In this document: one piece after another, positions 1-44,018 of the stretch
How the letters are laid out: each line of letters opens with the position of its first letter
How positions within the stretch are numbered: position 1 is the stretch's first letter
Sequence record: NC_047806.1
DNA from: Escherichia phage vB_EcoP_B
DNA: 44,018 bases
Direction: 5' to 3' (one strand)
Program-made: the position numbers and the translations under genes
The notes under the pieces: model-generated
What the model was told of the DNA's origin: nothing
Databases searched by the model: none
What the model saw: the letters and a program-made list of their open reading frames with translations, nothing else

Positions 1-1128
1 TAACGCATCTCGCTGGATTTCTACAGCAGTAACACGTTCGGCATCACGGCGTGTCATCGTCTCCATCATGAATACGACACCGATACGGCGAGTGTACACC
101 TCTAGAACCGCACTAATAGGTGTGAGGTCTGCATACTTACCTAACTGTACAATATGGATGTCTTCTTCTACACCAGTAACAACCTCACCAGTGCCAGAGT
201 TAACAAAGTGGTCAACATCAGTCTGAGCACCCGGACGAATCAAGTACTTAATATCTGCCATCAGTGCAGCACCACGGGCAACTGCTTCAGACAGGAATTG
301 GATAACGAATAAATCACCGGAGTAATCCTCTGCTAAAGGACGACCCCAATCCTCACCATAGCTTCGCTTCCAAGTTAGCGGGATAAATGGTAGCTTTTCT
401 GATTTGATTTTACTTACCTTACCAACAGGGATATCATCAGCAGATTGCTTGAGTTCCCAAAAACCCTCACCAAGATACTTAGCATGTGTGTACAGCTTAA
501 TGCTGTCATCTTCCTTGCATTTCTTACCTTTCAAGCCCACCTCTACCACAGCACGGGTAGCGGGGTCAAATGTACGCAAGGACTTTTCTTGCAGTAAGAT
601 AATGTCTAACAGGTCGCCATTGGTATCACGGTTAACTACGTAGTGATGCATTGGTATTGCACTGATTGCACCTTTGCTCGGCTTGTATAGCATACAGCTG
701 CCAGCAACAATAAGATGCTTGAATGCTTCTACTACAGCAGGCCGGAATTGACGTTGCTCTAACTCTTTCATTGCCCGTGTTTCCACTTGAGCAAAGATAG
801 TAGCTAGCTCTGTCTTCTTCAGGCCACGCTGATTAAGAATCTTCTCACCTTGTGCAGTTAGGTCTACACGGAAGAAGGAGCGCTGTGCAGGGAATAGCAC
901 TTGCGCTAGCTTGTTGGCTAGGTGGTTAGTTGCCTGAGCACCTACACCTTGCCATCCGTTCTGCGAAGTCTCGTTATCACCTTTGTCATTCATCAGATAG
1001 GGCAAGGTTAATTTGGAGTAATGCTTCGCCCTATCAAGGAAAGAGCTACGTTTAGTGGAGAACTTCTCCCATAGCTTAGGTATCTTAGACCGCTTACCTC
1101 CATACTCCAAATCTGTGCTCTGTTTCAT
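1..1128 (-). CDS. portal (head-tail connector) protein, N-terminal 376 codons; partial, continues at the window end
   Basis: ATG at 1126-1128 with AAGGTG SD; frame open to position 1 (absent from ORF track because no stop in window); translation MKQSTDLEYGGKRSKIPKLWEK...ERVTAVEIQRDAL resembles T7 gp8 (from memory). Confidence 0.75.
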   Translation of the reverse strand, partial: MKQSTDLEYGGKRSKIPKLWEKFSTKRSSFLDRAKHYSKLTLPYLMNDKGDNETSQNGWQGVGAQATNHLANKLAQVLFPAQRSFFRVDLTAQGEKILNQRGLKKTELATIFAQVETRAMKELEQRQFRPAVVEAFKHLIVAGSCMLYKPSKGAISAIPMHHYVVNRDTNGDLLDIILLQEKSLRTFDPATRAVVEVGLKGKKCKEDDSIKLYTHAKYLGEGFWELKQSADDIPVGKVSKIKSEKLPFIPLTWKRSYGEDWGRPLAEDYSGDLFVIQFLSEAVARGAALMADIKYLIRPGAQTDVDHFVNSGTGEVVTGVEEDIHIVQLGKYADLTPISAVLEVYTRRIGVVFMMETMTRRDAERVTAVEIQRDAL

Positions 1129-1129
1129 A

Positions 1130-1339
1130 TTACACCTTCAAGCTAGAAGCTACCGGACGGACAAGCCCGCGCTTACCTTTTGCAGATGCAGTCGCATCAT
1201 CACCACCTGCACCAATCTGTATATCTTCAGCTTCAGTCTCAGGCTTACGCTCAAGCTGCTGAGCAGGAACCTTGGCTTCAATACGCGGTGCATCTTGAGC
1301 AAGACCGACAGCCTTAAATGCTTTCTTTACAATACCCAT
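1130..1339 (-). CDS. small hypothetical protein (69 aa), possibly gp6.7-like virion protein
   Basis: ORF track; ATG with strong SD CTAAGGAG; sits immediately upstream of portal; composition resembles T7 gp6.7 (weak). Confidence 0.5.
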   Translation of the reverse strand: MGIVKKAFKAVGLAQDAPRIEAKVPAQQLERKPETEAEDIQIGAGGDDATASAKGKRGLVRPVASSLKV

Positions 1340-1348
1340 GTGATCTCC

Positions 1349-1810
1349 TTAGAACTTCAGGTTATACACAGTGCCAAACTGTTCAAAGCCAAGTCGCTTA
1401 TACATACGTCCGACACGTTCTTCATTAATACCAGAAGCGATAGACAGGCGAACCTCGGAACACCCACTATCGTTAGCCCATTGCTTCAAGGCTTTGATGA
1501 GGCGCATACCGAGCAGTGTCCCTCGCTTCTCTGGTACAATATAAAAGAGAATGTCAGATGCAACTCTTACAGGTGTCCAAGGGGCTAACTCGTGATAGCC
1601 AGCCCACAGAAAACCTACAATCTGCCCTTCATCTACAGCAACCCATAGGAATAAATCTTCTCTACTAAGAGATGCACAAAGGTTATGTGCGCTTTGTTCT
1701 GCATTCCATGAGGCTGAGTGGTGGGCTACAATCTTGACTTCTTCTTCCACATATTTATTCCCAAGGTTTATAATCTCAGGAATATCTAGGAATGAAGCTG
1801 GACGTATCAT
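1349..1810 (-). CDS. GNAT-family N-acetyltransferase (153 aa)
   Basis: ORF track; GNAT-like pattern (WVAVDEGQIVGF ... VPEKRGTLLGMRLIKAL ... YKRLGFE); ATG 1808-1810. Confidence 0.6.
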   Translation of the reverse strand: MIRPASFLDIPEIINLGNKYVEEEVKIVAHHSASWNAEQSAHNLCASLSREDLFLWVAVDEGQIVGFLWAGYHELAPWTPVRVASDILFYIVPEKRGTLLGMRLIKALKQWANDSGCSEVRLSIASGINEERVGRMYKRLGFEQFGTVYNLKF

Positions 1811-1989
1811 TGGACCACCAGTTGTGCTCTAACACAATCCATAATGTAACGCTTCACTTCATCTACGATTAATTCTTCGTGAGTCTTAGTCACCTTCGGA
1901 GAAGAAGGCTTGAGAATCATCTCAAGCATCTCCATACCCTCAAATGAAATCGTCGGTTTCTTCTTCGTCTGTACCATAGAGTTCTTCAA
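1807..1989 (-). CDS. hypothetical protein (about 56-60 aa)
   Basis: ORF track; listed start is TTG, first ATG at 1975-1977 with weak SD; stop overlaps GNAT start. Confidence 0.3.
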   Translation of the reverse strand: MKNSMVQTKKKPTISFEGMEMLEMILKPSSPKVTKTHEELIVDEVKRYIMDCVRAQLVVQ

Positions 1990-2155
1990 CCTTCTCTTGG
2001 ATAGCTTCTACAGAAAGACCAAGCTCTTCTGCATCAGCTAGTAAGGTATATGGCACTTCCATGCCACAGGATAAAGTTTCAAAGATAGCTTCTGCTACCT
2101 CAACTGCACGAGTTGCCTTCATGCTATCAAAAGAAATCTGGTTCATCTTTGTCAT
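1940..2155 (-). CDS. hypothetical acidic protein (71 aa)
   Basis: ORF track; ATG 2153-2155; acidic C-terminus EEETDDFI. Confidence 0.4.
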   Translation of the reverse strand: MTKMNQISFDSMKATRAVEVAEAIFETLSCGMEVPYTLLADAEELGLSVEAIQEKVEELYGTDEEETDDFI

Positions 2156-3074
2156 GTCTTAATTCTCCAGCTTTGGGCAGACGAATGTTGCCCTTGCTTG
2201 AATCCTGAAGACCTTTTACTTCAAAGATTTTACCAATGACATTCAATCGTCCACCGTGTTTAATATCGTGGAACATCTGTTCTGCATCTGCATGAGTCCA
2301 CCCTTTACCTAACATAGCTTTGATTGTCTTGCCTCCTTTCCATTTGAAAATGAGGTTAGCTACCTTACCTTTGTACTTACCTTTGCCTTCTTCAAAGCCA
2401 ATACAAGTAAGGTCATAAGTTACCTTACGGACTTCTTTAGTCTGACGATAACCTTTGTGGCCTGCTTCATAATCACAGTCCAGTTTAAACACAGCACCCT
2501 CTCGGCCTGCGTCTATTTGCTCTTGCGCAAACGCTTCAACTTCTCGCTCATTATGGCAAGGAGTAATAGGAAGGATAGCGTTGTACCCGCTAAGATGAGC
2601 GCCGATGCGACGATGTAAAGCATCGTAACGTTTGAGATAAGAAACATCAGTGAATCCATCATGGAATGCCTTAATAGTTAACATATCGAAGAAGTCAATA
2701 TACAGGTTGTCTTTAATCTGCTGGCCTATGAAATCAAGTGGCTCTGTGCGATTAGGGTTAACTACTCCAGAAAGTGCTTCAAGGTAGACATCAACAGCCA
2801 TAGATTGCAACTCACCGAGATAAATGCCAGTAGGGAAAGCTGAATAAGATTCTTCCAAGGTTTCCGTGTTAGCCAGTTTCTTTCCAGTGCGTCCAAAGAC
2901 ACCAACGACACCATCGTTGCGAACAACCACAGCACTAAATATCCCATCTCGTTTTACCTGTGCATAACATGGAAAAGTTAATTTCTTCTCAGGTACTTCA
3001 CCGCGATGTTTCACCAGCATGAATGGGTGATTGCGGTGGTCTTCTGGAAGACCTAGGAATTGGAAGATATTCAT
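2127..3074 (-). CDS. ATP-dependent DNA ligase (315 aa)
   Basis: ORF track; nucleotidyltransferase motif I KRDG; strong SD GAAGGAGGTG; size/content like T7-group ligase. Confidence 0.75.
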   Translation of the reverse strand: MNIFQFLGLPEDHRNHPFMLVKHRGEVPEKKLTFPCYAQVKRDGIFSAVVVRNDGVVGVFGRTGKKLANTETLEESYSAFPTGIYLGELQSMAVDVYLEALSGVVNPNRTEPLDFIGQQIKDNLYIDFFDMLTIKAFHDGFTDVSYLKRYDALHRRIGAHLSGYNAILPITPCHNEREVEAFAQEQIDAGREGAVFKLDCDYEAGHKGYRQTKEVRKVTYDLTCIGFEEGKGKYKGKVANLIFKWKGGKTIKAMLGKGWTHADAEQMFHDIKHGGRLNVIGKIFEVKGLQDSSKGNIRLPKAGELRHDKDEPDFF

Positions 3075-3244
3075 TTCACCTCCTTCATCACACCTTTAAC
3101 TATTGCCTCTTTAAAGTATGCTAAGTCAGAACCATAGGCACTTAGGAACCACATTGCACCTTCATCATTGGAGGTCAATACAAAACCAAGAGGGCTTACT
3201 CTATATAAGTTACCGAAGTACCCTCTATATAGTTTACCTTCCAT
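3071..3244 (-). CDS. hypothetical protein (57 aa from ATG; track shows TTG-extended 63 aa)
   Basis: ORF track 3071..3262; first two starts lack SD, ATG at 3242-3244 has GAGGA SD. Confidence 0.4.
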   Translation of the reverse strand: MEGKLYRGYFGNLYRVSPLGFVLTSNDEGAMWFLSAYGSDLAYFKEAIVKGVMKEVK

Positions 3245-3245
3245 A

Positions 3246-3716
3246 TTAAATATCCTCATCAATACATTCGTGACGATGCTTCTGGAATAGCTCTTTGTAG
3301 TAGTCTGCTTTCTTCAGATCTTCTTCCGTGTTGAATTTCTTCCCTGCACGCAGACGATACTTCAAAGCATTACCCATGCAATATCCAGCAAATTGCTTCT
3401 CGGTCATACTACGAGCAATGATAGTGATTGCCTCTACCCCATCGAAGAACTCGTAGTGCTTAGGCTTAGTAACCATATTGTTGTCCAACGTGCTAGGATC
3501 TTCACCTTGCAATGAGTCAACAACCTTGAAGTAAGGTGCATACCATTCGCGCTTCTCAACACCTTCTAACATGATAGAGTTATAATTAGGTTCTGCACGG
3601 GATACTTTGAATACCCCATCTGGTTTCTTGTCTAGGCTTTCACACAGTTTATTCCAGATGGCATCTCGGTAAGCTGCACGGCGTACGACGTATTCGCCAA
3701 TATAAATCTTTGACAT
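3246..3716 (-). CDS. hypothetical protein (156 aa), possibly DUF3310-like
   Basis: ORF track 3246..3731 trimmed to ATG 3714-3716 with GGAGGA SD; KPKHY...GNALKYRLRAGKK pattern (family assignment from memory, weak). Confidence 0.5.
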   Translation of the reverse strand: MSKIYIGEYVVRRAAYRDAIWNKLCESLDKKPDGVFKVSRAEPNYNSIMLEGVEKREWYAPYFKVVDSLQGEDPSTLDNNMVTKPKHYEFFDGVEAITIIARSMTEKQFAGYCMGNALKYRLRAGKKFNTEEDLKKADYYKELFQKHRHECIDEDI

Positions 3717-3769
3717 AATTAATTCCTCCATTCACTATACAATCAAGGGCAAGCTAATACCTACCCTTT

Positions 3770-3790
3770 GTTCTATAGTGTCAACTAAAT
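3770..3790 (-). promoter_or_regulatory. phage RNAP promoter (SP6-type)
   Basis: minus-strand ATTTAGTTGACACTATAGAAC; upstream of 3246..3716. Confidence 0.65.
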
Positions 3791-4792
3791 CTTACCAATC
3801 CAGCGATTGTCATTATTGGTCTGCATCGGGACAATGTGCGGCACACCCTCCAGAATAACCACACAACCTAATGCTGGCTTGTATTTGGACTCACGACCAT
3901 AGGCAAATGCACGAGATGACTCATCAATCAAACAGCCTCCCTGCACAGCCCAATACTGTTCATGGGTGTTACGTGCATACTCCACCGACATCTTCCCATG
4001 CAAGTGACCACACACTAAGTTCATGCGCTCATGTGCTGCATCTGCTAGGACAGCGCCAGCAGGTTGATGCTTGAACGCCACCTGCTCACCATTAGGTAGC
4101 TCAAGTACATGCGTATGCTGCCAGTCCCACTGGTCGCCACCTCCCTGCGGGAAGAAGACTTCACGGTATGTGCGCAGGTATTGCACAGGGATGCCATGAG
4201 CACTGGCCTTACGGAAATGTAAGGAGCCATGATTAGAGTGGCAGATGCGCATTACAGGGAACATCTTATGTAATTTACGCATGAAGATACGAGCCTTCTC
4301 TAACTCCATACCAGCCGAATCCAGATTAGGATCTGACGTATGGAATGAAAGTGCGTGCTTGTCCGCCTCATCACCAAGATGAACTACAGTGTCTGGACGG
4401 TAACGTGCTGCCACCGCTGCCAGAAACTCTAATGTATCTGGATGCTCATAAGGTGCATGGGTGTCAGGTATTACCAGTACACTTCGATGAGGCGAGTCAG
4501 GCAATGGTACAATAGCCAAATCCTCGTAGCGGTCAGGAGTCCTGAGCTTACGTTCTTCTTTGATAGCACGGTTCGCAATAGCCAAGGTTTCATACGCCTC
4601 GCCATTCTTCTTCCGCTTTTCAAATTGTTTGGCCCAATACTTTGCAAGCTGCCTTGTAACTGTAGTCCCGTGTGTGTTATCTGAGAGAATAGACGCCATC
4701 AGGCGATAGTTGATAGTGCCATCATCCCGCTTTGCACTTTCAACTGCTTCTTCTACCTCCTTATTAGTAAACAAGTTTCTAATCTTACCCAT
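3785..4792 (-). CDS. calcineurin-like metallophosphoesterase (about 335 aa)
   Basis: ORF track 3785..4804 (TTG start) trimmed to first ATG; motifs IPDTH, HLGDEADKH, CHSNHG, CGHLHG in canonical order. Confidence 0.7.
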   Translation of the reverse strand: MGKIRNLFTNKEVEEAVESAKRDDGTINYRLMASILSDNTHGTTVTRQLAKYWAKQFEKRKKNGEAYETLAIANRAIKEERKLRTPDRYEDLAIVPLPDSPHRSVLVIPDTHAPYEHPDTLEFLAAVAARYRPDTVVHLGDEADKHALSFHTSDPNLDSAGMELEKARIFMRKLHKMFPVMRICHSNHGSLHFRKASAHGIPVQYLRTYREVFFPQGGGDQWDWQHTHVLELPNGEQVAFKHQPAGAVLADAAHERMNLVCGHLHGKMSVEYARNTHEQYWAVQGGCLIDESSRAFAYGRESKYKPALGCVVILEGVPHIVPMQTNNDNRWIGKI

Positions 4793-4846
4793 TATTCTTT
4801 CCAAACCCTCCCGCTTACAATATCACTAATGGTAGCAGGTGAGACA

Positions 4847-5221
4847 TTATAGCTTAGCTAGTCGTAACCTCTCACCTTTCTTATTAGCAACATATGTTGC
4901 CCTGATAGCACGTACAACATCCCAAGTTAGTTTAGCACGATTATTATTTTCTCCTGCAAAGCTAGCACGTCTGCCTCGATCTATCATATCTTGTATGTTG
5001 TCCTGCTGTGTACCAGATATTAAGTGTGCAGGGTTTATACACCTTGCATTATCACAAGTGTGTCTAATCACTACATCCTTTATATCCTCTATAGAAAGGC
5101 CGTGGTGCTCTGCATAGACCACGCGATGAAGTAATTGTAACCTCTTACTAGGTTTATGCCACGACCTGTAGTAACCTAATTGATTTAAGCATTTATAATG
5201 CCCGTGGTCTATACAGTCCAT
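4847..5221 (-). CDS. HNH endonuclease (124 aa), possible homing endonuclease
   Basis: ORF track 4847..5353 trimmed to ATG 5219-5221 with AAAGGAG SD one nt after upstream stop; HNH core HHGLSIEDIKDVVIRHTCDNARCINPAHL. Confidence 0.65.
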   Translation of the reverse strand: MDCIDHGHYKCLNQLGYYRSWHKPSKRLQLLHRVVYAEHHGLSIEDIKDVVIRHTCDNARCINPAHLISGTQQDNIQDMIDRGRRASFAGENNNRAKLTWDVVRAIRATYVANKKGERLRLAKL

Positions 5222-5222
5222 A

Positions 5223-5624
5223 TCATACTCCTTTCTTTCTTGCATAAGCAAGGCGTGCCTTACGGTTCTTAGCCTCGCGCTTCTCTGCCTCCGTTTGATG
5301 TTTGTGATATAACTTATCTGTCTGAGGCGTACTATGTAACTTCCAGTATTCATACAGTCGTTCTAACCATTGAAGCTGGAAGTAACGGTTATTACCTGCC
5401 TTGCCATAACCAGAGATAACACCCTTAATCTTCCCTTCCGCACCATTGCAGCCTCGGCATACAACAGCGCGGCAGAATCCTGTCTCATGGTCATGGTCAA
5501 GTACACGGTTTACAGGTGTGACAGCTTTGAGACTGCCGCCACACAGAGGGCATTTCCAGCCTTGCTTATCCAGCAATTCCTTCTTATAAGCTGCCACCTC
5601 CGATGCTTTTAATTTGCTAACCAT
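5223..5624 (-). CDS. endonuclease VII-like Holliday-junction resolvase (133 aa)
   Basis: ORF track; CPLCGG ... DHDHETGFCRAVVCRGCNGAEG resembles T4 endo VII zinc/HNH region. Confidence 0.65.
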   Translation of the reverse strand: MVSKLKASEVAAYKKELLDKQGWKCPLCGGSLKAVTPVNRVLDHDHETGFCRAVVCRGCNGAEGKIKGVISGYGKAGNNRYFQLQWLERLYEYWKLHSTPQTDKLYHKHQTEAEKREAKNRKARLAYARKKGV

Positions 5625-6637
5625 TCCGCATCATCTCCCCACAAGATTGGGTTCTTATCGGCTCGCCATATATCACCTTTGAATCTAGCCATGTGAGCTA
5701 GGCGACCACATTCAAGCATCAGGTCAAAGGCTTTGCCGATACGATAACCACCTCGGTAATTCTTAATCTTAACTTGTCCATGCCCGAACTTAGCCTTGTA
5801 AGCACCCAGCACTGCCATGTACAACTCTTTCTCTGTCTTACAATCTTTGAGAAGATCATAGGCATATTTAGCACCACGACCTGGTATGCCAGCATAGTTA
5901 TCAATATCATCACCGATAATCATCTGTGCATAGTGGAACATGAGGCCAGCACCTTTTAGATCTTTGACTTGCCCATTAGCCTTACGGCGTAGCTCAAGCC
6001 AGCCCATAGGCTCTACCCACTTCTTCTCTTGACCCGGCTGTAGATGCCAACCGGGAACAATCATCAAATCCTTATCCAAGGAAACGATGCAAGTATCAGA
6101 GAATGATTTATGCTCTGGACTACCGATAGGGAACTCGTTACCTGTATCTTGCTGGAAGCGGCGGTGGCTGTCCCATTGTGCGATACTCATGAGGTCGTCT
6201 GCTTCCTCTCCATCTGCCAAGATTGCACCGTGAACCTCTAAGAGATGCTCTCGCAATTCATAGAAGAATGGAGGCTTCTCGGTCTTACGTTGACCTTTAT
6301 AAGGCTTGGTGAATGCTAGGCGGACACGGAAGTTAGCTTCTGATTTCGTCATGAATAACTTAGCTGCATCACATTCTGCTGCATACACCCAAGAGTTAAG
6401 CAAGGAGTTCACACGGTCACACGCTTGCTTACACTCAGGCGTATCTTTGATTGATGGGACTTGTCCTGACTTAACACGAGTTGTGGCTCGTACATAAGTC
6501 ATGTCGCTGATTGTATACGCGACGATGTAAGGCAACATATCGGCATCTATTAAAGCGATTCGATTACCTTCAGTCGGCCACAGGATGAGATTATTGTCTT
6601 CCGATACTGTAGCTCCGAAGTCGAAGTTTGGTCGCAT
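5609..6637 (-). CDS. 5'-3' exonuclease (gp6-like), about 342 aa
   Basis: ORF track 5609..6646 (GTG start) trimmed to ATG with AAGGAG SD; LIDADMLPY and DKDL/GIPG blocks like T7 gene 6 exonuclease. Confidence 0.75.
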   Translation of the reverse strand: MRPNFDFGATVSEDNNLILWPTEGNRIALIDADMLPYIVAYTISDMTYVRATTRVKSGQVPSIKDTPECKQACDRVNSLLNSWVYAAECDAAKLFMTKSEANFRVRLAFTKPYKGQRKTEKPPFFYELREHLLEVHGAILADGEEADDLMSIAQWDSHRRFQQDTGNEFPIGSPEHKSFSDTCIVSLDKDLMIVPGWHLQPGQEKKWVEPMGWLELRRKANGQVKDLKGAGLMFHYAQMIIGDDIDNYAGIPGRGAKYAYDLLKDCKTEKELYMAVLGAYKAKFGHGQVKIKNYRGGYRIGKAFDLMLECGRLAHMARFKGDIWRADKNPILWGDDAEWLAN

Positions 6638-6822
6638 GTAGGCCACTCCTTCAAGAAGGAGGACACCGCATCATGGAGGTTCTGTCTTAACCAATAGTCA
6701 TCCCATTGTCTCACCTCCACTAGCTTCTCACCAGTTTTGTAATCATAGGCAACCCCAATATACTGTCTGGTGATTGCATTGTAGCTAATGTCCAGTTCAA
6801 TTCGAGATTCAATAGTCGGCAT
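6550..6822 (-). CDS. hypothetical protein (90 aa)
   Basis: ORF track; ATG 6820-6822 with GGAG SD; 3' end overlaps exonuclease start by about 90 nt. Confidence 0.35.
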   Translation of the reverse strand: MPTIESRIELDISYNAITRQYIGVAYDYKTGEKLVEVRQWDDYWLRQNLHDAVSSFLKEWPTCDQTSTSELQYRKTIISSCGRLKVIESL

Positions 6823-6939
6823 AATTCATTCTCCAATAACTATTACGCAAAAGACCCTGCCTACACTAAGGCAGACAGGGCATTAGATGAGGTGAGCGTG
6901 ATAGTCAACTAGGACTAACAGAGGCTACACCTGCTATTA

Positions 6940-7311
6940 TCAAAACTCTTCCTCTTCGCTAACCGGAGCTTCCGGTGCAGACACTTCTACTGCCGGAGCT
7001 TCAGCTTCTTCAGCAGCTTTGACTTCTTTCACTGGTTTACCAGCAGCAATCCAATCCAGATATTCAGCTACGATGTTAGCCTTACCGATCTGGGCTTTGT
7101 CAGCCTGCTCAGGGAAGCAAGCACGAGCGAACTCCAGACCAGCAGCGAAGTTACCCATGCTGTCAATCTTAGCCTGAGCTTCTTCACGGGTATCGTAAGC
7201 CTTAGTACCAGCTACCAGTTGATCAGCTTCATCGACGATAATGAAAGACTCAACGGATACCAGAGCAGCACCTTTAACAACACGGTTTACGATAGTTTCA
7301 ATCTTGAACAT
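6940..7311 (-). CDS. hypothetical protein with acidic C-terminal tail ending in Phe (123 aa)
   Basis: ORF track; AAGGAG SD; C-terminus ...PEAPVSEEEEF; directly downstream of phage promoter at 7364-7384. Confidence 0.55.
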   Translation of the reverse strand: MFKIETIVNRVVKGAALVSVESFIIVDEADQLVAGTKAYDTREEAQAKIDSMGNFAAGLEFARACFPEQADKAQIGKANIVAEYLDWIAAGKPVKEVKAAEEAEAPAVEVSAPEAPVSEEEEF

Positions 7312-7363
7312 ATTAAATTCTCCTTTTGTTGGTTATGGCATTATCGCCGATTAAAATTCTTCT

Positions 7364-7384
7364 CTTCTATAGTGTCCAGTAAAT
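7364..7384 (-). promoter_or_regulatory. phage RNAP promoter
   Basis: ATTTACTGGACACTATAGAAG. Confidence 0.7.
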
Positions 7385-7399
7385 ACCGGACACCGATTT

Positions 7400-7415
7400 G
7401 TCTCACACGTGAGAC
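7400..7415 (-). other. GTCTCAC..GTGAGAC palindromic hairpin element
   Basis: gtctcacacgtgagac; between gene end 7417 and promoter 7364-7384. Confidence 0.5.
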
Positions 7416-7416
7416 T

Positions 7417-7635
7417 TTATAAAACTGTGTTCACCTGAGCAATGTCATGCGCCGGAAGCGATACGCCGTGGCGTTTCCCCGTAGCTGGGTCGCTGTAGTT
7501 CACCACGTGCTGTCCGTCGCGCCAGATGTAGTGCAGGTCGGCATATGTGTCCCCTTCAGAGAAGGAGTGAAAAGTGTTGCCGCCAAGAGTTGTAATTCCT
7601 TTCTTGCAGTGCAGGGTTACGATTTGTACTTTCAT
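7417..7635 (-). CDS. hypothetical protein (72 aa)
   Basis: ORF track; ATG with TTAAGGAG SD. Confidence 0.5.
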   Translation of the reverse strand: MKVQIVTLHCKKGITTLGGNTFHSFSEGDTYADLHYIWRDGQHVVNYSDPATGKRHGVSLPAHDIAQVNTVL

Positions 7636-7644
7636 CCTTTCTCC

Positions 7645-8451
7645 TTAATATTCCGCGTCCTCATCCATCTCCGGTGCAGGAGTATCTTCTGCTTCAGGTA
7701 CTTCCTGTGGAACAGACTCACCAGTATCCAGAGATTTACGATTAGCTGGGGTAGCATCTTCCTCGTCTTTCTTCTTAGCCTTCTTCCATTCAGGGTCTTC
7801 TTCACGAGCAGCTTTGATAATAGCTTCTACGTGAGAGCCAGCAACAGACAGGTTCTTACCACGAGGTGTCTCGTTCAGGAAGTATTGACGTACCAAGTTA
7901 GCTGGGATGTCATCAAGGATTTCTTTGGTCAGCTTGTCGAAGGTGATATGACCTGTCATAGACAGACCTTCCTCTTCTACCTGAGCCAGTACAAGCTTCT
8001 TCAACTTATCAGGCATACCGCCAAAGCCTTTCCAGTTAACATACTTGAAAGTACCATCATCATTCTTGTCGCCAGAGCCAACCATAGTTGCAGTCAGACA
8101 TTCACCGATAAAATCATCGAAGCCACCCAGCAACTCTTTAGGGTCAACTGCATTCAGGAACTTAGTCAGTGTTGCCTTATCACCAGACTTCAGAGGCACA
8201 GCCATCCATTGTTCCATGCGAGAATCATCTTCATTCTTATCGTCGTCACCCATCAGGATAATCTTAACAAGAACAAAGTTTGCTGGCTTCTTAACTTCAG
8301 TGGTATTACCTTTCTTAAAGATATCTTGGAAGGAACCAACATGAATGATGCCAGAGATTACTGCTTCATGATCACCAACTTCAGGGTTCTTAAATACTTT
8401 ACCTTCAGCTTTAGTAACCTGAGCACCAAAATCAAAATCACCACGTGCCAT
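7645..8451 (-). CDS. single-stranded DNA-binding protein (gp2.5-like), 268 aa
   Basis: ORF track; long acidic C-terminal tail ending ...EMDEDAEY (acidic tail with terminal aromatic, as in T7 gp2.5); promoter at 8510-8530 upstream. Confidence 0.65.
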   Translation of the reverse strand: MARGDFDFGAQVTKAEGKVFKNPEVGDHEAVISGIIHVGSFQDIFKKGNTTEVKKPANFVLVKIILMGDDDKNEDDSRMEQWMAVPLKSGDKATLTKFLNAVDPKELLGGFDDFIGECLTATMVGSGDKNDDGTFKYVNWKGFGGMPDKLKKLVLAQVEEEGLSMTGHITFDKLTKEILDDIPANLVRQYFLNETPRGKNLSVAGSHVEAIIKAAREEDPEWKKAKKKDEEDATPANRKSLDTGESVPQEVPEAEDTPAPEMDEDAEY

Positions 8452-8509
8452 TTATTTAGTCTCCTATTGTTACACTACACAATCATAGGCAGAACTAAGC
8501 CGACCTATT

Positions 8510-8530
8510 GTTCTATAGTGTCCAGTAATT
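8510..8530 (-). promoter_or_regulatory. phage RNAP promoter (upstream of SSB)
   Basis: AATTACTGGACACTATAGAAC. Confidence 0.65.
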
Positions 8531-8828
8531 ACTTATGAACTACCTTAATACGTGCAATAGTATCGAGAGGGTAGACATAACTAACACATTCACCATCTTC
8601 AACCTCTTGTACATTTACACTAGCCATAGTGTCACAAAGTGAAAGGCTCAATTGATGACAAGTTTCACCTTGAGTAAACTCTGGACCACGATAGGCATCT
8701 GCTTGTTCCACAGTAGTGATTGCTGTATCGTCTTCTTTAGCCAGACGAGTGTGACCTGCAACTTTACGCTGCTCTAGATCACGAAAGATGATACCTACAT
8801 GTTTAGCTTGAATCACTTCTTCCATCAT
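8529..8828 (-). CDS. hypothetical protein (99 aa)
   Basis: ORF track; AAGGAG SD. Confidence 0.45.
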   Translation of the reverse strand: MMEEVIQAKHVGIIFRDLEQRKVAGHTRLAKEDDTAITTVEQADAYRGPEFTQGETCHQLSLSLCDTMASVNVQEVEDGECVSYVYPLDTIARIKVVHK

Positions 8829-8834
8829 AACTCC

Positions 8835-9212
8835 TTATTTAGTCAAGTTGTCCAGTTCTATTTCCAGCATAACAATCTCTTTCTTCAGGCTGTCAGATGC
8901 AGCTTGATTTACAAGAGCAATTGATGCCTTGTTCTCTTCAAATTCAGCTTTCAGGCTGTCACGCTCTTGCTGGTGACGTGCCAGCATATCTTCTACCTCT
9001 TTGACTTGACGTGCATTTAGTTCATCACGAGATGCATAGTAGCGGTTATGACAGTCAATCATTTGAGAACTACGATGTTCTTCAACTTTAACTTGCTCTG
9101 CCTGTACTGCTTCGATGCGAGCCTCAATAGCTTTGATAGCCTTGGACTTGAACTTATTAGCAAGACCACGAAAGTATTGAGCCACGAATACCAGAGTAGT
9201 TACCATAGACAT
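8835..9212 (-). CDS. hypothetical protein with N-terminal hydrophobic segment and coiled-coil-like remainder (125 aa)
   Basis: ORF track; ATAGGAG SD; promoter at 9278-9299 upstream. Confidence 0.5.
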   Translation of the reverse strand: MSMVTTLVFVAQYFRGLANKFKSKAIKAIEARIEAVQAEQVKVEEHRSSQMIDCHNRYYASRDELNARQVKEVEDMLARHQQERDSLKAEFEENKASIALVNQAASDSLKKEIVMLEIELDNLTK

Positions 9213-9277
9213 ATTTATATCTCCTATATTTATTTAATTACCTATACTACCTTATAAACCTAGATTACCTAGGCTTT

Positions 9278-9299
9278 CCTTCTATAGTGTCCAGTAAAT
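9278..9299 (-). promoter_or_regulatory. phage RNAP promoter
   Basis: ATTTACTGGACACTATAGAAGG. Confidence 0.7.
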
Positions 9300-9581
9300 C
9301 ATGTTAGACTAAATAAGTAGGAATAAGTTATTCATAAAGGCCACTCGTAAGTGACCTTGAGTATAACTCAGTCGTAGTTACCATCACAATCTGGGTCAAT
9401 GCCAGAGAAAGCCCAGAATACTACCATAAATAATATGACTCCAAGAATAATAAAAGATGCCTGCATCAATCGTAACCCTCCTCTTCATCAGGTATATCTA
9501 ATCGCATACTTCCATAGCAAGCAAGCATAAGGAATATAAGAAAGAAGGTGGAGAATAGGCAAACAATATCAAACCTGTCCA

Positions 9582-12128
9582 TCAGTGTGTTTCCTTCCAA
9601 CTTGCACCAATCTTATACTCACCTGCCATCGGACAACGCATCTTCAGGTACTGACCTGCCCAAGTCATTGCATCGGCAATGATATGCCCTGCACGGTGAT
9701 AACGACGCTGGCAATGAAGTACACCAGCATCAGCATCAACACTAACGAGATTTGCAGCAGACCACATACGTCCTTCAGAATCCACATGAACACGTTTCTC
9801 CTCTGCATCGAACACTGCTTTCACAGCAGCCTTCTCTGTTTCGAACCCTTCTAAGGTGAAAGGCAAGTCGTAGTTGAGATACAAGACCTCATCTTCAGGG
9901 ACTTCCATCTGGATTTCATCGTGCACGTTAGCTATACCGCAAGGGTTTCCCATGCTATCTAAGGCCACACCTTCCTTGCGCATCACTGCAAACGCTCTGA
10001 CCAATGCGTATTTCATACACAGAGAACCAGTCATCTGGAGTAGTACGTTAAGCATAGTGTGCTCTTTAAGTTCACCACCAGACATACGGATGCGACCCCA
10101 ATGACCATCAGGTGCTTGTAGGTAGCCAAACTTGTTACCTTGTGCGATAACATTCTCACGAAGACGTGCAAGAGATGGTAGTTCAACCTCAAATCTTGCC
10201 ACAACTTCCTCCATTTCTTCCTCAGTAACACCACATACTGCTGCAAGGTTAGCTATACCAGACCCATATAGGAAGGCATATATAAATGTCTTCGCCATGT
10301 CACGCTTAGGAAGACCAGCCTTCATTTGATTATGGGTGTGAATGTCACCATGCAGTACAATATCTTGATATTCAGGGTCATTCATGAAGTGAGACAGTAC
10401 ACGTAGTTCAAGACCAGCACCATCACAACCAAGGATTAGCTTACCTTTACCGGCTATGAATAAATCACGTAAAGGATACAAACCACGGGCAGGAATATTA
10501 ACCACGTTACGATGACGCATACGGAACGTAGAAGTTCCAATACTAATAGCAATAGCTGGCACACGCCATTCTCCGTCATCCTTGTCTGACGTAGGCCAGC
10601 ATCCGTACCTTTCGTAGTATTGCTGCGCATTGATTCCTAACTCCTTGTTAAATGCTACAGGTACAAGGCCGCGACACTTTCGTATACCAGCTTGCGAAGG
10701 CCACACCCCCTTCTGGTCGAAGGCTTCAACGTCACCACGGTTGAGGATCTGACCACGACGGGATACGAGTATGTACCATGCAGCGATACCCAAGCACCAA
10801 TCAGGGACTGTTTTACCTTCACGTGCGGCTCTCTCTTGCCATAAAGTAAGGGACTTTTCATTTATCTTCCCACTCCAAGGCTTGGGTAATACGCCATGCT
10901 CATCGAGATGCGCTTGCTCGGTATCGTTAAATTCAACACCTTTCCATCCATAATCATAGAGCACTTGCTTAACTGTATCCCTGTTACCCAAGGGAATCTC
11001 TTCGAAAGTAACAGGCGAGTAAGCGCCAATCCACTTGATGCTTGGCGTGTCATTACGGTTTCCTCTAAGGTGAGGAAAGTCTTTCTTGACGCTAGCCGAC
11101 CAATCACCAGACTTAGTAGTGACACTCCATACTGTCTTGCGATCTCCTCGTCTCTCTGCGTGAAGAAAGTGAGAGGGGTCAAGGACAGTAGGTATATTGT
11201 TGCTAGCTCCATACTCATTTGCGCGTTGGCATACTTCATTCTTTTCTTCCGGTTTAAAAGGTTTAGACTTGATACGCATAGGCATGTGCGGACGGAACGC
11301 TGCGACTGTCTCATCAATCTTAGCGTCCAATTCCTCGCATCGTGCTAATGCTTTATCTATATCCAGACGGAATCCACGCTCGGCCTGACGGCTCATCTCC
11401 AGCGCCACAATGGACTCCATGTGGAAGGCTGTCTCAATACCTAGGCCAGTGCGTTTATTCACGCCACGGCGTTTGTGCTCCGTCCATTCTCCGTTAAATA
11501 GCCAGAGGAATAGGTCACGGCCTATCGCCACGTCCTCGCGTACACGATGTACCATGTGGTCAGTTAGTTTAGACCAATCCTCGTTCTCCGGCTTATAACG
11601 GCCTATACGAATGCCGTGCGCCTCAATTGAGTGAGGGGCTACGTTACCCATGCCTTTGGCGTATGCTTGCGGAGGGAGGCGTCTATCGGGGTTTAACAGG
11701 CGACTCATGACCAGCGTATCCATGACGCGTACCGGACACAGGTCAGCGCGGAGTCTGCCCTTGCCGCGTCTCTCGGTATAGTTAAAGCCTTTCCAGATAT
11801 CAGGGAATGCTTTCTCAAATAGAAGGCCGTCGTACCCTAGGAAGTTCTGTGAGACGATGGCTTCGCAGTGCTTAAGGAAGTTAACACCGTCAACCAATGT
11901 TCCATCTTGATGGCCTTCCCATTCTTTTAGGCGTTCTCTTGCTTCAGGGTCACGCATCTCGTATGGGTCAAAGAAGAGGAACTCCTCTGTAGTAAGCAAA
12001 TCCATGCAGCAAATGATGTGCACATCTTCGCGGTGGCCATATCGGATAGCATCCAGCAGGCCTTTAGCCTCAGAATCCATCACTAAGATGCGGCCTTCTG
12101 CTTCCTTCTTCCAATCAATTGATTTCAT
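9582..12128 (-). CDS. DNA polymerase (family A, T7 gp5-like), 848 aa
   Basis: ORF track 9582..12161 trimmed to ATG 12126-12128 with GGAG SD; motifs GCDGAGLELRVLSHF, KTFIYAFLYGSG, VHDEIQMEV match T7 DNA polymerase motifs A/B/C. Confidence 0.85.
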   Translation of the reverse strand: MKSIDWKKEAEGRILVMDSEAKGLLDAIRYGHREDVHIICCMDLLTTEEFLFFDPYEMRDPEARERLKEWEGHQDGTLVDGVNFLKHCEAIVSQNFLGYDGLLFEKAFPDIWKGFNYTERRGKGRLRADLCPVRVMDTLVMSRLLNPDRRLPPQAYAKGMGNVAPHSIEAHGIRIGRYKPENEDWSKLTDHMVHRVREDVAIGRDLFLWLFNGEWTEHKRRGVNKRTGLGIETAFHMESIVALEMSRQAERGFRLDIDKALARCEELDAKIDETVAAFRPHMPMRIKSKPFKPEEKNEVCQRANEYGASNNIPTVLDPSHFLHAERRGDRKTVWSVTTKSGDWSASVKKDFPHLRGNRNDTPSIKWIGAYSPVTFEEIPLGNRDTVKQVLYDYGWKGVEFNDTEQAHLDEHGVLPKPWSGKINEKSLTLWQERAAREGKTVPDWCLGIAAWYILVSRRGQILNRGDVEAFDQKGVWPSQAGIRKCRGLVPVAFNKELGINAQQYYERYGCWPTSDKDDGEWRVPAIAISIGTSTFRMRHRNVVNIPARGLYPLRDLFIAGKGKLILGCDGAGLELRVLSHFMNDPEYQDIVLHGDIHTHNQMKAGLPKRDMAKTFIYAFLYGSGIANLAAVCGVTEEEMEEVVARFEVELPSLARLRENVIAQGNKFGYLQAPDGHWGRIRMSGGELKEHTMLNVLLQMTGSLCMKYALVRAFAVMRKEGVALDSMGNPCGIANVHDEIQMEVPEDEVLYLNYDLPFTLEGFETEKAAVKAVFDAEEKRVHVDSEGRMWSAANLVSVDADAGVLHCQRRYHRAGHIIADAMTWAGQYLKMRCPMAGEYKIGASWKETH

Positions 12129-12334
12129 AGATTGCTCCAAAGTATTTAACCCTATAACCAAGTCCTAATAAAGAATTAGGTGTTAGATGAGGATAGTTAT
12201 ATGCTAATTCATTGTGGTACTTATCAAACAAAGCAGCCTCTTTCTTAGACCTGCAATGCCCACACTTACCATCAATACGACTGCGATAACCTTTACCGCA
12301 AGAGCAAACCTTACTGACTTTAATAGCTTTCATA
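12115..12334 (-). CDS. small zinc-ribbon-like protein (about 72 aa)
   Basis: ORF track 12115..12360; better SD before internal ATG 12332-12334; CSCGKGY...CGHC cysteine pairs. Confidence 0.4.
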
Positions 12335-12456
12335 CATTGCCTCTGTTTCGTAGTAGTCATCTGAACGTTCAGGTTTTGAGTTCATTGAATCTTGGAAATC
12401 CCAATCAGAATCATAATCACGTGGCATAATGCACCTCCAATCAATATGATGAAAGG

Positions 12457-12474
12457 CTGTCTCACGTGTGAGAC
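12457..12474 (-). other. GTCTCAC..GTGAGAC palindromic hairpin element
   Basis: tgtctcacgtgtgagaca; intergenic. Confidence 0.5.
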
Positions 12475-12504
12475 AACCCTTTACTTATCGACTGCGTGTT
12501 ACAG

Positions 12505-12693
12505 TTAATTTCTGGCCCATGTATTTGCCTTGGTGTGGCTCCAAGTTGCCTCTTTGATAACTTGCTCGCGCGTCAGGCTATTCTTCTTTGCTTCAGCCAT
12601 AGTTAACTGTGCAAACAGGAAGGCTTGGTTAGTAATTTGTGCTTGCAGGTCTTCGTGACCATCAAACATCTTAAGACTGTGTTTATTTTGCAT
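12505..12693 (-). CDS. hypothetical protein (62 aa)
   Basis: ORF track; ATG start, weak SD. Confidence 0.35.
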   Translation of the reverse strand: MQNKHSLKMFDGHEDLQAQITNQAFLFAQLTMAEAKKNSLTREQVIKEATWSHTKANTWARN

Positions 12694-12901
12694 GTTTCAC
12701 CATAAAGCTGCCGATTACATTAAACTCCTCACGGAACTCTTTTTCAGTCCAATGACCGAAAAGTTCCATCTGAAAACTTGCACTAAGACTGGCACCTATT
12801 AATGCAAACCCCTTTGAAGTACCATATGTCTTGACACCATCTGGTGCTACAACTGCATAGCATTTATGAGGTCCACGCATATAAATTAATACCTTAGTCA
12901 T
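12683..12901 (-). CDS. hypothetical protein (72 aa)
   Basis: ORF track; strong SD CTAAGGAG. Confidence 0.5.
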   Translation of the reverse strand: MTKVLIYMRGPHKCYAVVAPDGVKTYGTSKGFALIGASLSASFQMELFGHWTEKEFREEFNVIGSFMVKHAK

Positions 12902-12911
12902 GATTAACTCC

Positions 12912-13595
12912 TTAGATATTCACGTAGGTTTCTTCAGTAACGATAGGTAGGTACAGTAATTCTTCACCATTTAAGATGTGAAGACCCTTCAACCCTTGCT
13001 TACGAATAATACCTTCTATAGTGTCGGCGAAATGATTATTAGCTACACGCCGTGGTGTGCCATGCTCTGTGATTGCATGGTCAACATCCAAGATTCGCAC
13101 AGGCACATTTGGGTGCATCATAGCTTCACCAATTTTCACCATAGCTTGCCCTGTGGATTTACCCAATGCACGAGTATTGAACTGTGTAACACCTAATGCA
13201 GTGCCACATTGCTTAATCATTTCACTTTGAGTCTTACCAGTGATTACATTGCGACGCTCTTTCTTGAGTGTGGTTTTCTTTTCTGCCATGTACTCTGCTA
13301 GTGTTTGAGGACCAGCACCATAATAAAGAGGAGCTAGGAAATTCTTAAGCATCTGGCGAGCACATTTATCGCAAACCTCATCATGTATGCACTTACATTG
13401 ATTGTTTATCTCTACAATCTTTTCAAGATATTTATGTGCTGTTTTCTTGTGGTAAGAAGCCTTAATACCATCCTCATATTCTACATGATACATGTTCTCA
13501 CTTATACGATCCACTACACCACGGCAACGATAACGACGTGAGGCTTCATTGATGTTACGAACATAATCACCTGCATTCAATACTAATTTATACAT
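12912..13595 (-). CDS. hypothetical protein (227 aa) with Cys cluster
   Basis: ORF track 12912..13670 trimmed to ATG 13593-13595 with GGAG SD (the track's N-terminal extension covers an intergenic hairpin); CKCIHDEVCDKC cluster. Confidence 0.5.
   Translation of the reverse strand: MYKLVLNAGDYVRNINEASRRYRCRGVVDRISENMYHVEYEDGIKASYHKKTAHKYLEKIVEINNQCKCIHDEVCDKCARQMLKNFLAPLYYGAGPQTLAEYMAEKKTTLKKERRNVITGKTQSEMIKQCGTALGVTQFNTRALGKSTGQAMVKIGEAMMHPNVPVRILDVDHAITEHGTPRRVANNHFADTIEGIIRKQGLKGLHILNGEELLYLPIVTEETYVNI
13013..13033 (-). promoter_or_regulatory. phage RNAP promoter-like sequence inside coding region (divergent -17..-8)
   Basis: ATTTCGCCGACACTATAGAAG. Confidence 0.4.
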
Positions 13596-13635
13596 AATCA
13601 ATCTCCAGTTATTTAATATATACTTAATAAGAGCC

Positions 13636-13653
13636 TGTCTCACATATGAGACA
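13636..13653 (-). other. GTCTCAC..GTGAGAC palindromic hairpin element
   Basis: tgtctcacatatgagaca; between helicase stop and next gene. Confidence 0.5.
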
Positions 13654-13673
13654 AGCCCCGATAAATACACTAA

Positions 13674-15662
13674 TCAGAACTCACTTTCTTCATCGAAGTT
13701 AGTCTCTTCTATAGTGTCTGGTAAATCAGGTACTTCTTGTTGCCTTGCTTCACCTGTATCAAATGACTTAGTACGAGCTTGTGGTTCCATTAAACGTCCG
13801 GTTTGAATGTCACCCTTGAGCATGACCTTGGTTCCAGTGTAGATACCTTGGTCGCGGTCTTTGACACATGAGATGTACGTGGTAGTCCTTTCATCAAGCG
13901 TTTCAGCTCTTGTATTACGCTCAATCCCCAAGGCGTAAGATGCCCAGAATCCGATAGCGCCTGAGCCTCGGAAGTCAGAAAGGATAACTTCGCCACCTTC
14001 TTCGTGTTGGGTACGGTTTGCCGGAGGACGTGTAAGGTGAGAGACAAGGAAAATCGTAACCGCATGTCGATCTTTGATAGTACCAATTCGTTTGACGCAT
14101 TCATCAAGTGCACCAACCTTCCCACCAAAAGCACGCTCATCTAATTTAATCCCCGTTAAGTTATCAATGATGATATTAGAAATGCCCATAGCCTCAAACT
14201 CTAGGCAAGTTTGCTCTACCTTCTCCATAGAATAGTCACCCTCTAGGTCAGCTACAAACAGCTTCCCTGTATCAGCTACATAATCAATGGCGGCATTAGC
14301 CTCTTCCTCAGTATAGTCGAACACCTCACGGTATCCGTCTTCTTTCGGGTCATTGGTTGGCGGTAACTCAATGCGCTTATCAATCCACTTACCGATAAAA
14401 GCACGGGACACCTTGACCATCGGGTCTTCTGTAGAAATGATGCCTACAGATTCACCATGTTCTTCAATAAGATGTTTAACCACTTCGCGGAGGAACTCAG
14501 TCTTACCTACACCAGAGCCTGCACCTACAATGATAAGCTGGTTCTTACGAATACCTAGCGTTACCTTGTTCAGCTTAGGCCAAGGCCATGATAGCCCTTG
14601 CTCTGGACGTGCAGCCTTGAGCTTATCCCTTTGAGATGCGATAGATTTAATATGGCTACCAAAGACTTCATCAGATGACTTGGCATTAAACCAAGCATCA
14701 ACAAACTCTTTAGCCTTGCCAGCCATCAATGCCTTGTTAGCATCTTTGCAACCAGAAGGGTATTCAAGGATATAGGATTTGCCAGGAAACAGGCGAGCCG
14801 CTTGCTGATTCTGCTTCTGCCCTACCTCATCTCCATCAAAACCCCATATAATCTTCTTAAATTGGGCGATGTGTTCACGGTTCTGTACTATCTCTTCAAG
14901 GCAAGACTCACCTTTATTGACAGACCATACATGGTAAGGCTGGCCTTCCCACTTAGTACCCTTGGCAGAATCAAGGAGCATTTGCTGTGCTGCTAGTGCA
15001 TCCAGTTCGCCGCCGACAATGAGCAAGTGATCCTTTCGTCTTCCCTTGTCTAACACGTGAGACAAAGTATTCATCCCGAAAAGATCTTGCATACCAAAGA
15101 GTTTACCTAAATGACCAAACTTAAAGTCTTTAGGTAATGTGCGACACTTAGCGCCTACTAGTTCACCTTTCTCGAAGCGTGGATAGTAATGCCGTGAGAC
15201 TCTACCCTCTTCATCGTGTCCGACACGTACATCATACAATGCGCAAATGTCGCCGCGAATGTGTCGGGAAACAAGATTCTTACGCTTAAGCGTGAGGAAC
15301 CATTCAACATCAAGTTTCCACTCTGCTTCTTGGTCTGCCCTTTCTTGCTCATTCATGACCTCCCATCGGTCTTTCATACGCATGCCACCAAGTGCGATGG
15401 CGCGTAACTTAGGGTCGCTTATCTTCCCTTCCTTCTCCATCTCTTTGAATTGAGAAGGTGTATATTTGATATTGCCAGTAATAGGCAACTCGGTGATCTC
15501 GATGCCACCATCTGGCTTATGATAGTAAGGCTTGCCGTTATCGTGGAAATGACCACGGTTACAATAGCCAGCACCATCATCAAATATCATGAGATGATTG
15601 CCGGATTTATCGTGTCCATTCTTCTGGCAGGCAGGGCACGGGATGTTATTAATAATAGCCAT
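13674..15662 (-). CDS. bifunctional DNA primase/helicase (gp4-like), 662 aa
   Basis: ORF track; N-terminal zinc ribbon CPACQ...CNRGH, Walker A GAGSGVGKT, acidic C-terminus ending ...FDEESEF; AAGGTG SD. Confidence 0.85.
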   Translation of the reverse strand: MAIINNIPCPACQKNGHDKSGNHLMIFDDGAGYCNRGHFHDNGKPYYHKPDGGIEITELPITGNIKYTPSQFKEMEKEGKISDPKLRAIALGGMRMKDRWEVMNEQERADQEAEWKLDVEWFLTLKRKNLVSRHIRGDICALYDVRVGHDEEGRVSRHYYPRFEKGELVGAKCRTLPKDFKFGHLGKLFGMQDLFGMNTLSHVLDKGRRKDHLLIVGGELDALAAQQMLLDSAKGTKWEGQPYHVWSVNKGESCLEEIVQNREHIAQFKKIIWGFDGDEVGQKQNQQAARLFPGKSYILEYPSGCKDANKALMAGKAKEFVDAWFNAKSSDEVFGSHIKSIASQRDKLKAARPEQGLSWPWPKLNKVTLGIRKNQLIIVGAGSGVGKTEFLREVVKHLIEEHGESVGIISTEDPMVKVSRAFIGKWIDKRIELPPTNDPKEDGYREVFDYTEEEANAAIDYVADTGKLFVADLEGDYSMEKVEQTCLEFEAMGISNIIIDNLTGIKLDERAFGGKVGALDECVKRIGTIKDRHAVTIFLVSHLTRPPANRTQHEEGGEVILSDFRGSGAIGFWASYALGIERNTRAETLDERTTTYISCVKDRDQGIYTGTKVMLKGDIQTGRLMEPQARTKSFDTGEARQQEVPDLPDTIEETNFDEESEF
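13706..13726 (-). promoter_or_regulatory. phage RNAP promoter inside 3' end of helicase gene
   Basis: ATTTACCAGACACTATAGAAG. Confidence 0.6.
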
Positions 15663-15880
15663 TAGTTCACCTTAATAGTTCTGGGTTGGTAAGAGTCAGC
15701 TTTTCTACGCTTAGAGATAAACTTCTTTGCATCCCTTTCGGTGCAGAAGATAGCCTCTGTATCAGTATAGCCAATAGGCATCATACACGTGACCCATATT
15801 AAGCCTAATACTTTACGTTGCACTATGTAGCACTCTTGCCCGTGACTATTTAAACAGGTCTTGATTCTGTATTTAGCCAT
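15662..15880 (-). CDS. hypothetical protein (72 aa)
   Basis: ORF track; ATG 15878-15880; stop overlaps helicase start (TAATG). Confidence 0.45.
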   Translation of the reverse strand: MAKYRIKTCLNSHGQECYIVQRKVLGLIWVTCMMPIGYTDTEAIFCTERDAKKFISKRRKADSYQPRTIKVN

Positions 15881-15883
15881 AAC

Positions 15884-16012
15884 TTAGAACCCCCACGCAG
15901 CGCGTTTAGATGCACGGTCACGGACAGGTTTATTCAGCTTCTTGCCTTTCTTCTGCCCTTCTTCCATGTCAAAACGGTTAGCTTTACGGGTCATCTTCTC
16001 AAAGTTACGCAT
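15884..16012 (-). CDS. gp1.1-like small basic protein (42 aa); not in ORF track (<60 aa)
   Basis: ATG 16010-16012 with GGAG SD just downstream of promoter 16038-16060; translation MRNFEKMTRKANRFDMEEGQKKGKKLNKPVRDRASKRAAWGF resembles T7 gp1.1 (MRNFEKMT..., from memory). Confidence 0.5.
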   Translation of the reverse strand: MRNFEKMTRKANRFDMEEGQKKGKKLNKPVRDRASKRAAWGF

Positions 16013-16037
16013 GGTTAAATCTCCAAAGTGAGTTAAT

Positions 16038-16060
16038 CTTATCTATACTGTCCGGTAAAT
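16038..16060 (-). promoter_or_regulatory. phage RNAP promoter variant (upstream of gp1.1-like ORF)
   Basis: ATTTACCGGACAGTATAGATAAG (C-to-G change in core). Confidence 0.5.
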
Positions 16061-16065
16061 ACGAA

Positions 16066-16081
16066 GTCTCACATGTGAGAC
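16066..16081 (-). other. GTCTCAC..GTGAGAC palindromic hairpin element
   Basis: perfect 16-bp palindrome gtctcacatgtgagac, 5 nt upstream of promoter 16038-16060. Confidence 0.55.
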
Positions 16082-16084
16082 AAC

Positions 16085-16223
16085 CTAGGTCTGCCCTTCC
16101 TCTAAGTGGTAATAAGAGGAAGGAAGAAGGTAATAGGTATTCCTAGATAACCTATATAACCTTTAATACCTATTACTTCCTTTATATCCTTTATCTTCCC
16201 TTTCTTTCCCGTCTCCGACGGCT
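16085..16223. other. AT-rich repeat-containing spacer between tandem phage promoters; candidate primary replication origin
   Basis: non-coding, AT-rich, repeated AGGAAG/TATTACC/AGGTTAT motifs; flanked by promoters 16224-16244 and 16038-16060 (T7 origin sits in the analogous place). Confidence 0.35.
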
Positions 16224-16244
16224 ATCCTATAGTGTCCGGTAAAT
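16224..16244 (-). promoter_or_regulatory. phage RNAP promoter (first after RNAP gene)
   Basis: ATTTACCGGACACTATAGGAT. Confidence 0.6.
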
Positions 16245-16247
16245 AAA

Positions 16248-16263
16248 GTCTCACATGTGAGAC
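16248..16263 (-). other. GTCTCAC..GTGAGAC palindromic hairpin element
   Basis: perfect 16-bp palindrome, 3 nt upstream of promoter 16224-16244. Confidence 0.55.
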
Positions 16264-16298
16264 ACGTTTTATGTTAATGAAATGTTACAGGTAGTAGG

Positions 16299-16327
16299 TA
16301 AAAGAAAGCCACTCCCGAAGGAATGGC
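16299..16327 (-). terminator. intrinsic terminator after RNAP gene (early terminator candidate)
   Basis: RNA GCCAUUCC-UUCG-GGAGUGGC (8-bp stem, UUCG loop) followed by CUUUCUUUU. Confidence 0.55.
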
Positions 16328-16336
16328 CTATTAATA

Positions 16337-18964
16337 TTATGCGAAACAATAGTCTGAAACTAAGATTTCGTTAAGGTCAAACTCCCCTTGCTCTGGTACT
16401 TGGATTCCGGTGTCTACTAACCAACGCTCTTCGTGCACATCTAGCAGGTTTTGCAGGGCATTATGGTTTTGATACATCTTAACCATTTCTTCCCTTAAGC
16501 TATCCCGCAGGTCTGCGGTACGTCCTGCATGAGTACCGAAAGAATCATGGATGACTGCAATGGATGTAATACCTTTATCCACTAGGTCACATACAGTCAG
16601 AATCAGGTGGCTAGCATCGTGACCATGGACGAAGTTAGGAGCAGCCGCACCCATCATTGCCGTTTCATCAACTACATCTGTTTCAATCTGGAGACTCATC
16701 TTGATTTCACCCATCAAGCAAGTGGATACGCGGAGCATATCTGTAGCCATTATCTTTTGTTGCAAGATGAAGCCAGTTGGTAAGGGATATTCTAAGCCTT
16801 CGTTTCTTTTAGCTGCGAAACGTGCAAGCTGACGAATCATTTTCATTGCCACTATAGGAGCTTTAACCACTTCCGAGATAGAAGGCCAGATTAAAGCTGT
16901 CATATAGTTATAAGCTGCGCTAGGTGTCAGGCTGTCTTTACGGTCATTATCAAAAGGGTGTACAGGATTGGCGGTACGCCCTTCCGCAATAGCCCGTTGG
17001 GCCTCTTTTTCTTCTAAATCAACGATATAATCAATCACTGACTCACGGCAGGTTAGACGTGTGCTGCCATAAGGTAGTGTCATTACGGGCTTTTTGGTCA
17101 GGCCGCGAGTGATTCCTATCATATCCCACGCACTAGCCATACTACGCAGTTCCGCACCTGTTAAAGTCACGCTGCCAGAAGTGAAGGTTTCCGCATCCTC
17201 TGCATTCATGTATGCATAATTCTTCTGAATTACTACCTGCGCAACGGCACCATAAATATCTTGAGGAGAGTCAGAGGGCTTAAGGTTTACTGCTTTCGCA
17301 CCTACTGCATCGCGTAGCATAGCACTGTAGTGCTGGATACCAGAACAACTACCATCTTGATGGACTGGGAGGTGCGTCATGAATTGGTCTTGCGTGCCTT
17401 CATCCAGTGCATCCAGATAACGCGCATATTCAAAGCACCATGCAAGGAAGCCGTAAGGGGAGTCGGCATTTACCCATTGAGTGAAGGTCAGCGGATCCGC
17501 TGCAATGTCGCGGCACATGTCTTGAAATTCACCATCCAGCACGTTAGCGGTGCGCACGTCAAAAGTTTTCTTATCCCAACCCCAGTTATTAGCCCCGTTC
17601 ACCAAAAACCACTTAAGCGCCTCAGCGCTATCAAGACGCTGCCCTTCGGTAAAACGGAGCAATGCCTTGCCTAAGTCGTTTGATTGCGGAGAGAGCGTGC
17701 TAGATTGCGCGTAGACGCGGCTGCGGCTGTCCAGAGCATACACGAAGTATATTGCGTCAAATTGGCTGTATTTACGGGCCTGCCCTACCATGCGGACGGT
17801 CGCCGCCGATTTGCTGCCGCGCTTAGTCTCAGCGGTATACAGCTTGGTGCATTCACCTTTCCAGTTGATGAAGGCTTGCCATTGTTCCGGTGTTAACATT
17901 TCTTTCAGTTCACGTCCTCGCAGGTGCTGGAACTCTAACGGCACCGGATTAGCTGGCTTGTTCTCACGGTCGATGAGTGGTTTAAAGGAAGGTACACCAT
18001 AGCCGAGGTCTAGACGTATAACGTCCTCCACAACCTGTAAAACCTCTTTATTAACCTGCCACTTAGTTGCCTGCAAAGCGTTAACAGCCTTATAAACGGC
18101 TGGCATTTGCTTTTTGGTCAGCTTGCGGACGTGCTCACGATTGCCTTTTACCAGACGAATACGGCTTGCTACTTTCTCAGTATGAAACCCACCGTTAAAA
18201 GGTGATACCCAAGGGCGGGGAGGTATAACGCAAGGTGCATAGGCAGGGCTGAGCTGCGCTACATGTTCCTTAAATGCAGTTATCCACTCTCCAACATGTT
18301 CACTGGTCTGTAAATAGTAAACACCATGCTTTCCGCCGTTAGTGCGCAAGGTACGAAGGAAGACAGGTTGACCATTGAAGAATACACTATTCTCCAATAT
18401 TTCGAGCAAGGTCATACCGATTTGCAGCAAGGTGTCTTTAGGCCATGCCTCCCAACGGGAGAAATCCGCGTCACGGTCAGCAACAGATTTCTCAGCTACT
18501 ACCGCTACGTTGTGCGCATGACGATAAGATTTAGTCTTGCTAGCCTTAAGCGACTTCTTCACTTTCTCAAAGTACTTAGCTGCGTGACCTTCCAGCTTGC
18601 TAAAACGTACTTGGTCTTCGATGCGGTCCGCTACATTCATAGCGATGGCTTGTAAGGTAACGTCTGTATTCAGCATGTCCATAACGATTTTCATGGTGAT
18701 ATATGCTGCTACTTCGTTTTCTACGCAGTTAATGAAAGCTAATGCACGCGGTGCGCGGCCTCTTTTACCTTCGTACTCTTCCTTATAAGCCTGAATACCT
18801 TCCGCCATAGGTGCGATTAGTTCGGACAATAAGCGGCGATTCCATGCCGTGTCTGATTCATTACCGGATGCAATCTGGCGTTGTTGGTCCGCTTCAAAGC
18901 GACGGATACCGCCGTTAAACATTTCTTCTTCAAGTTGAAGTTGAATAGCGTGTAGGTCTTGCAT
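16337..18964 (-). CDS. single-subunit DNA-directed RNA polymerase (T7/SP6-like), 875 aa
   Basis: ORF track; [18 protein letters not shown] and C-terminal ...DYCFA match T7 RNAP catalytic and foot motifs; length close to SP6-group RNAP; AGGAG SD. Confidence 0.9.
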
Positions 18965-19027
18965 CTTGTTTACTCCTAGTGAAAGAAACCTTAATAGGTG
19001 ACACCTAAGAAGATGCCACCGATAAGG

Positions 19028-19912
19028 TTACTTAGTCAACTCTTCTACTGCCTCAGAGATTAAGGGCCATGCTTCATGGCCTTCACCGTAGCCTAGCTTA
19101 ACCAGTTCGCGGCGTGCCTTGTTAACTGCTGTTTTCTTCGTTGCCTCCTCAGCGCTTAAACCTAAGCGAGCATAGAAGCAGGAAGATTTGAATTGCGGCA
19201 GCATAGGCGCGGCTGCCTTCTTGCTTTCGCGTGCGCTACTTAAGGAGGCGATGCGGTCATTGGCTGCCTGTAATTGCTCAGTCAGTGCTTTAATTTGTGC
19301 CAGCAGACCAGCAATAGCGGCATTCTCAGTATTAGCCGTGTTATCCAGCGGCGCGGCCTTCGGTGCCTCCGGCTTGCTTTCCTCTCCCCATGGTGCTGAT
19401 TCGTCGGCCTCCTGCTCGCTCGCGGGTGGCACTACCTGCGGCGCTTGCATTTCCTGTGATTCTGCGGCCTCAGTCGCGTTCTCCTGCGGTTTTACTGTCT
19501 CAGCCTTAGATTGTACCGTTTCGGCCTTTATCTCTTTCTTAGGCTCAATCAAGGCGTTTACGGAGTTAGTGTCCAGCTTGCCATCTGCGGCGAGTTCTGC
19601 GGCCTTCTCCATGATTATATTTTCATCAGCGAAAGGAACAAGCGCCAGCATTACACGCATAGCCACACCTTTAAAGCGTTCGTCTCCTTTAAAGACACGG
19701 GCTACACTCATCAGCTTGTAGCATTGTGCCTTCTTGATGCCGAACTCTGATTCTACATAAGCTAAAAAGTCTTTTTGACCTTCGAAATCACCGCGTAATT
19801 CATTCAGACAAGCGCCAACTTTGATGTAAGAAGTGCCGATATTGTCTAAGTGCTGCTTGATTTCAGCGGTTGCAGCTTCACGAACAGACAGGAGGATGTT
19901 TTCAGTAGTCAT
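19028..19912 (-). CDS. early protein of unknown function (about 294 aa) with acidic low-complexity linker
   Basis: ORF track 19028..19921 (GTG start) trimmed to ATG with AAGGTG SD. Confidence 0.55.
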   Translation of the reverse strand: MTTENILLSVREAATAEIKQHLDNIGTSYIKVGACLNELRGDFEGQKDFLAYVESEFGIKKAQCYKLMSVARVFKGDERFKGVAMRVMLALVPFADENIIMEKAAELAADGKLDTNSVNALIEPKKEIKAETVQSKAETVKPQENATEAAESQEMQAPQVVPPASEQEADESAPWGEESKPEAPKAAPLDNTANTENAAIAGLLAQIKALTEQLQAANDRIASLSSARESKKAAAPMLPQFKSSCFYARLGLSAEEATKKTAVNKARRELVKLGYGEGHEAWPLISEAVEELTK

Positions 19913-19976
19913 AATAGTCACCTTATATAGTGGTAAGTAAATATCACATAGCCCACACAGGCAGGCTATAGGCTAG

Positions 19977-20204
19977 TTACTTGATGTAATGCCACGTCTC
20001 TATAAATGCATCCTTACTTAATACGCACTCCATGCCTCCCGGTGTAACATATTCTACTAAGCCACCTCTCACACGAAGGTAATTACCGCCTTCCTTTCTT
20101 AGTTTGCGTTTAGCTTTATCGAATAAAAACTCACGGTAAAGGTGATAGGAGCACCAGCTTAAGCCAATAAGAGCAAATGCCATAATGATGCTATCTAAAT
20201 CCAT
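19977..20204 (-). CDS. early small membrane protein (75 aa)
   Basis: ORF track; N-terminal hydrophobic helix IIMAFALIGLSW; AGGAG SD. Confidence 0.5.
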   Translation of the reverse strand: MDLDSIIMAFALIGLSWCSYHLYREFLFDKAKRKLRKEGGNYLRVRGGLVEYVTPGGMECVLSKDAFIETWHYIK

Positions 20205-20269
20205 AGTCTTAACTCCTAGTAAGTGAAAGTTTAATCAGGCGCTACCGTAGCAACGCCTTGTTAAGCCTT

Positions 20270-20290
20270 CTCTTATAGTGTCAGCTAAAT
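20270..20290 (-). promoter_or_regulatory. phage RNAP promoter-like sequence in early region
   Basis: ATTTAGCTGACACTATAAGAG (SP6-like TGACAC, TATAAG instead of TATAGAAG). Confidence 0.4.
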
Positions 20291-20398
20291 AGTTTGTATG
20301 TAGTACCTAGCACTTCCTCACGAATCTGCGCAAATCGTAAGGAACATTTCAGGGTTACACCGTCTGAGAAGATGAAGTTATATTGCCTTTCCATCTTA

Positions 20399-20728
20399 TT
20401 ATTCCTCTTCTCCGCCTTCATACCAAACTACATCGCTGTCATTTGGTACATCATTATAAAGAGCTTCATAGATGCGAGCTTGTAGAATCTTGGTTACATC
20501 CTTCGTATCAGGAATCAAACCAGCATCTTCAAAATCAACATCAATGCCATCAGCAGCCATCACAGTAAAAATCTCACTGTAATAAACTGGCACCATGCTA
20601 TCTACAACCTCATGCAGTGCATCAGAGTAATCATCATCTTCACGAATCTCATCGTACTTGATGCGCTCGTTGAATGCTTCAACAGTTGCAGCCAGAAGGT
20701 TGTAGTAAGCGTTAGCGTTGCGTTCCAT
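20399..20728 (-). CDS. ocr: Ocr-like antirestriction DNA-mimic protein (gp0.3-like), 109 aa
   Basis: ORF track; block ERIKYDEIREDDDYSDALHEVVDSMVPVYYSEIFTVMAADGIDVDFEDAGLIPDTKDVTKILQARIYEAL closely parallels T7 Ocr as remembered; highly acidic. Confidence 0.7.
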   Translation of the reverse strand: MERNANAYYNLLAATVEAFNERIKYDEIREDDDYSDALHEVVDSMVPVYYSEIFTVMAADGIDVDFEDAGLIPDTKDVTKILQARIYEALYNDVPNDSDVVWYEGGEEE

Positions 20729-20818
20729 GATTTAATCCTCATTAGTTAGGTTACATTATAGGACACTCAAAGAATACCCTAGGTTTAACCTATCCAGACT
20801 AAGAAGCGACTACCCATA

Positions 20819-20864
20819 TTGTTAAAGAGCGTGGCTTGTGCCTTGATAGGCTGGCTAGTGCCAG
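20819..20864 (-). promoter_or_regulatory. early-mRNA processing-site candidate (hairpin + GCTCTTTAACAAT)
   Basis: exact 13-mer shared by three early intergenic sites, each next to an inverted repeat. Confidence 0.4.
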
Positions 20865-20872
20865 CAACTATT

Positions 20873-21037
20873 TTATAAGATACTATTCACAAGTTTATCT
20901 ATTTTAGCATTAATTGCAACCACTTTACTATAAAGTTTATCGTGTTTGCTCTTATCTGTGTTAGCTTGCCAAGCGGCATAAGCAACAGCAAGTTTCTCTT
21001 GCAATGCATCATAGCGTTTACGTTGTGCGTTAGTCAT
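20873..21037 (-). CDS. early small protein (54 aa); not in ORF track
   Basis: ATG 21035-21037 with AAGGTG SD; translation MTNAQRKRYDALQEKLAVAYAAWQ... Confidence 0.4.
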   Translation of the reverse strand: MTNAQRKRYDALQEKLAVAYAAWQANTDKSKHDKLYSKVVAINAKIDKLVNSIL

Positions 21038-21082
21038 GATAGTTCACCTTTGTTAGTAAGCCTATCAAGACACAAACCAGAT

Positions 21083-21119
21083 TGTTAAAGAGCGGGATGT
21101 TTAAAGACGTCGCCGTCTT
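21083..21119 (-). promoter_or_regulatory. early-mRNA processing-site candidate (hairpin + GCTCTTTAACAAT)
   Basis: palindrome AAGACGTCGCCGTCTT adjacent to the 13-mer. Confidence 0.4.
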
Positions 21120-21126
21120 GATGCTT

Positions 21127-21155
21127 AATGTAGCCTTGTATGCCGTGGTTGTCAA
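21127..21155 (-). promoter_or_regulatory. candidate host sigma70 early promoter
   Basis: minus strand TTGACA - 17 nt - TACATT, same architecture as 21822-21850. Confidence 0.45.
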
Positions 21156-21163
21156 TAGTTAAT

Positions 21164-21388
21164 TTAGAGATTTGTCGTGATTACTTCATCGTAATCATAA
21201 TCTTCACTGCCTAGATACTCAGTAATGACTTGGTTGTCATACTCAGATACTAAGGTAACTCGGTGATATTCAGTGTCGTAATCTATCAAATAGTGATACA
21301 CATCAACACCTACGCCAGCTTGCATCATATCATCATGGAAGCGGATAGCTTCACTAGCTGATTCGAAGAAAACCTCATGCTGATACAT
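21164..21388 (-). CDS. early very acidic small protein (74 aa)
   Basis: ORF track; 17 Asp/Glu vs 2 Arg/Lys; strong SD AAGGAGG. Confidence 0.5.
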   Translation of the reverse strand: MYQHEVFFESASEAIRFHDDMMQAGVGVDVYHYLIDYDTEYHRVTLVSEYDNQVITEYLGSEDYDYDEVITTNL

Positions 21389-21530
21389 CCTCTTTAACCT
21401 CCTTTAATGTAGAACGTGCATATCTGTTAGCATCGCCGTAAGCGTTAGGCGTGTATTGCGAGGTTTCATGGCCAGCAAACCACGCATCGACTAAGAGTTG
21501 CTTTAGTTGGTCTTCAGTCAACTGAATCAT
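21375..21530 (-). CDS. early small protein (51 aa); not in ORF track
   Basis: ATG 21528-21530 with AAGGAG SD; overlaps both neighbours. Confidence 0.35.
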   Translation of the reverse strand: MIQLTEDQLKQLLVDAWFAGHETSQYTPNAYGDANRYARSTLKEVKEDVSA

Positions 21531-21699
21531 TACTTAACTCCTTCATCAAGTCACGTTTCTTGTTAACTGTATCGGTCCAACTTTCGTTCAGGAAGCGGTG
21601 ATACAGTGCCAACTCGTCATCTGTAAGTAATTCGTTGTTACGAATCATGTAGCATAACAGAGTGAAGAGAACGGACAGTTCACGGTTATTTAATGTCAT
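21514..21699 (-). CDS. first early protein (about 61 aa)
   Basis: ORF track 21514..21741 trimmed to ATG 21697-21699 with GAGGTG SD. Confidence 0.45.
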   Translation of the reverse strand: MTLNNRELSVLFTLLCYMIRNNELLTDDELALYHRFLNESWTDTVNKKRDLMKELSNDSVD

Positions 21700-21758
21700 A
21701 GTTAACACCTCATTCAATAAGTAATTAACCACGGCATACATAGGTTACACTAAGCAAA

Positions 21759-21808
21759 TTGTTAAAGAGCAAGGCAACATAAGTCACCTACCGTTTGGCT
21801 ATGTTGCC
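21759..21808 (-). promoter_or_regulatory. early-mRNA processing-site candidate (hairpin + GCTCTTTAACAAT)
   Basis: inverted repeat GGCAACAT/ATGTTGCC adjacent to the 13-mer. Confidence 0.4.
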
Positions 21809-21821
21809 TCCCGATGGCTGT

Positions 21822-21850
21822 AATGTACTACTAGCTTTTGCCTGTGTCAA
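21822..21850 (-). promoter_or_regulatory. candidate host sigma70 early promoter
   Basis: minus strand TTGACA - 17 nt - TACATT, upstream of first early gene. Confidence 0.5.
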
Positions 21851-21915
21851 CACTAAGTTTCACTAAGATAGACTATTTATGTGATACATGTCACAACTAC
21901 TAAGACAAACCTAGG

Positions 21916-22085
21916 TTGTCTAACGTGTGAGACTAAGGAAAAAAAAAAAAAAAAAAAAGCAATAGATACAGAGCTAGGATAGGCTAGATTGGCTAGGTAT
22001 TCCAAACGTGAAGGGGAGAAAAAGGAAAAAAAAAAAAAAAAAAAAGCAATAGATACAGAGCTAGGATAGGCTAGATTGGCTAGGT
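21916..22085. repeat. tandem direct repeat (two about 87-bp units) each containing an A20 tract; probable genome-terminus / terminal-repeat junction
   Basis: 62-bp exact repeat GG-A20-GCAATAGATACAGAGCTAGGATAGGCTAGATTGGCTAGGT at 21937-21998 and 22024-22085; lies between last late gene and first early gene. Confidence 0.7.
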
Positions 22086-22185
22086 TTCTGGTGTTCCTCC
22101 TACTGCATCTTATCACTATTACCTACTCTCAGCGGTCTACCGACCGCGACCTAATTGCATCTTATAGCTTTAGCTATGCAATCAC

Positions 22186-22320
22186 TAAGGTCTGGCACTA
22201 AGACTAACTAAGGTACACTACTAAGTTGATACTAAGCTAAGCACTAAGGCTTTAACTAAGGCAACCCACTAAGGCTAACCTAAGCCATCCATCAAGGAAT
22301 AACCTAAGGTACACGTGAGC
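22186..22320. repeat. dense array of CTAAG-containing short repeats (11 copies in 135 bp)
   Basis: cactaagg, cactaaga, aactaagg, ... ; further copies scattered 21845-23060. Confidence 0.7.
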
Positions 22321-22847
22321 GAGTGAACGGAGCGCAAGCGGAGTGAGGAGCAGTGAGTGAAGCGTAGCGAAACGAACAGATAGCCCACACCCTCATGCCC
22401 TGTCAAACGCTCAGGAATGGCCCTAAAACGGCCTGTGTAAGCCCTAAGCGGTTGCACTAAGGCAATCACCTTGTCCAATACTAAGGCGCGCCCTAGCGCT
22501 TCCTAGGTGTTCTCCTTGTGCAGCCACTAAGAGCAGACCTCGGCAAGCTCTAGGCCACCCGTCGAGCTTCCTGCGGCAGCAGGTTGAAGACGGACCAGCC
22601 CAGCCCAATTCCCAAGCCAACCGCAGCGCGGCCCCATATGGGGGAAATCCGGCGAGGGCGAGGGCGAGAGAGCTGACACACGCCTATATCAAAATTTTGA
22701 CTTTGGTTACTTTGTGACCACCTTTGGTCTGCCCTTTTGGTTACACTAAGATTATTCCTGCTAAGTACAGGTACACCAGCAGTGGGCCATAGATACATGC
22801 TGTGCATAAGAGGGCTAACAGTAGGTCTTTCATGTTACCTCATTTGA

Positions 22848-23003
22848 TTACACTAAGTCGAATCCATTGGGTTGCTTCAGGTAAGCCTGTACAGTTCCAC
22901 CAAGAACCTTCTGGCTAGCCAGTGCAGACTCTTCAGTGTCATGTATCTTCCTGAGTACCTTACGTTTGAATGGGCCGACTCCATAAGTATGAATCCAAAT
23001 CAT
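22848..23003 (-). CDS. small ORF (51 aa) downstream of tailspike; tentative
   Basis: ATG 23001-23003 with strong SD AAAGGAGG; stop lies in a TTACACTAAG repeat. Confidence 0.3.
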   Translation of the reverse strand: MIWIHTYGVGPFKRKVLRKIHDTEESALASQKVLGGTVQAYLKQPNGFDLV

Positions 23004-23196
23004 CAAACCTCCTTTGGGTTGCACTAAGGGCCAACCTAAGCCAGCCCTTGTGCAGACTAAGTGTTACTGCTTCGCAGACGATGCAGAGGCCTTACTCAAT
23101 ACTCTACGTTGAACATCCTTGGCAATGGCATATGCCTGCTTAGGGTCACGTCCTGATTGAATAAGCTCTTCTGTGTTCTGGAGTACAGCAGCTTGC

Positions 23197-25632
23197 TTAA
23201 CTGGTTTTATTAGTGGCATACATCTCCTCTAACTTGTCTAAACGATAACGAGTATAAGCAGCCTCCAAGATTAAGATTTCACTATATCTAACACCAAACT
23301 GACCTTCTTCGAAGGAGACAATGCCGAAGTCGATTGCATCTAACCCTTCGGATGCAAAAGCAGCTACAATGTCTTGTGCCAATACACCAAAGTGAGTGTG
23401 ATGCACACCACTAGACATCTCTCCAATCAACTTGTACTGCTTGAAGGCAACCTTGCCCCATGCCTTTAGTACACCCTCATCAATACCTTGTGATCCATAC
23501 TTATGAGTGGCATCAGACGTAATAATAGGGTCACTTGTAAGATGGATAGTAGTGAATCTATTACGAGGGCCGCCAGCAGGATACACGTTATCATTGTATG
23601 GCATGATAGCCCCGCTTTGGAACAAGTGCTCATTGGCATTATATACTGCGCGTCTAGAAGTACTAGAACCTGCTCCATGTAAGGTAATTTGCGCACCGGT
23701 ATCTGCTGCTGTACCCTCTCCACCAGAGATGATGACACGTTGGGCAGTTGGGTTATCCGTTGGTATAGTCTTACCAATGAACCCATATTCACCTTCCATC
23801 AGCATCTCTGAGCGAATATTAGCACTTGTACTTGCCTTCAGGGTAAGGTGTTCGACAGTCATATCTGCGGCAACTACCTCTCCTGATAAGTGAAGTGGAG
23901 CAGGAATAGTACGAATACCATCAGTACCCATGAAGGTAGGTATAGCCTGACCCGGAGTTGCACCATATGTAAACTTACGAGATACACGATTGTCATTTGC
24001 AATCTGCATCTTATAGCAGTATATATCAGTGGGGTGTCCATGACCTTTAAATGGGTCTTTATCTTTGTTGTCACCATAAGTCATTGGGTTGAAATGGTTT
24101 TCTCCACCAAAGATATAGTAAATGTAGCTGTCTTTAACTACTACCGAACCTACACCTACACTAGAGTTCACAATGTCACCCTGATAGATTTGGTCTGTGA
24201 TGTTAACCCATTCAATGTCATCTGCATTCCACTTGTTTACATTCAATCGTGCATAGAAGGTACGAGGATAAGATGCCTTGTAACGATCATCGGGTGCACC
24301 TGCTTCCCATTCATTTTCTGCACGTTCTGAACCAAACATAATAAGGTCATCTCCTACTTTAGCAAAAGGTAAGGTAGTATGATGAACATTATGTGGAAAT
24401 CTTAGTGACTCCCAAGTTTGACCTATATCTCTACTACGATGCAGAGAGCTTCCTAGTCGATCGCCACGAGTACCACGAGTGATAAGGTACAATACACCGT
24501 CATAGTACTTGATGCATGGCTCTGCCGCATCTGGTTCATACTCAGATGGTATCTGACGACGAACATAATTAGATGGGCTATTGAAAGCATCAGGGAAGTA
24601 GAAAAGCCCAACTTCTCGTGGAGCTACATCACCTTGATGATAGCCCATAACAAAGCCATTGTTATCAATAGTAGCAAAGCTATGCACCTCTGTGACACGA
24701 GTGATTAGACCAAGATCTGTCTTACGCCAAGGAGATTTATGGAAAGAAGTACCCATGTGCCAACTCTTTCCAGCGTTATTCAAATCTGAAGTCTGCTGGT
24801 TAGGTGTAAGAACCGTGAAGTTGTCCTTATCTATTACTGTTGCAACCTTCATATCACCAGATACACCTGTTACCGCAGAGTTAGAGAAGTTAACAAAATC
24901 ACCAACGAAGAGTCCGTGATCAGGTACATGGATTGTTGCATATCTCTGATTTGCAGCCTTAGTGATACCACCAGTAAGATGCAGACTACGAGACATAGGG
25001 CGATCCCACAATGCACAATTGGTTAGTGCGTTCTTGGCTAAAGTACGTGTTTCAATCATGGCAAACAGACGGTTGCGACATACACCCATACTCATACAAT
25101 GATAGTTCACTGTAGGGTAATCTGGATGCAGATCAGTTAACCACTCTGGAGTAGACCATGTTTGACCATCGTCACCAGACTTAACCCATGATACATGCAG
25201 ACGACTAACACCATGACGGTCGCTACCCATGTAAGGTGCATATATCACGTTCTCATATACAAACGCTTTGTCTTGAGGCCAAGCATTGTAATAAGGGTTA
25301 TCCGTGATTTTATAGAGTTCACCATTGATAAAACCTTTACTCACATAGTAAAGAGGTTGACCTGCTAAACGTTCCCATACGAAGCGGGTGTTATAGAATC
25401 GCTCCATATCAGGTAAAGATGATACTTTGTAAGTAGCACCAGCACCGTCAATTCTCTTACCTGAAGCCATCGCTGCATTTACTGCATCTTGGTCGTTTGT
25501 CTTACCATCACCTTTGGCTCCAAAATCTTTAAGCGATACAACCTCGGTGAGCTTGTCATCCAAGTTACGCCAGATTGCACCTGCTATTTTACTCTTGAAT
25601 TTAACTAATGAAGAACCTAGTCTTTGAATCAT
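23197..25632 (-). CDS. tailspike with endosialidase (endo-N-acetylneuraminidase) catalytic domain, 811 aa
   Basis: ORF track; two sialidase Asp-boxes SGDDGQTW and SRDIGQTW; C-terminal chaperone-like segment; AAAGGAGG SD; last structural gene before genome end as in K1E/K1-5-type phages (from memory). Confidence 0.8.
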   Translation of the reverse strand: MIQRLGSSLVKFKSKIAGAIWRNLDDKLTEVVSLKDFGAKGDGKTNDQDAVNAAMASGKRIDGAGATYKVSSLPDMERFYNTRFVWERLAGQPLYYVSKGFINGELYKITDNPYYNAWPQDKAFVYENVIYAPYMGSDRHGVSRLHVSWVKSGDDGQTWSTPEWLTDLHPDYPTVNYHCMSMGVCRNRLFAMIETRTLAKNALTNCALWDRPMSRSLHLTGGITKAANQRYATIHVPDHGLFVGDFVNFSNSAVTGVSGDMKVATVIDKDNFTVLTPNQQTSDLNNAGKSWHMGTSFHKSPWRKTDLGLITRVTEVHSFATIDNNGFVMGYHQGDVAPREVGLFYFPDAFNSPSNYVRRQIPSEYEPDAAEPCIKYYDGVLYLITRGTRGDRLGSSLHRSRDIGQTWESLRFPHNVHHTTLPFAKVGDDLIMFGSERAENEWEAGAPDDRYKASYPRTFYARLNVNKWNADDIEWVNITDQIYQGDIVNSSVGVGSVVVKDSYIYYIFGGENHFNPMTYGDNKDKDPFKGHGHPTDIYCYKMQIANDNRVSRKFTYGATPGQAIPTFMGTDGIRTIPAPLHLSGEVVAADMTVEHLTLKASTSANIRSEMLMEGEYGFIGKTIPTDNPTAQRVIISGGEGTAADTGAQITLHGAGSSTSRRAVYNANEHLFQSGAIMPYNDNVYPAGGPRNRFTTIHLTSDPIITSDATHKYGSQGIDEGVLKAWGKVAFKQYKLIGEMSSGVHHTHFGVLAQDIVAAFASEGLDAIDFGIVSFEEGQFGVRYSEILILEAAYTRYRLDKLEEMYATNKTS

Positions 25633-25699
25633 GTAACCTCCTTTTCTGAAAGGCTACCATCATGATAACCTTTAAGAAAAGTTGCGCGAAAAGCAGTGC

Positions 25700-26035
25700 T
25701 TACGCACTGACAATGTGTTTACCTAGAATGTAAACATCTACATCTATGTCTATTTCAACTTGTGCTGTATGGAATACATGTACTTCTAATCTAGTATCTG
25801 ACACTTTAGTAATCCAAGCTGTACAAAGTGTAGGTGTACTTAATGATACAAGTGATGCCCACGAAGAATCTAAATCTCCTGTTGCAGGTACTTCTATCTC
25901 AATTTTAGTATCTTCACTTGGAACTACACCTTCAAATGTAACACGCCTTTTAGATAGTAAATTATCCAATAATGTAGCTAGTACAGTATCTCTATGTAGT
26001 AAGCCAGTTGTCTTGGGTTTAGTTAACTTAGCCAT
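25700..26035 (-). CDS. short ORF upstream of tailspike (111 aa); possible remnant or adaptor of a second tail protein
   Basis: ORF track 25700..26095 trimmed to ATG 26033-26035 with AGGAG SD; phage promoter 26117-26137 directly upstream. Confidence 0.5.
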   Translation of the reverse strand: MAKLTKPKTTGLLHRDTVLATLLDNLLSKRRVTFEGVVPSEDTKIEIEVPATGDLDSSWASLVSLSTPTLCTAWITKVSDTRLEVHVFHTAQVEIDIDVDVYILGKHIVSA

Positions 26036-26116
26036 ATACTCTCCTATTACTTCCCAACCCTCCCTATGAAGATTGGCTAGTAATAGGCCGCTCAAAAGAA
26101 CGGCACTATCTTATCT

Positions 26117-26137
26117 CTTCTATAGTGTCCAGTAAAT
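26117..26137 (-). promoter_or_regulatory. phage RNAP promoter (upstream of tailspike operon)
   Basis: ATTTACTGGACACTATAGAAG. Confidence 0.7.
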
Positions 26138-26166
26138 CGTAAGACACTGATACATAAAACTATGTA

Positions 26167-26364
26167 TTAATTATACCCGCGTTCTAGCGAGAGAATGTAC
26201 ATACCTAATTTTGTAGCGTCAGGCTTACTGAAGCAGACTTTATCGTCCACCTCGTAGACTGCCGTAAGCGTCGGCTTCAGAGGCTTCACCTTTGGATTCT
26301 CTGGTAACGCCGTCTGACACCCTGAAGTGATCAGCGAACCAATCAGCAGGATTGTCGCTAGCAT
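26167..26364 (-). CDS. outer-membrane lipoprotein, o-spanin (Rz1-like), 65 aa
   Basis: ORF track 26167..26427 trimmed to ATG 26362-26364 with GTGAGG SD; signal peptide plus lipobox LITSGC, Pro-rich mature part. Confidence 0.55.
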   Translation of the reverse strand: MLATILLIGSLITSGCQTALPENPKVKPLKPTLTAVYEVDDKVCFSKPDATKLGMYILSLERGYN

Positions 26365-26711
26365 GATTCGCCTCACTTTGTGCCTCCTTCTCTTCCTTCT
26401 TCTTCTTAGCGGCAAGCAGCAGGCCAATAAGACCTGCTACCACCTCTAGCACCTTATTCACAGGTGATTACTTGGCATACCACGTCAGTGACGGAACCTT
26501 CAGTACCTTCACCTAGGTCTACGCCAAGACCTACAGAAACAAGAGCAATCACCAGTGCAACCAGTGCACCTACCACTTTCTTAGACTTAAACAGCTTTTT
26601 CATTACATCTCCCTTTCCATTGAGCTAATAAGTCCGAGTAGTTCTTCCAGTCATCATAGTTGCCACCCTCGGCAGCTTGAGCAACCATGCGCTCGCACCA
26701 TTCAATACATC

Positions 26712-27056
26712 TTACCATCGTGCACATCCCTCTCTTACATCAATGTGGGTGAAATTAGGATAAGACCCAATGCCATATTTATTGGGGTAGCGTGCTGTTA
26801 GATAGGACCATACACGGTAAGGTGTAATACCTTGTACCTTAATGTCAGCAGCCTTACCAGTAAGATGCATGGAGTTCTTAGCACCTCCCACATTAGCATT
26901 GTGCTTAGCACAGCGGTGTCCAGAAGTAATAACTACAGGAGCACCAAAGTGCTCACGTACATCTGTGACTACCTGTAGTAACTCAGCATCTACTGTGGAT
27001 GTACCGCACCCACAACGGCAAGCGAACTCACGGCGCTTGAAGTGTTTGTTAAGCAT
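26712..27056 (-). CDS. endolysin, peptidase M15-type (115 aa)
   Basis: ORF track 26712..27125 trimmed to ATG 27054-27056 with GAGG SD; zinc-peptidase signature SMHLTGKAADI (SxHxxGxAxD) and downstream FTHID. Confidence 0.7.
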   Translation of the reverse strand: MLNKHFKRREFACRCGCGTSTVDAELLQVVTDVREHFGAPVVITSGHRCAKHNANVGGAKNSMHLTGKAADIKVQGITPYRVWSYLTARYPNKYGIGSYPNFTHIDVREGCARW

Positions 27057-27076
27057 TATTGACCTCGTCTTTACAA

Positions 27077-27364
27077 TTAAGCCGCAGGTGTTACAGGGTC
27101 CGACTCCATAGTAGTTGCATCCCACTTGTCGGTGGGTTCACTCCCACGTGCAATAGCGATGTACAAGGATTGGTCTGTTTTCTCTACAGCAACCATGGCA
27201 CCTTTCTGTTTACCAGAGAGGTGTTTAATGTTGATAGGATGATCTTTCTTCTTAAGGTCTGCTTCAGCAACAATAGGCAAAGGGATTGCCGTTGCAGTGG
27301 TTTGTACAGTTTTTACTCGAAAAGCCTGACCAGTAACAGTACCTGCGGTTCCATATTTAGACAT
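27077..27364 (-). CDS. small protein, paralog B (95 aa)
   Basis: ORF track; strong SD AAGAGGAG; shares SGKQKGAMV...IAIA...TPA with neighbour. Confidence 0.5.
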   Translation of the reverse strand: MSKYGTAGTVTGQAFRVKTVQTTATAIPLPIVAEADLKKKDHPINIKHLSGKQKGAMVAVEKTDQSLYIAIARGSEPTDKWDATTMESDPVTPAA

Positions 27365-27376
27365 GTAACTCTCCTC

Positions 27377-27655
27377 TTAAGCTGGGGTAATAGTAGTGAC
27401 CGCTTTATTAGCTGTCAACCAATTGGAATCTTCTTTGCCATCAACTGCGATAGCAATAACCAGGTTATCATGTGTATCAAGACACACCATGGCCCCTTTC
27501 TGCTTACCTGATTTGGTGGCATCATTAATAACATCACCTTTCTTCTCAACAGTGTCCTCGTAAACTACAGGAAGCATCAGGGCTTCACTAACAGGTTGTA
27601 TCTGCTTACGAGCAGACTTACCTGTAAGGGGTTGTGTACTATAACTATTAGACAT
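27377..27655 (-). CDS. small protein, paralog A (about 92 aa)
   Basis: ORF track 27377..27715 trimmed to ATG 27653-27655 with AGGAGAG SD. Confidence 0.5.
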   Translation of the reverse strand: MSNSYSTQPLTGKSARKQIQPVSEALMLPVVYEDTVEKKGDVINDATKSGKQKGAMVCLDTHDNLVIAIAVDGKEDSNWLTANKAVTTITPA

Positions 27656-27788
27656 TCTCTCTCCTATTATGTAAGTATAGTAAGGAAGTAAGGAATAGGG
27701 TGTACAGGAGTACACCCATACTAAGGAATACCTATATAACCTAGGTTAACCTATATTATCCTTGTTATTCTCTTATTATCTGGGCCTT

Positions 27789-27810
27789 CCTTCTATAGTG
27801 TCCGGTAATT
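27789..27810 (-). promoter_or_regulatory. phage RNAP promoter (overlaps terminase stop)
   Basis: AATTACCGGACACTATAGAAGG. Confidence 0.65.
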
Positions 27811-29707
27811 AATAAGTCCTTGAAATCCTTGCAGAAAGTGTATTTCTGCTTGCCGATTTACTCCTGTAATTCTGACCGTATACTCTTTGCTGCATAGCCA
27901 CGGAAGTGTTGGTTACTCTTCGCTCAGTGCCATAATCTCCATAGAGCATTGCCCTACGGAGGTGAGGTGTGTTCATAGCATGGATGTAATCGCGCATCTC
28001 CTGCGCTCTGAGGCGATTAATCCGTGTAACCTCGTCATAGTCTATCTGAGAAGTTAATTGCCGTATAGCGCCATACAGAGCGTCTAAGCGGTCATCGTGT
28101 CGTAGGCTGTTCTTCTCAATCGTGATGTTCGACATTTGATTGAAAAGGCTGTATGACATGCGTAGTTCAAGCGGATAGTGCTGTACCGACTCAAAATCAG
28201 ACTTGACCATCTCTGCGTTGAAGATGAGCCTGTGGGCCGCCATTAGTGGCTCTAGTGTTTCAATGATACGCAACTCTTTCTGTCCGGTGGCGTAATCTTC
28301 CTCCAGAGTCACAGGCCACTCTCGTTCAAAGTATGGCTTTATAACGGCCTCAAACGCGCCATGACCAAAGTTCTTTTCAATGAATACCTCTTTAACACCT
28401 GCCTGCTTTGCGGCCTGCACAATGCGATTCAGGGACGATTCGCGGTATCCTCCCGGAACACCAAAGCACTGATACACATAAATGAATGTGCCGTGCAGGA
28501 AGACGATAGACACACCCGTTTCATCCCCGTTCTTACCGCCACCTGCGGGGTCAATATACATAATCTTTCGGGTAACAGCACCCCACTCATAAGGTCGGGC
28601 CACAGGGCGATACATAAAGTCTGTAGGCTTATTGCCATACTTCGGTGCATCGCCAATGATGTTAATAGAGTCGTTGCTCCATGTAGGCATCACAGGGACT
28701 TCCTCTGTACCGAATGAAGTGAAGATGAGGTTGTTCAGGCGTAGTGGATAGCGGTCAGCATCCATCATGCGAGTGTTAAGCATAAACTGAAGCTGGAACT
28801 TAGCCGCACCCTGCGAGATTTCCTTCTCGATCAGCACATCATCATCATACATTTCAGGTGCACAAGGTGCACCACTATTGCCATCCAAGCCATACCCTGA
28901 GCGAAGTGCTGGGTTGTCCTTCATATCCTGCACAATCATAGGTGCAAGGAAGTCACCATAGCATTGCTCCTGCTCCACTGAGGGATAACGTGCAGTCCAG
29001 ATACGAACAGAGTAACCACGAGCAGGTAGGTTATTGTAGATAGAGTTTACGTTCTGAGGAGTACCAAGGTAGATAATATCACCAAACTGGTTAATAGATT
29101 CAAACTCCTTGGTCAGTTCCTCAAGCAAGGCACGTCCTGCCGCTGTACGAGCATTCTGCATTGACTCAACGTCATCTGCTAGGATGATATCTGCACGCGC
29201 ACCCTGCATACCTGCTTCGATTGAGTAACAAGACACAGAAGGCGACTTGTCACTGCCACGTAGGGTGTAATGAATCTCAAATGCCTTAACTGAGGCACGG
29301 TCCCCTGCGTAGATGTCCGGTAGCATAAACTCAAGAAAGTCTAGGCCACGGAAGATTTTAACTACCCAACCTGCGATTTCCTCTGCTCGCTTGGCGTTTT
29401 GGGATACTACCATGATACGCTTATGGGGTTCATGGATGATACGGAAAACAGTATAGATTGCTGATAGTGTAGTTTTAGCGATACCACGGGGCGCTTCGAT
29501 GAGGCGATATTTATGTCCATAGAATAGAAACTTTAAAATATCGGCCTGCATACGAATCAGATGAGGGTTGCCTGCAATCAAGTTATGGATAACTGTATCT
29601 GCAAAGAGAAGCAAACCTTCCGCCGTATACTGAAAAGTCTGCTGTAACTCCTGTAGCATCTCCCATCTGGCAAGAGCCTCCGCTTGTGATTCTCTTGCCT
29701 TAGCCAT
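27809..29707 (-). CDS. terminase large subunit (gp19-like), about 632 aa
   Basis: ORF track 27809..29710 (TTG) trimmed to ATG with CTAAGGAGG SD; Walker A-like PRGIAKTT; size and position. Confidence 0.8.
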   Translation of the reverse strand: MAKARESQAEALARWEMLQELQQTFQYTAEGLLLFADTVIHNLIAGNPHLIRMQADILKFLFYGHKYRLIEAPRGIAKTTLSAIYTVFRIIHEPHKRIMVVSQNAKRAEEIAGWVVKIFRGLDFLEFMLPDIYAGDRASVKAFEIHYTLRGSDKSPSVSCYSIEAGMQGARADIILADDVESMQNARTAAGRALLEELTKEFESINQFGDIIYLGTPQNVNSIYNNLPARGYSVRIWTARYPSVEQEQCYGDFLAPMIVQDMKDNPALRSGYGLDGNSGAPCAPEMYDDDVLIEKEISQGAAKFQLQFMLNTRMMDADRYPLRLNNLIFTSFGTEEVPVMPTWSNDSINIIGDAPKYGNKPTDFMYRPVARPYEWGAVTRKIMYIDPAGGGKNGDETGVSIVFLHGTFIYVYQCFGVPGGYRESSLNRIVQAAKQAGVKEVFIEKNFGHGAFEAVIKPYFEREWPVTLEEDYATGQKELRIIETLEPLMAAHRLIFNAEMVKSDFESVQHYPLELRMSYSLFNQMSNITIEKNSLRHDDRLDALYGAIRQLTSQIDYDEVTRINRLRAQEMRDYIHAMNTPHLRRAMLYGDYGTERRVTNTSVAMQQRVYGQNYRSKSASRNTLSARISRTY

Positions 29708-30006
29708 CAATCCTCCTTAGTGAATTGGATGATCTTGCCACTTGATGCCTCTCGGATAGCCTTGAGGCGCTTAGATAGCTTGGACTCCTCCTGCTGTGCA
29801 GCGGGTGTAGCGGTAATACCATTATCAAGAACCCACTTACACATAGCTCCAATGTCTTTACCAGAGACTAAATGCAGTGCTGCATCTGGGTCTTCTTCTA
29901 TAGTGTCCAGTATTGCCTGTGCTTTCTTATTAAAGATTTTGGTAATAGCACCATGTAGAATGCCAACCTCGTCTTCCGTAGCTGCATGTTTATTGTGTAC
30001 GCTCAT
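29707..30006 (-). CDS. terminase small subunit (gp18-like), about 99 aa
   Basis: ORF track 29707..30051 trimmed to ATG 30004-30006 with GGAGGAGG SD; position between holin and large terminase. Confidence 0.55.
   Translation of the reverse strand: MSVHNKHAATEDEVGILHGAITKIFNKKAQAILDTIEEDPDAALHLVSGKDIGAMCKWVLDNGITATPAAQQEESKLSKRLKAIREASSGKIIQFTKED
29895..29915 (-). promoter_or_regulatory. phage RNAP promoter-like sequence inside small terminase gene
   Basis: CAATACTGGACACTATAGAAG (5' end diverged). Confidence 0.45.
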
Positions 30007-30184
30007 GGCTCCTCCTCCATAGTTTAATCTTGGTATAAAACCAGTCTCCAATTTGCAACACGGTATAAATGAATGTTGCTATTAACACCCAATTATCCCA
30101 ACTGATACCGAGGAAGTACCCACCTGATACTAATGCAGGTGGCGCCAGCTTCACACCACTATCTACCAGTTCGGAGTTAATCAT
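29990..30184 (-). CDS. holin (T7 gp17.5-like class II), 64 aa
   Basis: ORF track; strong SD AAGGAGGTG; hydrophobic core IATFIYTVLQIG parallels T7 holin ...AIAYTVVQIG... (from memory). Confidence 0.6.
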   Translation of the reverse strand: MINSELVDSGVKLAPPALVSGGYFLGISWDNWVLIATFIYTVLQIGDWFYTKIKLWRRSHERTQ

Positions 30185-30193
30185 TGCACCTCC

Positions 30194-31156
30194 TTACACT
30201 AGTTGTAACTTCATACTTACGACACACTCAGGCAATGGCTCACTGAAAGTGATAGTAGAGCCTACGATTTCATAAGTATTATTAGGTTGATACAGTCCAT
30301 CCAAATATACATCAAGACGTTGGAAAGCCGTTACAATGTCGATAGATTGTGTACCTTCACTCACTGCTTGTGTAAAGAGGATAGTATCCGCACTTGTAGG
30401 TGGGGTTAAGCGACTACCGATAAGCACATAAACTTCATCTCCAGCCTGTAATGGCTCGGACAGGGTTATAACATCATACCCCACTGATACTGCACCTGCT
30501 AGCTCATGCTGGAATACACCGTTTATAAACACCATAGCATCATCAAATGAGTAAGGTGGTCGAATGATTTGCTCTCCACCGGAGGCGACCATATACCAAG
30601 GAATAGTGCGATGAGATACACCAGACACCATTCCTCTCTTAATACCAGCAATCTCTATATCTTGTGCAGAGTTCCAATCAGTATGCTTCTTGTCGATAGC
30701 ATCTAGCTGTGATTTATTTACTGCATCTTTTGGATTCTCACCATCAGCTAGGTCAGTAATCTTATTGCCGCCCCAGCTTACATTCTGCTTAATGAAGTAC
30801 CCTTCTGGATAAAACCCATCAAGTAACTCCTGTGTAATCTCCAGTATATGAATGAAAGAACCATTTAAAGACTTCATATCCAAGGTAACACCACGGTCAA
30901 ACTCAGCGTATGGATATTCTTTTTGTACTTCCCTTCGAATACGGAACTTCAAACCTGCAACGGGTGCTACATCAAAAGTGATTTGATGCGTACCAGTTAA
31001 TTGCCAGCCAGATGTAATCTCAATCCAAGTGTTACCTTGAAGAGATTCCACTATCACATCTGAGGCACGAAGATAGCCTTTATCCCTGCCAGCAAAGCTA
31101 AAGGGATAGGTTACTTGCGTACCGTTGGCTATATGTTCTGTGAAAGTATAACTCAT
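30194..31156 (-). CDS. tail-fibre-like adaptor protein, about 320 aa
   Basis: ORF track 30194..31159 (TTG) trimmed to ATG with GGAGGA SD; N-terminus resembles tail-attachment domain of T7 gp17; no receptor-binding-sized C-terminus. Confidence 0.6.
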   Translation of the reverse strand: MSYTFTEHIANGTQVTYPFSFAGRDKGYLRASDVIVESLQGNTWIEITSGWQLTGTHQITFDVAPVAGLKFRIRREVQKEYPYAEFDRGVTLDMKSLNGSFIHILEITQELLDGFYPEGYFIKQNVSWGGNKITDLADGENPKDAVNKSQLDAIDKKHTDWNSAQDIEIAGIKRGMVSGVSHRTIPWYMVASGGEQIIRPPYSFDDAMVFINGVFQHELAGAVSVGYDVITLSEPLQAGDEVYVLIGSRLTPPTSADTILFTQAVSEGTQSIDIVTAFQRLDVYLDGLYQPNNTYEIVGSTITFSEPLPECVVSMKLQLV

Positions 31157-34100
31157 CAATCCTCCAGTTCATCTAAGCCATAACGCAATGCGTTCTGGAT
31201 TCCTATTACATTAGTTAGAGGCACTAAGCGTAAAGCCCTACGTGCCACATCTACACCTTCTGTATCACCCTCTGCATATTTAGTTATAGAATCTGCTAAA
31301 CGATATGCATCTTGACCAACACCTACTAGTGGTATTTGGTCTATCAAACCCTTAGTCTGAAAGCCAGCCTCATAACGGGATTGTACTAACTCAGAAGGTA
31401 GAACACCTAGGCCACCCAAGAAATCTCCACCTAGACTAAATACAGCAGTTGTACTCATCATACCCATTGCACCAAAGGCCAACCCTTTAGGCGATAACTT
31501 CTCTTCCAAATATTCATCTTGGTCTTCTCGCCCAATAGAGTTCACATAGGCTTTTGCCGCATACACTATTGAACCCAAAGCAAACCCGTAAGCTGTCTTC
31601 TTAGCAAGACCAATTTTATCGTGGCGAATCCCTCGACCAAATTGCTTCTCACCAGATACAAGAGAGAATGACTTAAGCTGTGCAAATGTCTTACCTAGTG
31701 CTTTGTTCATCCAGATACCTTCATCACCAATGAAGTTACGTTGGATAATTAGACCTGACTTACGACGAATAGCATTAGCTAAAGTTTCACCCATGGCATA
31801 AGGCATTGTATCAAAGCCAAGCAAGCCAGAACCTTTAGAGTTAGCATCATAGTGCTTCTGTAGGTTAGTCATGAACTCCTGAGTAAGACCAAGTTCCTCC
31901 AGTTTCTTCTGAGGAATAATCTTCTTGCCTTCAAGGTGGTCAATGAAAGACAAAGCTATTTGCCTATTGGTCATTCGCTCCAGAGAACCCTGTGCCATGC
32001 GGAAGAGTGATAGGTTGGTTTGAGCACGACGTATTGAGTTCATGGATTGGTCAAAGTGAGCCATCATCCCTCTTACTGTGGTTACATCACCAAACTCATC
32101 TGGACGTGCACCCTTGGTTGTTAGCCAGTTATCCTCACCAATGTAACCTACCATCCTCTCTACTTCTGCCAAGTTCTTATCTCGGAAGAAGCCATCACCG
32201 CTCCGCAAAGCCTTAGATGTAAAGCGGAATTGCTTACCTAAAGCTATAGTGGTTGCAGCAATACCAAACTCACCCATGAAGTTAGCAAGTTCACCTAGCT
32301 GTGCGAAGCCCATCTGACCTAAGCGAAGTACACCTGTAATGTCACGACCACGACGCAGCATTTTAGTAGATAAAGCCTGTGGGTCTGCATCGATAGATTT
32401 ACCCATAATTAAGCGAAGCCCTTCTCGCATCTGACGGATTTCTTCATCAATAGCCAGACCCGCTGCTTCATCTTTCTCTTTCAATTTAAGTCGCTTCTTT
32501 AACTCTTCAATCTTCTCTTGTGCCTTCTTGTAATCAGGCTCTGATTGACGAATCTTAGCAGACTCCGCTTCAAATTGTGCGTGTGCTTTTGTATCTTTAG
32601 CTGCATTTCGTGCATTTCGCTCTACAAGGTCAATTGCATTAAGTGCAGCCTGATAGGTAGAGAAACCTTGACGAGCCAAGGCAGCACCACCTGCCGCTTC
32701 CTTCATGTAGTTATCTGTTAACTCTTCCACGTTAGTATTCATAAAGTCACGCATACGAATGCCATTGTACTCTTGAGTAACATCTAAGCCTAAACTCATC
32801 TTAGCTCGGTTAGAGATATTATCTCTGGTTTCTTTATTATCAAGAGCTTCTACCATCTTTTCAATTTCTTCATCACTGAAGCCTGCCTTGCGCATTATTG
32901 CTTCATACTCTGCTTTAGTCTGACCAGACATAGCCTTTTCGAAACTCATACGTCCTGTCAGAGTGGCATCCACAACACGGTTTACTTGTGCACGTGCAAT
33001 CTCATCAGCCACTTCCTTTGGAACCTTACGAGAACCATTCTGGTATGCACGAGAGAATAGCTCAATGATGTCCTCCTTATCGTGCATACTAAATTGACGA
33101 CGAGCCTTCATACTGTCAAAAATATCAGGCATGTACTTATCATCTGCTTTAACCTTTTCAAACCCAGCTTCACCAGAGCGCTTCCGTAAAGCTAAGGCTT
33201 CTCGATACATAGCTTGCTGCCCCCCTGCTGCCATACGGATAGACTTAGGCGTAGACTCATCCATACCGATGCGTACAGCTTCCCATACCTTCTCATTATA
33301 TTGCTGCACATAGTGAGAGTTAGTATGACCTGCAACCGGATTGATATTATTCTCTTTGAGCCATAAATCGAACCCATCATTGAAACGGTTCATATCAGCA
33401 GATTTCAGACGATTCAAGTTAGTATTCTGCATGAGACTAGCCGATGCCTTCTGTGCACCTAAGCCTTGCGGGGACTCAAACAGGCGAGCACCAAGACCAC
33501 GTACACTTGCATCCTGAGAGGAGTGCACGACAGTACCAAGGGCAGACATAGTTCCGGCCCAGCGGCGAGGTGTCATATCAATTGCATTACCTTCCCGCTG
33601 TAGGGTTTTCAGCAAATCTTCACCTTTGCTAGAGATATCGAATGCACCCTCAGTGAGTACCTCTTCACCCTTAACACGCATCGCACCGATACTGTCATCA
33701 GCAACAGCACGCACATAGCGGTCCCCTGCGTCTGCACTGCGCACAATGCTTGCCGCTCTGTCATCCCCTTGCTCACTGAGCTTAGTGGCCCTACCACGCG
33801 CTACAGCGCCGATAACGCCACCCATCGCCATGCCCGAGCCTAGTGCCACCATAATGTCATCTAAATCACGAGTCATGTCACCTTGGACCAATACGGACTC
33901 AATAGCGGCATTACTCACGCCAGCGGCGATAGCACCACGCACAGCACGGCCTACAAGCCCAACTTTAGCTGCACCACCGGTTGGAATAGAGGCAACCCAG
34001 CCAACAGGGTCGAGCACAGCAGCACCAATCGTTGCCACAGAGCCAACCCAGCCAGCCTGCGCAATACGTTTATTACGCTCAAGGTCTTCATCAGCATTCT

Positions 34101-34464
34101 GAATACGGAAGTTCAATTCATCCTCAGAACGAACACCCTCAATGATTGTCTGCATCATATCCGTGCCGTATTTGAAGCGAAGAGCTTCACGTTGCTCCGG
34201 TTGGATTTCAAAGTCAGGTTGAGGTGTGAAATCAGCAGTGGCACGGTCATACCATCGCTTACCTCCAAATGCCAACCATTCATTCTGGAAGGCAGCACCT
34301 ACAGCACCTAAGATGTCCGCATCAGCTTTGGCTTCAAGAACTTGCTCTTGTAACTCATTACGCTGGCGTATCGTAGGAGCCGATACCGGAGCCGCCTCAA
34401 TAGAAAACGGCTCAGGAGTAGACTGGACATATCCAGCCCAATTAGTCTTAATATCTTGTTCCAT
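31156..34464 (-). CDS. internal virion (ejection) protein, large (1102 aa)
   Basis: ORF track; GGAGGA SD; size and position after two other internal proteins as for T7 gp16. Confidence 0.7.
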   Translation of the reverse strand: MEQDIKTNWAGYVQSTPEPFSIEAAPVSAPTIRQRNELQEQVLEAKADADILGAVGAAFQNEWLAFGGKRWYDRATADFTPQPDFEIQPEQREALRFKYGTDMMQTIIEGVRSEDELNFRIQNADEDLERNKRIAQAGWVGSVATIGAAVLDPVGWVASIPTGGAAKVGLVGRAVRGAIAAGVSNAAIESVLVQGDMTRDLDDIMVALGSGMAMGGVIGAVARGRATKLSEQGDDRAASIVRSADAGDRYVRAVADDSIGAMRVKGEEVLTEGAFDISSKGEDLLKTLQREGNAIDMTPRRWAGTMSALGTVVHSSQDASVRGLGARLFESPQGLGAQKASASLMQNTNLNRLKSADMNRFNDGFDLWLKENNINPVAGHTNSHYVQQYNEKVWEAVRIGMDESTPKSIRMAAGGQQAMYREALALRKRSGEAGFEKVKADDKYMPDIFDSMKARRQFSMHDKEDIIELFSRAYQNGSRKVPKEVADEIARAQVNRVVDATLTGRMSFEKAMSGQTKAEYEAIMRKAGFSDEEIEKMVEALDNKETRDNISNRAKMSLGLDVTQEYNGIRMRDFMNTNVEELTDNYMKEAAGGAALARQGFSTYQAALNAIDLVERNARNAAKDTKAHAQFEAESAKIRQSEPDYKKAQEKIEELKKRLKLKEKDEAAGLAIDEEIRQMREGLRLIMGKSIDADPQALSTKMLRRGRDITGVLRLGQMGFAQLGELANFMGEFGIAATTIALGKQFRFTSKALRSGDGFFRDKNLAEVERMVGYIGEDNWLTTKGARPDEFGDVTTVRGMMAHFDQSMNSIRRAQTNLSLFRMAQGSLERMTNRQIALSFIDHLEGKKIIPQKKLEELGLTQEFMTNLQKHYDANSKGSGLLGFDTMPYAMGETLANAIRRKSGLIIQRNFIGDEGIWMNKALGKTFAQLKSFSLVSGEKQFGRGIRHDKIGLAKKTAYGFALGSIVYAAKAYVNSIGREDQDEYLEEKLSPKGLAFGAMGMMSTTAVFSLGGDFLGGLGVLPSELVQSRYEAGFQTKGLIDQIPLVGVGQDAYRLADSITKYAEGDTEGVDVARRALRLVPLTNVIGIQNALRYGLDELED

Positions 34465-34494
34465 AGTTCCTCCATAGTGCCTATCATAAAGACC

Positions 34495-34512
34495 TGTCTC
34501 ACATGTGAGACA
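34495..34512 (-). other. GTCTCAC..GTGAGAC palindromic hairpin element
   Basis: perfect 18-bp palindrome tgtctcacatgtgagaca between internal virion protein genes. Confidence 0.55.
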
Positions 34513-34528
34513 AGCCTTGAGTTAGGTA

Positions 34529-37477
34529 CTACAATTTAACTTTACCTACCTTAGAATCTTTAGCTAACTTGGTAGGTGCAGCATCATAAACCTGATACCA
34601 ACCATCCGCGCCAATACGTTTATGAGTCCATGCCGAGACAGAACCTGCTGGCATAGGGCCACCAAATCTAACCCACATGGAGCCATCTTCACGAGTCTCC
34701 ACTTCGGTAATCTTAGGCACACCACCAGCAGATGCCATATTGTAAGCCTCAGCACGTCGCTTCAGTAAGCCAGAAACACGTTTACCTTCACTAGATGCAG
34801 TACCCAGCATTTCGATAAAGCCTTCCGTAAGTTTACCAGCTTTGAATGCAGCAAGAGCACGCGGTGAGTTCTGGATTCCACCTTTACCTAAATTGTAGGT
34901 TAAATCCATCAAGCCACGTTGCTGTGCAGGATGCATCTGGTCAAACGGAATCTTCCAGTCACGAGTAGGAGGCACATGCTTCTTAGCATCTTGCTCCATA
35001 AGAGCGCGAGCCTTACTCTCTGTAAGCTGAGACATAGACCCTCGATAGGGAACTAGTTCATCGCCAATCTTAATATACCCGTTTCGCTTCTCTTCTTCCG
35101 TTAAGAAATGACCGTAACCGATAGACTCACCGTGAGCGTCTTTATATGGAGTAAAGGTTCCAGTTGCCTTATTAAAGCCAACTTTATCTTTATTCTCATC
35201 CATAGCTAGCTTGTCATAGAATTGTTGCATATTACCTCGATAGTTAATCTCGAAGTTAGAAGGCAGATTCTCACCAGAAGCAAAAGCAGAAGACATGAGG
35301 AAGTTAGCTAGTCCAAATTTACCAATATCTTTGGCAGTTGGCTTAGCTGGCATTGGTTCTTGTGCACCGATACCTGTACGATAGGGATGAACATACTCGC
35401 CTTTGTCTCGTTCTTCTACTTTCTTCTGATAGGCAGAATCCAGTAGTGAAGTGGTATCCAAAGAAGTTACAGGGATTACTCCAGAAAGAGGGCGACCTGC
35501 TGCACCAGCACGAATCACAAAAGTTCCTTTCTGTTCATTGTAATCAATGTACACATCATCCTTAGTTTCCCACTCTTGAAGCTCCTTCTTCAATTCTGGC
35601 ATCTGTGTTTCTACATACCTACCAAGCGCCAGAGGGACATCGGTAGGGTTTACACCTTTCCCAACTGACATAAGCATATCAGATGCAGAAGTGTAATCAC
35701 CTTTAATGAAATAGCCACCTGAAGTCTTTGCATCCTCTGATTGAGTGTAGCGTTTATTGCCCCAAGTAATTAAAGCCTTCTTGATAGAATCCATGTTACG
35801 CATACCGCTAGACCACAGCATATTGGCCTTAGCTCGTAACTCTTCTTCCGCAATAGCTTTACCTAAGTCTGACACTTCGGTTTTACCATCAAACCAGCCA
35901 GCACCAGATACCTCATCCAGTGCATCTCCAATAGCTGAGTTGAACTTCTTGTTTTCCTTCTCAGTACGAGAGAATTTATGCTGTGCTTCACGCGCAAACC
36001 TTGCAGCCTGCAAAGGTGTCTCTCCCATTTGTAGTGCAGTATTGTAGTTATCCATGTAGCCATTCACCGTGTCACCAAAGACACCTCGGCTCTCTTCTGG
36101 CAACTGTTCCCACAACTGACGAATAGTCATCAACTCCTGTGGTTCGCCCTTGGCAAAGTGCTCAGGAGATAGCATAGATTCCATGGCTTTGATACGAGAC
36201 TCAAAGGTATCATCCACTAAGCCTTTGGAGTTCATGAATTGCAGGCGCTGCACTTCCACTGCACCACGAATAGCTTCAGCCTCTTGACTGTAAGGGTCCA
36301 AGCCACGTTGTTTGATTTGCTGGTCTGCATAAAGTTGGCTATCCTGTTTGATAACATCAATGTAAGCCTTCTTCTCTTTATCAGTCTTACCTTGGAAGCC
36401 AGTCAGGCGGTCGGAGTAAAGCTCACGTCGCATATCCTGCATTGCACCTAGCTCTGCATTCTGCTTAGCCCGTTGGCGCATCAGTGCCTCTAGCTCTGGA
36501 TTAGAGAAGACAGAGTTACCTGTCAGATTATTAATGTGCTGTGCTCGTTCCAATAATTCTTTATCAGTTAAATCGCCTGCAAGGTATGATTCTTTAACTT
36601 CGAAAGACATACGAGTTACATCAGCTACATTATTCCTAGCCCAAACTGCATTACCACTAGTGATGGCTGTGATAAGCTGTGGATTCTTAGCATAAACAGA
36701 AACGCCCTTATCGTCCTTCACATACTTCAGGGCTTCAGCCATGCTAACATCCCCACCTTGTGCAAGTGAAATTGCCCGCTGGACTAACTTCTTGTACATC
36801 TGTTCAGGTAGTAATCCTTGAGTCAGACCTTCGCGGATTCGTTCCTGTAAAGCATAGCCAGAGGCCTCAGGGTCAATATTAGAATCCCAAGTAGAAGCCA
36901 CTCGCCCGTCAAAGGTATCCTCACGGTCTGCTTGTTCACGGTCAAGTTTATGCTTGGTTCGTGTAGCCCAAATCTGAGGCTGCTGTTCTTGGAAGACATT
37001 AGTGACCATACGCATAGTATCTTTGTCACCTTGCAACTCAGGGTATTGCTGGAACAGCTTATTCTGCATCTCATTACGAGAGTCAACCATAAGTTGTGTC
37101 CACTCGTCATCCGTCCCTTGGAAACGAGTAGCCATGTTTTTCATTCGTGCTGCTTCATCATTAGCTAGCAGTTGAGCTTTGACAAGCATGTTAGCACGAG
37201 CGCCACCACGAGTTGCATCCTCAGAAGGCATTAATCCGTTATATGCCCGTTCCATTTGAACAACCTTATCTTCCTCAATCTTCTGATTAAGGATACCAGT
37301 GGTAACATCAGCCACGCTGCTTGCTGCACGAATAAGGTCTTCGATAAACCCACTACCGGAGGTAGAAGCCACGCCAGCCTCCACACCTCCCACTTGTTGA
37401 GGTGCAAAGGTCATGACATTAGGAGAAGTGGCCTGCACTTGTGGCAGACCTTGTACTGCTTGTCGCTCAATTGCCAT
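34529..37477 (-). CDS. internal virion protein with C-terminal lysozyme-like domain (982 aa)
   Basis: ORF track; ATG overlaps upstream stop (TAATG); residues around YKDAHGESIGYGH...DLTYNLG resemble T4-lysozyme-type fold. Confidence 0.7.
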   Translation of the reverse strand: MAIERQAVQGLPQVQATSPNVMTFAPQQVGGVEAGVASTSGSGFIEDLIRAASSVADVTTGILNQKIEEDKVVQMERAYNGLMPSEDATRGGARANMLVKAQLLANDEAARMKNMATRFQGTDDEWTQLMVDSRNEMQNKLFQQYPELQGDKDTMRMVTNVFQEQQPQIWATRTKHKLDREQADREDTFDGRVASTWDSNIDPEASGYALQERIREGLTQGLLPEQMYKKLVQRAISLAQGGDVSMAEALKYVKDDKGVSVYAKNPQLITAITSGNAVWARNNVADVTRMSFEVKESYLAGDLTDKELLERAQHINNLTGNSVFSNPELEALMRQRAKQNAELGAMQDMRRELYSDRLTGFQGKTDKEKKAYIDVIKQDSQLYADQQIKQRGLDPYSQEAEAIRGAVEVQRLQFMNSKGLVDDTFESRIKAMESMLSPEHFAKGEPQELMTIRQLWEQLPEESRGVFGDTVNGYMDNYNTALQMGETPLQAARFAREAQHKFSRTEKENKKFNSAIGDALDEVSGAGWFDGKTEVSDLGKAIAEEELRAKANMLWSSGMRNMDSIKKALITWGNKRYTQSEDAKTSGGYFIKGDYTSASDMLMSVGKGVNPTDVPLALGRYVETQMPELKKELQEWETKDDVYIDYNEQKGTFVIRAGAAGRPLSGVIPVTSLDTTSLLDSAYQKKVEERDKGEYVHPYRTGIGAQEPMPAKPTAKDIGKFGLANFLMSSAFASGENLPSNFEINYRGNMQQFYDKLAMDENKDKVGFNKATGTFTPYKDAHGESIGYGHFLTEEEKRNGYIKIGDELVPYRGSMSQLTESKARALMEQDAKKHVPPTRDWKIPFDQMHPAQQRGLMDLTYNLGKGGIQNSPRALAAFKAGKLTEGFIEMLGTASSEGKRVSGLLKRRAEAYNMASAGGVPKITEVETREDGSMWVRFGGPMPAGSVSAWTHKRIGADGWYQVYDAAPTKLAKDSKVGKVKL

Positions 37478-38199
37478 TAAATACCTCTTGTTCCAGATGA
37501 ATATGTGCGAGAATCAGTTAAGGCTTTACCCAATGCCTTGCCAGACTTACTACCAGTTACATAGGCAGATGCCAGACTTGGAATACCTTTAACCAAGGTA
37601 TTCATAGCAGAAGGCTTCTTAAACTCACGCATCTGCATCTGACCACCACGTTGGATAGACTTAAGCTGGTTGGTGAAATTAATCTTCTGATTCTCATAGT
37701 TATCAATGATAGTACTCTGGTTTCTGCCGCCATCTGCTGCTAAGTCATTAAGCATAGAGGACACAGAATTACCACCAGTACCAGTAGCCCCAGCAAGTAA
37801 TGCAACCTGTGCTCGCTGCTGTAGCAGTGAAGCCTGATTACTGATTGCATCTGCATGATATTGTTTAGCAGCAGAACGTTCTGCGTCTGCCACTGTCTTG
37901 TACGCCTCTTGTGTAGCAATAAGCTGCTGCCGCCATTGCTCTTCTTGTGCTTTCTTCATCGCCTTGGCTTCATCACTTCCACCAAAGAGATCACCAATCA
38001 AGCCTAACCCTTGAAGGCCAGCACCAAGAAGGCCAGCATTAGAGAAACCAGCAGTGGAGCCACTTAGGAATCCACCTAGTGAACCTAGCAAACCTCCGCC
38101 ACCTGCGGCAGCACCTCCAGCAGCGGCTGCTGCACCGCTGCCTGCAAACATACTACCAATAGAAGACATACCAGACATAACGGCTGAACCTATAGCCAT
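37477..38199 (-). CDS. internal virion protein, Gly/Ala-rich (about 240 aa)
   Basis: ORF track 37477..38238 trimmed to ATG 38197-38199 with AGGAGG SD overlapping tail-tube B stop. Confidence 0.6.
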   Translation of the reverse strand: MAIGSAVMSGMSSIGSMFAGSGAAAAAGGAAAGGGGLLGSLGGFLSGSTAGFSNAGLLGAGLQGLGLIGDLFGGSDEAKAMKKAQEEQWRQQLIATQEAYKTVADAERSAAKQYHADAISNQASLLQQRAQVALLAGATGTGGNSVSSMLNDLAADGGRNQSTIIDNYENQKINFTNQLKSIQRGGQMQMREFKKPSAMNTLVKGIPSLASAYVTGSKSGKALGKALTDSRTYSSGTRGI

Positions 38200-40601
38200 T
38201 AGACCCTCCTTTTGGTTGGATTGTAGCTCCCTTCCCACTCAATATCGCGGAGCTGGAATGTGTGAGGTGATTCTACAATAATACGATAAACAGCATCCGT
38301 ACTCTTAGCTCTCAGTGGGAATCTGAAGACACCTTCTCTTGGTTCAACATAACCTACTGTATTGTTGAGAGCACCACCTATACGGTTTGACGCTAGCACC
38401 CTGCGTACTTTACCACTCTTCACATTCTTAACCTCCACGGAGAAATCAGGATACATATCAAGATTAAGGTGAACCAACCCCACAACAGGTACATCAATAT
38501 AGGATACACGGTCTTGCCTATCTCTGATAACTACAGGTGTTGGTTCAAACTCTTGAGGGTAAATCTGACCAACAATAACCTTCGCTTTTACGTGGCTATC
38601 ATCATGCATATCAAAGGTTGTAGACAAGGTGTTATCACCGGGATTATATTTGAATAGGAAAGAACCACCAATATATGAATCCCACCCGTCTATTAAGATG
38701 CAATCCAAAAGCTCTGGGTTAGTAGGAGTCCAAGGAAGCGGTTCAGACACCCATTCATCTTCTGCTTTAAAATGCTTGAAGACTAACTCTGCTTGCCTAT
38801 CCATCCTAATGCGGTCATTCAAACCATAGGTTAATGCATCACCCATGTCCATCTTCTCCAGATATACGCCATCCCCTCGCTCAAGGAGTAGGTAAAGTAA
38901 TTCACCAGAATAAAATAGACCTCGCACCTTTGTACCTACAGGCCACTTCCATACATGCCATGCTGATTGTACACGGTCTGTTCCTTGCCATAACCAATCA
39001 TAGCAGTAGATTATGTTACGGTACTTATCGGTAGTGACAAGTAACCTGTTGACATTGGTGCTTGCTGCCATGTTGGTAATGTTACCTTCGATGAGTTTAT
39101 TCACATGACTTGTGATTGCTTGTGCCTTCTTAGTGTCACTATAAGAGTCTGTATAGAACTCTCGTACACCAGAGTAATAACCATCATTAGTGGCAAACAT
39201 TACCGATTCACCAGTTACTACTGGCTTCACTTTATTGTTCACTTCAAATGTTGTAACAGGCTTAAGCAATGCATTTGACTTCTCTAAAGGCTTATCGCCT
39301 GGCAGTATGAATTGTGACTTATCAGAGAACAATACGGTAGCTCCATCTAAGGTCACTGCATGTTTTAGCTGGTAAACTTCACTCGCATCTGAGAAAATAT
39401 CAAATGGGTCAGTTGCCAATGCAGAGATAACCGTATAACGAAAGAAATCGAAGAAATATGATGTACGAGAAGCAATAACCGCTTCACCTGCTGTAAAGCA
39501 TAGGCGGTTCTGCACCATGAACATTCCACCTATTGTCTGGGGTACTTCCTCATCAATAAAAGAGGGCATAGGGTTAGTCAAGTCATCCCCTACTTTACGG
39601 TCTTCCCAATCCCCTTGTCTTATCTTGAATTGAGCTATGCCGTCAATGATACCTGTACGTTCAATAATGTAAGGCATTGTGCCTTTATCAAACCCAAGTA
39701 ATACATCAGCAGCTATTGTTTCTTTCCAAGACACAAGGTTTCCCTCTTTAGGCTCAGCTTGCAGCCAGTAACGAGACTCAGGTTTGCTGCCAGTAGGCCA
39801 CACTTGTACTTTATAACCAGCAGGCGCACGAGAAGGGAGTAGGTCAGTAGAGCTAACTTTATTCTTGATAGCCACTAAGTCCTTACCTTTTGCACCATCG
39901 GTAGTTGTTACTGTGAAACTTTTACCATCGCGTCTCTCTATAAATATGCTCGTACCATCTCTTTGTATTTCATAGTCATTCACACCACTCCATTGCTGCA
40001 ACTTGGAGTACAATTCAGAAGTGATACGTTCCGTTCGTATTTGTTCAACATGTTCTGCACTTCCCCCATCTGGTGTTTTAAAACTAGCAGCTGTAGTTCC
40101 ATTAATTATGATAGAATAAGATGTACCGTATTGACCATATGCACAAAACACAATGGCTTTATCTCCAACTTTAGGTGACTTCCTATTACTAACTTTAACC
40201 ACTTTCCTACGGTTAAGCATAAAAGTAACATCAGCTATAGTCATGAATTGCACATCTTCCCTAGGGTTAACAACTTCAGAAAGGTAGGTCATAGGTGCAT
40301 CTTGAGAGGTGACATTGCACTTGCGTCCATGCTTATCAAATATCTCTGGCACTTGCCCCTTCTTTAAGGTGAAGAAATACTCTTCATCCCCCTCACCCCT
40401 GCGATAATGGTGCGTTGCCATATTATCTGTACCTTCATCCAAGAGCTTAGCAATGTGAGTTGTACCCATGCGGGATTGAGTCCCATTCACTACATCAGGG
40501 ACCATGTTCACCATAGTCGTACATTGGCCATCAAGACGTACCGCTGGTGGTTGCTGGCTAATCCCTTGGATTTGCCTCCCTAATGAACCTTGTACTTCCA
40601 T
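38199..40601 (-). CDS. tail tubular protein B (gp12-like), about 800 aa
   Basis: ORF track 38199..40631 (TTG) trimmed to ATG with GGGAGGA SD; size like T7 gp12 (794 aa); position. Confidence 0.7.
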   Translation of the reverse strand: MEVQGSLGRQIQGISQQPPAVRLDGQCTTMVNMVPDVVNGTQSRMGTTHIAKLLDEGTDNMATHHYRRGEGDEEYFFTLKKGQVPEIFDKHGRKCNVTSQDAPMTYLSEVVNPREDVQFMTIADVTFMLNRRKVVKVSNRKSPKVGDKAIVFCAYGQYGTSYSIIINGTTAASFKTPDGGSAEHVEQIRTERITSELYSKLQQWSGVNDYEIQRDGTSIFIERRDGKSFTVTTTDGAKGKDLVAIKNKVSSTDLLPSRAPAGYKVQVWPTGSKPESRYWLQAEPKEGNLVSWKETIAADVLLGFDKGTMPYIIERTGIIDGIAQFKIRQGDWEDRKVGDDLTNPMPSFIDEEVPQTIGGMFMVQNRLCFTAGEAVIASRTSYFFDFFRYTVISALATDPFDIFSDASEVYQLKHAVTLDGATVLFSDKSQFILPGDKPLEKSNALLKPVTTFEVNNKVKPVVTGESVMFATNDGYYSGVREFYTDSYSDTKKAQAITSHVNKLIEGNITNMAASTNVNRLLVTTDKYRNIIYCYDWLWQGTDRVQSAWHVWKWPVGTKVRGLFYSGELLYLLLERGDGVYLEKMDMGDALTYGLNDRIRMDRQAELVFKHFKAEDEWVSEPLPWTPTNPELLDCILIDGWDSYIGGSFLFKYNPGDNTLSTTFDMHDDSHVKAKVIVGQIYPQEFEPTPVVIRDRQDRVSYIDVPVVGLVHLNLDMYPDFSVEVKNVKSGKVRRVLASNRIGGALNNTVGYVEPREGVFRFPLRAKSTDAVYRIIVESPHTFQLRDIEWEGSYNPTKRRV

Positions 40602-41338
40602 TAACGATCCTCCCACGGACGAAGTGCCCAACTGTCATATGGTGAATGAGAGTAAGCAGGTACATTCTGAGAACCACCTGCCATAATACCGAACTGACGC
40701 TGCGTAGGATTATGCACAAGCATATTCAATCGCTTTTGTGACATTTGTTCTGATTGCACATCCATTAGAAGCTGAGTGGCAATCTGCTGTGCAGTGGCTA
40801 GCTTAGTCTGATCTGCATCCTTAGACACAATAAACTCTACAGCAGCTTGATAGGCAATAGCCTGCATTACACTAGTAGGTAGATGCTCATATGGAAGTAA
40901 GGTAAGTAAGGTAAGACGAATCATACCATTAGCATTCACATGCTTACGCATATCAAAGGTATGACTCCATGTAGAGTAGAGCTTACCTGCTCGCATAGTC
41001 ATGGGTACTTTCTTCTCACCCAAAGCATAACACTGCAATACTGCTAGGCAGTTGTTAGGTAGATTGACTTCACCATTGGTATCAGGTGCAATCTGCCAGT
41101 TTGGTTCACGATTGAACCACCAGCCACCTCCTTTGTTGTACTGGAATCGCTGGGATACGATGTCGATCATCTTGCTTGCATCTTCTGCGTCCAAGTCACC
41201 TGAGTCGAGAGAATCCACACCCTCACGACCAATAGCTCGCATACACAAGTTTACCGCTTCCAGCTTACTATCAATAATCTGGAAGGCCACATCTTCCATC
41301 ATATGACCTACTTTACTGGTTTGTCTAATTACAGGCAT
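40601..41338 (-). CDS. tail tubular protein A (gp11-like), about 245 aa
   Basis: ORF track 40601..41389 trimmed to ATG 41336-41338 with AGGAGGG SD; the track's extra 17 codons are the terminator hairpin/T-run; GGGWWFN resembles T7 gp11 GWTFN. Confidence 0.65.
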   Translation of the reverse strand: MPVIRQTSKVGHMMEDVAFQIIDSKLEAVNLCMRAIGREGVDSLDSGDLDAEDASKMIDIVSQRFQYNKGGGWWFNREPNWQIAPDTNGEVNLPNNCLAVLQCYALGEKKVPMTMRAGKLYSTWSHTFDMRKHVNANGMIRLTLLTLLPYEHLPTSVMQAIAYQAAVEFIVSKDADQTKLATAQQIATQLLMDVQSEQMSQKRLNMLVHNPTQRQFGIMAGGSQNVPAYSHSPYDSWALRPWEDR

Positions 41339-41349
41339 GAACCCTCCTA

Positions 41350-41386
41350 ACAAAAAAAGAACCCTACCTACGCAAGGTAGATAGGG
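41350..41386 (-). terminator. intrinsic terminator after capsid gene (T-phi analog)
   Basis: 10-bp stem CCCUAUCUAC/GUAGGUAGGG with 5-nt loop followed by UUCUUUUUUUG; overlaps leader/SD of tail tube A. Confidence 0.6.
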
Positions 41387-41394
41387 CATAGGTA

Positions 41395-42600
41395 TTACTC
41401 AGCAGGTTTCATTGCAGTCGGCTTAATGTCATTAGCCATCACTGCACGAACAGCAGCAACCAAATCTTCAGCAGGCAAGCTAGCAGCGGCAGCAGCACCT
41501 GCCGGGGCAGCATTCTTGACGTATACAGCTTTACGCTGTGCACGGTTCAGAACCTGAGTGTGCTGTGCTCCACCAGTACCCTCAGCCTCCCCAGTAGATG
41601 TGCTACGCTTAGTTGTCACAACAGACACTGCTTCCCATCGATCAGGGATTGCACCTTCAGACATGAAAGTATCAATGTAGTAGGTCTTCTCTTTCTTCTC
41701 ATAGAAGATATCACCGGTTACATCAATAGAACGACCCACAAGCAGAGCGTCAGATGTGAACAGTACAGCGATAGCACCATTCATCTCTGCGGTCGGGTCA
41801 TAACGATAACCGTTGTCTTCATTGGACAGCAGGTGATGTTTCTGACCCTGAGAGAATTTAGGGAAGCGGTTAGACGGGATAACAGGACAGTTGTAAGAAG
41901 ACAGAACAAAACCATGAATGGTTGCACCGGACTGGCTGATGGTGTAGCTCTTGTCAACGATACGGTCTGCATCACGCAGTACGTTGAAGTAGCGCCACGG
42001 CATCAGGATAGCTACATCAGAGATGTCTACTTCCTGCTCAAGCTGCTGCTCCAGAGCAAACTCTACAGCCGCCATTACATACTGCGGGTTAACCAGTGCT
42101 TCGCTTTCATTGACCTCCACGTTGACAGAGAAGCCATGACCTTTCACACGAGGGTTAGTACGCTTAGCCTGAGTGTTAGCAATACCACCCAGCAGCATCT
42201 GCTGAATCAGCATTTCATCTTCCATCTTCTTAAGCTGCTTAGCTTGGTTGGTAGCCAGCTTAGGTTTCAGGCTGTCAATATCACCCTGTACATCATGCAG
42301 GTGTGCAACGGTGTTACGAGCAATAACAGTGGCATCAATTACCAGCTGGTTTTTATCGGCCTGAGTAGAGGTTGCAGCCGGAGACTGACCCGGTGCCAGA
42401 ACCTGCAACTCTGTTTCACCCAAGTATTTGTTGCTTACCGTGTTAGTACCAGTAACAGTCTGAACATCGAAGTAGGACATGATGTTCTCACCTTTCAGGT
42501 ACTGCTCATTTACCTTACCATTGAATTTCTCAATGAGCAGGCTGTCTACCTCACCGGAAGCGGAGACTGCAACGTTGGTCAGAGTGTTCGGTGTAGACAT
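41395..42600 (-). CDS. major capsid protein (401 aa)
   Basis: ORF track; strongest SD in window AAGGAGG; promoter 42651-42671 upstream; terminator immediately downstream; size typical of SP6-group capsid. Confidence 0.8.
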   Translation of the reverse strand: MSTPNTLTNVAVSASGEVDSLLIEKFNGKVNEQYLKGENIMSYFDVQTVTGTNTVSNKYLGETELQVLAPGQSPAATSTQADKNQLVIDATVIARNTVAHLHDVQGDIDSLKPKLATNQAKQLKKMEDEMLIQQMLLGGIANTQAKRTNPRVKGHGFSVNVEVNESEALVNPQYVMAAVEFALEQQLEQEVDISDVAILMPWRYFNVLRDADRIVDKSYTISQSGATIHGFVLSSYNCPVIPSNRFPKFSQGQKHHLLSNEDNGYRYDPTAEMNGAIAVLFTSDALLVGRSIDVTGDIFYEKKEKTYYIDTFMSEGAIPDRWEAVSVVTTKRSTSTGEAEGTGGAQHTQVLNRAQRKAVYVKNAAPAGAAAAASLPAEDLVAAVRAVMANDIKPTAMKPAE

Positions 42601-42650
42601 TAATAAACCTCCTTATAAATCAAATTGATAATTTAGGGAGACATTTCTCC

Positions 42651-42671
42651 CTTCTATAGTGTCCAGTAAAT
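42651..42671 (-). promoter_or_regulatory. phage RNAP promoter (capsid promoter)
   Basis: ATTTACTGGACACTATAGAAG between scaffold and capsid genes. Confidence 0.75.
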
Positions 42672-42676
42672 ACTGA

Positions 42677-43597
42677 TTAAAGTCCGCGAGCCATACCAGC
42701 GCGGCGGCGAGCATCCAGTCTAGCCTGATACTCAGCAGCAGCTTTCTTGTCTGTGCCGAAGCGAGAGCTAAGGGTCATCATCTCACGCAGGTACTGCTCA
42801 CGCGAGAGTGGGCCGTTGTCTTCTGATGCGGCAGCAGGTGCAGATGGTTCAATCAGGCTTGGCTTGTCATCACCTTGTGCAGCCTTACGGCGGCTCTCCA
42901 GTTCACGCACAGCGTATTGCTGAAGGTACTGGTTGCCAGACCCCATCACCGCATTGAATGCCATTAGTTCGTCATCAGACAGCGCTTCAAGTGCCCACGC
43001 CTCAAGACGGGACCACCCTTCTTCACCACCAATTTCCTTAGAAACATCAGAGAAGCGTTGGGTATTAGCTGCTTCCAACTCTTTAGCTGCGTTGGCTTCT
43101 TTTAGGAAGAAGGCTTCATTTTGAGCCTTAAGGCCTGACAGGTAAGCATCTACCGCAAACTTGCCAAAAGCATCATACAGTTTCTGCTTGGTTGCATCAG
43201 ACAGCTCAAACTTGCCATCTTTGGCATAGAGTTCCTTGGCAACCTGCTTAGCATCAATACCTTTCTCTTTAAGGCTATCAGTAACATCCTGTGGTATATC
43301 TACTGTTACTTCATAGTCTCCGAAGAAGTATTGCACTTCCTCAGTGTCGGTCGTGGTATCATCTGGCTTAGATTCACCATTCTCTCCGTCATTGTCTCTC
43401 GCTTCTGAAGGTTGTCCAGAAGTTTCTCCTCTGGTGTCTTCAGCAGATTGTGTACTAGCATTGTCATCTTGTACATTAGTTCTAGTATCAGCATGAACAT
43501 CATTAGTAGTAGCATCAGTTGATACCTCCTTGGTTTCTACCGGATTGTCTTCAGCAATAGGATGAGTGGTTGACGGTTCAGTAAATGAGAAAGACAT
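42677..43597 (-). CDS. scaffolding protein (gp9-like), 306 aa
   Basis: ORF track; acidic helical protein between portal and capsid; AAGGAGG SD. Confidence 0.65.
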   Translation of the reverse strand: MSFSFTEPSTTHPIAEDNPVETKEVSTDATTNDVHADTRTNVQDDNASTQSAEDTRGETSGQPSEARDNDGENGESKPDDTTTDTEEVQYFFGDYEVTVDIPQDVTDSLKEKGIDAKQVAKELYAKDGKFELSDATKQKLYDAFGKFAVDAYLSGLKAQNEAFFLKEANAAKELEAANTQRFSDVSKEIGGEEGWSRLEAWALEALSDDELMAFNAVMGSGNQYLQQYAVRELESRRKAAQGDDKPSLIEPSAPAAASEDNGPLSREQYLREMMTLSSRFGTDKKAAAEYQARLDARRRAGMARGL

Positions 43598-44018
43598 TAC
43601 GCCTCCTTAAGTTCTTGTTGAATTACACCCGGAATGGCCTTAGCCACACCCTCTTCAAGCATCTGTGCTTGCTGTGCTTGCATCTGCGCTTCCTGTTCTT
43701 GCTCCATCTCTTCAGTCGATTTAAGGAATGGCAGTTCAGCAGAGATTTGACCACGTACCCAATCCATGTAATCAGGCCACTTCACAGCAGCTAGGACAGG
43801 CTCAGGCCATTGCAAAGGCAGTGACATGTACTGAGCGAAGTTTGCCAGCTTATCCAGTTCAGCCATGCGCCCTAATGCTTCAATGCCTGTGATAATCACA
43901 GGGTCAACTAGGTCACTAGTGAATGAATCACCTGCCTCCAGCAGACCCCACATCGCTACTGGCGATTGCATAGTAGTAGCAAAGAGGGAATATACACCGC
44001 CCATGTTCTGCTCAATCT
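43597..44018 (-). CDS. portal protein, C-terminal about 140 codons; partial, 5' part is at the window start
   Basis: ORF track 43597..44004; frame open to window end; GGVYS...TGIEALGRMAELDKL resembles T7 gp8 C-terminal region. Confidence 0.75.
   Translation of the reverse strand, partial: IEQNMGGVYSLFATTMQSPVAMWGLLEAGDSFTSDLVDPVIITGIEALGRMAELDKLANFAQYMSLPLQWPEPVLAAVKWPDYMDWVRGQISAELPFLKSTEEMEQEQEAQMQAQQAQMLEEGVAKAIPGVIQQELKEA

Follow-up and report, generated by a model that had tools for sequence, protein, structure and literature searches.

What is the role of the two small genes that lie between the large terminase gene and the endolysin gene of K1E-like phages? We addressed this question in the genome of Escherichia phage vB_EcoP_B (NC_047806.1; 44,018 nt, all of which is referred to below as the window), a K1E-like Vectrevirus of the SP6 group of Autographiviridae in which every gene lies on the minus strand. 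The genes entered GenBank with the K1E genome, and their homologues were called minor capsid proteins in a preprint. A preliminary description of the window had reported two adjacent paralogous ORFs of about 92 and 95 aa at this place, and both were present and 37% identical over their full length. The first, the K1E gp41 orthologue (27377..27655, minus strand), starts with ATG and encodes a protein of 92 aa and 9.8 kDa; the second, the K1E gp42 orthologue (27077..27364, minus strand), also starts with ATG and encodes 95 aa and 10.1 kDa. The pair is flanked upstream by the large terminase gene (27809..29710, minus strand), an intact ORF of 633 aa, and downstream by the gene of an M15 peptidase endolysin outside the gp41/gp42 family (the K1E gp43 orthologue; 26712..27056, minus strand). 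The endolysin gene starts 20 nt after the gp42 stop codon, so a third family gene, as found in relatives at this place, would not fit here. Past the endolysin gene, the order is holin, spanin, gp46 and endosialidase tailspike. The gp41/gp42 region was 99.4% identical to that of vB_EcoP_C, D and R and 98.6% identical to that of K1E. In the K1E reference genome (L001 1448-4092), a homing-endonuclease gene (40.5) has inserted into the terminase gene and divides it into 40A and 40B; the terminase gene of the window is unsplit.

The relationship between the two proteins was evaluated by pairwise and family alignments. BLASTP aligned gp41 and gp42 end to end, with 35 identities in 94 positions, 53% positives, an E value of 5e-14 and two gaps, each of a single residue. 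The SGKQKGAMV motif occupied residues 49-57 in one copy and 50-58 in the other, and the L.IAIA motif, the single Trp and the C-terminal TPA were aligned as well. The pairwise alignment thus agreed with the earlier proposal that the shared motifs stand at homologous positions, and a non-homologous placement was not observed. In an alignment of 20 diverse orthologues in which both genes are included, the invariant or near-invariant residues were T11, G12, R16, K18, P30, N45, S50, G51, K52, Q53, M57, V58, I69, A72, W81 and P93, and the motifs common to gp41 and gp42 coincided with these columns. The profile of PHROG 2725, the family that holds K1E gp41/gp42 and SP6 gp42/gp43, covered the full length of both gp41 (residues 1-92, E 5.2e-41) and gp42 (residues 1-95, E 4.7e-47). 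A six-frame HMM scan found exactly two family copies in the window (146 and 141 bits) and no third, diverged copy, the next segment having an E value of 0.36.

The synonymous sites of gp41 and gp42 were saturated (pS 0.62, dS about 1.3), and separate orthologues of each copy were found in SP6, PP1, Kp7 and CrRp3, which together indicated that the duplication is ancient. In the survey of copy number in relatives, gene 1 and gene 2 were present in 22 of 22 IMG/VR loci; a third copy was found in 10 of the 22, and a single copy in none. An in-place duplication that has since diverged, as first described, is therefore right in that the genes are true paralogues, but the event was not recent. The neighbour-joining domain tree, which is only approximate given such short and divergent sequences, grouped gp41 with gene 1 and gp42 with gene 2 of CrRp3, SP6, Kp7 and PP1, and placed third genes beside the third repeats of some fusions. 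Among orthologues, dN/dS was about 0.2-0.5 for both genes, and the variation was clustered in a few segments. These results demonstrated that gp41 and gp42 are real genes under purifying, fairly relaxed selection, as expected of surface proteins.

A side observation concerned a 95-aa protein (P0097; L019 1632-1919, L020 1023-1310) that was a clean chimera in two independent metagenome assemblies. It was gp41-like up to SGKQKGAMV and gp42-like beyond, being 71% and 62% identical to the window's two proteins, and looks as if the tandem paralogues had recombined at the conserved motif. An assembly artefact, or a second copy following the chimera, is possible because both contigs end about 44 nt past the gene and one has only 2x coverage.

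Evidence on function came from homologues in Klebsiella phage Kp7. Analysis of purified Kp7 virions by SDS-PAGE and mass spectrometry yielded 'minor capsid proteins (gp32, gp45, gp46, and gp47)' (bioRxiv 10.1101/2024.05.19.594906), and the Kp7 genome record (GenBank ON148527) describes gp45 and gp46 as 'minor capsid protein' and gp47 as 'minor capsid protein with Ig-domain'. Our profile of gp41/gp42 orthologues matched gp45 (E 1.7e-23), gp46 (E 5.4e-21) and gp47 (E 3.6e-13), and tblastn gave 50% identity to gp46. The Kp7 homologues are thus virion proteins, and from this we infer capsid decoration in K1E-like phages. In addition, the C-terminal half of Kp7 gp47 matched the Ig domain of the T5 decoration protein pb10 (5lxk, E 2.8e-16; 8zvi, E 6e-17), Pfam Ig_3 and Ig_2, and other phage Ig decorations. 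The C-terminus of Aeromonas phage Tola gp63 matched PF11133, the phi29 head fibre, with 27.9 bits against a curated cutoff of 24.6 bits. In gp41 and gp42, Pfam found no Ig-like domain and no match to the head-fibre profile PF11133; the Ig domain was confined to the third paralogue of Kp7-like phages, and the above-cutoff head-fibre match to the Tola gp63 paralogue. The closest solved head, that of Kp7 (PDB 7Y3T; 7 chains, major capsid protein), matched the window capsid protein with an E value of 8e-179 and, as a point against a capsid position of gp41 and gp42, contained no chain of their family by sequence. The major capsid ORF of the window (41395-42600, minus strand) encodes 401 aa, of which the 7Y3T chain (363 aa) matched residues 1-362 only, so that the window protein has a C-terminal extension of about 40 residues beyond the match. 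For K1E, K1-5 and SP6, literature searches yielded no usable proteomics of virions and no usable capsid at high resolution, and the PP99 paper contained no proteomics.

To describe the family in relatives, we compared gene number and architecture at the same locus. Word-indexed searches returned 98 gp42-like and 87 gp41-like clusters, almost all of them from contigs of podophage size (about 44 kb). When 1.84 billion representatives were searched with the profile, 209 matched, and many of these were proteins of 260-300 aa from uncultured relatives with three consecutive domain copies, each repeat carrying GD.K.K, PVV, N....SGK..GA.V, A.G, W and TP. Two of these three-repeat genes were placed on contigs; both directly followed the gene of a T7-type large terminase, in genomes with a gene for a single-subunit RNA polymerase, and this is the slot of gp41/gp42. 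No fused three-repeat gene was found among the cultured phages of the INPHARED set, and a word-indexed search with the three-repeat alignment found 4 proteins only. The slot after the large terminase and before the endolysin was also occupied by the family in Kp7, SP6, PP1, CrRp3, Tola and the 22 IMG/VR loci. SP6 has gp42 and gp43 plus a truncated gp44, PP1 has three plain tandem copies, and Kp7 has gp45, gp46 and gp47 in tandem. Two plain copies and a third of about 230 aa were found in CrRp3 (third copy at L008 2787-3485), mutPK1A2 (L017 1796-2473) and pKP-M186-2.1 (L018 1799-2500), and Aeromonas phage Tola has two copies, one extended and the other plain. Two-gene, three-gene and fused three-repeat forms thus occur at one genome position, and the tandem paralogues set against the three-repeat protein make a clear case of gene fission or fusion.

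The third paralogue (CrRp3, mutPK1A2, pKP-M186-2.1 and P0257) is about 225-235 aa long with the family domain at its N-terminus, and its C-terminal domain of about 140 aa had no Pfam or PDB sequence match. Long C-terminal domains were also carried by family members of 438 aa (P0259), 343 aa (P0298) and 337 aa (P0325). A protein of 794 aa with 7 matched stretches (P0328) was treated as a false positive, as it looks like an unrelated Ig-like repeat protein. In many Vectrevirus-like phages the third paralogue of about 230 aa was present or absent among close relatives; it is absent in the window. We also observed a fourth domain copy just downstream of the three-repeat gene of an uncultured 44.8-kb podophage (L003 8855-9453, L004 7776-8374), split over two frames at profile positions 13-47 and 48-83; a sequencing error, a frameshift site or decay into a pseudogene could account for the split.

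Structure prediction was then compared with the sequence data. The AlphaFold2 model of gp42, computed from the 20-sequence alignment, had a modest pLDDT of 68.5 and predicted a small beta-rich core at residues 30-85; the 30-residue N-terminal arm was disordered in the model, yet it holds the invariant residues T11, G12, R16 and K18. The model of a three-repeat protein (P0186) reached a mean pLDDT of 86.6 and a pTM of 0.83, so the three domains were confidently placed as one compact body, and the pTM may point to a pseudo-threefold packing. Searched against BFVD, this model retrieved family members; weak matches fell on the N-termini of larger proteins with fibre or enzyme annotations. PDB sequence and profile searches with gp41 and gp42 gave no match at E <= 10, and no fold in common with a solved decoration protein was found. 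Pfam and NCBIfam showed no enzyme or DNA-binding domain in either protein. No membrane segment was detected, the maximal 19-residue Kyte-Doolittle hydropathy being 1.09 for gp41 and 0.83 for gp42, and the GRAVY values were -0.32 and -0.33, respectively. The gp41 of the window is acidic (pI 5.7) and its gp42 basic (pI 9.0); a charge-complementary gp41:gp42 heteromer was considered and dropped, as the median pI was near 7.8 with wide ranges in both families (84 and 96 orthologue clusters).

Collectively, these results suggested, with a probability that we put at roughly 60%, that gp41 and gp42 decorate the capsid as trimer-type proteins and are produced late from a phage promoter of their own, with the capsid as their probable position in K1E. 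Several observations argue for this reading: the homology and synteny with Kp7 gp45-47, the Ig and head-fibre fusions of family members, the recurrence of three in the three-gene arrays (SP6, PP1, CrRp3, mutPK1A2, pKP-M186-2.1 and Kp7) and in the three-repeat proteins, the P0186 model, the late promoter and Shine-Dalgarno sites described below, the retention of both genes in all IMG/VR loci, the relaxed purifying selection, and the lack of a membrane segment or of an enzyme or DNA-binding domain. Against the recurrence of three, the K1E lineage has two genes and not three. The trimer stoichiometry, the capsid rather than the tail as the site in K1E-like phages, the lattice site and a stabilising function are what we infer from this evidence.

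The capsid decoration reading can be put as a mechanism. The gp41 and gp42 proteins are anciently diverged paralogues of a putative virion module of about 90 residues in SP6-group Autographiviridae, transcribed late from a dedicated phage-polymerase promoter just past the terminase gene and translated from strong ribosome-binding sites. The module would assemble in threes into a compact trimer-like body, as a homotrimer of each paralogue or as a mixed trimer, and this body would decorate or cement the expanded T=7 head from the outside. By analogy with cement proteins, the conserved and flexible N-terminal 30 residues, with their TG...R.K motif, would hold the body in part, probably by binding the capsid or a neighbour. 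Where three copies are fused, a pseudo-threefold body would result; where the paralogues are separate genes, they would co-assemble or form homotrimers that divide the quasi-equivalent sites. The third paralogue of relatives carries an extension that would face outward, be it an Ig domain, a head-fibre segment or the domain of about 140 aa, which suggests that the module also anchors display domains. The K1E lineage has the two plain base subunits only, having lost the third or never had it. The trimeric head-fibre segment in Tola gp63 argues for homotrimers at least in that phage. A broader proposal, which we regard as tentative and on balance doubtful, is that the family is a new decoration module with a fold unlike the solved ones, in which a pseudo-threefold unit built from two or three paralogues, or from one three-repeat chain, serves as a platform for Ig, fibre or enzyme display on SP6-type heads, with K1E-like gp41 and gp42 forming mixed trimers or dividing the quasi-equivalent sites.

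Among the alternatives, the one that survives best keeps the proteins in the virion and moves them off the capsid shell. Here, gp41 and gp42 would be a small trimeric anchor or adaptor at the tail, the neck or the portal vertex, and in relatives fibre-like or enzymatic side proteins would be attached through their homologues. The weak BFVD matches (E 1e-3 to 3e-2) were to proteins annotated as a tail fibre (Marinomonas CPP1m), a pectate lyase (Bacillus Goe8) and an SGNH esterase (Pseudomonas BUCT553), which suggests that the module could anchor to another virion part. The region past the terminase gene in the SP6 group also encodes tailspikes, and P0259, P0298 and P0325 are family members with long C-terminal domains. 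However, the BFVD matches are weak and their names are unverified automatic annotations, the recognisable added domains are of head type (the pb10-like Ig domain and the phi29 head-fibre segment), and the Kp7 authors, who solved the Kp7 head and fibre structures, speak of capsid proteins. We therefore consider a tail or neck location unlikely.

The transcription unit of the pair was also analysed. An SP6-type phage RNA polymerase promoter (AATTACCGGACACTATAGAAG; 27790..27811, minus strand) begins at the terminase stop codon, and its core ACACTATAGAAG was an exact match at 27801-27790. The window holds 8 exact copies of this core, all on the minus (coding) strand, at 7364, 9279, 13013, 13706, 26117, 27790, 29895 and 42651; with up to 2 mismatches allowed, 18 matches were found in the whole window against 4.6 expected. 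Of the exact copies, one immediately precedes the capsid gene and another precedes gp46 and the tailspike gene. The promoter at 27790..27811 heads the unit gp41-gp42-endolysin-holin-spanin and, as an exact copy right behind the terminase stop codon, makes gp41 and gp42 the first genes of a late unit running into the lysis genes. The strong Shine-Dalgarno site that had been ascribed to each gene was read from the sequence as AGGAGAG for gp41 (27659..27665, minus strand) and as GAGGAG for gp42 (27371..27376, minus strand), the latter directly 3' of the gp41 stop codon. Two hairpins were seen in the leader of about 140 nt that separates the late promoter from gp41: a perfect one of 8 bp (GGGUGUAC-UCCU-GUACACCC; 27698..27717, minus strand), which was present in both the MFE and the centroid folds, and an imperfect one (27731-27753, minus strand). 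As a whole, the stability of the leader relative to shuffled sequences was not significant (z -1.75). These hairpins could serve for RNA processing of the RNase III type or for RNA stabilisation, as is the case in T7 late transcripts.

The promoter at 27801 serves gp41, gp42, endolysin, holin and spanin together, and this co-transcription, along with a position directly behind the packaging genes, would also suit late proteins that are not kept in the particle, namely regulators of lysis timing or helpers of assembly or packaging. The preliminary description had suggested lysis regulation or late accessory functions on the grounds of position alone. Against a non-structural role, neither protein showed a membrane segment, a lipoprotein signal or any similarity to holins, antiholins or spanins, and the pair is kept where the lysis cassette differs, as in Tola with its transglycosylase and in SP6 with its extra genes. 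Moreover, homologues are found in purified Kp7 virions, and Ig and head-fibre fusions would be senseless for an intracellular regulator. These results made a non-structural role improbable and spoke against lysis regulation in particular, while the broader suggestion of a late accessory function was loosely right, in the sense of late, dispensable-looking structural accessories.

RefSeq and PHROG 2725 name gp41 and gp42 "acetyl-CoA acetyltransferase", that is, a thiolase. We discard this reading with near certainty at the level of sequence and size, as the database label is all that favours it and all that these proteins have in common with thiolases, whereas size (92-95 aa, about a quarter of the roughly 390 aa of thiolases), domains (no thiolase domain) and fold (predicted to be small and beta-rich, with no enzyme match) all differ. 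Pfam and NCBIfam showed no match to thiolase domains in gp41 or gp42 even at E values up to 1, and their scans returned nothing but GroES (E 0.048) and CdaS (E 0.17), both far below the cutoffs; the absence of a Pfam match in proteins of fewer than 100 aa marks the name as spurious. It has spread, in many RefSeq and GenBank records, to phages of Escherichia, Klebsiella, Salmonella, Proteus, Vibrio, Pectobacterium and Aeromonas, apparently through PHROG 2725. The earliest label that we found was a 'putative' entry in the genome table of UAB_Phi78, given without evidence (PMC4837284).

The present analysis corrects this misannotation, connects the forms with two genes, three genes or a fused three-repeat gene at a single locus, and describes the modular extensions of a family with no solved fold relative. 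The wrong name is borne by more than 100 phage genomes, including RefSeq entries of the therapy-relevant K1E, K1-5 and SP6 groups, and gives the impression that therapeutic phages carry a metabolic gene. If gp41 and gp42 are head-decoration proteins, a conserved but variable gene block past the terminase would be explained, and an unsolved fold would join the known decoration proteins. The module would also be a natural display scaffold, on which relatives already hang Ig and fibre domains. In phages of the K1 capsule, surface decorations could affect particle stability and interactions with mucus or the host surface.

Finally, we compared the pair with known systems. Kp7 gp45-47 are the closest, sharing with the window the family, the slot between terminase and endolysin, first two genes encoding about 90 aa and membership in Molineuxvirinae; in contrast to the window, the third gene of Kp7 carries an Ig domain, and virion presence is shown for Kp7 only. 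Trimeric cement proteins of the Lambda gpD type, which occupy quasi-threefold sites, offer functional analogies in their size of about 10 kDa, flexible N-terminal arm and late expression and, putatively, in a trimeric state. Lambda gpD has no sequence or fold similarity to gp41 and gp42, for which the trimeric state and the site are predicted, and it is encoded by one gene, whereas the gp41/gp42 family comprises two or three diverged paralogues or a three-repeat fusion. The anchor-plus-display design of T5 pb10 and T4 Hoc resembles that of Kp7 gp47 and P0266, with an Ig domain that matches that of pb10, and differs from the window, where gp41 and gp42 lack an Ig domain; the anchor domain of pb10 is not known to be related to the gp41/gp42 domain. 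As for the phi29 head fibre gp8.5, in Tola gp63 the family domain is followed by a segment that matches the C-terminal portion of PF11133, which suggests a trimeric fibre on the head of that phage; gp41 and gp42 have no fibre segment, and the base domain of gp8.5 was not matched. In PhiM1, another member of Autographiviridae, two paralogous decoration proteins, one plain and one extended, are separately encoded, have a capsid-binding motif in common and divide the quasi-equivalent sites between them. They were rejected as relatives of gp41 and gp42 because they belong to a different, helical family, with a helix-turn-helix dimer fold at twofold axes and no sequence relation, whereas gp41 and gp42 are predicted to be of a beta-rich trimer type. 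As an analogy, PhiM1 may nevertheless serve as a model for why two paralogues are kept.

Follow-up and report, generated by a model that had tools for sequence, protein, structure and literature searches.

Between its genes for the major capsid protein and tail tubular protein A, Escherichia phage vB_EcoP_B very probably carries a class I intrinsic terminator, a hairpin followed by a U-tract, that serves the phage's own single-subunit RNA polymerase (RNAP). We place the probability of this reading, under which the element is orthologous to t5, a terminator of phage SP6, and corresponds in position to Tphi of phage T7, at roughly 0.9. The assignment to class I reflects a stable hairpin on the sense strand, a U-tract immediately 3' of it, and a genome that encodes the cognate RNAP and has one of this enzyme's promoters upstream of the site.

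The window, that is, the whole stretch of 44,018 nucleotides analysed here (NC_047806.1), is a near-complete Vectrevirus genome (Autographiviridae, Molineuxvirinae; K1E/K1-5/SP6 group), and over the region of interest it shares 99% identity with Escherichia phage vB_EcoP_C and 94% with K1E. Both of its ends (1 to about 1130 and 43597-44018) apparently fall within the gene for the head-tail connector, or portal, whose C-terminal 135 aa are encoded at 44004-43597, ahead of the scaffold gene. If so, the window shows a genome of ~44 kb in reverse complement and circularly permuted; elsewhere its gene order matches that of SP6 and K1E. The single-subunit RNAP is encoded by an ORF at 18964-16340 (875 aa; PF00940, E = 7e-89, and PF14700) and is 85% identical to SP6 RNAP.

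The terminator lies on the - strand, which is the coding strand for all genes in this part of the window. The major capsid gene (41395..42600, - strand; 401 aa; phrog_267 major head protein, E = 3e-98, and capsid in homologous records) ends with a TAA stop codon at 41397-41395, and the stem starts 9 nt past it. A 10-nt 5' arm, CCCTATCTAC (41386-41377), is joined by the 5-nt loop CTTGC (RNA CUUGC; 41376-41372) to a 10-nt 3' arm, GTAGGTAGGG (41371-41362), giving ten pairs, one of which is U.G. An 11th, the closing pair G41387.U41361, begins eight nt past the stop codon and extends the arms to GCCCUAUCUAC (41377..41387) and GUAGGUAGGGU (41361..41371), as judged by sequence reading, folding and pairing across homologues. 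After the stem come T41360, C41359, a run of seven T residues (41358-41352) and G41351, which together make up the U-rich tract UCUUUUUUUG (41351..41360). The order on the - strand is thus hairpin, UUCUUUUUUUG (the same tract, written differently), the Shine-Dalgarno sequence AGGAGG of the tail tubular A gene (41343..41348, invariant in an alignment of 12 homologues), and ATG at 41338-41336. A first-pass annotation of this DNA had described a 10-bp stem, a 5-nt loop and a U7 run 9-45 nt after the capsid stop codon, and on the - strand each of these values is exact.

Folding energy, which the same annotation had proposed as a check, also favors a real structure. The 41-nt element folds at -16.4 kcal/mol (z = -4.7), none of 200 dinucleotide shuffles folds as well, and the terminator fold accounts for 87% of the ensemble. 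The antisense RNA folds more weakly (-12.2 kcal/mol), its stem is interrupted by a mismatch, and the A-run falls on the wrong side, so the signal is strand-specific. Other searches around the element returned little. In Rfam, no family matched 41200-41500 above its threshold (scan at E <= 10), the best of the chance matches being NsiR1 at 15.6 bits where 39 was required; sigma-70-like promoter matches near the terminator were at chance level; and the class II signal ATCTGTT was not found in or near the terminator, its only coding-strand copies being at 22381 and 18488. The GenBank records of SP6, K1-5, K1E, vB_EcoP_C, vB_EcoP_D and mutPK1A2 were searched for "terminator" features, and none is annotated.

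The first-pass annotation had the hairpin overlapping the translation start region of the tail tubular A gene. That is so only for a mis-called start: the ORF list gives a 262-aa ORF from 41389, opening MPYLPCVGRVLFLLGGF before it continues MPVIRQ..., while the real Shine-Dalgarno sequence begins 2 nt past the final G of the U-tract. The terminator abuts the real translation-initiation region and does not overlap it. The gene itself occupies 40601..41338 (- strand; 245 aa; Pfam PF17212 Tube, E = 1.4e-57; homologues of 738-741 nt), with its true start fixed at 41338 and not at 41389, and the 17 codons in front of it (41339..41389, - strand) are an artefact of longest-ORF calling. The annotation had itself recognized them as the translated hairpin and T-run, and rightly, given that homologues start downstream and the upstream ATG is in frame in 7 of 31 relatives only.

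It is exceedingly unlikely that the upstream ATG at 41389 is real, either as the start of a 17-residue extension or of a small upstream ORF, with the hairpin regulating translation. The triplet is invariant just 5' of the stem in 31 of 31 homologous capsid-terminator sequences, and in the window it is in frame with the tail gene, both of which would suit such a role. Yet its frame is set by the length of the T-run, and the distribution among relatives (seven in frame, 12 in +1 and 12 in +2) is that of chance, with one of the seven in-frame relatives carrying internal stop codons. Moreover, changes in the stem are compensatory in the RNA and not conservative in the protein, AGGAGG precedes 41338 whereas no comparable Shine-Dalgarno sequence precedes 41389, the deposited annotations of homologues all use the downstream ATG, and in the short form the Pfam Tube domain does not start before residue 26. 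The AUG at 41389-41387 is no usable start codon, and its invariance in all 31 sequences has no evident reason.

How far the terminator stands out from chance depends on the test applied. A generic terminator scan of the region found 8 sites where 6.8 were expected from shuffles, which is no enrichment; the capsid-end site, with 11 pairs, ranked at the top. A stricter scan for hairpins of at least 10 bp with a T-rich tail found six sites on the coding strand and one on the other strand, against an expectation of ~0.5 per strand derived from 60 shuffles. Because the generic scan is unenriched, the pattern class by itself is weak evidence, and the strength of the case lies in stem length, covariation and orthology.

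Conservation was assessed in homologous intergenic regions from 25 IMG/VR contigs, whose tail-tube proteins range from 100% to 66% identity, and from six GenBank genomes (K1E, vB_EcoP_C, vB_EcoP_D, mutPK1A2, SP6 and K1-5). A hairpin and T-run occupy the capsid-end spot in every homologous locus recovered, and the hairpin is conserved in 30 related loci. Among 12 distinct homologous sequences, 98.5% of stem cells are standard pairs, and five of the 11 stem pairs have undergone compensatory (double) changes. The covariation score is 0.394, compared with 0.011-0.134 in controls that shift the 3' partners by 1-3 columns. Compensatory changes and covariation above the slid controls indicate that the structure is under selection as RNA. 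The loop varies freely among relatives. By contrast, the U.G wobble at stem pair 7 (41381/41367) is invariant in all 12 distinct variants while the adjacent pairs covary.

All relatives carry a T-run of at least four at this terminator, and its length differs from phage to phage: U4 in SP6-like phages, U5 in K1E, K1-5 and mutPK1A2, U6 in three contigs, U7 in the window and U13 in vB_EcoP_D. vB_EcoP_C has U13 as well, together with a 9-nt duplication, GTAGGGTTC, between hairpin and T13, and its extended stem still adjoins the U-run. These length differences and the duplication could be genuine adjustments of read-through, or else errors made in sequencing or assembling a homopolymer. Short repeats occur within the stem (CTAT/CTAC in the 5' arm, GTAG-GTAG in the 3' arm), and this repetitiveness probably lies behind the vB_EcoP_C duplication.

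The most direct evidence for function comes from SP6. Song et al. (2024, NAR; PMC11347151) studied termination by the T7, T3 and SP6 RNAPs in single-molecule assays, using for SP6 a template in which the P8 promoter was joined to the class I terminator t5. Their supplementary oligo SP6-B, labelled class I terminator t5, reads AAGCCGACCGAGGAATAACCTATGCCCTATCTACCTTGCGTAGGTAGGGTTCTTTTGTTTAGGAGGATTCATGCCTGTAATTC... and corresponds to the SP6 intergenic region between the capsid and tail tubular A genes, from SP6 23697 onward. The window hairpin is identical to that of SP6 t5 at 25 of 25 nt. The two also share the 5' flank CCUAUG and the start of the tail, UUCUUUU (counted as the first 10 nt), the Shine-Dalgarno sequence and start context that follow, and the syntenic arrangement of capsid gene, terminator and tail tubular A. 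They differ in the U-tract, which is UUCUUUUUUUG in the window and UUCUUUUGUUU in the SP6 t5 that was assayed, and in their hosts, the window being a Vectrevirus on E. coli K1 and SP6 a Zindervirus on Salmonella. SP6 RNAP stops at t5 with an efficiency of 85.3 +/- 2.2% and at nearly a single site, whereas T7 RNAP stops there at only 16.2% (PMC11347151).

The wider terminator complement fits as well. SP6 has seven RNAP terminators according to PMC11347151, which cites Scholl 2004 and Dobbins 2004, and the genome paper on the SP6-like phage UAB_Phi78 reports that a terminator follows the capsid gene there, just where SP6 has one (PMC4837284). Hairpins with T-rich tails occur in SP6, in genome order, at 3332, 6034, 8543, 14733 and 23697, the capsid site being fifth; in the window they occur in genome order at 19970, 16329, 13656, 6881 and 41387, the last again fifth, followed by 34516 and 27717. 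Judged by its sequence, then, the capsid-end element is the Vectrevirus orthologue of the characterized SP6 t5, an already known and ordinary kind of element. We infer that the window's RNAP behaves at this site as SP6 RNAP does at t5, and the exact 3' end and the efficiency in vivo likewise.

The SP6 measurements bear on two other ways of reading the hairpin. It could be a stability element for an mRNA 3' end or intercistronic region, or a processing signal, that does not terminate the phage polymerase, and a stable, conserved hairpin right after a highly expressed gene would be well placed for such a role; T7-group genomes do have RNase III sites between late genes, for example R13 (bioRxiv 10.1101/106799). 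We consider this very improbable, as the identical SP6 hairpin stops purified SP6 RNAP at 85% with no other factor present (PMC11347151), and the conserved U-tract would be superfluous in a pure stability hairpin. For RNase III in particular the 11-bp stem is too short. A canonical substrate of this enzyme needs about two helical turns. A site of the T7 R type, a duplex of ~20 bp usually with an internal loop, was considered and rejected on the same grounds: the stem has 11 bp here and at most about 12 bp in most relatives, and a longer, bulged stem of about 16 bp is found only in vB_EcoP_C, as a result of its 9-nt duplication. Stabilization of the message by its terminated 3' end would be consistent with a terminator and no substitute for it.

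Alternatively, the element might be a rho-independent terminator relevant only to the host E. coli RNAP. The architecture is that of bacterial intrinsic terminators, and genome papers predict the site with bacterial terminator finders. This too merits very little credence. The site is found well inside the late region, behind a strong phage promoter. In T7-group genomes, as established for T7, transcription by the host polymerase is confined to the early region. Furthermore, the contrast between SP6 RNAP (85%) and the non-cognate T7 RNAP (16%) at the identical hairpin points to adaptation to the cognate phage enzyme.

The promoters around the terminator bear on its likely role. Eleven exact-core phage promoters are present in the window, all on the - strand, with the consensus ATTTACTGGACACTATAGAAG. 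The capsid-gene promoter, of SP6/K1E type and with this consensus as its sequence, lies at 42651..42671 (- strand) and attains the top score of 36.2 against a position weight matrix (PWM) built from the window's own promoters, the real ones scoring at least 28.5. The +1 position, a G at 42654, precedes the terminator by 1.27 kb, and the transcript opens with GAAGGGAGAAAU. In SP6 the corresponding promoter is P8, the SP6 site at 22422 matching the P8 oligo (PMC11347151, Table S1). Within the window the transcript start GAAGGGAG belongs to the capsid promoter alone (42654-42643); SP6 P8 starts in the same way (GAAGGGAGG, SP6 22430 onward), and the GGGAGA with which transcripts from T7 phi10 begin resembles it. 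The next promoter downstream of the terminator is at 29895..29915 (- strand), and the PWM scan of the coding strand from 42662 to 29906 found none in between, the best score being 5.8.

The block beyond the terminator is thus devoid of promoters for 11.4 kb (41338 to about 30194). It contains the genes for tail tubular A (PF17212), nozzle protein B (PF25675) and the internal virion proteins, and a following gene of 321 aa. Without a promoter over this distance, the tail tubular, internal-virion and 321-aa genes must be transcribed by read-through, and because essential tail genes depend on it, termination must by inference be partial, in agreement with the ~15% read-through at SP6 t5. The earlier suggestion of partial termination is supported by this reasoning. 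In SP6 the corresponding block is ~5.7 kb, the next exact-core promoter being at 29402; given the longer block, the tail and internal-virion genes of the window depend on read-through more heavily than those of SP6 or T7.

The proposed sequence of events is simple. Late transcription would begin at the capsid promoter (+1 at 42654) or at some point before it and cross the capsid gene, and as 41387-41351 is transcribed the nascent RNA would form the hairpin of 11 bp immediately adjoining the U-tract. Release of most elongation complexes would follow around 41352-41351, where the 3' end of the terminated RNA should fall by comparison with T7 Tphi, at which release occurs at the G after U6. As the predicted end precedes the Shine-Dalgarno sequence by 2-3 nt, the product would be an abundant capsid mRNA with a protective 3' hairpin and without the ribosome-binding site of the next gene. 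A minority of polymerases (~15% in vitro at the SP6 orthologue) would read through, and their RNA would be the sole mRNA for tail tubular A and B, the internal virion proteins and the next gene. The terminator would in this way provide a transcriptional step-down from the most abundant virion protein to the low-copy tail and core proteins. The first-pass annotation went further in suggesting that it sets the capsid-to-tail stoichiometry. A step-down of about 6-fold may well contribute, but "setting" overstates the matter, since such a step cannot alone yield the much larger ratio of capsid to tail-tube protein.

Could read-through be regulated? One version of this idea would have the hairpin act as an attenuator, countered by an antiterminator pairing. 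The repetitiveness of the stem does allow a register-shifted, 9-bp alternative pairing with the 5' flank, which an inverted-repeat finder detected as UACCUAUGC (41394-41386) with GCGUAGGUA (41373-41365). This pairing is nonetheless minor in an ensemble dominated by the terminator fold and, by inspection, is not kept in the distant relatives L020-L027, where flanks and arms change without compensation. The other version invokes G-rich abortive transcripts (GAAGGG...) that would pair with the C and U residues of the 5' arm and raise read-through late in infection. Abortive transcripts demonstrably antiterminate at Tphi in T7 (PMC2952870), and the capsid promoter has a transcript start comparable to those of SP6 P8 and T7 phi10. 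That said, GAAGGG and the 5' arm CCCUAUC share only 4 bp of complementarity, which keeps the probability of antitermination low; C+U stretches of 5-6 nt are needed in T7 (PMC2952870). Regulated attenuation of either kind is accordingly a slim prospect.

A second terminator in the window appears to be related to the one at the capsid end. It lies at 6854..6881 on the - strand (-18.3 kcal/mol, z = -4.0) and reads GCCCUGUCUGC-CUUAGU-GUAGGCAGGGU followed by CUUUUG, or, as DNA, GCCCTGTCTGC-CTTAGT-GTAGGCAGGGT plus CTTTTG. Presumably it is the counterpart of SP6 t4, and it is nearly identical in SP6 and in the K1E-like contigs L030-L052. The two elements have in common the stem base GCCCYRUC/GGYRGGGY, the U.G wobble at pair 7, a short U-tract ending in G, and a position after a short gene directly behind a strong phage promoter, here at 7375. 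The wobble is kept in nearly every relative of both terminators even though neighboring pairs covary. They differ in the top of the stem and the loop, and in location: the t4 counterpart belongs to the DNA-metabolism region, where it follows the gene for a 123-aa protein whose function is unknown (phrog_4429). Moreover, the 5' AUG flank that is invariant at the capsid terminator is not so among relatives of the t4 counterpart. Concerted evolution of t4 and t5 within a genome was considered and set aside: similar loops occur in L026/L051 only, and not in L025/L037, L020/L049 or L023/L052.

It is conceivable, though we regard it as rather unlikely, that t4 and t5 form a polymerase-specific sequence family, marked by the stem base and the unrepaired wobble at pair 7 and, in t5, by the AUG flank, in which termination depends partly on sequence being read, and, separately, that the U-tract acts as an evolutionary dial for read-through. 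A sequence-read component in class I termination of the SP6 type, if true, would fit the 85% efficiency of SP6 RNAP against 16% for T7 RNAP. A U-tract dial, if true, would mean that U-tracts of 4, 5, 6, 7 or 13 among phages otherwise 94-99% identical adjust read-through into the 11-kb block.

A further repeat family in the window consists of four copies of the palindrome TGTCTCA(C/T)ATGTGAGACA on the - strand, at 34516, 13656, 16263-16248 and 16081-16066. Two of the copies form 13-bp hairpins with weak T-rich tails, one between two large internal-virion genes and one after the primase/helicase gene; these, at 34516 and 13656, are probably the counterparts of SP6 t6 and t3. The remaining two, which are short, directly precede the promoters at 16235 and 16051.

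The main value of the terminator finding is for annotation, and by itself it raises no new biological question. It marks the boundary between a very highly expressed capsid message and a long, promoter-less block of tail and internal-virion genes, and it suggests that a property measured in SP6, ~85% termination by the cognate RNAP, may be transferred to a genus of K1-capsule-specific coliphages used in phage therapy and engineering. For engineering, inserts placed downstream of the terminator would be expressed at the read-through level only, and the hairpin itself is a candidate terminator part specific to SP6-type RNAPs.

Among known systems, T7 offers the closest parallel outside the SP6 group. 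In the T7 reference record Tphi is at 24210, the G after T6, between gene 10 (end 24162) and gene 11 (start 24228), and the next promoter, phi13, comes only after gene 12. The T7 sequence runs from the stop codon through the hairpin, UUUUUUG, 6 nt and AAGGAGG to ATG, which is the layout of the window (stop codon, hairpin, U-tract ending in G, Shine-Dalgarno sequence, ATG). Tphi of T7, like that of T3, has the corresponding location, preceded by the capsid gene and followed by promoter-less tail tubular genes, and belongs to the same class, being a factor-independent class I terminator of a single-subunit RNAP. T7 genes 11 and 12 are expressed only through read-through at Tphi (PMC2952870; bioRxiv 10.1101/106799). 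Calling the window's element a Tphi-like terminator, as the first reading of this DNA did, is apt with respect to position and layout, and its terminator character is supported by the 25/25 hairpin identity to SP6 t5, which terminates SP6 RNAP at 85.3%.

The differences from T7 are nevertheless considerable. The two elements show no sequence similarity, and with about 15 bp and -28 kcal/mol the stem in T7 is the longer one; it is also irregular inside. SP6-type genomes have seven terminators of this kind against one in T7; T7 restarts transcription at phi13, two genes on, whereas the block in the window extends for 11.4 kb. The T7 capsid is made in 10A and 10B forms by frameshifting, which the window capsid cannot be. 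A 10B-like product running through the hairpin was looked for: the -1 frame meets TGA at 41401-41399, while stops interrupt the +1 frame inside the final 15 codons, and with both alternative frames closed a frameshift extension of the capsid is excluded. Bacterial rho-independent terminators, finally, have the same GC-rich hairpin with a U-tract directly attached, and are found by the same pattern scanners. The difference is that the element in the window would be used by a phage single-subunit RNAP, and single-molecule work indicates that phage RNAPs release their transcripts by a one-step, "decomposing" mode, as opposed to the dual modes of the bacterial enzyme (PMC11347151).
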